DNA of 63,984 nt, the filler included, from an uncultured bacterium (GTDB lineage: Bacteria > CAZSTA01), in NCBI GenBank assembly GCA_964609495.1. It is 4 parts of 4 records of this genome, joined end to end, with 100 filler letters (N's around TTAATTAATTAA, not from the genome) between each part and the next. Parts side by side here need not be neighbours in the genome. Positions count along the whole stretch, not along the records: positions 33,546 to 50,086 come from CAZSTA010000070.1; 3 more parts are not named here. One strand, written 5' to 3'. Below the pieces are notes generated by a model, which searched no databases, was not told where the DNA came from, and was given only the letters and a program-made list of their open reading frames with translations. The first letter of the stretch is position 1; every line of letters begins with the position of its first letter. The translations under genes were made by a program, and so were the position numbers. This document shows positions 1-63,984 of this stretch, in pieces.

Positions 1-71
1 AAAATAAGTATCTCCACAATTAGAAATTCGGTCAATATATAATAAGGGAGTTTCTGAATTGCAGAATAGCT

Positions 72-1022
72 ATGAAATTATATAAGAAGTTTACTCTTAT
101 AATTTTACTGTTTTTGCTCATACCGCTGACAACGAACGCTCAGGAGAGGGCGAGGATCGGGATCATTCTACTCTCACGAAGCTCCGATATTGAGAGTGCG
201 ATTCGAGGTTTCAAAGATGCTATAGCTGAGAGAGGGACAGCCGTAGAATACAAAGAACAGGACGCTAAAGGGGGTATGGCAACCCTCATATCCACCTTAG
301 AAAGATTTATATCCTCTAAGATAGATATAATCTTAGCTCTTGATACCTTTAGTGCCCAAGCATCTTTGGAAGCCACCTCAAATATTCCGATCATAGTCTG
401 TGGGATCCCAGATCCAATTGAGGCAGGATTAGCGATTAGTATGTTCAGTTCAGGTAATAATCTAACTGGAGTGGTTCGTCAAGTATCTACTCTTAATATC
501 TTGCAAACTTTGAAGGATATATTACCCTCGGCGAAGAACCTGGGCTTCATCTATGATCACCGAGATCCTTCCGCTGAACTCAAGCTTAATATAGCGAGAG
601 GGGTATGCAGGGAACTCAACTTAGATTTGGTAGAAATAGGGCTCGAAGAAGAGGGAGATGCCTTTCGAGAGATCTATTCTCAATCAGATAAAGTGGAGGC
701 TTTTTTTGTAACCACTCCTCTTGCTTTCCCCTCTATAGAGGTAATATCACAGCAGGAGAAGATACCCATATTTGCTGATGATTTTTCCTTAATAGAGAAG
801 GGAGCGATCGCAGGATTAAAGGCAAACTATTATGAGTTGGGAAGGCAAGCGGGCGGAATAGCCCTCAGAATAATAAAAGGAGCTTCTCCCGAGAATATAC
901 CTCTTGAGTATCCCAACGAGAACGACTTGGTGATAAATTTGGAGATAGCAAAGCAGATCGAGGTGGATGTTCCCCTAAAGGTTATCTCTCAAGCTAAAAA
1001 GCTGATACTTCCCGAGGAATGA
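72..1022 (+). CDS. ABC transporter substrate-binding protein (ABC_sub_bind / TrpX-like family)
   Basis: Signal peptide; family-like segments NIPIIVCGIPDPIEAGL, GNNLTGV, YYELGRQAG, LVINLEIAKQI. Confidence 0.85.
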   Translation: MKLYKKFTLIILLFLLIPLTTNAQERARIGIILLSRSSDIESAIRGFKDAIAERGTAVEYKEQDAKGGMATLISTLERFISSKIDIILALDTFSAQASLEATSNIPIIVCGIPDPIEAGLAISMFSSGNNLTGVVRQVSTLNILQTLKDILPSAKNLGFIYDHRDPSAELKLNIARGVCRELNLDLVEIGLEEEGDAFREIYSQSDKVEAFFVTTPLAFPSIEVISQQEKIPIFADDFSLIEKGAIAGLKANYYELGRQAGGIALRIIKGASPENIPLEYPNENDLVINLEIAKQIEVDVPLKVISQAKKLILPEE

Positions 1023-1091
1023 ATATCTTATCTGCTTAGAAGCATATAAAATGAAGGATCAGATCCTAAATTTATATGCTTTTATTTTTTA

Positions 1092-1120
1092 TTGACATTA
1101 TAGACTGATTATGGTATAAT
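1092..1120 (+). promoter_or_regulatory. Consensus sigma70 promoter with extended -10 for the AbrB-MMPL operon
   Basis: TTGACA (1092-1097), 17-nt spacer, TGnTATAAT (-10 at 1115-1120). Confidence 0.85.
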
Positions 1121-1131
1121 ATATCAGGATG

Positions 1132-1168
1132 ATCATACTTATCATATTTATCATATCTATTCGTCATA
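1132..1168 (+). promoter_or_regulatory. Putative operator: ATCATA direct repeats with 9-bp period
   Basis: ATCATA at 1132, 1141 and 1150, GTCATA at 1163, just downstream of the -10 box and upstream of an AbrB-family gene. Confidence 0.5.
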
Positions 1169-1196
1169 AAGATATTGATTAGGGGAGATAGGCATA

Positions 1197-1469
1197 ATGA
1201 ACAGCAAGATCAATTGGAAGTGTTATGGATCGGCGACTTTAGGGGAAAGGGGTCAGATCGTTATTCCTATTGGAGCTCGCGGGGAATTCAAATTGGAGGC
1301 AGGAGATAAGTTGTTAGTATTCGGTGGTGTTGGAGATGCTATAGGGCTTAATTCTCTGATATTAATAAAAGCTGATGCCCTTTCCGAGTTTATAAGTAAA
1401 AGTATGGATGAGTTAAGCGATTTAATGAGGACCCTGGAAGATTTAAATAAGGTAGAGAAAACTAATTAA
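1197..1469 (+). CDS. AbrB/MazE/SpoVT family DNA-binding protein
   Basis: GSATLGERGQIVIP...R..FKLEAGDKLLV swapped-hairpin signature; GGGGAG SD. Confidence 0.88.
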   Translation: MNSKINWKCYGSATLGERGQIVIPIGARGEFKLEAGDKLLVFGGVGDAIGLNSLILIKADALSEFISKSMDELSDLMRTLEDLNKVEKTN

Positions 1470-1500
1470 GGAAGATTTAGCTGATAGGAGGAGGCAATTA

Positions 1501-3807
1501 ATGAGGAGAATCGTTCAATTTTGCGTGAGATATCCTTGGCTTGTCATCGCCATAGCTATCATCACTACGGGCATCTTTGGCTATTTCGCCAAGAGTATTG
1601 AGATCGACAATGATATTATGAATATGTTGCCACAAGAAGAGCCCGCGGTAAAAGCTATGGATTACATTGAAGATTGGTTTGGTGGCACGGGATCAGTTAT
1701 GGTAGGATTGGAAGCTGATAATATCTTCACCGCTGAGGTGGTCAAACAGATCGATGAATTAACCAAGAAATTAAAGGAGCTTAAGGATGTATATCGAGTT
1801 ATGAGCTTAACCAATGTCACTCAGATCATAGGCACTGAGGAGGGGATAGAGATCACCCCCTTGATCGGAATCGAAGAGGAACTTGAGGGGGAAATTCCTC
1901 AGACCGAGGATGAGTTAAAAGCCTTTCGCCAGCGAGTAATGGAAGAGGAGAGCTATGTAGGTTCCCTTATCTCCCCAGACGAGGAAGCAACTCTTATTAT
2001 GGCTACTCTGGAACCGGGGACTGATCCTGCAACTATAGCTGAGCAAGTGAAAGAGACCGTATCAACAGTCAATGGTCCTGCTAAGATCTACCTGTCAGGA
2101 CTTCATATCATGGAATATGAAGCTTTTATTAGCATCGGGAAAGATCTATCACGTCTGGCCCTCTTTTCAGTTATAGCTCTGGTGCTCATCCTCTATCTGA
2201 GTTTTCGTAGTCTTAGGGGAGTCCTTCTCCCCTTGCTCAATGTGGTCATCAGCACGATCTGGGCTATAGGATTGATGTCCATTCTAGGTTATAAGATCAC
2301 TATAGTTGGAATTGCCCTCCCAGTGCTTCTCATCGCTTGTGGAAGCGCCTATGCGATTCATGCTCTCAGTCGCTATATTGAGGAGTTGGAGAATAACCAG
2401 CCAGGTCGCTCGAAGAAGGAAGCTTTGGTAGATGCTATAAGCTATGTAGGTGTGCCGATCTTTCTGGCCGCGATAACGACTATGTTCGGATTCGGCTCCT
2501 TAGTTACCTCTAGCATCATCCCCATTCGCAGTTTTGGATTATTCACCGCTTGGGGTATCTTCGTAGCTTTCGTTTATTCGGTAACCCTTGTTCCCGCAAT
2601 CCTCTCCCTACTCGGCATACCCCGGCATATTGAAACTGGGAAGAGCAAAGAGGGGTGGCTGAATAGGGCGCTAGGAGCTATTTCTACTCTGCCTGTTCGT
2701 CGTCGCTGGTGGGTAGTCGGAGCTGCGGCTCTCTTGACCGTCATCTCCATAGCTTATCTACCTAGCTTGAGATGGGAAACTGAAACTGGCTCTTTTTCAG
2801 AGGAGAGTCCTATAGAGAAGGCTAGTAAATTTATAGAGGACAGATTTGGTGGTTCCGCCTCTGTGGATATCGTAGTTGAGGGTGATATCAAAGATCCACA
2901 AGTGTTGAAGGCAATAGATGCAACCTCAAAGGATTTTGAGGATAATCCTTATCTTCGCTATCCTCGCTCGGTTGCAGGTATCATTAAGGATATGAATGTA
3001 GCTATGAATGAAAACGATCCCGCTTACGACATCGTTCCTGATAATCGCCAATTGATCGCCCAATATCTGCTTCTTTTCACTATGTCCGATGAGGAAGGAA
3101 GCTTAGGGGGTATGCTCACTTTCAGTGAAGATAAGGCTCTTATCTCCGCACGCTCTGATACTGATTTAGGGACATCTGAATTAAGAGAATTAGTGAATGA
3201 TATTCGCTCTTCCCTGGACAAGAACTTCGAGGAATTGGACGTGAATCTTATCTTGACTGGGATGCCTTCTATATTACTGATGATGGGTGATCTCCTTCGA
3301 ACCAGTCAATTGTATAGTCTCCTAGCCTCAATTATTGCGGTTGGGTTAGTGCTTATGTTGATCTTTCGCTCCCCTTCCGCTGGATTGCTTAGTATGGTGC
3401 CTATCGGTCTCACTATCCTGTGGAATTTCGGATTGATGTCGGCAAGAGGAATCCCTCTGGATATAGTCACAACTATGCTCGCTAGCATCGCTTTAGGTAT
3501 CGGAGTAGATTATACGGTTCATATCATATCTCGTTATCGTGAGGAGCTGCAGCGAGACAGTTACCCAGATATCGAACAAGCGGTTACCACTAAAATTCGA
3601 ACCACAGGTAAGGCTATCATCTACAACGCAACCGCAGTTCTAGGTGGTTTTGGGGTATTAATGCTTTCAGAATTTCCTCAGATCGATATTTTTGGCGAGT
3701 TAACTGCTTTGATGACCATTGTTAGTGTCATCGGGGCTTTGCTTGTTCTTCCTGCTTTGATACTGGTTATTGGCTTCACCTTCAAGAGAAGTAAAGTTAA
3801 GCAGTAG
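1501..3807 (+). CDS. MMPL/RND superfamily transporter (HAE3-like)
   Basis: 768 aa, duplicated architecture of TM + large loop + 5 TM; IALGIGVDYTVH in the second half; GGAGG SD. Confidence 0.9.
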   Translation: MRRIVQFCVRYPWLVIAIAIITTGIFGYFAKSIEIDNDIMNMLPQEEPAVKAMDYIEDWFGGTGSVMVGLEADNIFTAEVVKQIDELTKKLKELKDVYRVMSLTNVTQIIGTEEGIEITPLIGIEEELEGEIPQTEDELKAFRQRVMEEESYVGSLISPDEEATLIMATLEPGTDPATIAEQVKETVSTVNGPAKIYLSGLHIMEYEAFISIGKDLSRLALFSVIALVLILYLSFRSLRGVLLPLLNVVISTIWAIGLMSILGYKITIVGIALPVLLIACGSAYAIHALSRYIEELENNQPGRSKKEALVDAISYVGVPIFLAAITTMFGFGSLVTSSIIPIRSFGLFTAWGIFVAFVYSVTLVPAILSLLGIPRHIETGKSKEGWLNRALGAISTLPVRRRWWVVGAAALLTVISIAYLPSLRWETETGSFSEESPIEKASKFIEDRFGGSASVDIVVEGDIKDPQVLKAIDATSKDFEDNPYLRYPRSVAGIIKDMNVAMNENDPAYDIVPDNRQLIAQYLLLFTMSDEEGSLGGMLTFSEDKALISARSDTDLGTSELRELVNDIRSSLDKNFEELDVNLILTGMPSILLMMGDLLRTSQLYSLLASIIAVGLVLMLIFRSPSAGLLSMVPIGLTILWNFGLMSARGIPLDIVTTMLASIALGIGVDYTVHIISRYREELQRDSYPDIEQAVTTKIRTTGKAIIYNATAVLGGFGVLMLSEFPQIDIFGELTALMTIVSVIGALLVLPALILVIGFTFKRSKVKQ

Positions 3808-3884
3808 TTGATATTCGGAAAGAGCCCGATTTAATAGTCGCAAATTTTTAGTCAAACTAATTTTTAGGGATAGGAGGTCGAAAA

Positions 3885-4643
3885 ATGGTTAGAAAAGTTA
3901 TAATTCTGGGATTGCTCATCATCTTTTCTCTATCCTTGGTAGCGATAGCCGAGGAGGAGTTGACCGGAAATGAGATTCTGGAGAAGGTGGATGAGCAGAA
4001 TCAAGCTGAGGATGGGAAGATCAAGGTAAAGATGACCATCGTCAACGAGAAGGGGCAGAAGATGGAGCGTCAGTTGGAGATATTTACCAAAACCGGTGAT
4101 GATGATAAAAGTTTGATCACCTTTCTCTCTCCAGCTGATGTCGAGGGAACTAAGTTCTTAACCGTTGGAGATGATATGTGGCTATATCTCCCCGCTTTGG
4201 GAAAAGTGCGTCGTATCGCCTCCCATATGGAAAATCAGAGCTTTATGCAGAGTGATTTCAGCTATTCGGATATCGGGGGTATGGGCTCAAGCTATGAAGA
4301 GGATTACGATGCTACGTTGATCGGCAGTGAGGAGATCGAGGGTAGCGATTGCTATGTCCTGGAGTCACAGGTGACGAAGGAGGACAGCGAATATGATAAA
4401 GCCAAGGTGTGGGTGCGCAAGGATATCTTTCTGGTAGTGAAGGTTGAGCTTTATGAGGATAGCGATTTGAAGAAGCTTCTCATTATGAGTGATGTTACCC
4501 AAGAGGGCGAGTATTGGATCGGACATCATATCGAGATGCATACCGTAAAAAAGGGTTCGAAAACCGTTATGGATATGGAAAGCGTCGAATTCGATATTGG
4601 TCTTGATGATAGTTACTTCACAAAACGTTACTTAGAGAGGTGA
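3885..4643 (+). CDS. Outer-membrane lipoprotein-sorting (LolA-like) protein
   Basis: Signal peptide; FLSPADVEGTKFL, MWLYLPALGKVRRI, FMQSDFSYSD motifs; typical position after MMPL. Confidence 0.88.
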   Translation: MVRKVIILGLLIIFSLSLVAIAEEELTGNEILEKVDEQNQAEDGKIKVKMTIVNEKGQKMERQLEIFTKTGDDDKSLITFLSPADVEGTKFLTVGDDMWLYLPALGKVRRIASHMENQSFMQSDFSYSDIGGMGSSYEEDYDATLIGSEEIEGSDCYVLESQVTKEDSEYDKAKVWVRKDIFLVVKVELYEDSDLKKLLIMSDVTQEGEYWIGHHIEMHTVKKGSKTVMDMESVEFDIGLDDSYFTKRYLER

Positions 4644-5929
4644 TTTCTTTGAGATTTTCTGATTGGGGAAAAGGAGTAATATTTCTCGCAGTTTTCTCCC
4701 TCTTACTTCCCTACTCCATCGGGGTTTTTGCCGCTGATTTTAAGTGGAAGGGAGAGGTGGAGACAAGCCTTAGTTATACCTTTGCCAAGGAAGAAACGGA
4801 GCTCTCTGAGGCTGGAGGACAGCTTAAGCTCGAATTGGAGATAGAGCCAGATATGGATGCTTCTGGATATGTATCGTTAAAAGCAGTGAAGGATTTTACT
4901 GATTCCAACAGCTCTACCTCTCTATCTATAGATGAGGCTTACCTTAACCTTTACTTAGAGGATGTTGATACTCGACTCGGTTTACAAGAGATCTCCTGGG
5001 GGACAGGATTGGGGTTTAATCCCACCGATAACATTAATCCCCCTGATCTGAAAGGCTTCCCTCGCGAGTATGAGAAGCTCCCGGTATGGGCGATGAAGCT
5101 CGATTATTACTTCGACGACTGGGAAGTTACTGGAGTTTATATTCCTGCTTTTGTTCCTGCTGAGATTCCTCCTGAGATGATGGGAGATTTTCCTGCTCCT
5201 CCGCCACCTCCAGGGATGACTATCGTAGTCGATCCTCTTGTTGAGCAATTACCGGAGATGACTTTGGATAATGCTGAATATGCTTTCAAGATCGCTACCA
5301 GTATCCCTCGAGTCGATATGTCTCTAAGTTATTTTAAGGGAAGAGAGGATTCACCTCAAATCTGGATAGAGCAAACTCAGGATCCCGAAGATCCAACGAT
5401 TATCCATCTTATTCCTCATGCTGTATATCCTTGGATAGATGTTATCGGAGCTGATGCGATCGCTTCTGTCCCCATAGATTTTATCAAGGAGGATGAGGAG
5501 ATCGGAGTTTGGCTCGAGATGGCTTATTTCATTCCCGAGGAATTAGAGGAATTAACCGATCCCCAGAACGAGCCCTATCTGCAAGGGATCGTGGGAGCAG
5601 ATTATACCTTCGAAGATGGACCTTATACGGCTCTACAATATATGTATCGGGGCGAGGGAGCGAAGGAGGGACTAGATAACAAGCCTTTAAGACAGGCGAA
5701 TATTTTAGCTGGTGAACTCTCCCTTGATTGGGAAGATGATTGGAGTTCAGACATGTCCCTAATCTGGAATATGGATGATGGCAGTGGAGCGATTCTCCCT
5801 CGAATCGATTATCGTGCTGCTACCTCCACCGAGATAAGTTTGGGATTTGCCTTCTTCTTAGGAGAGGAAGATAGCCAATTTGGTCAGCTCGATAATCAAA
5901 TCTCCCTTGGAATGAAGGAGAGTTTTTAG
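4640..5929 (+). CDS. Putative outer-membrane beta-barrel (DUF1302-like)
   Basis: Signal peptide; EAYL..RLGLQEISWG..NPTD; terminal Phe; GTGA overlap with the LolA-like gene. Confidence 0.7.
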   Translation: MISLRFSDWGKGVIFLAVFSLLLPYSIGVFAADFKWKGEVETSLSYTFAKEETELSEAGGQLKLELEIEPDMDASGYVSLKAVKDFTDSNSSTSLSIDEAYLNLYLEDVDTRLGLQEISWGTGLGFNPTDNINPPDLKGFPREYEKLPVWAMKLDYYFDDWEVTGVYIPAFVPAEIPPEMMGDFPAPPPPPGMTIVVDPLVEQLPEMTLDNAEYAFKIATSIPRVDMSLSYFKGREDSPQIWIEQTQDPEDPTIIHLIPHAVYPWIDVIGADAIASVPIDFIKEDEEIGVWLEMAYFIPEELEELTDPQNEPYLQGIVGADYTFEDGPYTALQYMYRGEGAKEGLDNKPLRQANILAGELSLDWEDDWSSDMSLIWNMDDGSGAILPRIDYRAATSTEISLGFAFFLGEEDSQFGQLDNQISLGMKESF

Positions 5930-5976
5930 ATAAGTTCATATTAAGGAGTGAAGATAGAAGAAGTTTATCCACTGAG

Positions 5977-6014
5977 TACCAGCTCTTTTTAGGAAGGGCT
6001 GGTATTTATTTATT
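5977..6014 (+). terminator. Intrinsic terminator of the MMPL operon
   Basis: TACCAGCTCTT...AAGGGCTGGTA stem followed by a T-rich tract. Confidence 0.65.
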
Positions 6015-6026
6015 TAGGAGATAAAG

Positions 6027-7187
6027 ATGAGTAAAGAAGCCTTTTCCGTAGTTGTTATTGGCGGAGGTGTAATAGGGACCTCCGTTGCTTATTATCTAGC
6101 TAAGGAGGGAGTGGATGTTGCCTTAGTGGAGAGGGGAGGCTTATGCTCAGGAACCTCGAAAGCATGCGATGGCTTCATAGCCTTGGAGAATAAAACTACT
6201 GGTCCTAATCTCCAATTGGCTCTAAGAAGCATAAAGTTATATGAGGAACTTGCGGGAGAATTAGATCATAACATCGAGTATCGACAATGTGGAGGATTAC
6301 TTCTCGCTAAGACGGAGGAGGAATTAGACTCTCTTAGGATATTAAAAGAGGAACTAAAACAAGCTGGGCTTGAGACTGAGCTAGTCGATAGAAGTGATCT
6401 AAGAATGATGGAATCCGCTTTATCCTCCGAGATAATAGGTGGGCTTCATTCTCCTTCGGATGGTCAGGTCAATCCCATGAAAGCGACTTTAGAACTCGCA
6501 AGAGCCTCCCAAAAGTATGGGGCGAAAATCTTTACTTATGAAGGAGTTTGTGGTATAATTAAAATAAAGGATTCTATAAGTTCCGTAGTTACTAACAGTA
6601 AAACTATACATACGAAGTTTGTAGTCAATGCCTCTTGGGTTTGGGCTCCTCTGATCGGAGAGATGGTAGGGCTGAATATCCCAGTCGTTCCTCGTCAAGG
6701 TCAGCTTTTGGTAACTGAGAAGGTTCCTCCCCTCCTAAATAAAGTTATGCTAGCCGCAGGATACTTGACGGTTAAATACGGTGATAGGGGGAGAGAAGAG
6801 CTAGGAGTTAGTTTTGCCGGTGAACAAACTAAGGATGGAGGAATCTTGATAGGCAGTTCAAGGCAATTCGTTGGATATAGCACTCGAGTCGAATTAAGGG
6901 TGATAAAAGCTATAGCCCACGAGGCGATAAGCTTCATTCCTCGTCTGAAAGATATACATTGTATCAGAACCTACGCTGGTCTTCGCCCCTACACTCCCGA
7001 TCACCTCCCTATACTGGGAAAGGTAGATGAAATCGAGGGTTTCATTATAGCGGCGGGGCATGAAGGAGACGGAGTAGCTCTGGCACCTATTACGGGTAAG
7101 CTCATAGCCGAGTTGATAACGAAGGGTAAGACAAGCATATCTTTGGATAGATTCAATTTAGCTAGATTCAAGAAAGGAGATATTTAG
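6027..7187 (+). CDS. FAD-dependent oxidoreductase, DadA/glycine oxidase/sarcosine oxidase-beta/proline dehydrogenase-beta family
   Basis: VVIGGGVIG FAD motif; YAGLRPYTPDHLPILG; AAGHEGDGVALAP. Confidence 0.9.
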   Translation: MSKEAFSVVVIGGGVIGTSVAYYLAKEGVDVALVERGGLCSGTSKACDGFIALENKTTGPNLQLALRSIKLYEELAGELDHNIEYRQCGGLLLAKTEEELDSLRILKEELKQAGLETELVDRSDLRMMESALSSEIIGGLHSPSDGQVNPMKATLELARASQKYGAKIFTYEGVCGIIKIKDSISSVVTNSKTIHTKFVVNASWVWAPLIGEMVGLNIPVVPRQGQLLVTEKVPPLLNKVMLAAGYLTVKYGDRGREELGVSFAGEQTKDGGILIGSSRQFVGYSTRVELRVIKAIAHEAISFIPRLKDIHCIRTYAGLRPYTPDHLPILGKVDEIEGFIIAAGHEGDGVALAPITGKLIAELITKGKTSISLDRFNLARFKKGDI

Positions 7188-7188
7188 T

Positions 7189-7650
7189 ATGACTATAGAG
7201 GGGAAATTAAAGCAGATAGGGGTAGAACTACCTCCAGTTCCCAAGCCTCTTGCCGCTTATATACCGGCGGTAAGGACGGGGAATCTGCTATTCGTAGCTG
7301 GGCAAGGTCCTGTTCTAAGTGGCCAGATGCAATATAAGGGAAAGGTAGGAAAAGAGCTGACCTTAGAACAAGGGTATGAGGCGGCTAAAATCTGTGCTCT
7401 CAATTGCCTAAGCATAGTTAAAGATGAGATCGGGAGCCTGGATAAAGTGAACAAGATCGTAAAAGTAGTGGGATATGTAGCCAGTGCGCCTGGTTTTAAC
7501 GATCAACCAAAGGTTATAAATGGAGCCTCTGAATTTCTAGTTGAGTTATTCGGAGAGAAAGGAAAGCACGCCAGAGTTGCCGTGGGAACAAATGAACTGC
7601 CTTTAGATATACCTGTAGAAGTGGAGATTATCGTTGAGATAGCGAGCTAA
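7189..7650 (+). CDS. RidA/YjgF family imine deaminase (Rid1-like)
   Basis: AYIPAVRTGNLLFVAGQGP, NGASE, GKHARVAVG, LPLDIPVEVE. Confidence 0.92.
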   Translation: MTIEGKLKQIGVELPPVPKPLAAYIPAVRTGNLLFVAGQGPVLSGQMQYKGKVGKELTLEQGYEAAKICALNCLSIVKDEIGSLDKVNKIVKVVGYVASAPGFNDQPKVINGASEFLVELFGEKGKHARVAVGTNELPLDIPVEVEIIVEIAS

Positions 7651-7813
7651 GATATTACGAGGTTTAAAGAGTGGAATTAGGGAAAAAGGGTCGGATTGTT
7701 TGGTCATCTAACGGAAGCCTTGGGAGAGTTTGAGCAGGGGATCAAAAATGTCTCTTGAAAATACCCTCGAAGTAATTCCCTTCGATATACCACTAGAGGG
7801 GAGGGGAAGTTAG

Positions 7814-9457
7814 ATGGTGAGGAAAAGGGCTCCCACTATTTTGATCGTAGATGATGACATCAATATGGTTCGAGCTATCGAGGTTTTACTAAGGAAAGAG
7901 GGTTATTCCACTATCTCCGCAGGCTCTGGCGAAGATGTCTCAATCATATTGGGCTTGGAGAACACAAACGGAAAACCAAAATCCACGAGAGGTAATGATA
8001 TCGATTTAGTGATCTTAGATATTACGATGCCTCGAATAAATAGTTATGAAGTGTGTAAGAGGATAAAGAGCGATGAGCAACTAAAATATATCCCGGTAAT
8101 TATGCTTACCGCTAAAAGTAGTGTGGAGAATATGGTAGAAGGACTAGAATCGCCTGCTGATGATTATATTCCTAAACCTTTTAGGAGCGAGGAGCTGATC
8201 GCTAGAATCAAAGCTATGCTCAGGATAAAGGAGATGGAGCAGGAACTTCTTCATCGCAACAAGGAGCTGGAGAAGTTATATAGGTTTGGAATAATGTTGA
8301 ATGCGGAGCAAGATATAGATAAACTCCTGTCTCTAGTCATATCTCAAGCTGTGGAGTTATCAGAAACCGCCGCAGGAATACTGATGCTCTTGGATAACCA
8401 TAAACAGGGACTGGAGGTTAGAGCTAGCCTAGGGCTAGAGGTTGAGGAGGAAAAGCTTATAAGAGAGGAAGAATATAAATATTTGTTGGAGGAAAGTGAA
8501 CCTCTCCTAATAAATAATCTTAGAGGAGATAATATCGCAGGAGTTGAAAAAGCTATTTTTGTTCCTCTTGTCTCGAAGAATAAAACTATAGGAATTATGA
8601 TGGTCTTCAATAGAAAAGGAGAGGAGGTGGATTTTTCCCCCAGGATTTTTCGCCTATTAGCCACCTTTGCTAATCAGGCGGCTATAGCTATTGAAAATGC
8701 AATGTTATATAGAAAGCAACTAGAATCTGCTAAGGAATTTCAAGAAGTGCTTAAGCGCCTGGAGGAGAAGAATAGAGAGCTGGAGAGTTTTTCCTATAGT
8801 GTTTCCCACGATCTAAAAGTTCCCTTAGTTTCCATAGGAGGATTCGCCGCCCTATTACTAAGGAGGTTCTCTGGGACCTTAGATGATAGGGGGAAGTTGT
8901 ATCTTCAGCGGATAAATGAGGATGCCAAGAGGATGGGTGGCCTAATTCAAAGCCTTCTGGAGTTATCTAGAGCAGGCAGAGTCTTAAGTGAATTCGAAGA
9001 TATCGATGTTAAAGATATGCTTGATCTTATATATAGTGAGCTTGAGCCCCAACTTAAGGAGAAAGATATCAAATTATACATCCAGAAAGACATACCAATG
9101 ATCAGAGGGGAGAGAGAAGGTCTATTCCGAGTCTTTATAAACCTTATTGATAATGCGATAAAGTATATAGGGAGTGGAGAGGACAAAAGGATCGAGATCA
9201 GATGTGATGATTTGGGGGAGCAATGGCGGTTCTGCGTATGCGATAACGGAATAGGTGTCCCCGATAATTATCAAGAGACGATATTTGCGGTCTTTGAGAG
9301 AGTGCCTGAAATGGATAGAGAGGGTCTTGAAGGCACAGGGGTGGGCTTATCCATAGTCAAAAAGATAATTGAGGCACATAACGGTAGAATCTGGGTGGAA
9401 TCGGAGGAGGGAAAAGGGAGTTTCTTCTACTTCACTATACCCAAAAATATATGTTGA
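7814..9457 (+). CDS. Hybrid signalling protein: N-terminal receiver + GAF + HisKA/HATPase histidine kinase
   Basis: ILIVDDD/DLVILD/KPF receiver; ANQAAIAIENA GAF end; FSYSVSHDLKVP H-box; NLIDNAIKY; GTGVGL. Confidence 0.92.
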   Translation: MVRKRAPTILIVDDDINMVRAIEVLLRKEGYSTISAGSGEDVSIILGLENTNGKPKSTRGNDIDLVILDITMPRINSYEVCKRIKSDEQLKYIPVIMLTAKSSVENMVEGLESPADDYIPKPFRSEELIARIKAMLRIKEMEQELLHRNKELEKLYRFGIMLNAEQDIDKLLSLVISQAVELSETAAGILMLLDNHKQGLEVRASLGLEVEEEKLIREEEYKYLLEESEPLLINNLRGDNIAGVEKAIFVPLVSKNKTIGIMMVFNRKGEEVDFSPRIFRLLATFANQAAIAIENAMLYRKQLESAKEFQEVLKRLEEKNRELESFSYSVSHDLKVPLVSIGGFAALLLRRFSGTLDDRGKLYLQRINEDAKRMGGLIQSLLELSRAGRVLSEFEDIDVKDMLDLIYSELEPQLKEKDIKLYIQKDIPMIRGEREGLFRVFINLIDNAIKYIGSGEDKRIEIRCDDLGEQWRFCVCDNGIGVPDNYQETIFAVFERVPEMDREGLEGTGVGLSIVKKIIEAHNGRIWVESEEGKGSFFYFTIPKNIC

Positions 9458-9783
9458 GAAGATATTTACGCCTAGAAAATCATCCTATACTCATCAAATT
9501 TGAAAGAGGGAGAAAAGTTAAGATAACGGTTGATGGAGAGATGATAGAAGCCTTCGAAGGAGAGCCAATCGCTATCGCTCTCTACGCTAGTGGGAGGAGA
9601 AAACTAAGGGTTACCTCTAAATTAGGTCAACCTCGAGGTATATTCTGTGCTTTGGGAAGATGCACTGATTGTTGTTCGATAGTCGATGGAAGACCAAATG
9701 TGCGAACTTGTGTTACTTATGTAAGGGAAGGTATGAAGGTCGAAACTCAAGAGGGATTGGGGAGCTGGAATATCGAGGGATGA
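9451..9783 (+). CDS. (2Fe-2S)-binding subunit (HcnA / sarcosine oxidase alpha N-terminal-like)
   Basis: GIFCALGRCTDC...VDGRPNVRTC. Confidence 0.9.
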   Translation: MLRRYLRLENHPILIKFERGRKVKITVDGEMIEAFEGEPIAIALYASGRRKLRVTSKLGQPRGIFCALGRCTDCCSIVDGRPNVRTCVTYVREGMKVETQEGLGSWNIEG

Positions 9784-11390
9784 TTCGGAGAGAGATAGCG
9801 ATAGTGGGAGCAGGAGCCGCTGGTTTGGCTGCTGCTTTGGAGGCGACCAGATATGGCGCCGAGGTATTAGTTATAGATGAGAACGCTAGAGCCGGAGGGC
9901 AGTTATTCAAGCAGATCCATAAGTTCTTCGGCTCTCAGCTACATCGGGCTAAGGAAAGAGGAATGGATATAGGTCGCCGCCTCCTTGAGGAGGCCCAAGA
10001 AGCTGGGGCGGAGATATTGTTAAATACCTCCGTCCTTGGTTTTTATGAACCCAATTCATTAGCACTTCTGAGAAACGATAGGGTAGAGGAGCTACATGCC
10101 AAAAGGATAATTTTAGCCACTGGAGCCAATGAGAAGGCGATCGCCTTTCCTGGCTGGACTCTTCCGGGGGTGATGGGAGCAGGAGCCGCCCAAACGATGA
10201 TGAACTTGTATGGAGTCCTCCCCGGAAGAAATATTTTGATGATCGGCTCTGGGAATATAGGACTTATCGTCTCCTACCAGTTGCTTCAAGCTGGCGCAGA
10301 GGTGAAAGCCATCGTGGAGGCTAAACCTCAGATCGGAGGTTATGGAGTTCACGCCAGTAAAGTGCGCCGAGCGGGAGTTCCCATTTACGTATCTCATACC
10401 ATTAAGGAAGCCAAAGGCGGAGACGAAGTTGAGGGAGCTATCATAATCGCTCTTGATGATAAAGGGAATCATATCCCCACAAGTGAGAGGGAATTAGAGA
10501 TAGATACTATCTGCCTAGCAGTCGGATTATCTCCTCAAGTGGATCTAGCTCGCATGGCCGGATGTGAATTCATCTATATCCCAGAGTTAGGAGGGCATAT
10601 CCCGATCCACGATCGGAATATGGAGACCACTTCCTCCGGAGTCTATGTAGCTGGTGATGTCGCTGGGATCGAAGAAGCTAGCACTGCCATGGAGGAGGGA
10701 AGATTAGCAGGAATCTCGGCGGCTACCAGCTTAGGATATATCTCCTCTGAGGAGTCCGAAAGATTAAAGGGAGACATCCTAAATCGTTTAGAGGATCTTC
10801 GGGCTGGTCCCTTCGGTGAGGTGAGGAGAAGGGTTAAAAGGCGAATATCGGGTATTGATGAAGAGATCGATATAGAGGGAGATCTCAAATCATCCTCAAC
10901 TTTAAGAACGACGGGGGTTCTATCCCCTCAAGACTTATCTCAAGCGGAAGGAGTTCCGAGTATAGCTCGTTTGAAGAGAACTGCGGTGGCAGTTCTCGAG
11001 TGCATAGAGAGGATTCCTTGCAATCCCTGTCAGACCGCCTGCCCTAAAGGGGCGATCACCGTTGGGGATTCGATCGTGAATCTACCCCAGTTGAATGAGG
11101 ACGTATGCGATGGTTGTGGAAGATGCATTGCGGACTGCCCAGGGTTAGCGATCTTCGTAGTAAATATGAACTATAGGAAAGACGAGGCTCTGATAATGCT
11201 ACCCTACGAATATCTACCTCTTCCCAAAGTGGGAGAGAGGGTCAAGGCTCTTAACAGGAAGGGAGAGATAATAGGAGAGGCAAGGGTTATAAGAGTAAGA
11301 AACACTCCTCGTCAGGATCGAACTCCTATAATCTCTATCGCGGTAGCTAAAGAATTGGGGATGGAGGTCAGGAATATAGCTCCATTCTGA
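9780..11390 (+). CDS. FAD/NAD(P)-dependent oxidoreductase (proline dehydrogenase/sarcosine oxidase alpha-like) fused to a C-terminal 2x[4Fe-4S] ferredoxin module
   Basis: ATG at 9780 overlaps upstream TGA; IVGAGAAG, LATGA, FPGWTLPGV, GSGNIG, AGDVAG; CIERIPCNPCQTACP and CDGCGRCIADCP. Confidence 0.88.
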   Translation: MIRREIAIVGAGAAGLAAALEATRYGAEVLVIDENARAGGQLFKQIHKFFGSQLHRAKERGMDIGRRLLEEAQEAGAEILLNTSVLGFYEPNSLALLRNDRVEELHAKRIILATGANEKAIAFPGWTLPGVMGAGAAQTMMNLYGVLPGRNILMIGSGNIGLIVSYQLLQAGAEVKAIVEAKPQIGGYGVHASKVRRAGVPIYVSHTIKEAKGGDEVEGAIIIALDDKGNHIPTSERELEIDTICLAVGLSPQVDLARMAGCEFIYIPELGGHIPIHDRNMETTSSGVYVAGDVAGIEEASTAMEEGRLAGISAATSLGYISSEESERLKGDILNRLEDLRAGPFGEVRRRVKRRISGIDEEIDIEGDLKSSSTLRTTGVLSPQDLSQAEGVPSIARLKRTAVAVLECIERIPCNPCQTACPKGAITVGDSIVNLPQLNEDVCDGCGRCIADCPGLAIFVVNMNYRKDEALIMLPYEYLPLPKVGERVKALNRKGEIIGEARVIRVRNTPRQDRTPIISIAVAKELGMEVRNIAPF

Positions 11391-11446
11391 CAGTAGGTTT
11401 CTAACCTATAATAGGTAATCCAGTTTTCCTGGGCATAATGATCGAT

Positions 11447-11474
11447 TTCCCCTCACCCTACCGGGGGAGAGGGA
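11447..11474. repeat. Truncated copy of the BoxC/REPIN-like element
   Basis: TTCCCCTCACCCTAC..GGGGGAGAGGGA matches the tail and right half of the core hairpin of the other copies. Confidence 0.55.
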
Positions 11475-11486
11475 GTCTTGGTAGAA

Positions 11487-12581
11487 ATGAGAATATGTTT
11501 TATTGCTGATCCTAAAAGTATTCATATACAACGTTGGGCTAGATATCTTACAAATCGCTCTCATGAAGTGGTTATTTTATCGAGAGGAGAGGGATCGTTT
11601 GATAGTGTAAAATTAATAGATCCTTTCCTAAGAGAAGATAGCTTTATATCCAATATCCCCTGGATATACGGAATTATCAATTTAACCCGCTTCCGATTAG
11701 CTATTCGAAAACTCAAACCCGATATTGTTCATATCCACTTTATAAGCGCAAGGCATTTTGTTGATCTACTTTTCTATATTGGTATCAAAAATTTAACAGT
11801 TTCCAGTTGGGGATCTGATGTGATATGGGATTGTGAGGAAAAAGAGCCATTCAAACGCCGCTTTTGTATATCTGCTATTTTGCGCTTAGCAAAAGTTATC
11901 ACTACGACTACCCACTTCTTGGCAGATGTTACAAGAAGATACACTCCTAAAGGGAGAAAGATTCATGTTATTCCCTTTGGGGTTGATTGCGAAATTTTCC
12001 ATCCGGTGAGAAAGAGAGGAGAAATTGATAGACCCGTTACCCTGGGGTTTATCAAGCCAAATCTTAAACCTATCTATGGTCCTGAGTATTTAATTCAAGC
12101 AATGAAATTAATAGTTGCTAGATTCCCTTCTGCTAGACTTCTGATGGTTGGTTCTGGAGCGTTAGAAACTGGATTAAAAGAGATGGCAAGAAATATGGGA
12201 TTAAATAATAATATAGTTTTCAAAGGAGAAATTCCTTATTCGGAAGTCCCTTTAATTCTCGAACAAGTTGATATATTTGTTATGCCCTCAGTTAGAGAAG
12301 CTTTTGGGGTTGTAGCTATAGAGGCCGAGGCTATGGAGATCCCTGTTGTGGCCACTAAAGTGGGAGGGATTTCTGAAGCTGTGGTGGATGGAGAAACAGG
12401 CATCCTTGTGGAACCTCGAAATCCACAGCAACTTGCTGAAGCAATTATAACCCTGATTGAAGATTTAGAGCTTCGGTTTGAGATGGGGAGGAGAGGGAGA
12501 GAATTTGTGTTAGCTAATTATAGATGGGAAGATAATGCGAAGATGATGGAGGATATCTACTTTAGGATGATAAGGGGATAG
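11487..12581 (+). CDS. Glycosyltransferase family 4 (GT-B)
   Basis: MRICFI start; DIFVMPSVREAFGVVAIEAEA (EX7E); VATKVGGISE. Confidence 0.92.
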   Translation: MRICFIADPKSIHIQRWARYLTNRSHEVVILSRGEGSFDSVKLIDPFLREDSFISNIPWIYGIINLTRFRLAIRKLKPDIVHIHFISARHFVDLLFYIGIKNLTVSSWGSDVIWDCEEKEPFKRRFCISAILRLAKVITTTTHFLADVTRRYTPKGRKIHVIPFGVDCEIFHPVRKRGEIDRPVTLGFIKPNLKPIYGPEYLIQAMKLIVARFPSARLLMVGSGALETGLKEMARNMGLNNNIVFKGEIPYSEVPLILEQVDIFVMPSVREAFGVVAIEAEAMEIPVVATKVGGISEAVVDGETGILVEPRNPQQLAEAIITLIEDLELRFEMGRRGREFVLANYRWEDNAKMMEDIYFRMIRG

Positions 12582-12585
12582 AATT

Positions 12586-13335
12586 TTGAATTATTCATGC
12601 AGTGATAGTTATAGAGAACTTTATGAGGAAATAGCTCAAAAATTTCCTCAGAATAGATTATTGGAGGGATATCACCATTTTCGCAGGCTTCAAATGGTAT
12701 TGAAATTGATGGACAGATTAGGAGAGGATCTATTAGTGCTTGACGCTGGATGTGGCGATGGTATCCAGGCGGCAGCTATAAGTAATAAAAATAGAGTGAT
12801 TGGAATTGATATATCTCAAACTAGGCTACGACGAGCTCAGGAAATCGTCAATAAAGGGAGCTTCATCAATGGAGATTTGCTTAGCCTTCCGTTCAAGGAC
12901 AATATATTTGATGTAGTATTATTTCTAGAAGTTCTTGAGCATTTGCCTGGTCCTATTCCAGTTTTGAGAGAATTGAGACGAATTGTTAAGAGAGGAGGAT
13001 ATCTTATCCTAGATACCCCTTCAAAAACAAATATTGTAGATATCCTTCTTCGCTTAATCGGGAGGAATCCACCAAATTGGGGTCTCTATCTGGATAAGAG
13101 TCACCTTTTCTTCTATAATATGAGTGAAGTTAAGGGACTGCTGAAGAGGAGTGGATTTGATTGTCTCAAAGTTCGAGGGGCTCCCTGCCTAAGAATTAAT
13201 TTGCCTATATTGGAGGAATATACCTGGGATCGTAGAAGATGGGGGATATATAAATTTACCGATGCGGTATTAGGAGCAATCCCTTTTTTAAGACAACTGG
13301 GGGCATTTCAGGTATTTATGGCTCGAAAAATTTAG
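12586..13335 (+). CDS. Class I SAM-dependent methyltransferase (Methyltransf_11)
   Basis: VLDAGCGDG; GIDIS; LPFKDNIFDVV; EVLEH. Confidence 0.9.
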   Translation: MNYSCSDSYRELYEEIAQKFPQNRLLEGYHHFRRLQMVLKLMDRLGEDLLVLDAGCGDGIQAAAISNKNRVIGIDISQTRLRRAQEIVNKGSFINGDLLSLPFKDNIFDVVLFLEVLEHLPGPIPVLRELRRIVKRGGYLILDTPSKTNIVDILLRLIGRNPPNWGLYLDKSHLFFYNMSEVKGLLKRSGFDCLKVRGAPCLRINLPILEEYTWDRRRWGIYKFTDAVLGAIPFLRQLGAFQVFMARKI

Positions 13336-13346
13336 AGAGGTGATTA

Positions 13347-14681
13347 ATGTCCACATTCCTAAAGAATGTATCAGTGATTTTATTGGCTCAAATTATCACC
13401 TTTCTTTCAAGTATCGCTTCTAATATCCTTACTGCTCGAGTTTTAGGGCCAGAGGGGAAGGGGGTTCTAGCTATAGCAATGTTAATCTTCTCAATAATAG
13501 CCAGATTTAGTAGTCTAAGTATTGAGATATCAAATGTATATTTTATTGGACAGAGAAGGTATAAGGTCGCTGATATAGCAGGTAATTCAATTTTCCTAGG
13601 CATAATAATAAGCATAATAATTGGGGCTATATATTTCCCCCTGTTGCCCGACTTCGCTAAGTTGCTCTCTAAAGATATAGATATTAAATTCCTGGCGGCG
13701 GCATTTTTAGTTATACCTTTATCGCTTATAAGCAGTTATTTATCATCAGTGCTTCTAGGGATGCAACGAATTAAAGAGCTTTCGATGATAAATATCTCGA
13801 CTGCTCTAATTAGATTCGTCTTTCTCCTATTGTTTATAGTTATCCTGGATCTAGGGGTTGTAGGGGCTCTGATCGCAATCATTCTCATATCGACATGTCG
13901 GTTGATTTTAAATATTATACTTTTGAGAAGATATACCCAATTTAAAATTGCCAAGGATAAGAGATTGATCGAGGAATCTATTCGTTTCGGATTAAAGGGT
14001 CATATCGGGAATGTTCTCCAATTTTTCAATTATCGCTTAGATGTTTTCCTAGTCAACTTTTTTCTCGGAGCGAGGAGTGTGGGAATATATGCAACTTCAG
14101 TAACCCTTGCTGAATTGCTCTGGTATATCCCAAGTTCTGTGCAAACTGTTCTTCTATCAAAGACTGCTTCCTCGGATAGTGAGACTGCCAGACGGTTTAC
14201 TCCAATCGTATGCAGACACACCCTATTTATAACCACTTTGGCAGCTATATTATTAGCTTTGATTGGTAAACCTCTGATCCTAGTAGCTTTTACTGATAAA
14301 TTCGCAGGGGCAGTTCAGCCTTTATATCTATTACTAATTGGTATAATTGCTCTTAGCTTAAGTAAAGTAATCACAAGTGATCTTGCTGGACGTGGTATGC
14401 CATACTATATGACGTATGCGGTTTTGATATCACTAGTTTCCACTGTTATTTTTGATATCGCCTTAATTCCCAGGATAGGGATTGCAGGGGCAGCGATTGC
14501 TTCTTCTGTTGCTTATTGTATAACTACTGCTGTAGTAGTAGCTTTTTATATAGGTAATACCGGGGTGAAATTATCGGACATCTTGATCTTAAGGAAAGAT
14601 GATATAAAAATGTATTTATCTTTTTGGAGAGAGAAGCTGTATCCCAGGCTTAGGCACTATTTCAACATATGCTTCTTATGA
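13347..14681 (+). CDS. Oligosaccharide flippase (Wzx/RfbX, MOP superfamily)
   Basis: About 12 TM segments; ARVLGPEGKG; RLDVFLVNFFLG..SVGIY; LIPRIGIAGAAIA. Confidence 0.9.
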   Translation: MSTFLKNVSVILLAQIITFLSSIASNILTARVLGPEGKGVLAIAMLIFSIIARFSSLSIEISNVYFIGQRRYKVADIAGNSIFLGIIISIIIGAIYFPLLPDFAKLLSKDIDIKFLAAAFLVIPLSLISSYLSSVLLGMQRIKELSMINISTALIRFVFLLLFIVILDLGVVGALIAIILISTCRLILNIILLRRYTQFKIAKDKRLIEESIRFGLKGHIGNVLQFFNYRLDVFLVNFFLGARSVGIYATSVTLAELLWYIPSSVQTVLLSKTASSDSETARRFTPIVCRHTLFITTLAAILLALIGKPLILVAFTDKFAGAVQPLYLLLIGIIALSLSKVITSDLAGRGMPYYMTYAVLISLVSTVIFDIALIPRIGIAGAAIASSVAYCITTAVVVAFYIGNTGVKLSDILILRKDDIKMYLSFWREKLYPRLRHYFNICFL

Positions 14682-14735
14682 GGGAAACCTATGAAAGTAT
14701 CTTTAAGGACCATGTAACTCCAAAGCTACAAAATA

Positions 14736-14763
14736 AGAGAGCGCCAGATTCCCAGCGCTCTCT
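14736..14763. terminator. Hairpin between convergent flippase and skp genes (possible bidirectional terminator)
   Basis: AGAGAGCGC...GCGCTCTCT 9-bp stem. Confidence 0.55.
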
Positions 14764-14792
14764 ATGATTAGCGAAATTAAGGCGATGTCCTC

Positions 14793-15332
14793 CTACTTAA
14801 TATGGGCTAGATCTTGTCTGATCCTCTCCAAGACGACCTCGGTTAAATCGTGTTGAGGAGAAGCGTAGGCCACGTAAACTCTGGAGAAGATCATATCATA
14901 TCCCTGTTCTCCTCCCACCTCATTTATAGCTCTTTGAATATCCACTAACATCTTATCTTGAAGTTCCTTCTTCCTTTTATCTATCTCAGCTTGATATTCA
15001 TCGAGCTTACTTCTAAAATCAACCTTCTTTTGGGATAACATCGCGATCTCATTATCAGTAGCGGTTTTATCTGCAACCTTCTTCTCCAGAGCTTTAATCT
15101 CAGCATCAAGTATATTGAGAGCATCCCGACGAGCATTATACATATCAGTCAATTCTATCTCTATTTGCTTAAATTGAGGATGATTATCCATAGCCTTTTG
15201 AGCATCTACAAAGGCGATCTTCAATGATGGGCTGATAGCAGAGGCATTAGAACCAACTATAATCCAGGTTGTAAGAGCAGTCAAAATGACAATTAATAAT
15301 ATCCCTATTGAACCTTCTATTTTTATCTGCAC
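14793..15332 (-). CDS. skp: OmpH/Skp family periplasmic chaperone
   Basis: N-terminal hydrophobic segment; KIAFVD; coiled coil; GYDMIF...DLTEVVL. Confidence 0.85.
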   Translation of the reverse strand: MQIKIEGSIGILLIVILTALTTWIIVGSNASAISPSLKIAFVDAQKAMDNHPQFKQIEIELTDMYNARRDALNILDAEIKALEKKVADKTATDNEIAMLSQKKVDFRSKLDEYQAEIDKRKKELQDKMLVDIQRAINEVGGEQGYDMIFSRVYVAYASPQHDLTEVVLERIRQDLAHIK

Positions 15333-15463
15333 GATGTCCCCTCCAGTTACTCAAGTAAGGATTCGATACTAAATTGAGCTTGTAGTTCCGCAACTTCTAA
15401 CACACTACTCTAGTTTATCATATCCCTACCTCTTTGTCAAGCCTCATTTGAAAAATTAGAAAT

Positions 15464-15757
15464 TTAAGTAAGATCCCTTCTCTGCCCGAAATCATTCTCG
15501 CCACTCCTCATATCCTCTAAGATATCATATAAGCCACTGGCTTCCTTAGCGGAAACATTGCCTTCAGGAATATTCAGCACTCTTACTTTGAGACTTCTAT
15601 TACCAAAGCTCAAGGTGATCTCATCATCCTCCCTAACTTCGCTACTGCTCTTGGCTACTCTCTCATTTAGCTTGACTCTTCCTCCCTCACACATCTTTTT
15701 AGCTATCGTCCGTCTTTTTATCAGACGACTCACCTTCAAAAATTTATCTAAACGCAA
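15464..15757 (-). CDS. yabO: S4-domain RNA-binding protein (YabO/RqcP/Hsp15 family)
   Basis: MRLDKFLKVSRLIKRRTIAK...GRVKLN...AK; follows mazG. Confidence 0.9.
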   Translation of the reverse strand: MRLDKFLKVSRLIKRRTIAKKMCEGGRVKLNERVAKSSSEVREDDEITLSFGNRSLKVRVLNIPEGNVSAKEASGLYDILEDMRSGENDFGQRRDLT

Positions 15758-15776
15758 AGTATATCCTCCTTGATAA

Positions 15777-16556
15777 TTATTTTCTCTCCTTAGCCCTCTC
15801 CCACAATTCGTCCATCTGAGCTAAGGTTAAACCCTTCAATTCCTCTCCTTTTGCGGAAGCCATCTCCTCGATTAACCTAAAACGGCTTTCGAACTTTTTA
15901 ATAGCCTTCTGCAAAGCGGACTCTGGATCTACATTGAGAAAGCGAGAGAGATTAACTAAGGAGAAGAGAAGATCTCCTAACTCCTCTTCGATCTCCGCTT
16001 GAGCTTCGGAGAGACAAGCCTGCTTAAGCTCGGATAACTCCTCCTCGATCTTCTCCAACACTCCCTCTACTCTATCCCAATCGAAGCCATCCTTCGCCGC
16101 TTTCCTCTGCACCTTATAGGCGCGCATTAAGGCGGGAAGTTGACGAGGGATCCCATCGAGAATAGAAGTTCTATCGCGGTTGCTCTCTTCACCCCTCTTG
16201 ATCCGCTCCCAGTTGGTCAAAACCTCGCTCACCCCCGATACCTGGACTTCCCCAAATACATGAGGATGCCTGCGGATAAGCTTTCGACTAAGTCCTCTTA
16301 TCACCTGCTCGATATCGAAACGTCCTTCCTCAGAAGCTATCTGAGAATGGAGGAGAACCTGCATAAGTAGATCTCCTAGTTCCTCACAGAGCTCATCATC
16401 ATCTCCCTCATCGATCGCCTCCAACACCTCATAAGTCTCCTCGATGAGATCCGGTTTTAGGGAAGTATGAGTCTGGACTCTATCCCAAGGGCAGCCATTT
16501 TCACCTCTCAGACGGGCTACTATATCCAGAATCTCCTTGAAATAATCGATATCCAT
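15777..16556 (-). CDS. mazG: Nucleoside triphosphate pyrophosphohydrolase MazG
   Basis: GCPWDRVQT; EETYEVLEAI; EELGDLL twice; RRHPHVFG. Confidence 0.96.
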   Translation of the reverse strand: MDIDYFKEILDIVARLRGENGCPWDRVQTHTSLKPDLIEETYEVLEAIDEGDDDELCEELGDLLMQVLLHSQIASEEGRFDIEQVIRGLSRKLIRRHPHVFGEVQVSGVSEVLTNWERIKRGEESNRDRTSILDGIPRQLPALMRAYKVQRKAAKDGFDWDRVEGVLEKIEEELSELKQACLSEAQAEIEEELGDLLFSLVNLSRFLNVDPESALQKAIKKFESRFRLIEEMASAKGEELKGLTLAQMDELWERAKERK

Positions 16557-16577
16557 TTGATATTTTCTCCTCTATTT

Positions 16578-16719
16578 TTAAGTAGCTTCAAGTAAGCATT
16601 GGTTATCCTTAGTTTTTCGCCAGGGAGTTCAAGATATAATTCCCCCTCACCCTATCCCTCTCCCACGAGGGGAGAGGGAATTCCTGAGAACTGCGATTCC
16701 TTTTATTTCCCCCTCCCTT
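16578..16719 (-). repeat. BoxC/REPIN/MITE-like element (runs into the contig end)
   Basis: TTAAGTAGCTTCAAG end; CCCCCTCACCCTATCCCTCTCCC-ACGAG-GGGAGAGGG; closely matches the reverse complement of 47247-47401. Confidence 0.85.
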
Positions 16720-16819
16720 NNNNNNNNNNNNNNNNNNNNNNNNNNNNNNNNNNNNNNNNNNNNTTAATTAATTAANNNNNNNNNNNNNNNNNNNNNNNNN
16801 NNNNNNNNNNNNNNNNNNN
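16720..16819. other. Artificial contig-joining linker
   Basis: N44-TTAATTAATTAA-N44 (six-frame stop spacer). Confidence 0.97.
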
Positions 16820-17031
16820 TTAGCCTGTTCTTCAATCATAGTTTTGAGAATCTTTGGCCGGAAGGTATCGCCTGGATGGTGAAAAGAAACAGTTACTCTT
16901 CTACCATCAGAGTGAAGATGCTGACGATGGCTGCCTGATTTCCGATCGAGATTAAATCCATCTCTTTTTAAAGCACTAATCAACCTTCTGGCGGTTAGAG
17001 AACGAAGTTTTGAGTAATCAATTCCCATCAT
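16820..17031 (-). CDS. hicA: Type II toxin HicA (3' end truncated by the contig end)
   Basis: LISALKRDGF..RKSGSH...DGRRVTVSFH; directly downstream of hicB with ATGA overlap. Confidence 0.88.
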
Positions 17032-17273
17032 ACAGTAACAGCCACTGAGGGCTCAGAGAAGACTTTTACCTCTTTTTCTGGTTCTTCTGGGATCTTCTCC
17101 TGGTGTTCAATCATGCTCTCTACTGTCATCTGAACTACTTCTCTGATGTTTTTTAAAGCTTCTTCTTTGGTGTATCCCCAAGTAGCCCCACCTTTATCTT
17201 TAAGAACAGGACAGTAGGCAAACCACCTATCCTCATCAGGTTCAATTACTACTCTGAAGACATAAATCTTCAT
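17028..17273 (-). CDS. hicB: Type II antitoxin HicB (short form with no C-terminal DNA-binding domain)
   Basis: FRVVIEPDED..AYCP...ATWGYTKEEALKNIRE. Confidence 0.9.
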   Translation of the reverse strand: MKIYVFRVVIEPDEDRWFAYCPVLKDKGGATWGYTKEEALKNIREVVQMTVESMIEHQEKIPEEPEKEVKVFSEPSVAVTV

Positions 17274-17357
17274 TCTTCCTTCTCTAACCCCTTTTTGACC
17301 ACCTTATCAGAAGAGTCCAACTTAGATATATCTTATTATTGCCCCATCTTTGATTAT

Positions 17358-17386
17358 ATTATACTTCAAAATTGAGTTATAGTCAA
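17358..17386 (-). promoter_or_regulatory. sigma70 promoter for hicBA
   Basis: Minus strand TTGACT-17-TATAAT. Confidence 0.65.
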
Positions 17387-17408
17387 TAGTTTAGATTAAA
17401 AAGTAGGT

Positions 17409-17569
17409 ATGTAAACTTCGTGCTGGGAATAGATTAAGCAGTTTCCAAGAAGCTTCAAGGGGAATTATCTAAATCACCCTCCCGTCAAGGGAGGGGGATG
17501 TTCCCTCTCCCCTTGTGGGAGAGGGGGAAATTATATCTTGAATTCCCTACCAAAGAACTGAGCATAGCC
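17409..17569 (+). repeat. BoxC/REPIN/MITE-like element with shortened spacer; overlaps the 3' end of ORF 17531-17752
   Basis: ATGTAAACTTCGTGCTGGGAATAGATTAAGCAGTTTCC shared with the reverse complement of 55610-55654; hairpins CCCTCCC-GTCAA-GGGAGGG and CCCTCTCCC-CTTGT-GGGAGAGGG. Confidence 0.85.
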
Positions 17570-17752
17570 TCCCTTTAGATAATCCTCGATCTGAACTGGT
17601 CCCTTTCGAGAGGTCTTTATTATCCCCACCGGAGATTTTATCTCCCTATTCCTCTCCTTTTCCTGTAACTTCTTTATCAATTCGATCAACTCAGCTAGCT
17701 CTCTTTCTATCTCTAAAGCTTTCTTCTGTAGTAAATCCAGTTCGATGTTCAT
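17531..17752 (-). CDS. Small hypothetical coiled-coil protein (antitoxin-like size); C-terminus supplied by the repeat
   Basis: SD AGAGGGA; helical N-terminus; last ~12 codons lie inside the repeat. Confidence 0.5.
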   Translation of the reverse strand: MNIELDLLQKKALEIERELAELIELIKKLQEKERNREIKSPVGIIKTSRKGPVQIEDYLKGGYAQFFGREFKI

Positions 17753-17855
17753 AGTCGGTCCCTCTTTATATCCCGTTAAAATCCTATTTAAGTGACTTTG
17801 CTCATCCTTTATTATATCACATCACTTTCCTTCTAGCAACAAGCTGGGCGGTTGC

Positions 17856-18152
17856 TTACGCATCCTCTGGTATAGGATGACATATAACAGCGTGAATTTC
17901 TCTTCTAGCTTCATCTTTCGTTGCATCTTTCATAACTTGGCTGATGATTTCCCAGATATTCTGCTCCTGTTGTTCTGTTAAATCCAATCTATCAAAGCCT
18001 GCCTGCTTGCTTTGGGTCTTATACCAATTACATTTACCTTTGCAGACCGCCTTATGTAACTGGCTCCTTGCGGAAGCCCGGTTGATATTCTCCTTCTCCA
18101 CAATTTGATTGGTGATTTTCTCTACCTTCTGTTCCGATGTTAATTCTTGCAC
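17856..18152 (-). CDS. Hypothetical ~98-aa protein with two AR-x-x-[LI]H-x-x-[VI]C motifs
   Basis: AAGGAGG SD 9 nt before GTG at 18152; ARSQLHKAVC and ARREIHAVIC. Confidence 0.65.
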   Translation of the reverse strand: MQELTSEQKVEKITNQIVEKENINRASARSQLHKAVCKGKCNWYKTQSKQAGFDRLDLTEQQEQNIWEIISQVMKDATKDEARREIHAVICHPIPEDA

Positions 18153-18217
18153 TGCTTTATCCCTCCTTTTTTGGCAAGCAAGTAAAGACACTACTTTCAG
18201 ATCCTTATAGGATAGAG

Positions 18218-19630
18218 CTACAGTCCTATGACTTTTAAACCAGCCTTTATCTTTCTCCCCAATTCGGGAAGCGATTTAACCCTCATAAGCTCCTTGAAGA
18301 TATAGGTGGGACGGGTGTAGAAGGATTTATAGGCGAACTTCATCAACTCGATCAATTCCTCGGTCTTTAGATGCTCCTCCCAGTAGAGAGGTTGAAAGTT
18401 AGGAGTGGGATTCTCGGCGAATTCCCTCCAATAATCATAAGGTAGAATACCCTCCTGCAAACCTTTGAGGTAAAGATCAGTTGCCGGAAAAGGAGTAGTT
18501 ATAGTTATATGCACAAAGTCAGGATCTAACTCCTTTGCCACCTGGATCGTCTTCATAATATGCTCTCGCGTCTCAGTAGGACTGCCGATCATAAAGTAGG
18601 CTAGGGTCGAGATCCCCACCATTTTCGTCATCTGAAAGGCGCGCCGAACTTCATCTAAAGTTATACCTTTCCTAAGCACCTTGAGTATATCTGGAGTTCC
18701 CGCTTCTACTCCGTAGTGTATCCTCTCGCAGTGAGCCTCTGCCAGCTTCTCCAACATCTCCTCATCCACGGTATCAACCCTGGCTCTGATATCCCAACCG
18801 ATATCGAGTTTTCTCCTGATGATCTCATCACAGACATCGATCACCCTTTGTCGCTTTATAGTGAAGGTATCATCATATACCAGAAATTCATTTATTCCCA
18901 TCCCAATGCACTCCTCCATCTCATCCACCACGCTGACGGCGGAACGAGCTCGGAACTTATGACCAAGATGGGGTCTCTCACAGAAGAGGCAGTGATAGGG
19001 ACAGCCTCGGCTAGTGAACATCGTGGTTATAGGAGAACGTTTGGCGAGAAGCGAGGAGTACTTCTTATAAGGAGTGAGATGTCGGGCGGGAAATGGCAAG
19101 GTGTCTAGCTCCTGAATCAATTCTCGGGCTTCATTATATATAGTCTCTCCATTATCCTGGAAGACCAATCCCTTCACTTCTTTGAGCTTTCTCATATCAC
19201 CGAAGTTATTCAGGAACTCGGCGAAGGTTATCTCTCCCTCCCCAAGCACTAGATAATCCACTTCGGGAAGATTGATTGTCTCTTCGGGGTAGATGTGAAC
19301 ATGGGATCCGCCCAATACTATAGGCATATCCTTGTCGAGCTTTTTGACCAGACGAGCAGTTTTCAGCACATCGAGGAGAGTAAAGGTCATAGTTTGAATA
19401 CCAACTAGATCAGGATTCGACTCCTCTACCCTCTTCTCCAACTTCTCATAACTTAGTTCCTCGACCTGGGTATCCAATATCTCAATATCCCAATCGGTGT
19501 GTTTTTGAGCATAAGCGGCTATATAAAGTAACCCCAAAGGGGGATTATAACCACGTTCCTCATCTATTATCGTGGGATTATTTCCCACTATCGTGTTTTC
19601 CGCTGGAGGATTTATCAACAACACCTTCAT
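18218..19630 (-). CDS. B12-binding radical SAM protein
   Basis: MKVLLINPP; PPLGLLYIAA; SRGCPYHCLFC (CX3CX2C); DDTF; YFMIGSPTET. Confidence 0.93.
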   Translation of the reverse strand: MKVLLINPPAENTIVGNNPTIIDEERGYNPPLGLLYIAAYAQKHTDWDIEILDTQVEELSYEKLEKRVEESNPDLVGIQTMTFTLLDVLKTARLVKKLDKDMPIVLGGSHVHIYPEETINLPEVDYLVLGEGEITFAEFLNNFGDMRKLKEVKGLVFQDNGETIYNEARELIQELDTLPFPARHLTPYKKYSSLLAKRSPITTMFTSRGCPYHCLFCERPHLGHKFRARSAVSVVDEMEECIGMGINEFLVYDDTFTIKRQRVIDVCDEIIRRKLDIGWDIRARVDTVDEEMLEKLAEAHCERIHYGVEAGTPDILKVLRKGITLDEVRRAFQMTKMVGISTLAYFMIGSPTETREHIMKTIQVAKELDPDFVHITITTPFPATDLYLKGLQEGILPYDYWREFAENPTPNFQPLYWEEHLKTEELIELMKFAYKSFYTRPTYIFKELMRVKSLPELGRKIKAGLKVIGL

Positions 19631-20523
19631 TTCAACTCACCTCTCTTTACTATCAGATCCGCGAGCAACCCGATCATCCCCAGCTCTATCGAGGTTAAGA
19701 TCAATAGCATCTGGGTATCAGTAACATTATGGAAAACTATCATCGTCCAGATAGCGGAAATGAACCCTATCAGGAAGAGGAATAGGCTGAGTGAGAGGAA
19801 TATCTTCAGAGGATTGAAGTAGGTAATAGTGCGGATAATCAATAGTATGAAATTATAGGTATCCCTGATCGGCCTAATTTTAGATTTTCCCTCTCGTTCG
19901 TGATAATTTATAGGGATATATTTGACTGCGTATCCATTGGAGAGCATCGCTAAGGTTATAGTGGTGGTGAAGGAGAAGCCAGGAGGAAGGATAGGGAAGT
20001 ATTTCATAACTACCTCCTTTTTGAAAGCTCGTAATCCAGAATTAAGATCGGGGATCTTGGTCTCAGCTAAGAAGTTAGCTAGATAAGCAAGTATCGCCTT
20101 TGCTGGTTTCCTCAGCAACGGTATCTTGACGCTCTCCCCGATCCTTGCCCCTACCACCATATCATAATCTCCAATATAGCTTAGCATCTCTGGTATCCTA
20201 TCGTTAGGATAGGTGCCATCAGCATCGGTGATAACGATTATATCGCCTGAGGAATGACGAATTCCCGTCTTCAGAGCCGCCCCATATCCTCTATTCTCAT
20301 TATGCTGGATAAGTTTAACATCCTCTTGTTGCTGGACGATCTCAGCGGTTTTATCACTCGATCCGTCGTCGATAGCGATGATCTCATAATCCCAGCCGCT
20401 CTCGGACATAACATCTTTGATGTTATCTAGGACTTTGGGGATCCCCTTTTCTTCATTGAACATAGGAATAACAACGGTAACTTTCGCCAATTCAGATTTC
20501 CTTTCAGAGCTATTCAAATTCAT
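19627..20523 (-). CDS. Glycosyltransferase family 2 (DPM1/polyprenol-phosphate sugar transferase-like)
   Basis: VVIPMFNEE; IDDGSSD; NRGYGAALKTG; TDADGTY; DLNSGLR; two C-terminal TMs. Confidence 0.92.
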   Translation of the reverse strand: MNLNSSERKSELAKVTVVIPMFNEEKGIPKVLDNIKDVMSESGWDYEIIAIDDGSSDKTAEIVQQQEDVKLIQHNENRGYGAALKTGIRHSSGDIIVITDADGTYPNDRIPEMLSYIGDYDMVVGARIGESVKIPLLRKPAKAILAYLANFLAETKIPDLNSGLRAFKKEVVMKYFPILPPGFSFTTTITLAMLSNGYAVKYIPINYHEREGKSKIRPIRDTYNFILLIIRTITYFNPLKIFLSLSLFLFLIGFISAIWTMIVFHNVTDTQMLLILTSIELGMIGLLADLIVKRGELK

Positions 20524-20953
20524 TTTCTAAAAGCACCGCAGAGTGGGTAAAACCCCTCTTTTTATAGAATTCTATAGCTGAGGTATTATCACTTTCGGTA
20601 CTGATCTCTATTTCGACACAACCCCTTCTTTTCGCCTCTTCTATCGCAGATTCGATCAAAGCCGTGCCGATCCCTCTACCTCTGAACCTAGTGTCAACTA
20701 CTAATTCATCTATCAAAGCAGAAGGTCCCGGATGAAAAAGGGTGTTTCTGAAGTGCACATTTATTAACCCAACGATGTTGCCCTCTTCCTCAGCTAACAG
20801 AATTAGATAAGCAGGATTATCTAAAATTTGAGATAGGTTATCCTCGACTTGAGATGGGGGAATATCTCCTTCTCCATGAGCTACTTCTAATAGCTGAGAG
20901 AGGAGAGATAATATCTCTTTAGCATGTCCTTTATCTGCTGAGATGATATTCAC
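20510..20953 (-). CDS. GNAT family N-acetyltransferase
   Basis: ELVVDTRFRGRGIG; AIEFYKKRGF; start reassigned to GTG 20953 (AGGTGA SD) because the longer ORF start is translated repeat. Confidence 0.85.
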   Translation of the reverse strand: MNIISADKGHAKEILSLLSQLLEVAHGEGDIPPSQVEDNLSQILDNPAYLILLAEEEGNIVGLINVHFRNTLFHPGPSALIDELVVDTRFRGRGIGTALIESAIEEAKRRGCVEIEISTESDNTSAIEFYKKRGFTHSAVLLENEFE

Positions 20954-20969
20954 ATTATGATCACCTACA

Positions 20970-21076
20970 TCCCCCTCACATATCCCTCTCCCACAAGGGG
21001 AGAGGGGACATCGAGATAGAGTTGCTCTCTTTATTCCCCCTCCCTTGATGGGAGGGGTTAGGGGAGGGTGATTTAA
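20970..21076 (-). repeat. BoxC/REPIN-like doublet
   Basis: Reverse complement aligns with 46040-46146; both hairpins and the AAAGAGAGC..TATCTC spacer are present. Confidence 0.88.
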
Positions 21077-21714
21077 TAGGCGGGTTTCTCCGCCAATATA
21101 TCCCAATTACTATGGAGCTTAGTGCCCTCGAGCTTCCTTTCACTCAGCTTGATGCTCAAGATATCGAAATCATCGAATAGCTCTCTTGCGGATTCTTCAT
21201 CGAAGAAGTGATGAAGAACTCCCGCATCGGCTGATACCGAGGTGATAAAGGTATCCTTCTCTATCTCCTCCCCATGACCATACTTTCTATCTCGCTTTGA
21301 GTTCAAGTTCACAAAAGCTAGTCCCTTGGGTTTTAGGACTCGGTATATCTCCCCAACGGTCTTCTCTATATTATCCAAAGTATTATGATACATTACAAAA
21401 ATGCTGATCACTACATCAAAGAACTCATCTGGATATAGGATCTCGGTCATATCGCTATTTACAAGCTCTGCCTTTAACCCCTCTTCTTCAAGCCACTTAT
21501 AAGTGTAGCTTAATCCAGTGTCGGATATATCAGCACCATACATAGAGAAGCCCTGCTTAGCTAAATAGACTAGATGCCTTCCCGTTCCACAGCCAAGATC
21601 ATATATCTTCTTGACGCCTCTCTCTTTGAACTTGGAGACAACTTCAACTAATCCTCCGTAAGGTTCTTTCCATCTAAATTCCTCTCGATTGAATAGTTCA
21701 TCCCACTCTGGCAT
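21073..21714 (-). CDS. Class I SAM-dependent methyltransferase
   Basis: IYDLGCGTGRH; GADIS; RVLKPKG. Confidence 0.9.
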   Translation of the reverse strand: MPEWDELFNREEFRWKEPYGGLVEVVSKFKERGVKKIYDLGCGTGRHLVYLAKQGFSMYGADISDTGLSYTYKWLEEEGLKAELVNSDMTEILYPDEFFDVVISIFVMYHNTLDNIEKTVGEIYRVLKPKGLAFVNLNSKRDRKYGHGEEIEKDTFITSVSADAGVLHHFFDEESARELFDDFDILSIKLSERKLEGTKLHSNWDILAEKPAY

Positions 21715-21730
21715 CGAATCCCTCCAACAT

Positions 21731-22546
21731 TTAAACGATCTTCATCATCTTGGGATCTCTCTTATCGAATAAGGTTATATACTCAAAGCCTGCTTCTCTC
21801 GCTAGCTCTATCCCCTTATCTATGTTTCTACCTATCGCCTCGGGAGAATGAGCGTCAGAGCCTACAGTTATTATCTCTCCTCCAAGCTCCTTATAGAGCT
21901 TTATCGCCTCGAATCCCGGATAGGTTTCACCAGGCGCTTGGGTAAGACCAGAGGTGTTTATCTCGAGGCCAATCCCTTTCTCTACTATGATCTTTAGTAT
22001 CCTCTCGATCTGTTCGGAGAAGCGAGTAAAATCAAAGGGACCGTAGAACTGAGTGCCATATCGTTTTATCAGATCGAGATGAGCGATGACATCAAATAAT
22101 CCGCTCCTCGCGGCATTATATACTTCCTCGAAGTAGAGATCGTATATCTCTTGACAATTCCACTGGGGAAGATATTTTATCGCTCTTTCATCGGAGATGC
22201 TAAAGCCAACTACATAATGGACAGCGCCTAAGATATAGTCGAAGTCCTTGCCTACGAGAAAGTTCGCGGCTCTATCGTAAAATCGAGTTTGATAATCGAC
22301 CTCGCCCCCCTTCTTTATCGTCAAGTGGGAGTTTCCGCTCTGCTGATATCCCTCTATCTCCTCGTTCCACTTCTCATAGTCGAAGTATTTATATCCCATA
22401 TCCTGAGGGTCAAAGTCTATATGCTCCGTGATACCGATCTCGAAAAACCCTAAATCCGCGGCTCTCTCACATTGCTCTAACATGGGAGTGGAGGAATCCG
22501 CGGAATAGTTGGTGTGAATATGATAATTAACTAGAATACTCTTCAT
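21731..22546 (-). CDS. hisK: PHP-family histidinol-phosphatase (HisJ/HisK family)
   Basis: YHIHT; ITEH; LGAVH; AHLD; LEINTSG; GSDAH. Confidence 0.85.
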   Translation of the reverse strand: MKSILVNYHIHTNYSADSSTPMLEQCERAADLGFFEIGITEHIDFDPQDMGYKYFDYEKWNEEIEGYQQSGNSHLTIKKGGEVDYQTRFYDRAANFLVGKDFDYILGAVHYVVGFSISDERAIKYLPQWNCQEIYDLYFEEVYNAARSGLFDVIAHLDLIKRYGTQFYGPFDFTRFSEQIERILKIIVEKGIGLEINTSGLTQAPGETYPGFEAIKLYKELGGEIITVGSDAHSPEAIGRNIDKGIELAREAGFEYITLFDKRDPKMMKIV

Positions 22547-22552
22547 AATCTA

Positions 22553-22592
22553 GTCGGCGGAAACCCCTACCACAAGGGTAGGGGTTGTTGAC
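22553..22592 (-). mobile_element. IS200/IS605-end-like solo hairpin (PATE-like remnant) between the SD and ATG of hisK
   Basis: Minus strand: GGAGG|GTCAAC-AACCCCTACC-CTTGT-GGTAGGGGTT-TCCGCCGAC|TAGATT-ATG; GTCAAC-hairpin and GGGGTTTCCGCC resemble, from recall, left and right ends of IscB/TnpB-type elements. Confidence 0.55.
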
Positions 22593-22604
22593 CCTCCGAA
22601 ATCT

Positions 22605-23441
22605 TTAGACCTGCTTTAACACTTCGTCTAGGGCCATCTTGGATTTCTTAGCCGCCTCAAGCGGTTCCTCCTTTCTCAATTCCTCGCTGAAAAGCTCAAC
22701 TGATACGAAACCTTCATAATCTTTGCTTTTCACCTTTTTGAGTAATCCTACCAGATCGATCACTCCGCGTCCAGGTAATACCCTCATCGGATCGGTCAAT
22801 TCCTCGACAGGCTTATCTGGAGCATCGTTTATATGGAAGAATAATAATTTATCCCCACTGATACGATCTAGATCCTCTAGCTTAGATCCACCAGTGAACC
22901 AGTGATAAGAATCGATAAGAGCTCCAACGTTAGGTTTATCGATCTCTTTTATCAATTCGATAGTTTGTTCCAAATTGGTAAGAAGTTCCTCCTTCCCCTT
23001 CGCCTCGAATCTCAAGCCGATGAACTCTAAAGCTACGCCTATCTCGTAATCATTCGCTATATCCGCGATCTTCCTTAACTTCTCGACTATCTTGCTCAAC
23101 ATCTCCTCAACTGGAATCTCGGTTCTGAAGGGTAGCACTACCATCCCCACCGAACAGCCCAATTCCTGAGCCAATTTAAGATATTTTGGTAACTCCTTCA
23201 GATCAGCCTCGAACTCCTCATCTGTGGCGAAGAGAGAGGCAGGGATACCGAAGTTAGCTGGTTGGAGATTGTTCTTGGTGAAGAGTGCTTTAGCTGAGGA
23301 GAGAGAATTTTCCTCAGCATATTTGCTGACTGATGTTATTGAGAATTCCACCCCTTCGAATCCAGCTTTCCCCGCGACCCCGAGAAAAGTTTCAAGATCT
23401 AGACCCTGACGTATGGTAGTTCCGTTTAGACAAGTTTTCAT
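22605..23441 (-). CDS. Sugar phosphate isomerase/epimerase (AP endonuclease 2 TIM barrel, IolE/IolI-like)
   Basis: AGFEGVE; ALEFIG; DSYH; HIND; R..PGRGVID; SVELF. Confidence 0.88.
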   Translation of the reverse strand: MKTCLNGTTIRQGLDLETFLGVAGKAGFEGVEFSITSVSKYAEENSLSSAKALFTKNNLQPANFGIPASLFATDEEFEADLKELPKYLKLAQELGCSVGMVVLPFRTEIPVEEMLSKIVEKLRKIADIANDYEIGVALEFIGLRFEAKGKEELLTNLEQTIELIKEIDKPNVGALIDSYHWFTGGSKLEDLDRISGDKLLFFHINDAPDKPVEELTDPMRVLPGRGVIDLVGLLKKVKSKDYEGFVSVELFSEELRKEEPLEAAKKSKMALDEVLKQV

Positions 23442-23512
23442 AATATCTCTCCTTTAATGTATAAGATGAAAATATCTCCTACTAAATTACTGCTATTAGT
23501 TGTGAATCTGCC

Positions 23513-24520
23513 TCAAAGCTCATCCAATTCCAGCTCTCTTAGGTATCTGGCGGCATCCTCAGGCGGAGTTGGGTTGATGTAGAAGCCACTTCCCCACTCG
23601 AAACCAGCTACCTTAGTTAAACGAGGAGTGATCTCGAAGTGCCAATGGTAGTAAACCGATTGACCGTCATCACAGGGCGCAGTATGAAGCATCAAATTGA
23701 AGGGAGGATCCTTAAGAGCGGCTTTTAATCGAGTTAATATCTCTTTTATCGCTCTAGCCAAGGATATAATCTCTGTTTTCTGAATCGCTTCGAACATCGA
23801 ACTATGTTTTTTAGGTAGGATCCAGGTCTCGAAGGGGAAACGCGAGGCGAAAGGCTCTATACAGATAAAATGGTCGTTCTCCACTACAACTCTATCCTGA
23901 GAAGCTATCTCCTGACGCACTATATCGCAGAACACACACCTTTCCTTATAATCATAATATTCTCGACTTCCTTTCAACTCCTCCATAGCTCGCTTGGGAA
24001 CTATAGGAGTGGCTATAAGCTGAGAATGAGGATGTTCCAAAGAAGCACCAGCCGCCTTTCCTTGATTTTTGAAGATAAGCACATATTTTAAGCGGGTGTC
24101 CTTCTTAAGATCCATCATCCGATCCCGATAGGCCCATAGGACATCCTGAACATTCTTATCTGGTAGAGTGGCTAAGGTCGCATTATGATCAGGTGTCTCT
24201 ATGATCACCTCGTGAGCCCCAATGCCATTCATCATATCATACATACCCACTCCAGCTCTATTTAAGTCGCCTTCTATCTGAAGAGCAGGAAATTTATTGG
24301 GGACAACTCTCACCCACCATCCTGGCGTATTGGGAAGAGTCCCAGCTTCCCTATAAGCCATGATTTCAGGAGGAGTCTTATCCTCATTCCCGTAGTCGAA
24401 GGGGCAGAATCCCCCTTTCCTCTCTTCCTCTACAGATCCGAAATCGGAAGGTCTCTTTCCCCTCTCGGTGGAGACAATGACCCACCTCCTGACAACCGGA
24501 TCCCTTCTTAATTCTGGCAC
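23513..24520 (-). CDS. galT: Galactose-1-phosphate uridylyltransferase family protein
   Basis: ELRRDP; RVVPNKFPAL; GASLEHPHSQ (HPH); AGFEWGSG. Confidence 0.92.
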   Translation of the reverse strand: MPELRRDPVVRRWVIVSTERGKRPSDFGSVEEERKGGFCPFDYGNEDKTPPEIMAYREAGTLPNTPGWWVRVVPNKFPALQIEGDLNRAGVGMYDMMNGIGAHEVIIETPDHNATLATLPDKNVQDVLWAYRDRMMDLKKDTRLKYVLIFKNQGKAAGASLEHPHSQLIATPIVPKRAMEELKGSREYYDYKERCVFCDIVRQEIASQDRVVVENDHFICIEPFASRFPFETWILPKKHSSMFEAIQKTEIISLARAIKEILTRLKAALKDPPFNLMLHTAPCDDGQSVYYHWHFEITPRLTKVAGFEWGSGFYINPTPPEDAARYLRELELDEL

Positions 24521-24568
24521 ATTTATCCCTCCCGTCCAGCGAAAACATGATTTACATTGGAGAACACT

Positions 24569-26785
24569 TCAAGCACTCCACATAACAGCCTCGAAATTCT
24601 CATCAGGAACGTCGAAGGAAATAGGCATCTGATTAGGCCATCTCTCTAAAAGAGACCCTTCTCTTCTGATCTCTAGGAATAATCGAACTTCATCATTCGG
24701 ATTAAATCCTAAAGCCGAGAAGGGTAGCTTCAGCTCTATGATCTTATTCAAAGCTCCACAAGCGATCATATCGCTAGAATCTGAAGAGCTAGATCTTTCC
24801 CAGTAAATGGTCGCCTTCTCCTTCTCTTCTCCAGTTGCGATCTCCATCTGGATCCTCTCTCCCCTAGGTTCGATAATATCTAGAATCAGCTCTAACTCAT
24901 CATTTACCTCGTTATCAGAAGTTGTGAAATCCCCATCCACTCTTATATATAGATTCTCGAGATCGAAGCCATAATATATGGACTCTATAATATTCTCCGC
25001 TCGATGCATAGAGCCTCCCGCGGTGCTAGCGTCATAAATCCCTGCTCCTGTCCACTCATAATAATAGGAAAGTTTTCCATCGATGAGCGGGGAGATCAAT
25101 TGAATCGGTTCGCATACCGATTTCCCCACAGTTTTGATGGGAATAAAGAGCTCACTCGGGATATTCTCGCCTAAGAGTCGATAGATATTCATTAAGTGAT
25201 TTCTAAACATCTCATCGAACTTATCAGCCTCAAGGGAGAAGTTCTCATCTCCATACCACCAGAACCAATCGCTTCCCTCAGCGATGTATATTTCCCTCCA
25301 AGCAGTAGCTATCTTCTCCGAATCGCCATCTTTATGGAGGGCTTCATATCTTGTGAGATCTTCCCTAGCCTTCTCAAGATATGCCCAAGCAGTGTTATCC
25401 TCACGATGCCCAATCCAGATCTTGAAGTTATGATTTATCCAAGATCCTGGGAATAGTTTGGGAAGGATGCACCTCGTAGGATGGGATTGTAGATATTCAC
25501 TTACGGTAACCGTCTTGAGCAGCGGCTCCTTGCTCAACTTTGCATACAAAGCTCGGAAGAAATCTAAGCCATCGTTTTTGTAATATTCCCAAGCGTTATC
25601 TCCATCTAAGATGATACTCACTAAATGATCGCCCGGGGTAACACTAGCCCTCTTTTGAGCATAAAGCAGACGGTTTACCAGATCATTCGCGGCCTTCTCC
25701 GGATCCCATCGGTTATAAACAAAACCTATCAGGTCGGAGAGAGCATGATCTCTAAATACTATAGAGAGCATTTTCCCCTCCTTCTCCACAGCATAAGGAT
25801 GATAGAGGAGGGTTGGATCCACCACATTGCCTCTAGTATCCCTCTCCAATTGAGTATTAAGGGACTTAGCAACTATCTCCTCATCGGAGGCTATCCATTC
25901 TAGGCCGACTTCAGTTATAAGAGGGATGATATCCTCGCTCACGCTTCCCTCCGAGGGCCACATACCCCGTGGATTTCTCCCGAAGCGATCTTGATAAAGT
26001 TCAACCGCCCTATCGATCTGCCATTTTGCGTCTTCTGGATGGTGAAAGCGAGGGGGGAGATTCATAGAAGGCACAGCAACTTTCGCTATATCACTATCAT
26101 AAAGCAAGGGCAATATCGGATGATAGTAGGGTGAGATCGAGACCTCTATCTGTCCTTCATCCTGCATCTCCTTATATTCAGGGATTATCATCTTGAGAAC
26201 TTCTTTTCCCTTCTGTAATAAAAGCGATTTCTCCTCCTCCGTGAAATTTCTTCCCTTGTCTGCTAGTTCTTTTAAAAATCTATCTCGCTCTACAATAAGA
26301 GGATCGAACCAGGCGAGATTATACCATACTTGAAGATCTAAGAAATCCTGAGTAGAGAATCTCTCCTGAATCTTGTCTAACTCGTTGGGAGAGATATGTT
26401 CACCACGCCTTCTCAGAAGTTCCGCATAGCGACGATGAGGTTTTATCATATTATTCCAGTTCGCCCCGAAGAAGTTGTGTAGGATCTCTTTTTTATCCTC
26501 AAGGTCTAATTGCGCGGCTGGTTTCATAGTTAGCTTCAGCCAAAACTCGCTAGCTCGATCGTCCATATAATCATCGAGCTGAATTATCAGGGAAGGAACT
26601 AAATTGAAGGTTTGATGGATCTGGGGAAATTCCTCCAATATAGCTACCATATCATAGTAATCCTTGAATCCATGTAGGCGGACCCAAGGGAGGATATATT
26701 CACCGGTGAACGAATCCTTATAATATGGCTGATGCATATGCCATAAAAAATTGATATATAACGGTTTATTCGGCTCTCTAGTCAA
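24569..26785 (-). CDS. Glycoside hydrolase family 57 (amylopullulanase-like)
   Basis: WHMHQP; PWVRLH; PYYHPILP; MWPSEG; LDGDNAWE; AEGSDWFWW. Confidence 0.93.
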   Translation of the reverse strand: MTREPNKPLYINFLWHMHQPYYKDSFTGEYILPWVRLHGFKDYYDMVAILEEFPQIHQTFNLVPSLIIQLDDYMDDRASEFWLKLTMKPAAQLDLEDKKEILHNFFGANWNNMIKPHRRYAELLRRRGEHISPNELDKIQERFSTQDFLDLQVWYNLAWFDPLIVERDRFLKELADKGRNFTEEEKSLLLQKGKEVLKMIIPEYKEMQDEGQIEVSISPYYHPILPLLYDSDIAKVAVPSMNLPPRFHHPEDAKWQIDRAVELYQDRFGRNPRGMWPSEGSVSEDIIPLITEVGLEWIASDEEIVAKSLNTQLERDTRGNVVDPTLLYHPYAVEKEGKMLSIVFRDHALSDLIGFVYNRWDPEKAANDLVNRLLYAQKRASVTPGDHLVSIILDGDNAWEYYKNDGLDFFRALYAKLSKEPLLKTVTVSEYLQSHPTRCILPKLFPGSWINHNFKIWIGHREDNTAWAYLEKAREDLTRYEALHKDGDSEKIATAWREIYIAEGSDWFWWYGDENFSLEADKFDEMFRNHLMNIYRLLGENIPSELFIPIKTVGKSVCEPIQLISPLIDGKLSYYYEWTGAGIYDASTAGGSMHRAENIIESIYYGFDLENLYIRVDGDFTTSDNEVNDELELILDIIEPRGERIQMEIATGEEKEKATIYWERSSSSDSSDMIACGALNKIIELKLPFSALGFNPNDEVRLFLEIRREGSLLERWPNQMPISFDVPDENFEAVMWSA

Positions 26786-26846
26786 TTCTTCCCGCTACTC
26801 CTTCTTTAGAAGATAAAAAGTATCTCCTTAAGCTCTCCTGATCTTA

Positions 26847-26875
26847 ATTATATGCTAAAATCAGACTATTGTCAA
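26847..26875 (-). promoter_or_regulatory. sigma70 promoter for GH57-galT; -35 overlaps the icd stop codon
   Basis: Minus strand TTGACA (26875-26870), 17 nt, TATAAT (26852-26847). Confidence 0.7.
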
Positions 26876-27897
26876 CTTAACTTTATCCTCTCTATTATAG
26901 CCCGAGTCATGCGGGAGGTCCCTACCGCAGTGGGATCATCCCGATCAGGTTTAAGATCATAAGTCACATATTTGCCCTCAGCGATAACTTCCGCAGTCGC
27001 TTTCTCTAATTTATCGGCCGCTTCTCTCTCTCCGAGATATCTCAGCATCATAACCCCGGATAGGATCATCGCGGTGGGATCGACTTTATCCTGCCCGGCA
27101 TATTTGGGAGCGCTGCCATGAGTAGGCTCAAAGACCGCCATCTCATCCCCTATATTCGCTCCAGGGGCAACTCCTAGTCCTCCCACTAGACCCGCACAGA
27201 GGTCGGATAAGATATCGCCATATAAGTTCGGCATAACGAGGACATCGTAAATTTCTGGCTTTTGGACTAATTGCATACACATATTATCCACGATGCGATC
27301 CTCGAACTCTATCTCGTGATATCTTTCCGCCACTCCTCTAGCCACCTCGAGGAACAATCCGTCAGATAACTTCATAATATTAGCCTTATGAACTGCGGTA
27401 ACCTTCTTCCGATCGTTCTTAACCGCATACTCGAAGGCGAATCTGACTATCTGCTCGGAATTCTTTCGCGTGATTATCTTTATCGATTCTGCGGCATCAT
27501 CACCAACTTTATGCTCCACCCCGGCATATAGATCCTCCATATTCTCTCGAACGACGACCAGATCGATATTTTCATATCTTGATCGAACTCCGACATAGCT
27601 CTTGCAGGGTCTTAGACAGGCATATAGATTTAATAGCTTCCTTAAAGCGACATTGACGCTTCTGAATCCTCCTCCCACTGGGGTAGTGATAGGCCCTTTG
27701 AGAGCGACCTTATTTCGCCTAATAGATTCTAAAACATAATCGGGAAGGGGCGTTCCATACTCCTCCAGGGATTTGCTTCCCGCCTCAACTTCCTCCCACT
27801 CAATATCCACCCCAGTCGCATTTATACACTCCCTGGCGGCATTGGCAACCTCCGGACCGATACCATCTCCAGGTATAAAGGTTATTTTATAAGCCAT
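26872..27897 (-). CDS. icd: Isocitrate dehydrogenase (isocitrate/isopropylmalate dehydrogenase family)
   Basis: [17 protein letters not shown] (Ser/Asn isocitrate-type); [18 protein letters not shown]. Confidence 0.82.
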
Positions 27898-27914
27898 ACG
27901 CTTCTCCTTTCCGA

Positions 27915-28418
27915 CTAAAGATCGAGGTTGAAAGTTCCATACTTTCTGAAGTGCGCAGCCAATCCCCCATCGTTCAAAATCTGGAGCATAACCTTGGGTA
28001 GAGGGGTGACCTTGATAGAGATATCCTTAGTCTTATTATATACTATCCCCTCTTCCAGATCGATCTCAAGCTCATCTCCCGGATCGATTTGAGAGGTATC
28101 ACACTCCAATAGAGGCAAGCCAACGTTTATCGAATTGCGATAGAAGATACGCGCGAAGGATTTCGCTATCACCGCTCCTATATTCGCATTTAGGATAGCC
28201 AAAGGGGCTTGCTCTCGAGAGGAGCCACATCCGAAGTTACGACCAGCTACGATGAAATCCCCTTTCTTTATCTTACTAAAAAAATTAGGATCGAGATCTT
28301 CCATTACATGTTTAGCTAACTCCTTCATATCCAAAGTCTTAAACTTATATTTTCCAGCGATGATATAATCGGTGTTGACATCATCGCCGAACTTATGAGC
28401 CTTTCCCGTTAATTTCAT
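27915..28418 (-). CDS. leuD: LeuD/HacB-family small subunit (possibly aconitase small subunit)
   Basis: [30 protein letters not shown]. Confidence 0.85.
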
Positions 28419-28456
28419 AGTAGATATCCTCCTTCTATCCTTCGTTCCCGACTTAG

Positions 28457-29917
28457 TTATCCTAAGAATTTTCTCAAATGTGCTGCTCTTAGAACGAACT
28501 CTCCTAAACCTTCAGTTCTATCTTCTCTCAACGAACGGGCGATGTAATCTGTTACTTCTTTATGCTCTTCATCTGGTTGGCAATCTATCGGGAGATCTCT
28601 AACCCTCTCTTCAAGGGCTTTTGGTAGTAAACTTGTATTTTGGTTAAAATATTTGAGAGAATCCCTTAGATCAGCCTCAAAATTTATGTAGACTTCCCTA
28701 ACAAATTGAATATCATCTTCATCCAAAGCATTCAAGCCTAGAATTTCTGGTGGCAAACCTAAGGAATAAAGGGCAGATGTAAATGCTATTGCTCTTGGTA
28801 ACGTAATCCCTCCTACGCTACGGGAGTAACCGAATAGGCCTATATGCAACTTCCTTTTCCTTCTACTCGGAACATATCTTGCGATCTTACTGATTATTGG
28901 GGCTAATGTGGTGATTTGTCTTTGATATTCATAAGAATATTTTCCGATTACTTCCAAGCCCCTTTCTTCATCCACTTCCTGGGGCAAACCTGTCTTTCTT
29001 TCCTGTAGTTTTCTTATAGCTTCTCTGACCTGGTCAGGGGGATTGTCATATTTGAATGCGGATTGAATGGTAAAGGTATGAGCGCTTGGGTATTCCTCGG
29101 CAACCGCTTCTACTGTTTGTGGTCTGAGATTACCTCTAAAGGGAGCTGACCCTACTCCAATGATAGGATATATTTTAACCCCCATATCGTCTGACAACCT
29201 TTGCAACCTTTGAAGGGCGATCTTGTTTAAGAGGACCGCACTAATAAGCCCATAGTTCATTGCTGGATCTGACCTCGCCAGGAATACTCTTTGATATTCT
29301 ACATTCTTATCTTGCAGATATATCCTGGTCATATTGTGGGCCTCAAGCATATGCTCCATATCCTCAAAAAGAGGTATAACGTTAATTGTTTCAGGCTTGA
29401 ATTCTCCGATCCATTCGGCGATCGTTATATCACCTTCCCTAAAGGGTTTATTCTGTTTTCCCACCACAAAATCGCAATAGTATCGGTAAATTCTATTAAG
29501 GCACTTAGGAGAAGCTGTCATCGGCAGGATAACTTCGAATACCGGAGGCGTATCCTCTCGGTAGAATAGTTTAGCCGCATCAAATGACCTGGGTATGCTT
29601 TCCAGAGTTTCCAATAGAATTTTCGCTTCAGCTTTCTCCACAGTTGGATTAGGGATCCTTAACGTCACAAATACATCTCTTCCTAATCTCTTTTCCCTGA
29701 AAAATGGCTCATATTTTGTCAATAGTTTCTTGACCACAAAATTATCGACTTCTTTGCCCTCACAATCCCACATCTGTTCATCGCAACTTAAATGGGAGAA
29801 GGCATAATAGGCCTCCTGTATCTCATCTTCCCCCCCAAGGACAGCATTTTCCACAAAAAACGGGAGATTTACATTATCAGGATGTTGGGTGCTCATACAT
29901 CTTGGTATTTTTATCAT
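28457..29917 (-). CDS. ppcA: Archaeal-type phosphoenolpyruvate carboxylase
   Basis: IPRCMSTQHPDN; EQMWDCEGK; FLARSDPAMNYG; GSAPFRG; LFGYSR; LPRAI; 486 aa. Confidence 0.95.
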   Translation of the reverse strand: MIKIPRCMSTQHPDNVNLPFFVENAVLGGEDEIQEAYYAFSHLSCDEQMWDCEGKEVDNFVVKKLLTKYEPFFREKRLGRDVFVTLRIPNPTVEKAEAKILLETLESIPRSFDAAKLFYREDTPPVFEVILPMTASPKCLNRIYRYYCDFVVGKQNKPFREGDITIAEWIGEFKPETINVIPLFEDMEHMLEAHNMTRIYLQDKNVEYQRVFLARSDPAMNYGLISAVLLNKIALQRLQRLSDDMGVKIYPIIGVGSAPFRGNLRPQTVEAVAEEYPSAHTFTIQSAFKYDNPPDQVREAIRKLQERKTGLPQEVDEERGLEVIGKYSYEYQRQITTLAPIISKIARYVPSRRKRKLHIGLFGYSRSVGGITLPRAIAFTSALYSLGLPPEILGLNALDEDDIQFVREVYINFEADLRDSLKYFNQNTSLLPKALEERVRDLPIDCQPDEEHKEVTDYIARSLREDRTEGLGEFVLRAAHLRKFLG

Positions 29918-30064
29918 CTGAACTGCTCCATATCTGGACTATTAGGCGTTAATAACAATATAATAGAGCGGATGCAAAGCCACCCGCTCCAATCGAGATA
30001 ATCAATTACCTTCTTAACTAGGAAGATCAAGATCGGTATGGCATCATAGCATAGATATAACCAA

Positions 30065-30096
30065 ATTGGCTGTCAACATTTGAGCTGACAGCCAAT
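30065..30096. repeat. TGGCTGTCA...TGACAGCCA palindrome, copy 1
   Basis: 11-bp stem ATTGGCTGTCA/TGACAGCCAAT; same core at 58901-58931. Confidence 0.6.
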
Positions 30097-30116
30097 CAAA
30101 ATGATTTCTTAGTTAG

Positions 30117-31373
30117 TTAAGATAGAAACTCTTGAGGGTCAGTGATCTCGCCCTTCAAAGCGGAAGCGGCAACTGTGGCTGGAGAGCCAAGATAGATGAA
30201 AGCGTTGGGATTGCCCATCCTACCCTTGAAGTTTCGATTGGCTGTGGAGATCACATTCTCTCCGTCGGAGGGGACGCCGTTATGAGCACCAACGCATGGC
30301 CCACAACCCGGGGTAATGACTGCGGCTCCAGCCTCTACTAAAGTCCCAATTACCCCCTCCTCAATAGCCTCAAGAAGTATCTTCTTCGAAGCTGGGCCTA
30401 CTATGAAGCGGACATCTTCGGGTATCCTCTTACCCGCCAGGATAGAAGCGGCTATTTTAAGATCTTCCAGACGCCCACCAGTGCAGGTCCCCACGAAAGC
30501 CTCGTTAATGGGTGTTCCTACCACCTCGGATATAGGCACAACGTTATCAACAGTATGAGGTTTGGCTATTTGAGGCTCTAAGGTGGAGACATCATATTCT
30601 AACACCTCGGCGTAGGCGGCATCTTCATCGGGGAAGACTGGAGTGAAGTCTCTGTCGGAATGAGCTTTGACCCACTCAATAGTTTTCTCATCAGCCACCA
30701 TCAAGCCAGCCTTGGCTCCCATCTCCACCGCCATATTGGAGATAGTGAACCTAGCATCCATACTAAGTCCATCTATAGCCTCTCCACCATATTCAACTGA
30801 TTTATAGGTTGCGCCATCAGCACCGATCTGCCCTATTAGGTAAAGGATCAGATCCTTAGAGTAAACTCCGCGAGGCAACCTCCCGTTGAGGACAAACTTT
30901 ATCGATTCGGGCACTTTAAACCATAACTTGCCGGAGATCATAGCCGCTGCTAGATCAGTTGATCCCACTCCGGTGGAGAAGACGTTGATCGCTCCATAAG
31001 TGCAGGTGTGAGAATCGGAGGCGATAACCAGATCGCCGGGAACTACATGGCCTTGCTCTGGCATAAGCTGATGACAGATACCTTCACCTACATCGTATAA
31101 CTTTAATTTATGCTTCTTTTTGAAATCCCTCATCAATTTGTGCAAGGAGGATACCCCGGAGCTGGGACTAGGAGCACTATGATCTATAACCGCGATTATC
31201 AGATCAGGATCAAGGACCTTCTCCGCATTCATCTCCTCAAACGACTTGATGGCTAAGGGAAAAGTTCCATCATGCCCCATAACAGCATCTAACTCGGCGA
31301 TAACGATATCTCCAGCGTAGGCATCCTTATGGCTATGCTGGCTTAATATCTTCTCCGCGATAGTTTTCCCCAT
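30117..31373 (-). CDS. leuC: LeuC/HacA-family large subunit (possibly aconitase large subunit)
   Basis: [42 protein letters not shown]. Confidence 0.88.
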   Translation of the reverse strand: MGKTIAEKILSQHSHKDAYAGDIVIAELDAVMGHDGTFPLAIKSFEEMNAEKVLDPDLIIAVIDHSAPSPSSGVSSLHKLMRDFKKKHKLKLYDVGEGICHQLMPEQGHVVPGDLVIASDSHTCTYGAINVFSTGVGSTDLAAAMISGKLWFKVPESIKFVLNGRLPRGVYSKDLILYLIGQIGADGATYKSVEYGGEAIDGLSMDARFTISNMAVEMGAKAGLMVADEKTIEWVKAHSDRDFTPVFPDEDAAYAEVLEYDVSTLEPQIAKPHTVDNVVPISEVVGTPINEAFVGTCTGGRLEDLKIAASILAGKRIPEDVRFIVGPASKKILLEAIEEGVIGTLVEAGAAVITPGCGPCVGAHNGVPSDGENVISTANRNFKGRMGNPNAFIYLGSPATVAASALKGEITDPQEFLS

Positions 31374-32533
31374 CAGCTAATCCCCTTCTTATTTCTTTTA
31401 TATTCCTCATAAACATCCCTCAGCTCTCCTGCGGTGGGAGTTCTCTTCAACTCGACCGTCTCTACTCGCAATATCTCCAATAGCTCTCGAGCTTCCTGCT
31501 CCGTCAGCTCGATACCTATAGAGCCGTATCTATTTCTCACTGCGGCCATACCGGAGTGCTTCCCGATATTTATCCTCCGTCCACTCATTCCTACATCCTC
31601 GGGCAGGAAGGTCTCATAATTTCTTGGATCCTTGATGACTCCGTCAGCGTGAATTCCAGAGGCATGAGAGAAGACTCGCTCGCCAATTATGGGTTTCCAG
31701 ATGGGGAGTTCACAATGAGAAGCCAGGGCTACATAGTCGCATACCTCTTTGAACATAGTGGTATCTATCCCCACATCGACTCCCATCGTGATCTTAAGAG
31801 CCATAACAACCTCCTCTAAAGCCGCGTTTCCAGCTCGCTCTCCCAATCCGTTCATAGTAGCACCAATCCAGCCCGCTCCAGCTCTCACTCCTGCCAGAGA
31901 ATTAGCAACAGCCATTCCCATATCATTATGGCAATGCATCTCTATATCGATCCCTACCTCATCTATTATCGTCTTGACCATATCATAGGTCGCGACAGGA
32001 TCAACGTAACCCACGGTATCGCAGAATCTCAAACGATCCGCTCCCGCGTCTTTAACTACTTTTGCAAATTTCAGGAGGAAATCCATATCCGTGCGGGTGG
32101 AATCCTCAGCGTTGGCTGAGACATACATCCCTTTGCTCTTGGCATATTCAACGGCTTTTGCCTCCGTGTCCAGAACCCACTGTTTGGTCTTCATCAACTT
32201 ATGCTCGATCATAATATCGGAGGTGGATATCGAGGCACAGCACGAATCCAAACCCAGATCTATAGAGGTTTGAAGTTCCTTGATGATAGGACGATGCCAG
32301 CCCAACAGACTAGCATTGATTCGCCCCGCATCTCTCTCCTTTACCAAAGCCTTCAGATAACTTTGCTCATATCCCCGCTCTGAGGGGAAACCAACCTCTA
32401 TCTGGTGAACTCCCATATCAGACAAATATTTAGCTATGGTCAACTTCTCTCTATTAGAGAAGACAACTCCGTAGGTCTGCTCTCCATCTCGCAAGGTTAC
32501 ATCGTTTATTCTAACCTTATGTTCGACTATCAA
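31373..32533 (-). CDS. nifV: NifV/homocitrate-synthase-family DRE-TIM acyltransferase, probably Re-citrate synthase
   Basis: [29 protein letters not shown]; no LeuA regulatory domain; operon with icd and ppcA. Confidence 0.78.
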
Positions 32534-32588
32534 TTGTTCATATCTCCTTTCTTATCTTCCTAATTGTGTTATCTCAAATTTAGTGATT

Positions 32589-32617
32589 ATTATACAATAT
32601 CTAGGGATATTTGTCAA
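32589..32617 (-). promoter_or_regulatory. Consensus sigma70 promoter for the synthase-leuC-ppcA-leuD-icd operon
   Basis: Minus strand TTGACA-17-TATAAT. Confidence 0.8.
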
Positions 32618-32678
32618 GAAATTGCAAATTTTCGTCTTAAAAAGAATTAATATGACAATCCTTCGGCAAGCGAGAGAC

Positions 32679-33344
32679 TTATTTAATATACTTCTCTTTT
32701 CTCTTCCTTAGATTAATTATCCTCTTTACCAGAGCCTCGCGCACCTCGATAGCTTGATCGAAGATCACCCTCGTCTGGACTATAGGAACTATACCGCTAT
32801 TTTCGATCTTAATTACCGCCTCCAGGCACTTCTCCAAACTAGCAAGGGCTCTCTTGCATTTAGCGATATTGCCACACAATCTATCTTTACTATATCCGAT
32901 CTCATGACCAGCCGCGATATTAGCCTCCACCATCAAGCTACTGCTCTGAAGTCTATACACATCCTCATTTTGCAATTTCCCGTCGTAGATAGGAGTGACA
33001 AAGTTATGCACCGCGCTAGCGAAAAGATGTGCTTTCTGCCAAACAGGAATAAACCTAAAACTTTTAGCGCTCCTTTGCCTCCGTAAATCTATCTGATTAT
33101 CAGCTTTATAATTATGTTCGTCATCTGCACCCTTGTCATCTATATTCTCAAAACCGAACTCGGCATACATTCGGTAAAGTTGAGATGAGGAACTATAATA
33201 TTTCTCTATCTTCTGACCTCTCCCTTGTATTTCCTCCTTCCACCTATCGAGAAATTCGTCTTCCTCTTGAAAGAGGGCTTCCCAATCATCCTCATCCCAA
33301 TCTTCTGTTTCGAAATCACCGATATAATTCCATATATCGGACAT
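32679..33344 (-). CDS. Hypothetical protein: acidic N-terminus + four-helix-bundle (23S rRNA-IVP-like) domain
   Basis: DWDEDDWEALF; PVWQKAH...SSLMVEANIAAGH...KRALASL pattern; AGGAG SD. Confidence 0.6.
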   Translation of the reverse strand: MSDIWNYIGDFETEDWDEDDWEALFQEEDEFLDRWKEEIQGRGQKIEKYYSSSSQLYRMYAEFGFENIDDKGADDEHNYKADNQIDLRRQRSAKSFRFIPVWQKAHLFASAVHNFVTPIYDGKLQNEDVYRLQSSSLMVEANIAAGHEIGYSKDRLCGNIAKCKRALASLEKCLEAVIKIENSGIVPIVQTRVIFDQAIEVREALVKRIINLRKRKEKYIK

Positions 33345-33445
33345 CTTCTTCTCCTTTCACATAATTTCGGAGTTCAAAATAAAGTAATTCAATTTCTATC
33401 ATTATATCATAAAAGAGTGCTTTTTTCAATACTAATTGGATCTAA

Positions 33446-33545
33446 NNNNNNNNNNNNNNNNNNNNNNNNNNNNNNNNNNNNNNNNNNNNTTAATTAATTA
33501 ANNNNNNNNNNNNNNNNNNNNNNNNNNNNNNNNNNNNNNNNNNNN
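33446..33545. other. Artificial contig-joining linker
   Basis: N44-TTAATTAATTAA-N44. Confidence 0.97.
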
Positions 33546-33546
33546 T

Positions 33547-33714
33547 GATAAGCCTCCCTCCTCTGACGCTAAGAAGTGGATCGATCGGGCTATGGAAATA
33601 AGCTTTAAAGAAGCCTACGAATTGATACCAACGGCGGCTTTTATCGATGATGTCCTAGGTATTATTCAGAAGCATACCGATTTAGATTCTCTAGAGCTTT
33701 CGGATATCAGCTAA
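33547..33714 (+). CDS. 3' fragment of an unknown CDS at the contig start
   Basis: Open frame DKPPSSDAKKWIDRAMEISFKEAYELIPTAAFIDDVLGIIQKHTDLDSLELSDIS* from the contig edge. Confidence 0.5.
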   Translation, partial: DKPPSSDAKKWIDRAMEISFKEAYELIPTAAFIDDVLGIIQKHTDLDSLELSDIS

Positions 33715-33750
33715 TTCAGAGATATAGGAGAAGTAAGGGATCGGTAGCCC

Positions 33751-34794
33751 TCACTCTAATATTACCTCGACTGCCTTCCTCTCCTGAGCTGATTTATATA
33801 TTCCCCATAGTATTTCTGAGACCTTTCTTCCCTCTCTCCCATCGATCCAGAAAGATCTATCTTCTCGCACAGAGTTTACGAAATCCTCTATCTGCAAAGG
33901 GTGAGTTTTGCCCCAACCTCCTGCCCCAAACATCTCCCCTTCTCTCTCATCTATCCCTAACTCGTTCTGATCGAGAGGAGGAGCGAATTCCCAATAGGCA
34001 ATCTCGTTATCCTCAATGATCACAGATCCTCTAGTTCCATGTATCTCTAACCTAGTTGACCAATCGATGTAAGAAGAATTAGTGGAAACGATTGCTCCTA
34101 AGGCGCCATCTTTGAATCTTATGGTAGCCACAGCGTTATCCTCCACTTCTGCTTTATGGGTTAGAGTGGCAAGTTGTCCAGCTATCTCTATCGCAGGCCC
34201 CATCACCCAGTTTAGTAGATCTATAGTATGAATTATCTGGGTGGTAAGTGTTCCTCCCCCCTCCTTATCAAGCTTTCCATGCCAGAGGCTCTTATCGTAG
34301 TAATCCTGAGTCCTATAGCATTTCATCATAGCTAGCCCCATAACAAGTCGTCCAAATCTGCCCCTCTGAAATGCTTTATACAGCTTTTGGGAAGAGGGAT
34401 TATATCTATTCTGAAATACTATTCCTAACTTAACATCAGCTTCTTCACAAGCGGCTATCATCTCGTCTGCTTGTTGGGTATTGATGGCGATTGGTTTCTC
34501 GCAAAGGACGTGTTTTCCCGCCTTGGCTGCGGCGACGGTCGCTTCACAATGCAGATAGTGAGGAAGGCATATCGATACTATATCGATATCATCTCTAGCC
34601 AGCAGGTCGTTGTAGTTGCTATACCAATGAGGCACCTCATATTCTTCGGCTCTGCTTTTGGCTCTCTCCCCTACTATATCAGCCACTGCTACTAACTCTA
34701 CCCCATCCAACTTTTTAACACTTCCGGCGTGATTAGGGAAGATCCTTCCACAACCTATGATGCCATATCCTATCTCCCCGCTTTTCTTCTCCAT
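33751..34794 (-). CDS. Gfo/Idh/MocA family oxidoreductase
   Basis: GIIGCG; AGKHVLCEKP; FQNRY; GGG...HTID; EDNA. Confidence 0.93.
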   Translation of the reverse strand: MEKKSGEIGYGIIGCGRIFPNHAGSVKKLDGVELVAVADIVGERAKSRAEEYEVPHWYSNYNDLLARDDIDIVSICLPHYLHCEATVAAAKAGKHVLCEKPIAINTQQADEMIAACEEADVKLGIVFQNRYNPSSQKLYKAFQRGRFGRLVMGLAMMKCYRTQDYYDKSLWHGKLDKEGGGTLTTQIIHTIDLLNWVMGPAIEIAGQLATLTHKAEVEDNAVATIRFKDGALGAIVSTNSSYIDWSTRLEIHGTRGSVIIEDNEIAYWEFAPPLDQNELGIDEREGEMFGAGGWGKTHPLQIEDFVNSVREDRSFWIDGREGRKVSEILWGIYKSAQERKAVEVILE

Positions 34795-34838
34795 TTCATC
34801 TCTCCTTGTATTACTCCTCGGTGATAATTGGCAAGATG

Positions 34839-34930
34839 ATTATACTATAGTTATGATCAGAAGTCAAGCCCATTTTCATACTCGGCACATCTCACAGATA
34901 TTTGCAATTTCGGGAAAAAAATGATATAAT
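34839..34930. promoter_or_regulatory. Divergent sigma70 promoters (Gfo/Idh/MocA gene and sucC)
   Basis: Minus: TTGACT(34867-34862)-17-TATAAT; plus: TTGCAA(34902)-17-TATAAT(34925) with extended TG. Confidence 0.7.
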
Positions 34931-34968
34931 CTCTATAGATTTAATGAAGATGGTTTTTGAGGATCACT

Positions 34969-36135
34969 ATGAAGATACATGAGCATCAAGCTAAGGATAT
35001 CTTCCGTAGATATAACATACCGATCCCGAGAGGAATGATAGCTCACACTCCTGAGGAGGCGAAGGCAATAGCCTGCGAGTTGGGAGGGGAAGTAGCGATA
35101 AAAGCTCAGGTGCTGGAAAGCGATAGGAGCTTACATGGGGGAATCAAATTCGCCTCCGATCCTGAGAGAGTCAAACAGATAGCAGAGGAGATGCTAAACC
35201 TCGAGATCGGGAGAGTCAAGGTTCAGCGGATATTGGTGGAGAAGAAGATAGATTGGGTTCGAGAGCTTTACATCGGGATGACGGTAGATCGTGATAACCA
35301 AAGCATCGCAATGATAGCCGGATCTAGAGGAGGGACCGGGGTGGAACGAACAGCCTTGGAAGACCCAACTCATACTTCTAAGTTATACATCGATTCAACG
35401 GCTGGCTTTCTCGATTACCAAGCCAGATCCGCAGCCTATTTTCTTCAATTGGCTCCAGAGTTGATATCGAAGGCGATCTCTATATTAGAACAACTTTATC
35501 AAGTATTCATAGATTATGATTGTTCCCTGGTGGAGGTTAATCCTCTGGCCATCACCAAAGAAGGTGAGATATACGCCCTAGATGCCAAAATAGACTTTGA
35601 TGATAATGGACTCTTTAAGCGTCGGGATGAAAAGGAGAAATTACGAGATGTGGAGATAGAGGATCCTTTAGAGAGGCTAGCTAGGGAGATGGGCATTATA
35701 AAATATGTCAGGTTAAGTGGAGATATCGGGGTTATAGGCAATGGCGCTGGTCTGATCATGGCTACTTTGGATATGCTCGATGGGGCAGGAGGGAAACCAG
35801 CCGCTTTTTTGGAGATCGGAAGTGGCGCTAATACAGATAAAACAGTGTATAATGCGATGGAGCTCCTGTTATCTGATCCTCAAGTTTCGCTCATATTATT
35901 TAACGTATTCGGGGGCTTCACTCGCTGCGATGAAGTAGCCAAGGGAATATTCAAGGCCTTATCCGATCTTGAGCCTAAAATACCGATTGTGGTCAGATTG
36001 GGAGGAACTCTTGCCGAAGAGGGTCTCGAGCTTTTAAGAAATACCGACGCTTATCTAGTGGATACTATGGAAAAGGCGGTTAAAAAGGCGATGACTTTGG
36101 TTTCAACCGATAATACGGAAGTTAAAAATCAATGA
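34969..36135 (+). CDS. sucC: Succinate--CoA ligase beta subunit (divergent ATP-grasp loop)
   Basis: [51 protein letters not shown]. Confidence 0.88.
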
Positions 36136-37253
36136 TAAAAGACAAACGAAGTATGAATATCCTAGTAGGAGCGGATACCAGATTAATTATACAAGGCATA
36201 ACCGGTAGAGAAGGCAGATTTCATGCTCGACAGATGCTAGATTATGGGACCAAAGTGGTAGCTGGAGTCACCCCTGGTAAAGGTGGAGGGAGTGTTGAGG
36301 GAATCCCTGTATATAATACAATCCGCGAAGCTAAGGAGAATGAGGGAGCTAATACCTCAATAATTTTTGTCCCTGCCAAATGGGCCCTAGATGCGATTTA
36401 TGAGGCTATCGATGCCAAGATCGATTTGATCGTCTGCGTTACCGAGGGGATCCCGGTCTTGGATATGGTGGAGGTCTATAGCTATATTAAACGTAGCGGT
36501 TCCAGATTAGTTGGCCCTAACTGCCCAGGGATAATCTCACCTGGGAGAGCTAAAGTAGGGATAATGCCTGGCAACATCTTCCAACCGGGAGGAGTGGGAG
36601 TGGTATCCAGGAGTGGAGCCTTATCTTATGAGATCGTGTATGAATTGACCTTGAGAGGGATAGGTCAATCTACCTGTTTAGGCATTGGAGGAGATCCAGT
36701 TGTAGGAACCTCCTTTATCGACACGCTTAAACTCTTCGAGGAAGATCGCGATACCGAGGCTATAGTGCTGGTAGGAGAGATCGGGGGGAGTGAAGAGGAG
36801 AATGCGGCTGAGTTCATCGCTAAACAGATGAAGAAACCTGTTGTTGGTTACATCGCTGGTAAGATCGCTCTTCCTGAGAGAAGGATGGGGCATGCCGGAG
36901 CGATAATCTCTGAGGGCAAAGGCACCGCGGAGGCTAAGATCAATGCCTTTCGCAGAGCAGATATCCCGATAGCGGATACTCCGGCAGAGGTAGCCAGGAT
37001 GGTCGCTCTGCTCCTCTCTATACACATTAATGAGGCTTGGTGTAAGGGATGCGGAATCTGTGTCGAATTCTGTCCGAATAAGGTTTTGAGCCTTAGGGAT
37101 GATCTTAAACCCAGAGTCGCTAATCCCGGTCGTTGTATTCAGTGTGGCCTATGTGAAGCTTTGTGTCCTGACTTCGCTATCTCGATTGAGAAGATAGACG
37201 AGATGGTTCGAGTGGGAAGAGGTGAGAGAAGTGAGTGGGGTAGGCAAGGTTAG
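36132..37253 (+). CDS. sucD: Succinate--CoA ligase alpha subunit fused to a C-terminal 2x[4Fe-4S] ferredoxin (KorD-like)
   Basis: [24 protein letters not shown]; then [13 protein letters not shown] and [16 protein letters not shown]. Confidence 0.9.
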
Positions 37254-38373
37254 ACTGATGGAGGGGAATGAAGCTTGTGCCGAGGGAGCGCTGGCGGCTG
37301 GATTGAAGTTCTTCGCGGGCTATCCGATCACCCCCTCCTCGGAGATCGCGGAGCTTCTCGCCTGGCGACTTCCTCAGATAGGAGGCAAATTCATCCAGAT
37401 GGAGGATGAGATCGCTTCGATGGCCGCCGTTATCGGAGCATCTCTAGCGGGATCAAAGGCGATGACGGCCACCAGTGGTCCTGGTTTCTCCCTCCTGCAG
37501 GAGAATATCGGCTTTGCAATCATGGCTGAGATACCCTGCGTTGTCGTCGATGTTCAACGAATGGGGCCAAGCACTGGCTCACCTACTAAGCCGGCTCAAG
37601 GGGATGTTATGCAAGCCAGATGGGGAACTCATGGAGATCACCCGGTTATAGCCTTAGCTCCCTCCTCGGTCGAGGAGACCTATCGATTGACGATAGACGC
37701 CTTCAACTTAGCAGAGGAGTACAGAACCTGTATCTTTATTATGTTAGATGAGTTAGTAGCTCATATGAGAGAGCGAGTCGAGCTCCTTCCCCCCGATAAG
37801 ATCAAGATAATTAATAGGGTTAAACCAAAGGTTCCTCCCGAGGAGTATAATCCCTATTCTGCTCCGCCCGCGGGAGTGCCTCAGATGGCTAATTTTGGAG
37901 AGGGATATCGCTATCATGTGACTGGCTTAATTCATGATAAAACCGGTTTTCCCACTGAGGATCCCAAGGAGATAGAGTTCCTCATAACTCGTCTTACCAA
38001 TAAGATAATTCATAACGCGGGAGATATAGTTCATTGGGAGGAAAAATTTATGGAGGATGCGATCTTTGCGGTCTTCGCTTATGGATCAACAGCGAGATCA
38101 GCTCTGCATGCGGTGAAGATGGCTCGTCAAGAGGGGATAAAAGTTGGCTTCATACGCCCCATCACTTTATGGCCCTTCCCCACGAAGATGATCGATCGAG
38201 CGGTGCAATCGGTGAATCGCATCATCGTCGCTGAGATGAATCTAGGACAGATGTATCACGAGGTGAAAAAGGTGAGTCAAGGACGAGCGGAGGTCGAGAT
38301 ATTATCCCGAGTTGATGGGGAGTTGTTCACTCCTCAAGAGATATTATACAGGATAAAGGAGACAAGTGGATGA
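37222..38373 (+). CDS. korA: 2-oxoacid:ferredoxin oxidoreductase alpha subunit
   Basis: [50 protein letters not shown]. Confidence 0.92.
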
Positions 38374-40400
38374 AGGGGGAAATGGTATTATCTGGGCTAT
38401 TTATCGTTCTTTATCTCATTGCTTCGACCTCTCCTCCGATCGCCACCGAATCTGAGATGGAGATTGAAGGGAGAGGAGTATGGGTCGATATGGGAAGCTT
38501 GGGCTTTGGCCCTGAGGATATAAAAAAGATCATAGACAAACTGGCTGATAATAACTTCAATATGCTCTTCGTCCATACCATCCACAACGGTCAAACGATC
38601 TATCCCAGCCGAATAACAGCCCAAGCCTATCAGTTTATAGGTTGGGATCCCCTCGAAGTTATCATCGAAGAGGCACATAAAAGGGGAATGGAGGTTCATA
38701 GTTGGTGCGAGGTATTCTATCAAGGAGGAGGAATCAGCTCCGCCTTGCGAGAAAATCCCGAGTGGGCGCTTAAGAATAGATATGGCTTTAACATCACCCC
38801 TTCAGGTATGCACTGGCTATCTCCAGCGATCCCCGAGGTCAGGAATTATCTCGTGAGCCTATTCGAAGAATTAGTTCGTTCTTATGATATAGATGGCTTA
38901 CACTTGGATTACGTAAGATATCCCTTTGAGGTTCCTCTTCCCTTCGGTTACGAGGAGGCGAGCAGAGGGCGGTATAAGAGTCTAACTGGACTCGATCCAA
39001 TAGACTTTTATCCCCAGCGAACCCCCGAGGATTGGGCGCATTGGTGGGAATGGTCGCTGTGGCGAGAAGATCAAGTAACCGCCTTGGTCAAACAGATCTC
39101 ACTTGAGACTAAGAGGATAAAGCCCGATCTATTACTCTCGGCGGCGGTATTTCCTGATTATCACTACAACAAATATACTCAATTCACCTTGCAGGAGTGG
39201 AAGGAATGGGTGGATAAAGGATACTTAGACTTTATATGCCCGATGGCCTACAGGAGGAATATAATCAAAGTTGGAGAGGCTATCAAAGAGGATCTTGAGA
39301 TAGCTAAGGGAAAAGTTTTAGTATATGCTGGTCTAGGGGTCCATCTAATTCCTTATCCCTCTGAGCTCAACGATCAGATCGATTTGGTCAGGGAGTCAGG
39401 AGCGGCAGGGGTCGTTCTCTTCGCTTATCCCTATCTAAGTTCGGAATATATGCGCAATATTCGAGAAGGAGTTTTCTCCAAGCAGGCTCTGATTCCTCAC
39501 CAGAATCCCGAAGAATCCATCTCCATCTTGTTAGATCAACTGCGAGAAATACTTATAGGTTATGAGGATCTACTCTCCCTCCCTGAAATCGATCCAGTCG
39601 ATAAGGACGATCTGATCTCTCTAGTCGAGGAGATCGATAATCTCTTGGAGAAAATAGATGAAAATTCGCTTATGAATAAGCAGGGGGAAGATATAGCTTC
39701 CCTGACGAGGCGAATAAGGGATATCGCCGGATATGCCTCCAGAGGCATTGTCAGTCCCAGAGCGGTAAAGATCTTCGTTTTTCCCGAGATAGAGCCGAGA
39801 CCATCTGCTATAGTTAGGAGAGCTTCGATTCCCCCGGTGATAGATGGGGTATTAGAGGAGATATGGAATAGCTCGGAGGTATTAACCGATTTCACCCTCA
39901 ATACTGGTCAAGGTGCCTCGCTCTATCCTACCTATGCCTATATTCTATATGATGACGATAACTTATATGTAGGCTTCAGATGTCCAGAAAAAGGAGTGAA
40001 GGATCTCAAGGTATGGGAAAGCAGAAGAGACGGCAACATCTTTCAGGATGACACGGTTGAGGTATTTATAGATACTAATGGAGATGAGGATAGTTATTAC
40101 CACCTAGCGGTAAATACCATCGGGGTTCAGTTCGATCAACAGGTAGCTATATCCAGTGCTTATATGAATAGCGGTTGGAGCGCCTTCTGGCGATCGGCTG
40201 TCAAGGTTGAGGGCGATCTTTATGCGGTGGAGATCGCTATTCCCTTCGAGCATCTGGGGATTTCCAAACCCAAAAGTGGGGAGAGTTGGGGATTAAACTT
40301 GGGCCGAAGTGAGGTGCGCAATTCCCAATTTAGCTCTTGGTCAGGGGTCTATGGAAGCTTTCATACTCCTTGGAGATTCGGAGGGATAACCTTTGAATAG
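38370..40400 (+). CDS. Secreted glycoside hydrolase, GHL10/YddW (DUF187) family, with C-terminal CBM9-like domain
   Basis: EGRGVW; DPLEVIIEEAHKRGMEVHSW; YDIDGLHLDYVRY; PVIDGVLEE.W; YDDDNLY; EIAIPF. Confidence 0.82.
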   Translation: MKGEMVLSGLFIVLYLIASTSPPIATESEMEIEGRGVWVDMGSLGFGPEDIKKIIDKLADNNFNMLFVHTIHNGQTIYPSRITAQAYQFIGWDPLEVIIEEAHKRGMEVHSWCEVFYQGGGISSALRENPEWALKNRYGFNITPSGMHWLSPAIPEVRNYLVSLFEELVRSYDIDGLHLDYVRYPFEVPLPFGYEEASRGRYKSLTGLDPIDFYPQRTPEDWAHWWEWSLWREDQVTALVKQISLETKRIKPDLLLSAAVFPDYHYNKYTQFTLQEWKEWVDKGYLDFICPMAYRRNIIKVGEAIKEDLEIAKGKVLVYAGLGVHLIPYPSELNDQIDLVRESGAAGVVLFAYPYLSSEYMRNIREGVFSKQALIPHQNPEESISILLDQLREILIGYEDLLSLPEIDPVDKDDLISLVEEIDNLLEKIDENSLMNKQGEDIASLTRRIRDIAGYASRGIVSPRAVKIFVFPEIEPRPSAIVRRASIPPVIDGVLEEIWNSSEVLTDFTLNTGQGASLYPTYAYILYDDDNLYVGFRCPEKGVKDLKVWESRRDGNIFQDDTVEVFIDTNGDEDSYYHLAVNTIGVQFDQQVAISSAYMNSGWSAFWRSAVKVEGDLYAVEIAIPFEHLGISKPKSGESWGLNLGRSEVRNSQFSSWSGVYGSFHTPWRFGGITFE

Positions 40401-40440
40401 TCCTCATAGAAAATTTATAGGGAAAGGAGTTGAGTATATA

Positions 40441-41979
40441 GTGATAAGAAGAAAAGTAGTAATTATAGCCTTCATCTCGTTGCTCTTTATATTTCTCACA
40501 ACTAGCGATGTCGATTCCTTTGAGGTACCACAAGCTCCTGCTTATCCAGAGGGAGAGGTAATAGTCAAGTTCTCCCCTAGCATAGCTCAAAGCGCGGATT
40601 TCGCTGAGCATTTAAGGGCCTTAAATCTCAAGATGGGAACAGAGATCATAGGCGAGATTCCAGCCCTTAACGCTTATCTGCTGAAGACCGTTAAGGGCAA
40701 GGGAGTAGAATCCCTAGTCAATAAAATTCTAAAGGAGAATGGGGTAGAATACGCAGAACCCAACTATTATCGTTATGCTTTGGAGGTCCCCAATGATCCG
40801 AAATATCGGTATCAATGGAATTATCGGATCGTCCAGGCCCCTTTAGGCTGGGATATCCAAAAAGGAGACCCCAGTATTATAGTAGCGGTGCTCGATACTG
40901 GCGTGGATCTAAGTCACCCTGACTTAGTGGGGAATTTAACCTCGGGCTATGACTTCGCTTATGGTGATAGTGTGCCTGATGATGTTTCTGGACATGGCAC
41001 TCACGTCTCTGGTACCATTGCCGCGATGACCAATAACGGGATGGGAGTAGCAGGTTTAACCTGGAGATGCTTGATTATGCCGGTAAAGGTTCTGGCTAAC
41101 GAGGGTTGGGGTACTGAATTTGACCTATCGGCTGGTATAGTATATGCCGCCCAAAAGGGAGCTAAAATTATAAATATGAGTCTCGGAAGTTACTACAGTG
41201 GTGAACTGGAGGTCGAAGCGATAGACTACGCTCATAACGGGGGATTAGTGATAGTTGCGGCAACAGGAAACGATGATATTTCCCAAATCGTTTATCCAGC
41301 AGCCTATCCCAATACTATCGCGGTAGGAGCTACCGATCTTCATGATGAACGCGCTTTCTATTCCAACTATGGCGCAACGTTAGATGTGATGGCTCCTGGG
41401 GGAGATATGAGAGTCGATGGTGATGGAGATGGATATCCCGATGGAATCCTGAGCACTCTTCTGGGAGGAACTTATGGATATTATCAAGGGACCTCGATGG
41501 CCACTCCTCACGTCTCAGCTTTAGCCGCTCTTATAATGTCAAAGGGAGTCACCGATAATGGCGAGGTGAGGAATATTATCGAGAGTAGTGTTGATGATCT
41601 AGGAACGCCCGGATGGGATATATATACTGGCTTTGGTAGGATAAACGTCTATCGAGCCCTCAAAGACAAGATACTAACTGTAGTTGCTTACACCAGCCCA
41701 GTATATAGAAATGATATAAAGCTCATAGTTAAATCACCTGTGGATTTAGTCAAAGTCTTCTATCAAATACTATATCGAGGTAGTGTCATATCATCAGGAA
41801 TTGCCCAGAGAGCCTCAAGCGAAGAGATAGGAGGAGCCTCTTCTACAGATTATAAATATTGGGTTGTAGGCGATAGGTTGCCGAGTCCTGGGATGTATGC
41901 TATAACGGTAACTGGTTATAGAGAGGATGGCCGGGAGATCGAGGGGAGCATAACCTATACTCTTTCCGAAGATAGATAG
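40441..41979 (+). CDS. Secreted S8 subtilisin-like serine protease (thermitase-like) with C-terminal extension
   Basis: VAVLDTG; GHGTHVSG; AATGN; QGTSMATPHV; prodomain EYAEPN; GTG start after AAGGAG. Confidence 0.92.
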   Translation: MIRRKVVIIAFISLLFIFLTTSDVDSFEVPQAPAYPEGEVIVKFSPSIAQSADFAEHLRALNLKMGTEIIGEIPALNAYLLKTVKGKGVESLVNKILKENGVEYAEPNYYRYALEVPNDPKYRYQWNYRIVQAPLGWDIQKGDPSIIVAVLDTGVDLSHPDLVGNLTSGYDFAYGDSVPDDVSGHGTHVSGTIAAMTNNGMGVAGLTWRCLIMPVKVLANEGWGTEFDLSAGIVYAAQKGAKIINMSLGSYYSGELEVEAIDYAHNGGLVIVAATGNDDISQIVYPAAYPNTIAVGATDLHDERAFYSNYGATLDVMAPGGDMRVDGDGDGYPDGILSTLLGGTYGYYQGTSMATPHVSALAALIMSKGVTDNGEVRNIIESSVDDLGTPGWDIYTGFGRINVYRALKDKILTVVAYTSPVYRNDIKLIVKSPVDLVKVFYQILYRGSVISSGIAQRASSEEIGGASSTDYKYWVVGDRLPSPGMYAITVTGYREDGREIEGSITYTLSEDR

Positions 41980-41991
41980 GAAGGTGAAATA

Positions 41992-42858
41992 ATGATGAAT
42001 CTTGTCCGATTTTTTAAAGTTATACTGGTTATTATCGCTGCTTGTTCACTCCTTTTAGGTAGCTGTGAACGAGTCATCGCTCCCACTGGTTCAATAGAAG
42101 GGAACATAACTGATGTCGAGGGCAATCCCATAGGGGGAAATAGGGTCACGGTTATCTCTGGCGATATCAAGGGACATCCTAACGACAAGGGATATTATCG
42201 GCTAGGGGATGTTCCAATAGGAGAGCAGGAAATATACGCTCGAATTAGGGATTCTAAGAGTGGAACCCTAATGGTAAGCGACCGGGTGAAGGTGATGATA
42301 ACCAAGGGAATCGTAGTTCGCGCTGATCTAGTGCTTAAGAACGATCACTGGACTTTGGGATGGCAATATTATAGAGATGAGAATTATACTAAGGCTATAA
42401 GTGAATTTGAGAAGGCTTTATCTGAGACGGGAACTGGTCAAGCTACGGATATATCATATTCAGCCTATAATGGTCTGGGCTGGTGCTACGGAAGAGGGAA
42501 GGGCGATTATGCTCGAGCTATAGAGTATTTCCAGAAAGCCTTAAATAATTCGAAGGATATGGATGCTAGAGTGGGGCTGGCTGGAGCATACTTCTCGCGC
42601 TATAAAGATAATGCCGATCTCCAAGAGGCTTTAAGTCAACTCGAGGTGGTCCTAGCTCAAGCAGACGATTACGAATGCGCTCATGATAAGATCAATGCGG
42701 TTGATCTCCACGCGCTAAAAGCGGCGATCTATTGGTATATGAGAGATGTGGACGCCTCGAGAAGAGAGATGGATTATGTAAAACTACGACTTCTATCTGC
42801 CAATAATTCGACTAGAGATTTGATAAGTGCCTTAGAAACTATCTTATCAGATATTTAA
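41992..42858 (+). CDS. Lipoprotein: carboxypeptidase-regulatory-like domain + TPR repeats
   Basis: LLGSC lipobox; TGSIEGNITD; AYNGLGWCY; ARAIEYFQKAL. Confidence 0.75.
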   Translation: MMNLVRFFKVILVIIAACSLLLGSCERVIAPTGSIEGNITDVEGNPIGGNRVTVISGDIKGHPNDKGYYRLGDVPIGEQEIYARIRDSKSGTLMVSDRVKVMITKGIVVRADLVLKNDHWTLGWQYYRDENYTKAISEFEKALSETGTGQATDISYSAYNGLGWCYGRGKGDYARAIEYFQKALNNSKDMDARVGLAGAYFSRYKDNADLQEALSQLEVVLAQADDYECAHDKINAVDLHALKAAIYWYMRDVDASRREMDYVKLRLLSANNSTRDLISALETILSDI

Positions 42859-42998
42859 GTAGTTTCAAAATTTTTTGGCTGAGATATTCAAGATCAGATT
42901 AGCCCTTGAATTCATCTTAAATCACCCTCCCTTGACGGGAGGGTGAGCAGTCTTATCTGGATTTCCCCTCTCTCACGAGGGGAGAGGGTTAAGTTGAG
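42855..42998 (+). repeat. BoxC/REPIN/MITE-like element (variant)
   Basis: Begins TTAAGTAGTTTCAA on the upstream stop codon; shares GCTGAGATATTCRAGATCAGATTAG with 45997-46025; both hairpins present. Confidence 0.8.
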
Positions 42999-43057
42999 AA
43001 TTAAGGAGGAACATCAATGGCACTACGAAAGTGGGACCTGTTTGATGATATAACTGG

Positions 43058-43157
43058 NNNNNNNNNNNNNNNNNNNNNNNNNNNNNNNNNNNNNNNNNNN
43101 NNNNNNNNNNNNNNNNNNNNNNNNNNNNNNNNNNNNNNNNNNNNNNNNNNNNNNNNN
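43058..43157. other. Scaffold gap with duplicated 55-bp flank (assembly artefact)
   Basis: 43003-43057 is identical to 43158-43212. Confidence 0.9.
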
Positions 43158-43171
43158 AAGGAGGAACATCA

Positions 43172-43591
43172 ATGGCACTACGAAAGTGGGACCTGTTTGA
43201 TGATATAACTGGTATCAGAGAGGAATTCCATAAACTATTTAGTGAGATGTTCGGGAGACCGTATTTCCAGGACTTCATTGAGGAAAGGTGTTGGCTTCCC
43301 CCTCTCGATATAATGGGGAATGAAGAGGAAATAATCATCACTGTAGAAGTCCCCGGCATCTCTGAGGATGATATATCTATATCCCTAGCGGAAAAGATGT
43401 TGACTATCAAAGGACGAAAGGAAGCCCAATCCAGTATCGAAGATAGGGTTTACTATCGTAGCGAATGTCCAGTTGGTCCTTTTAAGAGGGTGGTATCCCT
43501 CCCCGAGGGATTTGAGATAGGCGAGATCGAAGCGATATATAAGTATGGAGTCCTGAAGATAACGATAAGTAAAGCTAAACCTAAAAAATAG
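43172..43591 (+). CDS. Hsp20/alpha-crystallin small heat-shock protein
   Basis: WLPPLDI; VEVPG; LTIKG; FKRVVSLP; AIYKYGVLKITI; upstream of lon. Confidence 0.92.
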   Translation: MALRKWDLFDDITGIREEFHKLFSEMFGRPYFQDFIEERCWLPPLDIMGNEEEIIITVEVPGISEDDISISLAEKMLTIKGRKEAQSSIEDRVYYRSECPVGPFKRVVSLPEGFEIGEIEAIYKYGVLKITISKAKPKK

Positions 43592-43611
43592 AGATACAGA
43601 GGTGATCGATA

Positions 43612-45981
43612 ATGGCGGATGAAGTGAAAGATGAAGAGATAGAGATACCAGAAGAATTACCTATTCTGCCTTTGATAGATACCGTGATCTTTCCCTTTAT
43701 GGTGATCCCTCTTTCGGCTGGTAGGGAAAAATCGATTAAAGCCATAGATGATGCGCTATCGAAGAATAGGATCGTCGGTTTAGTTGCCCAGAAACAGGGT
43801 GAAACAAAAGAACCCAAACCAGAAGATATATATGAGGTGGGGACCGCGGCTGGTATCCTCCAGATGTTGAAGATGCCCGATGGTGGCGTGAGGATAATCG
43901 TTCAAGGTCTAGCCAGAATGCGAGTGAAGGAATATACCAAGTTCGAGCCTTATTTAATCGCTAAAGTCGAACATATTCGCGAGATCAGCGAGAAAACAGT
44001 GGAGACCGAGGCTTTAATAAGGCTGATTAGATCTCAGTTCGAAAAGGCGGCTTCGCTGGGAAAGACGATCCCCCAAGAGATCTTAATCAGAGCGATCAAT
44101 ATCGAAAGCCCGGGACAGTTAGCTGATTTCATAGCCTCCACCTTGGACATAAAGTTAGAGGATAGACAGAGGATTCTGGAGATATTCAATCCTGAGGAAA
44201 GATTGCGTGAAGTTAGCATTTTACTCAATAAAGAGCTGGAGATATTGGAGGCGAAGAGCAAGATCCAGTCGGAGATTCAAAAGACTACGGAGAAAACTCA
44301 GCGAGAATATTTTCTTCGTGAGCAGATGAAGGCTATCCAGAGAGAGCTTGGAGAGGCAGATCCGAGAGCCGCGGAGATAGCAGAGTTGAGGGAGAGGGTA
44401 GAAAAAGCTCAATTATCGGAGGCGGCTATAGAAGCGGCTACTAGGGAGATCGATAGGCTGGAGCGAATGAGTCCGGATTCGGCAGAGGCTTCCGTTATCC
44501 GCACTTATCTGGATTGGCTTTTGACCCTGCCCTGGAAGGTTAGGACTGAGGACAATCTGGATATAGATCAGGCAGATAAGATATTGGAGGAGGATCACTA
44601 TGATCTTACCGATGTTAAGGAGAGGATATTAGAGTATCTAGCGGTGAGGAAGCTCAAGGAAAGTGTAAGGGGACCTATCCTTTGCTTTGTGGGTCCTCCA
44701 GGAGTTGGCAAGACCTCCCTGGGGCACTCGATAGCTAGGGCTTTGGGGCGTAAATTTGTTCGGATCTCCTTGGGAGGAGTGAGGGACGAAGCGGAGATCA
44801 GAGGGCATAGGAGAACCTATATCGGCGCTCTACCAGGAAGGATAATTCAGGGGATACGAAATGCTGGAAGTAGCAATCCTGTCTTTATGATGGACGAGAT
44901 AGATAAATTGGGAGCCGATTTCCGAGGTGATCCTTCAGCCGCCCTCTTGGAGGTGCTAGATCCTGAACAGAATAACGCCTTTAGTGATCACTACCTCGAT
45001 GTTCCCTTCGATCTATCGGCAGTGATGTTCATCACCACAGCCAATATCCTCGATACGATACCTCCCGCCCTCCTCGATAGGATGGAGGTCCTGCGTCTGC
45101 CCGGATATATTGAGGAGGAGAAGATCGAGATAGCCAAGCGTTTCCTATTGCCGAGGCAGCTCGAGGAGCATAGCTTAACCAATGATAACCTTGAGATATC
45201 CGAATCCGCTATAGCTAGACTCATAAGTGGCTATACGAGAGAGGCAGGAGTGAGGAATCTGGAGAGGGAACTTGCCACCATCTGTCGTAAGATCGCGAAG
45301 GAGGTGGCGAGGGGAAATACAGAGAAGATCAAGATCGAGGCTGATGATATCCCTAAATACCTAGGTTACCAGAGATTCCGTCCCTCGGAGGCGGAGAAAG
45401 CCGATATGGTGGGAGTAGTGACGGGAATGTCTTGGACATCGACCGGGGGCGATATCCTATCGATAGAGGCGACGATTATGCCTGGCAAAGGAGATCTTAT
45501 CCTGACAGGTCAGCTAGGGGATGTTATGAAGGAATCGGCTCAAGCGGCTTTGAGCTATGCTCGCTCACGAACGGAGAAGTTGAACGTCAAGAATGATAAG
45601 TTCTATAAGGATAGCGATATCCATATCCATGTTCCCGCGGGAGCAACTCCTAAAGATGGTCCCTCCGCGGGGATCACGATGACGACCGCCTTGGTATCGA
45701 TCCTCGCTAATAAGCCGGTGAGGCAAGATATAGCGATGACTGGGGAGATAACCTTACGTGGTCGAGTCCTTCCTGTAGGTGGAATTAAGGAGAAGGTGCT
45801 GGCGGCTCGAAGAGCCGGGATAAAGACAGTCATCCTTCCTAAGGATAACGAAAGCAGTCTGGAGGATATCCCGGAGAACTTGCGGAAGGAGATAAAGTTC
45901 ATATTTGTGGAGAATATGGATGAGGTTCTTAAGGTAGCCTTTAAGGATTCCTCTGATGGGAGCAAGCCAGAGGAAAATTGA
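43612..45981 (+). CDS. lon: ATP-dependent protease La
   Basis: [41 protein letters not shown]. Confidence 0.97.
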
Positions 45982-45996
45982 TATTCAAGATGGCTA

Positions 45997-46163
45997 TTTT
46001 GCTGAGATATTCGAGATCAGATTAGATCTTGAACTCACCTTAGATCACCCTCCCCTAACCCCTCCCATCAAGGGAGGGGGAACTAAAGAGAGCCAGCTTA
46101 TCTCAATGTTCCCTCTCCCCTCGTGGGAGAGGGCTAGGGTGAGGGGAAAATAAATTTGAATTC
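45997..46163 (+). repeat. BoxC/REPIN/MITE-like element (complete doublet)
   Basis: TCACCCTCCCCTAACCCCTCCC-ATCAA-GGGAGGGG, spacer, CCCTCTCCC-CTCGT-GGGAGAGGG-CTAGGGTGAGGGG. Confidence 0.9.
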
Positions 46164-46182
46164 AGATTGATATATAGAATAT

Positions 46183-46213
46183 AGAGCGGGTGCGTAACGC
46201 ATCCGCTCTTTTT
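46183..46213 (+). terminator. Intrinsic terminator downstream of lon
   Basis: AGAGCGGGTGCG-TAA-CGCATCCGCTCT then TTTT. Confidence 0.75.
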
Positions 46214-46243
46214 ATAACCACTAGCCTAATATATAAAAATCTA

Positions 46244-46298
46244 TTGAAAAGATAACCATTTTGGGGTATAATTACTAAAGATTAGGGTATAATTACTA
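46244..46298 (+). promoter_or_regulatory. Promoter for the PorV-like gene with a duplicated -10 box
   Basis: TTGAAA-17-TATAAT; GGGTATAATTACTA at 46264 and 46285. Confidence 0.6.
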
Positions 46299-46344
46299 GA
46301 AGGTTTTTCCTATTCGAAAGAGGATATAATAAGGAGGTCTAGAA

Positions 46345-47244
46345 ATGAGAAAGTTTGTTATCTTAAACCTGATGGTAGTGATCTTGATGCTTTGTTTTGT
46401 CACCTCGGCCCTTGCCGAGGGAGAAGCTGGAGCTTTCTTGAGGATCGGAGCAGGAGCTAGAGCTTTGGGGATGGGAGGCACTTTTGTCGCTATCGCAGAT
46501 GATTCTACCGCCGCCTACTGGAATCCCGCCGGACTAGCTCAACTTGAGAAGATGGAGATATCGAGTCTCTACAGTGATCAATTTGGTCTTGGTATCAGCT
46601 ATAGCTTCCTCAACTATGCCCATCCTCTACCAGACTCTGCCGCTGCTATTAGCTGGGTGAGGCTCTCGGTAGGAGATATCCCTATCGTTACTAAACAAGG
46701 AGATAGACCGGTAGTAGTGGGATACTTCGAGGATTCGGAGAATGCTATCCTTCTCTCCTATGGAAGGAACCTCACTTCTGATATTATGTTGGGAGCTACA
46801 GTTAAAGGGGTATTCCAGAGCTTAGAGAAGCATAGCGCTTCTGGCTTCGGATTGGATGTAGGAGTCCTCTATAAGACTCCAGTTGAGGATTTGATGGTGG
46901 GAGCTACGTTATTAGATATAGGAACTAGCCTTAACTGGGATACCGATCATACCGATAGTTTCCCTCTAAGAACGAAGCTAGGGGTTTCCTATAAGCTTTT
47001 AGAGGATCAATTGATCTTAGGTGCGGATTACGAGATGGGAGGGATAGAGGATAAATTGCATCTAGGAGCAGAATATTGGTATGAAGGGATGTTTGCAGTA
47101 AGAGCAGGATTAGATGGCGATAATCTAACTGCTGGAGCGGGGATTCGCTATGGAGTAAGTAATACTGATCTGGGCTTCGACTATGCTTTCCTATCGCATG
47201 AGTTAGGTAATACCCATCGCTTATCGCTGATAGCTAGATTCTAA
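46345..47244 (+). CDS. PorV/PorQ (UPF0164) family outer-membrane beta-barrel
   Basis: Signal peptide; AFLRIGAGARALGMGGTFVAIADDSTAAYWNPAGL; FDYAF..HELGNTHRLSL..RF. Confidence 0.85.
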   Translation: MRKFVILNLMVVILMLCFVTSALAEGEAGAFLRIGAGARALGMGGTFVAIADDSTAAYWNPAGLAQLEKMEISSLYSDQFGLGISYSFLNYAHPLPDSAAAISWVRLSVGDIPIVTKQGDRPVVVGYFEDSENAILLSYGRNLTSDIMLGATVKGVFQSLEKHSASGFGLDVGVLYKTPVEDLMVGATLLDIGTSLNWDTDHTDSFPLRTKLGVSYKLLEDQLILGADYEMGGIEDKLHLGAEYWYEGMFAVRAGLDGDNLTAGAGIRYGVSNTDLGFDYAFLSHELGNTHRLSLIARF

Positions 47245-47246
47245 CC

Positions 47247-47401
47247 TTGAATCACCCTCCCATCAAGGGAGGGGGAAATAAAGGGAATCGCAGGTCTCAA
47301 GAATCCCCTCTCCCCTCGTGGGAGAGGGATAGGGTAAGGGGGGAAGCATATCTTGAACTCAGTGAAGAACCAAGAAGAGCAAGTTATTCAAAACTGCTTA
47401 A
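47247..47401 (+). repeat. BoxC/REPIN/MITE-like element
   Basis: Both hairpins; ends AAACTGCTTAA; matches the reverse complement of 16578-16719. Confidence 0.88.
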
Positions 47402-47431
47402 ATCAAAAATCATAACTAAGGAGGAATTTAA

Positions 47432-50086
47432 GTGAAAAGAATATCCTTTCGGACAATTCTAACCATTCTTTTTCTGCTAGCCTTAGCAGTCTCAGCAGAA
47501 GCCGCTACGATTAATGTGCCAACCCTTCCTATTTATCCTAATATTCAATCAGCGGTCATTTTTGCTAATAGCGGGGATATTATCAATATCACCCCCGGTG
47601 GTGGGACTGGTCCTAGTGGAGAATATGTTGAGAATGTAGTTGTGCTGAATAAGTCGCTGACCTTCCAATCGTCTAGCCCACCGACAAAAGTAGTTGTAGA
47701 TGGCTCCAACGGTTTCGGAGCTTCCTGCTTCAATCTCATTGCTGGTGATGGGGGCGACTATACCATAGTCTTCAAGGATATCGAGATCGATGGAGGAGGA
47801 GCAGTGGCTGATAGCGGTATCAAGGCTTACTCCGTCTTAGGAAATATATCGGTTGAGGTTTATAATTGTGATATTCACGATAACGTTGATGATGGGATAG
47901 AGTTGCTCAAAGACTCTACAGGAACAGGGAGTGTGTCGCTTAAGGTCTATAATTCCGATATTTACAACCACCTTGGAACTACAGACTTTCCTGGGGTTGG
48001 GATACTTTTGGTGGGAGCGAGTAGCGCTACTATCGATGGAAGCAATATCTACGATAACAAGCTGGGAATAGTCTGCGCTGGTGGAGAAAGTATATCGGTT
48101 AATAGCTCCAATATCTACAACAACTACTATGCGGGGATATTGGCGATATCGCTGGATTTGGCAGATATCGGAGGCCTCTTGAGCTATGCAGGAGGAGCCG
48201 CTTACGAGGCCGCCGAACCAGGGAGTATGTCGCTTGCGATCAATAACTGCAATATTTACGGCCACTATGGGGATTTCGGGACTAGTCGACCTGCGATCCC
48301 CATCCCTGGAGCGGGGATAGTTTTGGTGGGAGTGACCGATACTACCATTGATGGAAGCGACATCTATGGTAACGGCCTAGGGATAGTCTGTCTCGGTGGA
48401 TTCTCTCTTGACTCCTTAGATAGTACCATCACCAGCACCGCGATAGGAGGGGATATGTCGGTCAAGGTCTATAACTCCGGTATTCACGACAACGATCATT
48501 TGGGGATATTGGCGATATCGGTGGGTATTATAGATTTCGGGACTCTTGGACTCGATGTAAGAGAGGCGGCTTATGAGGATATCACTGCCCAGGCTATAGA
48601 ACCCGCGAATATGTCGATTGAGCTTTATAACTCCAAAATTTACAACCACTTCGGAGCCCTCTTTGGAGTTGGGACTGGGATGCTTTTTATAGCGGTGAAT
48701 GATGTTACTATTGATGGATGCGAAATCTACAATAACGCTATAGGAGTAGCCTGTCTTGGCGGACAAATCGATCTTGACTTCCTCTTCTCAGCTACAGCAG
48801 AATTTGATATGTCGCTTAAGGTCTCAAATTCCGATATTCACGATAACGCTTATTTGGGGGTATTGGCGATATCGTTAGGTATTATATACCTCGAGCTTCC
48901 TACGAGCAATTTAAGAGAAGTGGCTTATGAGGCTACTGATTCTATAATAACGGGGAATGTATCGGTTGAGATCTATAATTCCAATATCTACAACCACCAG
49001 GGGGGTGGCAAGGATGGCTACATTCCCCTTCCCATTAAGGGAGCCAAAGTTCCTATCCCTGCCGTGGGGATACTTTTCATAGGGACAGGTGATTATAATG
49101 TTAATATGAGCCAGATCTACAATAACGGCTTAGGAATGGTCTGTCTTGGTGGACAATTCTATTTTGGCGCCTTAAATATCACCAATACAGCACTATTAGA
49201 AGGGGATATGGCGATTACGGTCTCTAACTCCAATATCCACGATAACGCTTATCTGGGGATATTGGCGGTAGAGCTGTATGTTGGGATCGATATCACAGGC
49301 TCGGATTATGAGGCCACCGAACTTCTCCCAGGGAATATGTCGCTTGTGGTCTATAACTCCAATATTTACGATAACTATTGGGTTGGCAGAAAGGAGGACC
49401 TCCCCAAGATCCCTGGAGTTAAGATCCCCATCCCTAGAAGCGCTGGGATACTCTTAGTGGGAGTGAGTAATACCGTCATTGATGGAAGCAACATCTATGG
49501 TAACGGAGTAGGGATGATCTGTATTGGCGGAGTAGAATATTTTGATAACTCATATACCAGCGCCCAAGAATTGGTTATGTCAGTTACGGTTTCTAACTCT
49601 CAGATTCACGACAACAACTCCATCGGGATATTAGCGATATCGTTAGAGTTTCTCTTAGATACATTGGCTTACGACTCTACCGAATTTTTCATAGCAATAC
49701 CAGGGAACATATCGCTTGTAGTCAATAACTGCGATATCTACAACCACCTTCGGGATGATGGCAAGGGTGATGACCTTCCTATCTCTTGGCCCAAACTATC
49801 TGTCTTCCCTATACCTAGGAGGGCTGGGATGCTTTTGGCGGGAGTTAGGGATGTTGTCGTCGAGGGAAGCCGAATCTATAACAATGGGGTAGGAATAGGT
49901 GGAATCTTTATTGGCGAATTTATCACCACAGCTGATATTACCGCTACTGTAAACGGGGACGAAACAGGAGGAATATCGGTTGCGAATTCCGATATTTACA
50001 ACAACACTTATGTGGGGATAGGATTGATATTAGCGACCTTGGCTGAGATCAATAACTGCAATATCTATGGCCACCTTGGGAGCGAA
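47432..50086 (+). CDS. Large secreted right-handed parallel beta-helix repeat protein (3' truncated by the contig end)
   Basis: Signal peptide AEA-ATINVP; YPNIQSAV..A.SGD.I.I.PG..Y.ENV cap; repeated V.V.NS.I.DN / IDGSNIY.N..GI. Confidence 0.8.
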
Positions 50087-50186
50087 NNNNNNNNNNNNNN
50101 NNNNNNNNNNNNNNNNNNNNNNNNNNNNNNTTAATTAATTAANNNNNNNNNNNNNNNNNNNNNNNNNNNNNNNNNNNNNNNNNNNN
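50087..50186. other. Artificial contig-joining linker
   Basis: N44-TTAATTAATTAA-N44. Confidence 0.97.
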
Positions 50187-50271
50187 TTCCCTCTCCCCTC
50201 GTGGGAGAGGGCTAGGGTGAGGGGGGGATTTATATCTTGAATCCCCCAGCGAAAAACTAAGAATAACCAAT
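50187..50271 (+). repeat. BoxC/REPIN/MITE-like element, right half at the contig start
   Basis: CCCTCTCCCCTCGTGGGAGAGGGCTAGGGTGAGGGG...TATATCTTGAA...GCGAAAAACTAAGAATAACCAAT matches the reverse complement of 16597-16680. Confidence 0.85.
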
Positions 50272-50351
50272 CTTAGACAAGAGAGGATAGCGGATCCCCC
50301 TCTATATCCTTTAGCGCCCTCATTTTCATTCTACTTCTATCATAGTCAAAT

Positions 50352-51314
50352 TTACTCCTGTTTAGAAGTAATCCACATCTTAAATGGGCTTCCCAATCTA
50401 TCGATCACCTTATGACTCAGCTTCTCGATCTTGTCTATATCCTCCTGAGAGAGGGTCCAGTCAGCAGCTCCTATGTTCTCTTTCAACTGACTTATTCTCT
50501 TCGCTCCTACTATCGCCGAGGTTATTCCTTTCTGGCACAACAGCCAATTGACCGAGGTTTGCGCCGCGGTCTTATTATACTTAGTGGCTATCTTCTTGAT
50601 CTCCTCCACTACCTCTAGGCACTTCTGAAAAATTTCCCCTCGAAAGAGCCTATTTTTGGAGCGAATGTCATCCTCCGGCATAACAGTGTCCTTGGTGAAC
50701 TTCCCAGTAAGAAGCCCCTGAGCCATGGGGCTATAGACAATTACTCCGATATTATTCTCGATGCAGAAGGGAAGGGTATCCTCCTCTATAAACCTCCAGA
50801 AGATGTTATAAGGAGGTTGGAGAGATATTATCTCCGCATATTTAAGAGCTTCCTCTAATTGATCCTTCCAAAAGTTGGAGACCCCGATATATCTTATCTT
50901 TCCTTGTTCTAGGAGCTTAACCATAGCAGACATCGTCTCCTCCATTGGAACGAACTTAGTAGGCCAATGAACCTGATAGAGATCTACGTAATCCGTCTTT
51001 AAACGTTTCAAACTCCCCTCTAGTGCCTCTATAACTTGAGCCTCTCTAAGATGATCATGAGCTACCTTAGTAGCTAATACTACTTCGTCTCTATGTCCTT
51101 CTAAAGCTTTACCTACAACGGTCTCGGAATGACTATCAACCCCGTAAGCCTCAGCAGTATCGAAGAAGTTGATCCCCAGATCAAGAGCCTTATGGATCGT
51201 CTCGATCGATTCTTCATCCTTTACCTCTCCCCAATCTCTGCCTCCAAATGCCCAGCATCCCAATCCCACAGTAGATATCTCCAGATCAGAATTACCAAGT
51301 TTTCGATATTCCAT
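50352..51314 (-). CDS. Aldo/keto reductase
   Basis: GINFFDTAEAYG; ATK; SLKRLKTDYVDLYQVHWP; IGVSN; YSPMAQGLLTG. Confidence 0.94.
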   Translation of the reverse strand: MEYRKLGNSDLEISTVGLGCWAFGGRDWGEVKDEESIETIHKALDLGINFFDTAEAYGVDSHSETVVGKALEGHRDEVVLATKVAHDHLREAQVIEALEGSLKRLKTDYVDLYQVHWPTKFVPMEETMSAMVKLLEQGKIRYIGVSNFWKDQLEEALKYAEIISLQPPYNIFWRFIEEDTLPFCIENNIGVIVYSPMAQGLLTGKFTKDTVMPEDDIRSKNRLFRGEIFQKCLEVVEEIKKIATKYNKTAAQTSVNWLLCQKGITSAIVGAKRISQLKENIGAADWTLSQEDIDKIEKLSHKVIDRLGSPFKMWITSKQE

Positions 51315-51327
51315 CGGTTATCCTCCC

Positions 51328-53856
51328 TCAAAACTTAACCTTAAAAGTCTTTATCTCGAATGGTTTAAACTCGATCTCAAATTTATTTCCAGAGAAGTTG
51401 ATCTCCTCAACATCTTCCTCCAAGCCATTGCTCAACTGAAGGGCGGAGATATCCCATTTAAACTTAAACTCAGCCCCGGCTTTCTCTCCCGCGGTCTCAT
51501 AAGCTCTCAGCACGATCCCCTCTTCGTCCTTTAACTGAAACCCCTTTAAAGCTGATAGCATAACATTAGGGGGAGATATTTCGAGGAAGCTCATCTCGGA
51601 GGGAAGTGAGCCTTTATTCCCCTTCGCTACCCGAACTTGCAGAGGATTGTTGAATTCCATCCCCTCTCTATAGATCAAAGCCCCTCTCCAATCTCCGCGG
51701 TGAGGGATCAAGGCATATCTTAAAATATGCTTTACCCCTTTTTCGAAACCAGTATCAGTCTCAGTTCCCTCGATCTTCGTGCATTTCAAGAGCGATATCA
51801 TCATCACTCCCTCGGTAACGTTGTTGCCTGGTAACCCCCGATTGAGAAGAGCGACCCCGATCTCTCCATCAGTGTAATCAATCCAATTCTGAGCAGGGAA
51901 CTCCCCCTCCCTTCTCTCCACAACTCCAAAGGGAACTTCATAAAAGATCTTGGCGTTCTCCTTAAGAGCAGTAGGGAAGGCAGATCGATATCTCACCCAT
52001 TCTTCGTTATTCACTAAAGTTGTCTCGAACTCTACCCGCTTGACCTTGTTATAGATGTGGATATCATTGCGGCGATAGTTATTCTGGAATTGACTGTTGA
52101 TGGAGAAGGTCGCTCGCACTGCCCCGTGAGTGGTAGAGCCTTGCCCTAAGTAACGATTGGAGAAGATCGCCTCCCACTCCTCGGGCATCGGGAAAGGACG
52201 ATCGGTAGGAACTGAAGCTCCTCCCTTTAATCTACCATAATATTCCCACAAATCTCCTCGATCCTCCTCCTTGATTATCACATTCCCCAGAGGTTTGCTC
52301 TGATCGATAACCTCCCAATTTCCGTCCTTCAAGAGTAAGGAGATGATCTGACCGCCCCATCTATCTAAAGTCAATTTGTAGAATTCATTCTCCATAGTTC
52401 CAATATGAACCTCTTGTTCGATCGTGCTCGGAGGCATATCAAACGATGTTTTAACCGTAGTCTCCTCCTGCTTCGTTCGTTCAGTTTGGGGCAGGAAGCG
52501 ATATACTCGATACCCCAAGGATGGCAGGTCCTCAGCGATGAAGATTATTCTCACCTGCTTTAGCCCACCATTGGGATACCTTCTCTCCTCAACAATCTGA
52601 TAAGGAATCTCGTTGCCCTCAACATCAACAAGCTTAGCAGTGAACATATTAGGGTCTGATATGCTTATATTTACTTCGGCTACATCGGTTCTCTGCCAAG
52701 AGAGCTGATTGAATACCACTAGAGGAATTCCGTCTCCCTCGGTATCTATCGATTCCAAGAGGGAAGCTAAACCGCTCTCCAATCCTTCCTCTCCTTCAAG
52801 CTCGGCCAACCTTTGCTGGAAGAGCGCATCATCATAAGCTTTATCCACATGAGACCCACAGATTATATCGTGGAATTGATTGATCAGAGTATATTTCCAG
52901 GCGGAATCTAACTTCTGTTGTTCGATAGAAGCTCTATCCTTATCCTTGCTCTCCAAATAAGCGATGGTGGTCATTTTCTCCGCTGTCGTCAACAGATTCT
53001 CCAATTCTCTATTCTGATATTTGATCCTCAGGTGGGAGCTATAACACCCTTGAAAGACAGCGTTCATCTCCCCCCTATAGGTGATCAACTTCTCCTCCCT
53101 TATCGCCCTGAGGTAATCGGAGGGAACTGCGGCCAATAGCTGAACTTCGGGATGGGCGCGGTTAAACTCCTCCATCATCGGGAATAGATGAGGGGCAGGA
53201 TGAGAGAAATCATGACCGCTCAAAGCCATTATCTTCTCACAGCTCATATGAGGTTCGAGCATCTCAACTTGCTTCTCCATAAAAGCATCGAACTGAGGCT
53301 GATTAGTAGGAATCGGATAGATCATAACATAATGGTAAGGCATCCAATGGCAGAGCAACTTGGTGCCATCTAATCCTTCCCACCAAAAGTCAGCCTTACT
53401 CCCCTTCTCCATAACCCTCCCAAATACATAGTAATCGAATCCACCTTGCTTCATAATCTGGGGTATCTGAGGAGTATGACCGAAAACATCGACCATCCAG
53501 CCGATATTCGTCTTGATCCCAAATTCTCGCTCGTAGAATCTCTGCCCCATTAGGATCTGACGAAAGAGCGATTCTCCGCTGGGGATATTGACATCGGGCA
53601 TTATATACATCCCACCAACTAGCTCGATACGACCACTCTTCACCATCTCCTTGAGGAAAGCCTCCTGTTCAGGATATCGCTTAATAAAGGTATCAAGGAG
53701 AAAGGCACATTCGAGGCAAAAGATGCTCCTTTCCTCCGATTTCAACATATCGAGAACTTCGATTATGAGATCACAAGTTATGTCTAAGTATCCCTCTATC
53801 GATTTCATAAAAGCGACATCATAGTGAAAATGAGGAACTATGTAGATCTTCTTCAT
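51328..53856 (-). CDS. Glycoside hydrolase family 38 (alpha-mannosidase-like)
   Basis: PHFHYD; ELVGG..MPDVNIPSGES; DVFGH nucleophile motif; NQFHDIICGS; PFEIKTF. Confidence 0.9.
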   Translation of the reverse strand: MKKIYIVPHFHYDVAFMKSIEGYLDITCDLIIEVLDMLKSEERSIFCLECAFLLDTFIKRYPEQEAFLKEMVKSGRIELVGGMYIMPDVNIPSGESLFRQILMGQRFYEREFGIKTNIGWMVDVFGHTPQIPQIMKQGGFDYYVFGRVMEKGSKADFWWEGLDGTKLLCHWMPYHYVMIYPIPTNQPQFDAFMEKQVEMLEPHMSCEKIMALSGHDFSHPAPHLFPMMEEFNRAHPEVQLLAAVPSDYLRAIREEKLITYRGEMNAVFQGCYSSHLRIKYQNRELENLLTTAEKMTTIAYLESKDKDRASIEQQKLDSAWKYTLINQFHDIICGSHVDKAYDDALFQQRLAELEGEEGLESGLASLLESIDTEGDGIPLVVFNQLSWQRTDVAEVNISISDPNMFTAKLVDVEGNEIPYQIVEERRYPNGGLKQVRIIFIAEDLPSLGYRVYRFLPQTERTKQEETTVKTSFDMPPSTIEQEVHIGTMENEFYKLTLDRWGGQIISLLLKDGNWEVIDQSKPLGNVIIKEEDRGDLWEYYGRLKGGASVPTDRPFPMPEEWEAIFSNRYLGQGSTTHGAVRATFSINSQFQNNYRRNDIHIYNKVKRVEFETTLVNNEEWVRYRSAFPTALKENAKIFYEVPFGVVERREGEFPAQNWIDYTDGEIGVALLNRGLPGNNVTEGVMMISLLKCTKIEGTETDTGFEKGVKHILRYALIPHRGDWRGALIYREGMEFNNPLQVRVAKGNKGSLPSEMSFLEISPPNVMLSALKGFQLKDEEGIVLRAYETAGEKAGAEFKFKWDISALQLSNGLEEDVEEINFSGNKFEIEFKPFEIKTFKVKF

Positions 53857-53871
53857 CCTTATTTAGACCTC

Positions 53872-54699
53872 CTAGGTTTGATTGATTCCCGGATACCAGA
53901 ACTTCTTATCTCCTTTCTCCTTATCTCTAGCGATTACGAGCTTCATCGCCTCGATTCCGATCTCGATGCAAATATCCATACCCTTCGTAGGATCGTAGGT
54001 CATATCTGTGGGATGCCAAGGCGATACATCTGATACTGTGCAGATCATCCCCGCCCTTAGCTTGAAGAGATTAGCCATAGTGAAGAGCGTTCCCGCTTCC
54101 ATCTCTACGTTCAAAGCCCCCATTCGTTTAGCATTTATAAGACGCTGGGGGGCTTCCTCGAGCATATAGCTATTATGGGACATAGAGACCAGCTTTCCCT
54201 CTTTAAGGATCTTACCCTCCGAATAAAAGCCATCAACTGAATAAGTTATCCCCACCTCGAAATCGCTCCCTTTTCTCGAGGCGGCTTCGATCAAAGCCAA
54301 GACGATCTCGTGATGAGCAAGCGCGGGAAACTCAGGCCAGGCATAGCTTCTGCTGGTGCCATCGACCCTTATCGCTCCCGTAGATATCACAAGATCTCCC
54401 TTCTCTATTCCCTCTCCAATCCCCCCGCTCGTTCCAATCCTTATGAAAGTGTGAGCTCCGATATTCGTTATCTCCTCAAGCAATACTGCGGTGGAGGGAC
54501 CTCCTGCTCCAGTGGAAGCCACACTTACTCGAGTATTTTCTAGTTCACCGGAGGATATAGTATATTCCCTCAATTGCAACACTTTATGAGGGTTGTCGAG
54601 AGCAGAAGCTATCCTAGGCACCCTCTCTGGCTCGCCACAAAGGAAGAAATACTCAGCTACATCTCCATAATCCAGCCCAGTTATGATTTGTTTTGCCAT
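53872..54699 (-). CDS. Nucleoside phosphorylase (uridine phosphorylase / PNP_UDP_1 family)
   Basis: GEPERV; REY; STGAGGPS; IRIGTSG; NVEME. Confidence 0.85.
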   Translation of the reverse strand: MAKQIITGLDYGDVAEYFFLCGEPERVPRIASALDNPHKVLQLREYTISSGELENTRVSVASTGAGGPSTAVLLEEITNIGAHTFIRIGTSGGIGEGIEKGDLVISTGAIRVDGTSRSYAWPEFPALAHHEIVLALIEAASRKGSDFEVGITYSVDGFYSEGKILKEGKLVSMSHNSYMLEEAPQRLINAKRMGALNVEMEAGTLFTMANLFKLRAGMICTVSDVSPWHPTDMTYDPTKGMDICIEIGIEAMKLVIARDKEKGDKKFWYPGINQT

Positions 54700-54806
54700 A
54701 TCATCCCTCAAATTTTCTTCTTAAATGCTCTTGTCCGATCTAAGTATATCACAAGTTAGGATAAAATCCAAGTCCTTTTTACAGGATTATAGAGGGTCAG
54801 TAAAAC

Positions 54807-54835
54807 TTGACATTTAAACTCGTTTTTCCTATAAT
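54807..54835 (+). promoter_or_regulatory. Consensus sigma70 promoter for queH
   Basis: TTGACA-17-TATAAT. Confidence 0.8.
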
Positions 54836-54870
54836 ACCATTAGAAGCTGAGAATAGGAGGTTATCGAACC

Positions 54871-55446
54871 TTGAGCGATAGGAAGAAACTTCTTCTGCAT
54901 ATCTGTTGTGCCCCTGATGCGACCTATGTTATATCTGCTCTCAGAGATTATAATCTCACCGGTTATTTCTATAATCCCAATATTTATCCCGAGGAGGAGT
55001 ATATCCTTCGCCTTCGGGAGATGGAAGGTCTTGCCGAGAAATTGGGAATATCTCTCCATCCTAGTAGCTATGATCCCGAACGATGGTTCGAGTTAACCAA
55101 GGGTTTAGAATATGAACCAGAGAGGGGAAGGAGATGCGAAATTTGTTTCAGGATGAGGTTAGAGAGCACCGCAAGGTTAGCTGAGGAAGAGGGATTCGAT
55201 ATCTTCACCACCACCTTGACCATAAGTCCACATAAGGATGCCGAGTTGATAAATAAGATCGGGAGGGAAATAGCGGCAAATCTTAGGGTTGAATTTATGG
55301 AGGCGGATTTTAAGAAGAAGGATGGATTTAAGAAGAGCGTCGAGTTGAGCAAGAAGTATGGACTTTATCGTCAGGATTATTGTGGTTGTATCTATAGTAA
55401 AAGAGATAGGGAGAAAGCTAAAAGAGGACATCTTAAAATCAAGTAA
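54871..55446 (+). CDS. queH: Epoxyqueuosine reductase QueH (DUF208)
   Basis: LLLHICCAPD; FYNPNI; RCEICFRMRL; SPHKD; YRQDYCGCIYS. Confidence 0.93.
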   Translation: MSDRKKLLLHICCAPDATYVISALRDYNLTGYFYNPNIYPEEEYILRLREMEGLAEKLGISLHPSSYDPERWFELTKGLEYEPERGRRCEICFRMRLESTARLAEEEGFDIFTTTLTISPHKDAELINKIGREIAANLRVEFMEADFKKKDGFKKSVELSKKYGLYRQDYCGCIYSKRDREKAKRGHLKIK

Positions 55447-55494
55447 TAGGAGTGCGAATCTAGGTAGGAAATGAGGAAAAAGGAATAAAGCTAG

Positions 55495-55654
55495 TTTTCC
55501 CCTCCCCCTATCCCTCTCCCACGAGGGGAGAGGGAACATCGAGATAAGCTGGCTCTCTTTAAGTTTCCCTTCCTTTGAGGGGAGGATGATTTAGGTAATC
55601 CTCCTTGAAACCTTCCTAGAACTACTTAATCTATCCCCAGCACGGAGTTTACAT
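55495..55654 (-). repeat. BoxC/REPIN/MITE-like element (one hairpin decayed)
   Basis: CCCTCTCCC-ACGAG-GGGAGAGGG; spacer matches 46081-46110; TTAAGTAGTT and the 25-bp extension shared with 17409-17445. Confidence 0.85.
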
Positions 55655-55766
55655 GCTTCCGGTGAGCAAGAGGCTACATAAGAGTAATTTTTGACAGAGC
55701 CAGGGACAATCGGGGAGGAAAGCACTTTCCCCCAATGATCTCACCTTCTCAGCGCATTCCTCTTGA

Positions 55767-57005
55767 TTATATCAGAAGCGAAATCACCCCCTCAACTGCT
55801 TTTCCAGCTTGAGCGATGGTCTCCGCGATATCACGCGGCCCTTGACAAGCGCCTGCTAAGAATATCCCTTCTACATCAGTTTTAGTAACCCCTAAGTGAT
55901 CCGATGCTTCATAAAAGCCATCCTCTCCAATTTTGAGTCCTAAGATATCGACTAGCTTTTCGGAATCTTCTCTAGGAGTCATTCCTATAGATAGGACTAC
56001 AAGATCGTAATTCTCCTTGATTAAATTACCGGTAACCGTATCCTCGTATCGAACCTCGAGTTCTCCAGAGTCCAATTCTCTTATCTCTCCTGGAATACCC
56101 CTCACAAAATTTACCTCGCTTTTACATTCCTCATAGAATTTATTGAATAGCTTACTAGCAGGTTGAATATCCATATAGAAGATAGTGATCTCCGCCTCCG
56201 GAGATTGATATTTAATGAGCTTTGACATCCTCATCGCGTAGATGCAACACAATCTTGAGCAATAGACATTACCGATATGTTCATCCCTAGAACCTACACA
56301 TTGAATAAAAGCGACTCTCCTAGGAAGCTCTCCGGTGGAAGGAATTATTATACCTCCCTGATAATAGATTGATTTTTCTGCATCTAAACCAGTTATAACA
56401 TTGGCATAGCGACCATATCCAAATTGTCCTTTCCTCTCCGCTTTGAAAGGATCGAAGCCAGTAGCTACGATTATCGCTCCGGCTTCCAGCGATAATTCCT
56501 CAGCCCCTTGAGAGAAGTCGATTGCCTCCTCGGGACAGGCAGAAGCGCATATCGCACAATCTTCCCCTTTGAAGCGAAGGCATTTATCCCTATCTATCGC
56601 GTATACTCTAGGAAGTGCTAAGGGATGAGGAAGATGAATAGCATCCACTGGACAAGCTAGCTCACAGACCCCGCAGGCATTACATCTTTCCTCTAAAACA
56701 AATCTAGGGCTTTTCCTTACCTCGATCTTGAAATCTCCAGCTTGTCCACTTAACTTTACAACTTCCGAATCGGTTAGGATCTTGATCTCCCTCTTATTCC
56801 CTATATCCACCAACTTCTTATTAACAAGACAAACTGAACAACGATTGCACTTATCAGTAGCTTTACATCCAAAGAAGGCAGAATGTCCTCCGATAGTTGG
56901 TTCTCTTTCGATGATATTCACTTCAAAACCATTCTCGGCAAGATGTAGGGCGGAGGATATTCCCGCTATACCACCACCAATTATTAATACGCCTTTATCG
57001 GTCAA
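55767..57005 (-). CDS. hdrA: Heterodisulfide reductase subunit A-like flavoprotein (short form)
   Basis: IIGGGIAG; two CxxCxxxCP ferredoxin motifs; FIQCVGSRD...YCSRLCC; GIFLAGACQGPRDI. Confidence 0.88.
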   Translation of the reverse strand: MTDKGVLIIGGGIAGISSALHLAENGFEVNIIEREPTIGGHSAFFGCKATDKCNRCSVCLVNKKLVDIGNKREIKILTDSEVVKLSGQAGDFKIEVRKSPRFVLEERCNACGVCELACPVDAIHLPHPLALPRVYAIDRDKCLRFKGEDCAICASACPEEAIDFSQGAEELSLEAGAIIVATGFDPFKAERKGQFGYGRYANVITGLDAEKSIYYQGGIIIPSTGELPRRVAFIQCVGSRDEHIGNVYCSRLCCIYAMRMSKLIKYQSPEAEITIFYMDIQPASKLFNKFYEECKSEVNFVRGIPGEIRELDSGELEVRYEDTVTGNLIKENYDLVVLSIGMTPREDSEKLVDILGLKIGEDGFYEASDHLGVTKTDVEGIFLAGACQGPRDIAETIAQAGKAVEGVISLLI

Positions 57006-57106
57006 AGTAAATCCCCCTAATAGATATCCTCATTTCATTGTTTCTCATTATATCATATATATCTTAGCCTTGTCAACAAGTTAGGCAAAAAGCTAACTCA
57101 TAAACA

Positions 57107-57135
57107 AAGAGAGCGGAATTACCGCTCTCTTACCG
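57107..57135 (-). terminator. Intrinsic terminator downstream of fhs
   Basis: AAGAGAGCGG/CCGCTCTCTT 10-bp stem followed by TGTTT on the minus strand. Confidence 0.65.
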
Positions 57136-57156
57136 ACTTTACAGCTTATCTAAGCT

Positions 57157-58851
57157 TTAGAATAATCCTACCGTGCGACCATCCTCATCGATATCGACCT
57201 TGGTTCCCGCGGGAACTGTGGGTAGTCCGGGCATCGTTCTCATCTCGCCCAGAAGTGGGTAGAGGAAACCTGCTCCCACTGAAGCTCGGACATCGCGGAT
57301 CGGGATTCGGTAGCCACGAGGCCTGCCTTTAATTTTCGGATCGTGGCTTAGCGAGAGATGAGTCTTAGCCATACATATCGGTAGCTTATCGAAACCAAGC
57401 TTGGTGTAGAGCCTGATCTTCCTATTAGCTAAGGTTTCATAATCGACTCCATCAGCCCCGTAGATCTTGGTAGCGATGATCTCGATCTTCTCCTTGATCG
57501 GGATATCTAGGGGATAGAGGAACTTGAACTCGCTGGGCTTCTCCGCCGCTTTTACCACTGCTTCAGCTAGCTCCTCTCCTCCAGCGCCACCTTTCGCCCA
57601 GACTTCGCTTGGGACTGCATCTTCTGCTCCAGCCTCGATCGCTATCCTTCGGAGCAAATCTACCTCTCTATCAGTATCAGTTGTGAACCTATTGATCGCT
57701 ATTACCACGGGAACCCCGAAGTAAAGTATATTCTCGATCTGCTTGATTAAGTTCTCAGCTCCCTTCTCCAATCCCTCCAGATTCTCCTTAGTCAGTTCCG
57801 GGGGAAGAGGCTTACCAGCCACGACCTTGCCTACTCCCCCATGCATCTTAAGAGCTCTAATCGAGCATACCATCACGACTGCATCAGGAATCAAGCCACT
57901 ATAACGACATTTTATGTTCATAAATTTCTCTGCTCCGCAGTCAGCTCCAAAGCCACTCTCCGTCACTACATATTCCCCTAACTTAGAGGCGACCAAGTCG
58001 GCTAAGATAGAGCTATTACCATGGGCGATGTTGGCGAATGGACCAGCATGAACGAAACAGGGAGTATTCTCCAAAGTCTGAAGGAGGTTAGGCTTTATCG
58101 CATCCTTCATAAGAACCGCCATAGCTCCAGCGCACTTAAGATCTTCAGCGGTTACAGCATCTCCATTACGATTAGTTCCAATGACGATCCTTCCCAATCT
58201 CTCGCGCAGATCGAAGATATCTGTGGTAAGAGCGAGAATAGCCATAACCTCAGAAGCAACAGTGATATCAAATCCTGTCTCCCGGGGATAGCCATTCTGC
58301 CTTCCTCCCAATCCAATTATAATATGGCGAAGAGCTCGGTCACTAACATCGACCACTCGAGGCCAAGTTATGCTTAAAGGCTCGATATTTAATTTGTTAC
58401 CTTTAAGAATATGGGTGTCGATAAAGGCGGCTAAGAGGTTATGAGCAACTCCTACCGCGTGAGTATCTCCCGTCAAGTGCAGGTTAAAATCCTCCATAGG
58501 AACTACCTGAGAATAACCTCCCCCTGCGGCTCCCCCTTTGATTCCGAAGACCGGACCAAGCGATGGTTGACGGATACAAGTTACGGTCTCCCTACCTATC
58601 CTGTTCATAGCCATGGATAGCCCGATGGTAGTAACGGTCTTCCCTTCGCCTAACGGAGTAGGGGTGATCGCAGTTACATCGATATATTTAGCGTTAGGTC
58701 TGTCCTTCAATCTCTCCAGCACACTTAGAGAGACCTTCGCTTTATATTTGCCATAAAGTTCCATCTCGTCCTCGAGCAGTCCAAGCTCTTGGGCGATCTC
58801 GGCGATCGGCCTCATTTTAGCTGCCTGGGCAATTTCTAGATCACTCAGCAT
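57157..58851 (-). CDS. fhs: Formate--tetrahydrofolate ligase
   Basis: [46 protein letters not shown]. Confidence 0.97.
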
Positions 58852-58900
58852 TCCTATGATCACTCCTTTTCTATCTAACTGAGATGTGAATTAAAATTTA

Positions 58901-58931
58901 TGGCTGTCAGCAGAGATGAAACTGACAGCCA
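58901..58931. repeat. TGGCTGTCAG...CTGACAGCCA palindrome, copy 2
   Basis: 10-bp stem; same core as 30065-30096. Confidence 0.6.
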
Positions 58932-58943
58932 CTCAGCTTTAAT

Positions 58944-59582
58944 TTAACTTATTCCCAAAAGCTCCTTAGCCTTATCAACTGCCGAAGCGGCGTCAGGAGC
59001 ATAACCATCAGCACCGATCTCATCAGCATAGCTTTGAGTAACAGGAGCACCACCGATCATAGCCTTGACCTGATCACGCACTCCCCCAGCCTCCATAGCC
59101 TTCAGGATATCCTTCATCGAGATCATAGTGGTGGTAAGCAGAGCGGACATCGCTATGACATCAGGTTTTTGATTCTTGATGGCATCAATGAACTTATCAG
59201 GAGATACATCTACTCCGAGATCGACGACCTCAAAGCCAGCACCCTCCATCATCATCGCCACTAGGTTCTTTCCAATGTCATGGAGGTCTCCCTTAACGGT
59301 TCCAATAGCAACCTTTCCGGCTGGCTCCGCTCCAGTCTCAGCGAGAACGGGCTTTAAGAGATCCATTCCTGCGTGCATCGCTCGAGCCGCGATTAGCACC
59401 TCAGGAACGTAAAACTCGTTCTTTTTGAACTTCTCTCCTACCACATTCATTCCCGCGATAAGTCCTTCGTTTAGGATCTCCTGAGGATCTATCCTCTCAT
59501 CGAGAGCTTGTTGAGTTAATTCCTTAACCTTCGCCGCCTTTCCATTGATTAGATTTTCGGCAAGCGCCTTTAGATCTGCCAT
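58944..59582 (-). CDS. Methyltransferase-system corrinoid (cobalamin-binding) protein
   Basis: GTVKGDLHDIGKNLV (DxHxxG); SALLTTT; GGAP; GADGYAPDA. Confidence 0.93.
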   Translation of the reverse strand: MADLKALAENLINGKAAKVKELTQQALDERIDPQEILNEGLIAGMNVVGEKFKKNEFYVPEVLIAARAMHAGMDLLKPVLAETGAEPAGKVAIGTVKGDLHDIGKNLVAMMMEGAGFEVVDLGVDVSPDKFIDAIKNQKPDVIAMSALLTTTMISMKDILKAMEAGGVRDQVKAMIGGAPVTQSYADEIGADGYAPDAASAVDKAKELLGIS

Positions 59583-59684
59583 TTAGGTTTAACCCTCCTT
59601 TTTATTATATTATTTACCAGATAAATGAGAACGCATTTTGGGACCGCAATATCCCCAAGATATGGTTAATCCTCAAAATACATA

Positions 59685-60488
59685 TCACCTTTTCTTCGAC
59701 TCCATAACCTCATATTTATCTTTAAGATCTAATAGTATCTTCTTGCTATCCCTTATACTATCTTGTCCAGCCATCTCAAAGACGATATATTTATCGTATC
59801 CTATTTCCACCAGCTTATTTACGAACCCCTCTATATCGATCGTCCCCTCAGCTAAGGAGAGATGATCGTCCTTCTCCCCATAGTTATTGTGCATATGAAT
59901 ACTAATCAGCCTATCTTTTATCACCTCTAAGCAGGGGATCACCTGATCAGGAGCAGCAATATGTAGATGCCCAATATCAAGCAACATCCAGCAGTTATCC
60001 TCATTGAGCTTATCCAATAACCCGATTATATCCTCTGCTAACTCCTCATAAGTATTCTCCACGGCGATATTAACTCCGCTTTCTCTGGCAGATTGGGCAC
60101 ATTCCTTGAGAGATTCAATAAGAAATCTCAAGGGATCTTCCTCATTATATCTTGATCTTTGTCGCATTCCAGTATGTATCACAATGAAATCTGCTCCGAT
60201 ATCTCTAGTGAAATCGATCGTTTTGATTATCTGCCTCTTGCTCTCATTCCTAATACCAGAATTGCGACTACAAGGAGCTATATCCCAAAAGGGAGCGTGA
60301 ACGCTCAGCCTTAGATTGTAGGAGGAGGCGAGTTCCTTAATATACCTCCTTCTCTCCTCGGTGATATCATCTATTTCCATAAGAGAGTATTCACATATAA
60401 TCTCTATCAGGTCTAAACCTTCCTCAGATATAGCTTTGAAAGAATCCTCCAGAGTTTTGGCGACCGCCGAGCATGCCCCAATTATCAT
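59685..60488 (-). CDS. Sugar phosphate isomerase/epimerase (AP endonuclease 2 TIM barrel)
   Basis: SVHAP; VIHTG; AVEN; LDIGH; IHMHNNYGEKDDHL; VFE. Confidence 0.85.
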   Translation of the reverse strand: MIIGACSAVAKTLEDSFKAISEEGLDLIEIICEYSLMEIDDITEERRRYIKELASSYNLRLSVHAPFWDIAPCSRNSGIRNESKRQIIKTIDFTRDIGADFIVIHTGMRQRSRYNEEDPLRFLIESLKECAQSARESGVNIAVENTYEELAEDIIGLLDKLNEDNCWMLLDIGHLHIAAPDQVIPCLEVIKDRLISIHMHNNYGEKDDHLSLAEGTIDIEGFVNKLVEIGYDKYIVFEMAGQDSIRDSKKILLDLKDKYEVMESKKR

Positions 60489-60624
60489 CGATTATTTCTC
60501 CTTTCTTTAATAATACATAAGCCAGGCTCAACACCTGACTTATTCAGCTCTCTAAACAAATATCTTGGAGTTAGATGTAATCATATCACAATAGATATGT
60601 TGTGTCTATAACGATATTGCTTTT

Positions 60625-61383
60625 TTAGGTAATATATTGCGATAACATAGAAAAAGTCTCATCATTTAAGTAGCAGACTCCCACACTCTCATTCTTCCTC
60701 CCCTTATACGCTCTTCGATATTGGCTCGGAGTTAGGCCCTCCCTCTTCTTAAATACCTTGGTAAAGTAACTCTGATCGCTATATCCTACATCGAAGGCGA
60801 TTTGCGTTAATTTGCGTTCTGTGTTTCTTAGGAGGTTTTTAGCCACCTCGATCCTCACCCTGGTGAGATAGTCTATGAAGGTCATTCCCAATTCCTCTTT
60901 AATGAGATGGCTGAAGTAGTAGGGTGAAAGGTCGATCACCTCCGCAACTTCCTCTAAAGTTAGCTTCTCTGAGTAGTGATCTGCTATATACTTCAAAGCC
61001 TCCTTAATCACCTGGCGACTCTCCCTATGCCTCGTTCTATAAACGCTGGAAATGAAACTCTCCATAACCTTGACGATCCAAGCGCACAGTTCCTCTTCGT
61101 CCCCTATATGAGCTAGCTCTTGGATATACTCATAGTTCATCCCCAACAGTTCCTCTAAGCTAGCTCCTCCTTCCACCGCGGCTCGGGAGAGGATCACTGA
61201 TAGTTCTAATAAGCGCGCCTTTAGGACATCGGGTTCCCCATCGGGGCTGAGGAGAACGGAACCAAGCAACTCATTTAATATCTGCCTAGCTCCTGCCTTA
61301 TCGCCTAACCTGACCCTCTCAATAAGCTTCTTCTCCTTCTCCAAGGGATATATATTACATAAACGACTTCTCTTGTCAGACAT
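60625..61383 (-). CDS. AraC-family transcriptional regulator
   Basis: LTLEEVA...SPYYFSHL; RIEVAKNLL; IAFDVGYSDQSYFTKVFKK.EGLTPSQYR. Confidence 0.9.
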   Translation of the reverse strand: MSDKRSRLCNIYPLEKEKKLIERVRLGDKAGARQILNELLGSVLLSPDGEPDVLKARLLELSVILSRAAVEGGASLEELLGMNYEYIQELAHIGDEEELCAWIVKVMESFISSVYRTRHRESRQVIKEALKYIADHYSEKLTLEEVAEVIDLSPYYFSHLIKEELGMTFIDYLTRVRIEVAKNLLRNTERKLTQIAFDVGYSDQSYFTKVFKKREGLTPSQYRRAYKGRKNESVGVCYLNDETFSMLSQYIT

Positions 61384-61385
61384 AG

Positions 61386-62657
61386 CTATCTCTCCTCGAA
61401 TAGGCTAGGTGGGATCTCCTCCCCAGCGATGAGATCGGTCATCGTCTCTCTAGCTCGAACTATATCGATATCTCCGTCGATTATCATCACCTCGGCTGGA
61501 CGAGGATGGGCATTGTAATTAGAAGCCATAGAGAAGCCATAAGCTCCAGCGTTTAATATCGCTAGATAATCATTGGGTCTAGGAAGGGGAAGCTCCCTAT
61601 CCTGGGCTAAGAAATCACCAGATTCACAGATAGGACCTACTATCTCTACCTTCTCTACCTTGGAGTCCTCTCTCTTAGTCACTGGCAATATCTTATGATA
61701 AGCCTGGTAAAGAGCAGGCCTGATCAAAGCGTTCATTCCTACATTTAGCACAACGAACGTCTTCACCTCAGTTCGCTTTACATATAGGACTTCGGCGACT
61801 AGAATCCCCATCTCACCTACGATATATCTCCCAGGTTCGAATATGGGGCGACAACCCAGCTCTCTTAGGATGGGAAGCATAATGTCGGCTAGCTTCGAGG
61901 GATCGGCTATCTTCTCACCTTTATATTGGATTCCCAAGCCACCTCCTAGATTTATATACTGGATGTCCATCCCCTCCGCCCGGAGATCTTTCACCAGATT
62001 GCTCATCTTATCTATCGTATCAGCGAAGGGACTCAATTCCATGATCTGAGAACCGATATGACAATGGACTCCCGTTATCTCCAGATTATCAAGCTGTTGA
62101 ACTTTCTTATACTCCTCCACCGCTCTACTTATATCTATCCCAAACTTGCTCTTCTTGAGGGCGGTGGAGATATAGGGATGAGTCCTAGCATCGATGTTAG
62201 GATTGACTCGGAAGGCGATCCTAACCTTTTTACCCAGCCCTTCAGCGATCCTATTCAGCCTTATCGCCTCTTCCCCCGAATCGATATTGAACATAAGGAT
62301 ATCAGCTTCGACTCCTGCAGATAGCTCCTCATCGGTCTTACCATTTCCGTTGAATACGATCTTGTTCGGAGGAGTCCCCACCAGCAGAGCTTTATATAGC
62401 TCTCCATAGGAAACTACATCCGCTCCGCCTCCAGCTTGAGTTAAAGCTCGACAAACAGCTAAATTGGAATTAGCTTTATAAGCATAACAGATCAAAGGAT
62501 CGAGTTCGTCAAAAGCCCGATAGAACTCCTGATAGTTGCCAATCAGCTTCTGATGATCGTAGAGAAAAAAGGGAGTCCCAACGATATCAGCGATCTCCTT
62601 AATCTCAAATCCCTGACAGCATAACTCATTTTCTTCATAAGTTAGGTTATGAGACAT
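61386..62657 (-). CDS. lysA: Diaminopimelate decarboxylase
   Basis: YAYKAN; HPYIST; SKFG; HCHIGSQ; EPGR; GPICESGD; GAYG..MASNYN. Confidence 0.96.
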   Translation of the reverse strand: MSHNLTYEENELCCQGFEIKEIADIVGTPFFLYDHQKLIGNYQEFYRAFDELDPLICYAYKANSNLAVCRALTQAGGGADVVSYGELYKALLVGTPPNKIVFNGNGKTDEELSAGVEADILMFNIDSGEEAIRLNRIAEGLGKKVRIAFRVNPNIDARTHPYISTALKKSKFGIDISRAVEEYKKVQQLDNLEITGVHCHIGSQIMELSPFADTIDKMSNLVKDLRAEGMDIQYINLGGGLGIQYKGEKIADPSKLADIMLPILRELGCRPIFEPGRYIVGEMGILVAEVLYVKRTEVKTFVVLNVGMNALIRPALYQAYHKILPVTKREDSKVEKVEIVGPICESGDFLAQDRELPLPRPNDYLAILNAGAYGFSMASNYNAHPRPAEVMIIDGDIDIVRARETMTDLIAGEEIPPSLFEER

Positions 62658-62845
62658 CTATCTGCGCTCCTTCTCTCGAATAAAATTATTCACCCACATG
62701 CTGATATACCTTACCATTGCTGATCTTACTTTCGGTGATCAAGCGAAGATAGTCTTCGATCTATCTCCCATTCATCTTACTGCCTCCTAGACATAATAAG
62801 TTGGTTAAAGGGCAAGGTATTCCCTCGCCCTCCAACTCCTCTTGA

Positions 62846-63148
62846 TTAGTAGGTTACGGTGAAAGGAACGACGACTTCTTTGCCCTTGTTACCTTCAGTA
62901 TCCTTGGCAAAGAAAGTGAGATTGTATGTCCCTGCTGGAGCATTATAGGGCACATCTCTCTCCAGCTTATAGACATTCTCTCCAGCGGATTGAAGTACAT
63001 CCCACATTCCATACTCCTTAACCACGAAGTTAACGGACTTCGCCTCTCCTACTACGTTGCTCAACTTGACGGTTACAGTTAAAGTCGCGCCCGGTCTAGC
63101 GCTTGGGGGATCGATGGTGGCTTCAATATCATAAGAGAATTCCGCCAT
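62846..63148 (-). CDS. Hypothetical small Ig-like/beta-sandwich protein
   Basis: Alternating beta pattern; PGATLTVTV; VPYNAPAGTYNLTF; GGAGG SD; no signal peptide. Confidence 0.6.
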   Translation of the reverse strand: MAEFSYDIEATIDPPSARPGATLTVTVKLSNVVGEAKSVNFVVKEYGMWDVLQSAGENVYKLERDVPYNAPAGTYNLTFFAKDTEGNKGKEVVVPFTVTY

Positions 63149-63198
63149 AAAGTTATTCACCTCCTCAATAATTATGATAACTTACTTATCTAACCCCT

Positions 63199-63981
63199 TT
63201 AAGCATTCCTCAAGAGCCATTCTCTAGTCTTCCTTATCAGATCGAGCATAATACCTCTCTCGGTGAAGGTGTGATCTCCTCCTTTGATGATATAAAGCTC
63301 GTTATTCTCATTCAAATCCTTAATGATCTCATAACCAGCCTTGCTAACATCCAGGGGAACTGACTCATCACTATCTCCATGAACGATCAAAATTGGAGTT
63401 TTGATCTTATTCATAACCTCTGTTGGAACATTGTTATCTATATCATCGAGGAAGCCCTTCTTTAGATACCATCCTTTTCCGACTTGGATTGACTCTCCCG
63501 CAAGCAATTTCTTATTTTGCCCCTCATCAACTCCAGCCCTGAAACGTTCCTCCAGAGGTGTTAAAGCTGCGGAATAGAGAACGGCATACTTAACTCTAGG
63601 ATCAGATGCGGTTACACAGGCAGCTACTCTTCCTCCCATGCTCAAGCCAAGAATCCCTATTCTATTCTTATCTACTCCCTCTTGTGCTTCCAGAAAGTCG
63701 AGAGCTTTTATCGCATCGCTTATCTCTCCCGATACGGTCATATCCTCGAAGTTCCCTTCGCTATCTCCTGATCCTCTAAAGTCAATGCGAAGAGCGATAA
63801 ATCCCGCTGAACACAGATCTCTAGCTACATGCACAAAGAGACGATGATCCTCTACTTTGTTTCCCGTGAAACCATGACACATAAGTATTGCAGGAGCTAA
63901 TTTACCTCCCTCCAACTTTGGTTTATGCAACATCCCTACTATCTGCTGTCCTTCATTTTGAAAGGTTACAGGGAGCTCCAT
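63199..63981 (-). CDS. Alpha/beta hydrolase (S9/YcjY-like)
   Basis: CHGFTG; DFRGSGDSEG; GLSMGG nucleophile; HGDSDESV; GGDHTF. Confidence 0.9.
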   Translation of the reverse strand: MELPVTFQNEGQQIVGMLHKPKLEGGKLAPAILMCHGFTGNKVEDHRLFVHVARDLCSAGFIALRIDFRGSGDSEGNFEDMTVSGEISDAIKALDFLEAQEGVDKNRIGILGLSMGGRVAACVTASDPRVKYAVLYSAALTPLEERFRAGVDEGQNKKLLAGESIQVGKGWYLKKGFLDDIDNNVPTEVMNKIKTPILIVHGDSDESVPLDVSKAGYEIIKDLNENNELYIIKGGDHTFTERGIMLDLIRKTREWLLRNA

Positions 63982-63984
63982 AAT

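Follow-up and report, generated by a model that had tools for sequence, protein, structure and literature searches.

The analysed DNA (the window) comprises 63,984 bases with a GC content of 44% and consists of four contigs joined by N44-TTAATTAATTAA-N44 linkers at 16720–16819, 33446–33545 and 50087–50186. Pfam searches with 55 reading frames identified housekeeping and envelope genes, including those for Lon, Hsp20, FTHFS, GH57, OmpH and LolA-like proteins, together with a weak PorV-like match. None of the 55 proteins contained a transposase, RAYT, integrase or Y1/HUH nuclease domain. This result agrees with an earlier note on the same DNA, which had placed the mobiliser of its repeats outside the window. 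A tRNA scan of the window found no tRNA gene. The Rfam search that had been proposed as a check gave no match at the gathering score across the whole window. A permissive scan of 45900–47500 returned sub-threshold matches only, the best being L20_leader (36.2 bits; threshold, 58.7 bits), and these are regarded as chance. A separate observation concerns 28460–29917 (minus strand), the gene for a phosphoenolpyruvate carboxylase of archaeal type (PEPcase_2, E = 1e-196); the genes with which it forms an operon-like run are of the aconitase-family, isopropylmalate/isocitrate dehydrogenase and homocitrate-synthase-like kinds.

The focal repeat lies between the stop codon of lon (45981; Pfam assignment) and an intrinsic-terminator-like hairpin with a T run on the plus strand (46183–46209). 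It begins with the flank module L2 (45997–46044, plus strand; blastn-short), which is devoid of a TTAAGYAGYT terminus and is shared with the copy at 42.9k; the identity between 42874–42936 and 45997–46059 is 86%. Unit A (46046–46080) has its G-rich strand on the minus strand and was detected with an nhmmer profile built from other genomes' units (E = 2e-9). It contains a C-stem (46059–46066), a 5-nt loop, a G-stem (46072–46079) and a 3-nt second loop, and its tail (46046–46055) is the mirror of the G-stem. The spacer that follows (46081–46108, plus strand) belongs by alignment to subfamily I, which is also found in the 21k and 55k copies. Unit B (46109–46148, plus strand; nhmmer E = 5.8e-12) fits the published TMECO pattern exactly and is composed of a hairpin (46111–46133), the second loop CTA and a tail (46137–46145).

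Eight good copies and one remnant of this GC-rich repeat were found in the window. The earlier note had listed nine copies; all nine sites are indeed related and cover all four contigs, but the one at 11447–11476 (minus strand) is only a remnant, consisting of tail B and a single hairpin arm (nhmmer E = 0.25). Alignment of the nine sites in one orientation revealed a modular order, in which a left module (L1 or L2) precedes unit A and is followed in turn by the spacer, unit B and the right module R1; A and B units are present together in six copies. The two spacer subfamilies described previously were visible in the alignment, at 90–94% identity (I in the 46k, 21k and 55k copies, II in the 16k and 47k copies). 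All nine copies are intergenic, and both orientations were found. As had been noticed, two contig ends fall within copies, the end of contig 1 and the start of contig 4; the other seven copies are internal to their contigs.

The 16k copy (16578–16719, minus strand) contains R1 with the terminus TTAAGTAGCT at 16578, a full unit B, spacer II and a unit A that is cut by the contig end, and its R1 borders the ribosome-binding site and start of a mazG-like gene. The 17k copy (17409–17569, plus strand) has a long L1 with TTAAGCAGTT at 17434, tailless hairpins A and B separated by 7 nt, and R1 lacking a terminus. A HicB-like antitoxin gene (17031–17273, minus strand) adjoins this copy, and a neighbouring frame runs into the contig linker. 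The 21k copy (20970–21076, minus strand) is a naked doublet in which the tail of unit B is mutated, the spacer is of subfamily I and unit A is full; it sits between a methyltransferase stop codon (21073) and the probable start of a GNAT gene (GTG at 20953). The 42.9k copy (42855–42990, plus strand) carries an L2 whose TTAAGTAGTT overlaps the stop codon of a TPR gene, as well as tailless hairpins A and B. Both of its loops (TTGAC and ACGAG, within 42925–42988) are reversed relative to the orientation of the flank module, as if the hairpins had been flipped in place. Adjoining this copy is an internal N100 scaffold gap (43058–43157) with an exact 55-nt duplicate on both sides (43003–43212) that includes the hsp20 ribosome-binding site and start; the gap and duplicate look like a scaffolding artefact.

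The 47k copy (47247–47401, plus strand) consists of a tailless hairpin A, spacer II, a unit B with one mismatch in its tail, and R1 extending to an inverted TTAAGCAGTT; next come the ribosome-binding site and start of a beta-helix gene. This gene (47432–50134) encodes a large protein of the right-handed type, is cut by the contig end, and has within it DNA repeats (families D2–D8) that recur about every 350–390 nt. The 50k copy (50187–50271, plus strand) begins at the contig edge and has a full unit B and an R1 without a clear terminus. The 55k copy (55495–55654, minus strand) lies between convergent genes and contains a full unit B, spacer I, a degenerate hairpin A and a long L1, the last of these with TTAAGTAGTT at 55620–55629 (minus strand) plus a 25-nt extension.

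Two minus-strand reading frames are fed by the repeats. The first (17531–17752) is an unannotatable 73-aa frame whose last 13 codons lie within the R1 module of the 17k copy. The second (20510–21106) is the GNAT frame, for which a start at 21106 produces an apparent overlap with the 21k copy. This overlap is best explained by a true start at the GTG at 20953, which follows AGGTGA, the extension to 21106 through the copy being spurious. In practice, the repeats break assemblies and create spurious reading frames such as the one starting at 21106.

The hairpin CCCTCYC-N3-9-GRGAGGG occurs 13 times in the window compared to 0.01 expected from shuffled sequence, which bears out the earlier description of a dispersed intergenic family of two head-to-head tail-plus-hairpin units. 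Eight of these are B-type hairpins with a 9-bp stem (16656, 17503, 20984, 42966, 46111, 47306, 50189 and 55512) and five are A-type hairpins with a 7–8-bp stem (17477, 21038, 42925, 46060 and 47255). Further A units are represented by a degenerate one in the 55.5k copy and one severed by the contig end at 16719. A tail had been described for each unit; tailed units do exist, but among the eight B units only six have a tail, and among six A units only two.

In the accessible text of PMC4666352 (Holder et al. 2015), the element formerly named BoxC or PIT is classed as an intrastrand triplex motif, TMECO, and earlier work on it by Bachellier and by Hoyne/Maher is cited. The TMECO pattern given in that text, CCCTCNCCC N3–6 GGGNGAGGG N3 GGGNGAGGG, had four exact matches in the window (16644 minus, 46111 plus, 50189 plus and 55500 minus) versus 0.00 expected, and units of the 47k and 21k copies are one or a few tail bases off the pattern. 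Because the published pattern fits the window, the element that was originally called a pyrimidine tail is the third block of a mirror repeat. The mirror blocks are GGGAGAGGG / GGGTGAGGG in unit B and GGGAGGGG / GGGGAGGG on the opposite strand in unit A. Profiles built solely from other genomes' units recovered window units with nhmmer at E = 1e-9 to 5e-12. When E. coli was searched with 46036–46152, all 5426 of 5426 complete genomes matched over unit B, at a median of 17 places each. In one E. coli strain, the doublet between flgH and flgG consists of tail, hairpin, spacer, hairpin and tail, which is the layout seen in the window. Unit B was also matched by plasmid records of Klebsiella, Sinorhizobium, Rhizobium, Azospirillum, Pseudanabaena and others. 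We conclude that the window repeats are members of the known BoxC / PIT element / TMECO intrastrand-triplex-motif family.

The resemblance to E. coli BoxC is thus stronger than the earlier note had claimed, given the four exact units and the match in every E. coli genome. That note had recognised no named family with the composite architecture, a statement that did not hold: the portion of PMC4666352 available describes five MG1655 loci as inverted pairs, always of two types, and such a pair is seen at flgH–flgG, so the A/B composite is an arrangement already described. The match to a named element refutes the core as something new, and the flank modules alone were unmatched. What is new here is the host, the hairpin density, the long spacers and the flank modules.

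We also considered chance low-complexity similarity or an assembly artefact, given that two copies are at contig ends and that another has a scaffold gap and a 55-nt duplicate beside it. The likelihood of this explanation is negligible. None of 100 shuffles attained the observed counts of either the hairpin or the TMECO pattern, seven copies are contig-internal, and the same architecture is present in finished E. coli chromosomes. The shuffle counts and the E. coli chromosome matches exclude it.

Species-representative genomes were scanned for two hairpins, tails not included, separated by a gap of 5–35 nt. The A+B doublet was found in at least 117 stretches of other genomes and showed no lineage restriction. 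The matches listed are a non-random sample and come from about 73 assemblies as counted by accession prefixes. The matches listed cover about 12 phyla by record title, and as they are mostly MAGs some bin assignments may be wrong. Taxa among the matches listed were Nitrospirota, Thermodesulfobacteriota and other 'Deltaproteobacteria', Alpha-, Beta- and Gammaproteobacteria, Atribacteria, Planctomycetota, Chloroflexota, Ignavibacteria, Zixibacteria, Uhrbacteria, Aminicenantes, Actinomycetes and Nitrospinota. This distribution of the tailed doublet, by title, is wider than the 262 proteobacterial genomes and the cyanobacterial G/C-rich motifs covered in the accessible text of PMC4666352, which reports 3610 TMECO occurrences in those 262 genomes and 23 in MG1655. 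No homology to the window was found in the listed other-genome loci outside the repeat.

A regular expression applied to the listed stretches gave 124 matches, 120 of them distinct. Of the listed copies, 114 have full flanks; 89 of these possess tail A, 88 possess tail B and 75 possess the two together, compared to ~0.1% for each tail at random positions of the same loci. Conservation of the stems across phyla is uninformative because the search pattern imposed them. The tails, in contrast, were recovered though absent from the search pattern, and on this basis the doublet appears to be a conserved unit across genomes. The central base of tail B in the listed copies was T in 70 of 88 and A in 18 of 88, with C or G in none. 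Restriction of this position to T or A fits purine-motif triplex triads, and it could be simple inheritance rather than selection. Nine of the 120 listed copies were of a 'tails-in' class with tail-like motifs within the spacer, which the flipped loops of the 42.9k copy resemble. Spacers are 22–32 nt in most window copies versus 9–16 nt in most listed copies from other genomes. Hairpin density is about 4-fold higher in the window (0.20 per kb) than in the flanks of other genomes' copies (0.05 per kb).

The ends of the window copies were examined with the motif TTAAGYAGYT, which occurs five times in the window compared to 0.55 expected. All five sites are at copy edges: three adjoin the A side, and the other two, which adjoin the B side, are inverted. 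The modules L1, L2 and R1 share TTAAGYAGYT...TTCAAGAT ends in inverted orientation, and the left modules and the reverse-complemented right module have their first 15–18 nt (TTAAGYAGYTTCAA...) and the inner TTCAAGAT block in common. The modules thus resemble, in a diverged form, the terminal inverted repeats of a ~250-bp element. These features are what an ordinary MITE of a DDE transposon would have, that is, a ~250-bp unit with TTAAGYAGYTTCAA inverted ends and a possible TTAA or TA duplication, in which the doublet is an internal passenger or core. Genome-specific inverted repeats that frame the doublet in other genomes also favour this explanation. One Nitrospirota MAG has eight copies whose spacers are identical and which have in common a 17-nt inverted repeat with TA at its borders; the TA flanks are present at both ends, yet they are indistinguishable from repeat sequence. 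A different inverted repeat, of ~24–33 nt, is shared by copies in a Thermodesulfovibrionales MAG.

Several results argue against an ordinary MITE, which we regard as unlikely. None of the nine window copies has both TTAAGYAGYT termini, such that the inverted ends of the earlier note stand as five sites on two sides and not as a pair on any single copy. No target duplication is visible at the nine copies, none of which has two ends for comparison. In the 17k and 55k copies, both with L1, homology continues ~25 nt outward past TTAAGYAGYT, the supposed end. The best-preserved doublets (21k and 46k) lack termini. In an alphaproteobacterial MAG, five copies are alike solely from tail to tail; homology ends precisely there, and an outer repeat is absent. 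The flank modules had no match in 116 listed other-genome loci, and no transposase domain was present in the 55 window proteins. Taken together, the flanks in the different genomes fit a conserved doublet core with lineage-specific shells.

In one Nitrospirota MAG (loci L025, L052, L063, L074, L078 and L099), extra palindromic junctions were observed next to the inverted repeats of the doublet; in them, that 15–17-nt repeat surrounds TATA/ATTA. These junctions suggest tandem or nested arrays of the carrier element.

Structure predictions were carried out for single-stranded DNA and for RNA. The minimum free energy fold predicted for single-stranded DNA of 46036–46152 is one long imperfect hairpin (-28.8 kcal/mol, z = -4.78), a REPIN-like form built on predicted pairing between C-rich blocks from unit A and G-rich blocks from unit B. 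In an alternative single-strand fold, the doublet can be modelled as two small local hairpins with free tails. For RNA of 45985–46220, which includes the terminator, the predicted fold had z = -8.36. Read from the sequence, the G-arm together with the B tail also conforms to a quadruplex motif of four G-runs. NMR on E. coli oligonucleotides, as reported in the available text of PMC4666352, favours a triplex over a quadruplex; the same text reports no stable triplex in vivo.

The RNA fold and the quadruplex motif raise the question of a selected cis-element. Such an element could be a 3'-end RNA stabiliser, a transcription or replication pause site or a protein-binding site (as proposed for REP/BIME), or a hairpin/triplex/G-quadruplex switch. 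Six copies start no more than ~50 nt from a stop codon and the focal copy is positioned between the lon stop and the terminator-like hairpin; in addition, a terminator role was presumed in the portion of the Enterobacter sp. 638 genome paper that was accessible. We nevertheless consider selection as a cis-element quite improbable. There is no orientation rule with respect to transcription, ~5–6 window copies being co-oriented and 2–3 opposed, and no Rfam family was identified at threshold. Furthermore, the copies are mosaic and decayed, and the earlier studies summarised in the accessible text of PMC4666352 report no promoter or terminator activity and no association with a gene class.

Copies at unrelated loci of the same genome share non-structural spacers and flanks, with eight such copies in the Nitrospirota MAG and five in the alphaproteobacterial MAG. 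Identity of non-structural parts within a genome argues for copying and not for independent origin. The window copies are 75–100% identical over short stretches, mosaic and in no case complete, and the suggestion in the earlier note that the element has actively spread was not sustained by them. As for the insertion history in E. coli, the flgH–flgG spacer (L001, L119, L120 and L121) contains in some strains a BoxC doublet, either plain or partly triplicated, and in others one or two REPs. This polymorphism shows allelic replacement by REP elements with no clean filled/empty pair, and is uninformative on insertion. The text of PMC4666352 that was available describes an association of the element with intergenic variability and none with transposons, phages or plasmids.

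Candidate mobilisers were sought among the neighbours of the copies in other genomes. Stop-to-stop frames (2126) from 79 other-genome loci were clustered, and 18 representatives of recurrent clusters were scanned. Recurrent neighbours at the 79 loci belonged to ubiquitous families only (ABC ATPases, histidine kinases, SDRs etc.), with no mobiliser among them; a search for recurrent neighbours would miss a single-copy mobiliser elsewhere in a genome. The proximity to a RAYT/TnpA(Y1) or transposase gene for which a check had been suggested was accordingly seen neither in the window nor recurrently at the 79 loci. Our literature search retrieved no later paper naming a mobiliser or an agreed function for BoxC/PIT/TMECO, and a search for BoxC together with RAYT retrieved no relevant paper.

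The reading that we favour, and that we consider probable, is that the repeats are BoxC/PIT/TMECO doublets in a BIME-like mosaic, which were spread by a trans-acting activity on folded single strands and are now structure-prone intergenic DNA. The doublets sit in intergenic DNA, often shortly past stop codons, in combination with L1, L2 and R1, and would constitute non-coding, non-autonomous repeated DNA. As to the mode of spread, we infer that a trans-acting enzyme recognising the folded single strand would copy the repeats to new intergenic sites, as RAYT does for REP/REPIN, and that copies would later decay and recombine to give mosaics. At present they would act mainly as DNA that is prone to form structures, disrupts assembly and makes intergenic regions unstable; a dedicated regulatory role is not part of this proposal. 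The designation of the repeats as a REPIN/MITE-like non-autonomous element is plausible.

A broader interpretation is that the A+B doublet is the conserved core, defined by its structure, of a pan-bacterial non-autonomous mobile family, with a mobiliser acting on folded single-stranded DNA and with inverted-repeat shells added by each lineage. The shells would be TTAAGYAGYT...TTCAAGAT here and other inverted repeats in Nitrospirota, with none in the alphaproteobacterial MAG or E. coli. We put this forward only tentatively and regard it as rather unlikely. If it is true, a copy-dense genome would be a good place to find the BoxC mobiliser.

The probable reading, BoxC/PIT/TMECO doublets in a mosaic, can be compared with several known systems. 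REP and REPIN sequences are likewise short intergenic palindromes, found alone or in inverted pairs that fold into one long hairpin, and they are non-autonomous and dispersed. However, their sequence is unrelated to the window repeats, and REPs have no mirror-repeat tail. RAYT (TnpA-REP, an HUH Y1 nuclease) was absent from the 55 window proteins and from the recurrent neighbour families at the 79 other-genome loci. BIMEs share with the window copies the assembly of palindromic units into mosaics with alternative flank and spacer motifs, subsets of which differ between copies. BIMEs are built from REP units, whereas the window mosaics are built from triplex-motif units with the genome-specific modules L1, L2 and R1. 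Bacterial MITEs, of which Correia/NEMIS, ERIC and Nezha are examples, resemble the window repeats in being <300 bp and intergenic, with inverted terminal sequences and possible folding into a long hairpin. The window copies differ in being incomplete and without visible duplication, and the part that is conserved is the internal doublet rather than the ends.

The closest likeness is to BoxC/PIT/TMECO. As described in the accessible text of PMC4666352, the unit of that family consists of a C-arm, a 3–6-nt loop, a G-arm, a 3-nt loop and a mirror G-block; it is intergenic and multi-copy, lies on either strand in variable intergenic DNA, and frequently forms inverted pairs of two types. The window repeats have all of these features. 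They differ in that unit A has 8-nt stems (CCCCTCCC type) and the loops are 5 nt, and in that the two types are distinguished by stem length in window pairs but by the second loop in the E. coli pairs of that text. The host differs as well, being a bacterium of 44% GC and not a named proteobacterium. Density is also far higher, with 13 hairpins in the 64-kb window compared to the 23 units given there for the whole MG1655 chromosome. Finally, the window adds flank modules with inverted TTAAGYAGYT ends. It adds no mechanism to what is known of the family; what it shows is a high density of BoxC/PIT/TMECO units and doublets joined to inverted flank modules.
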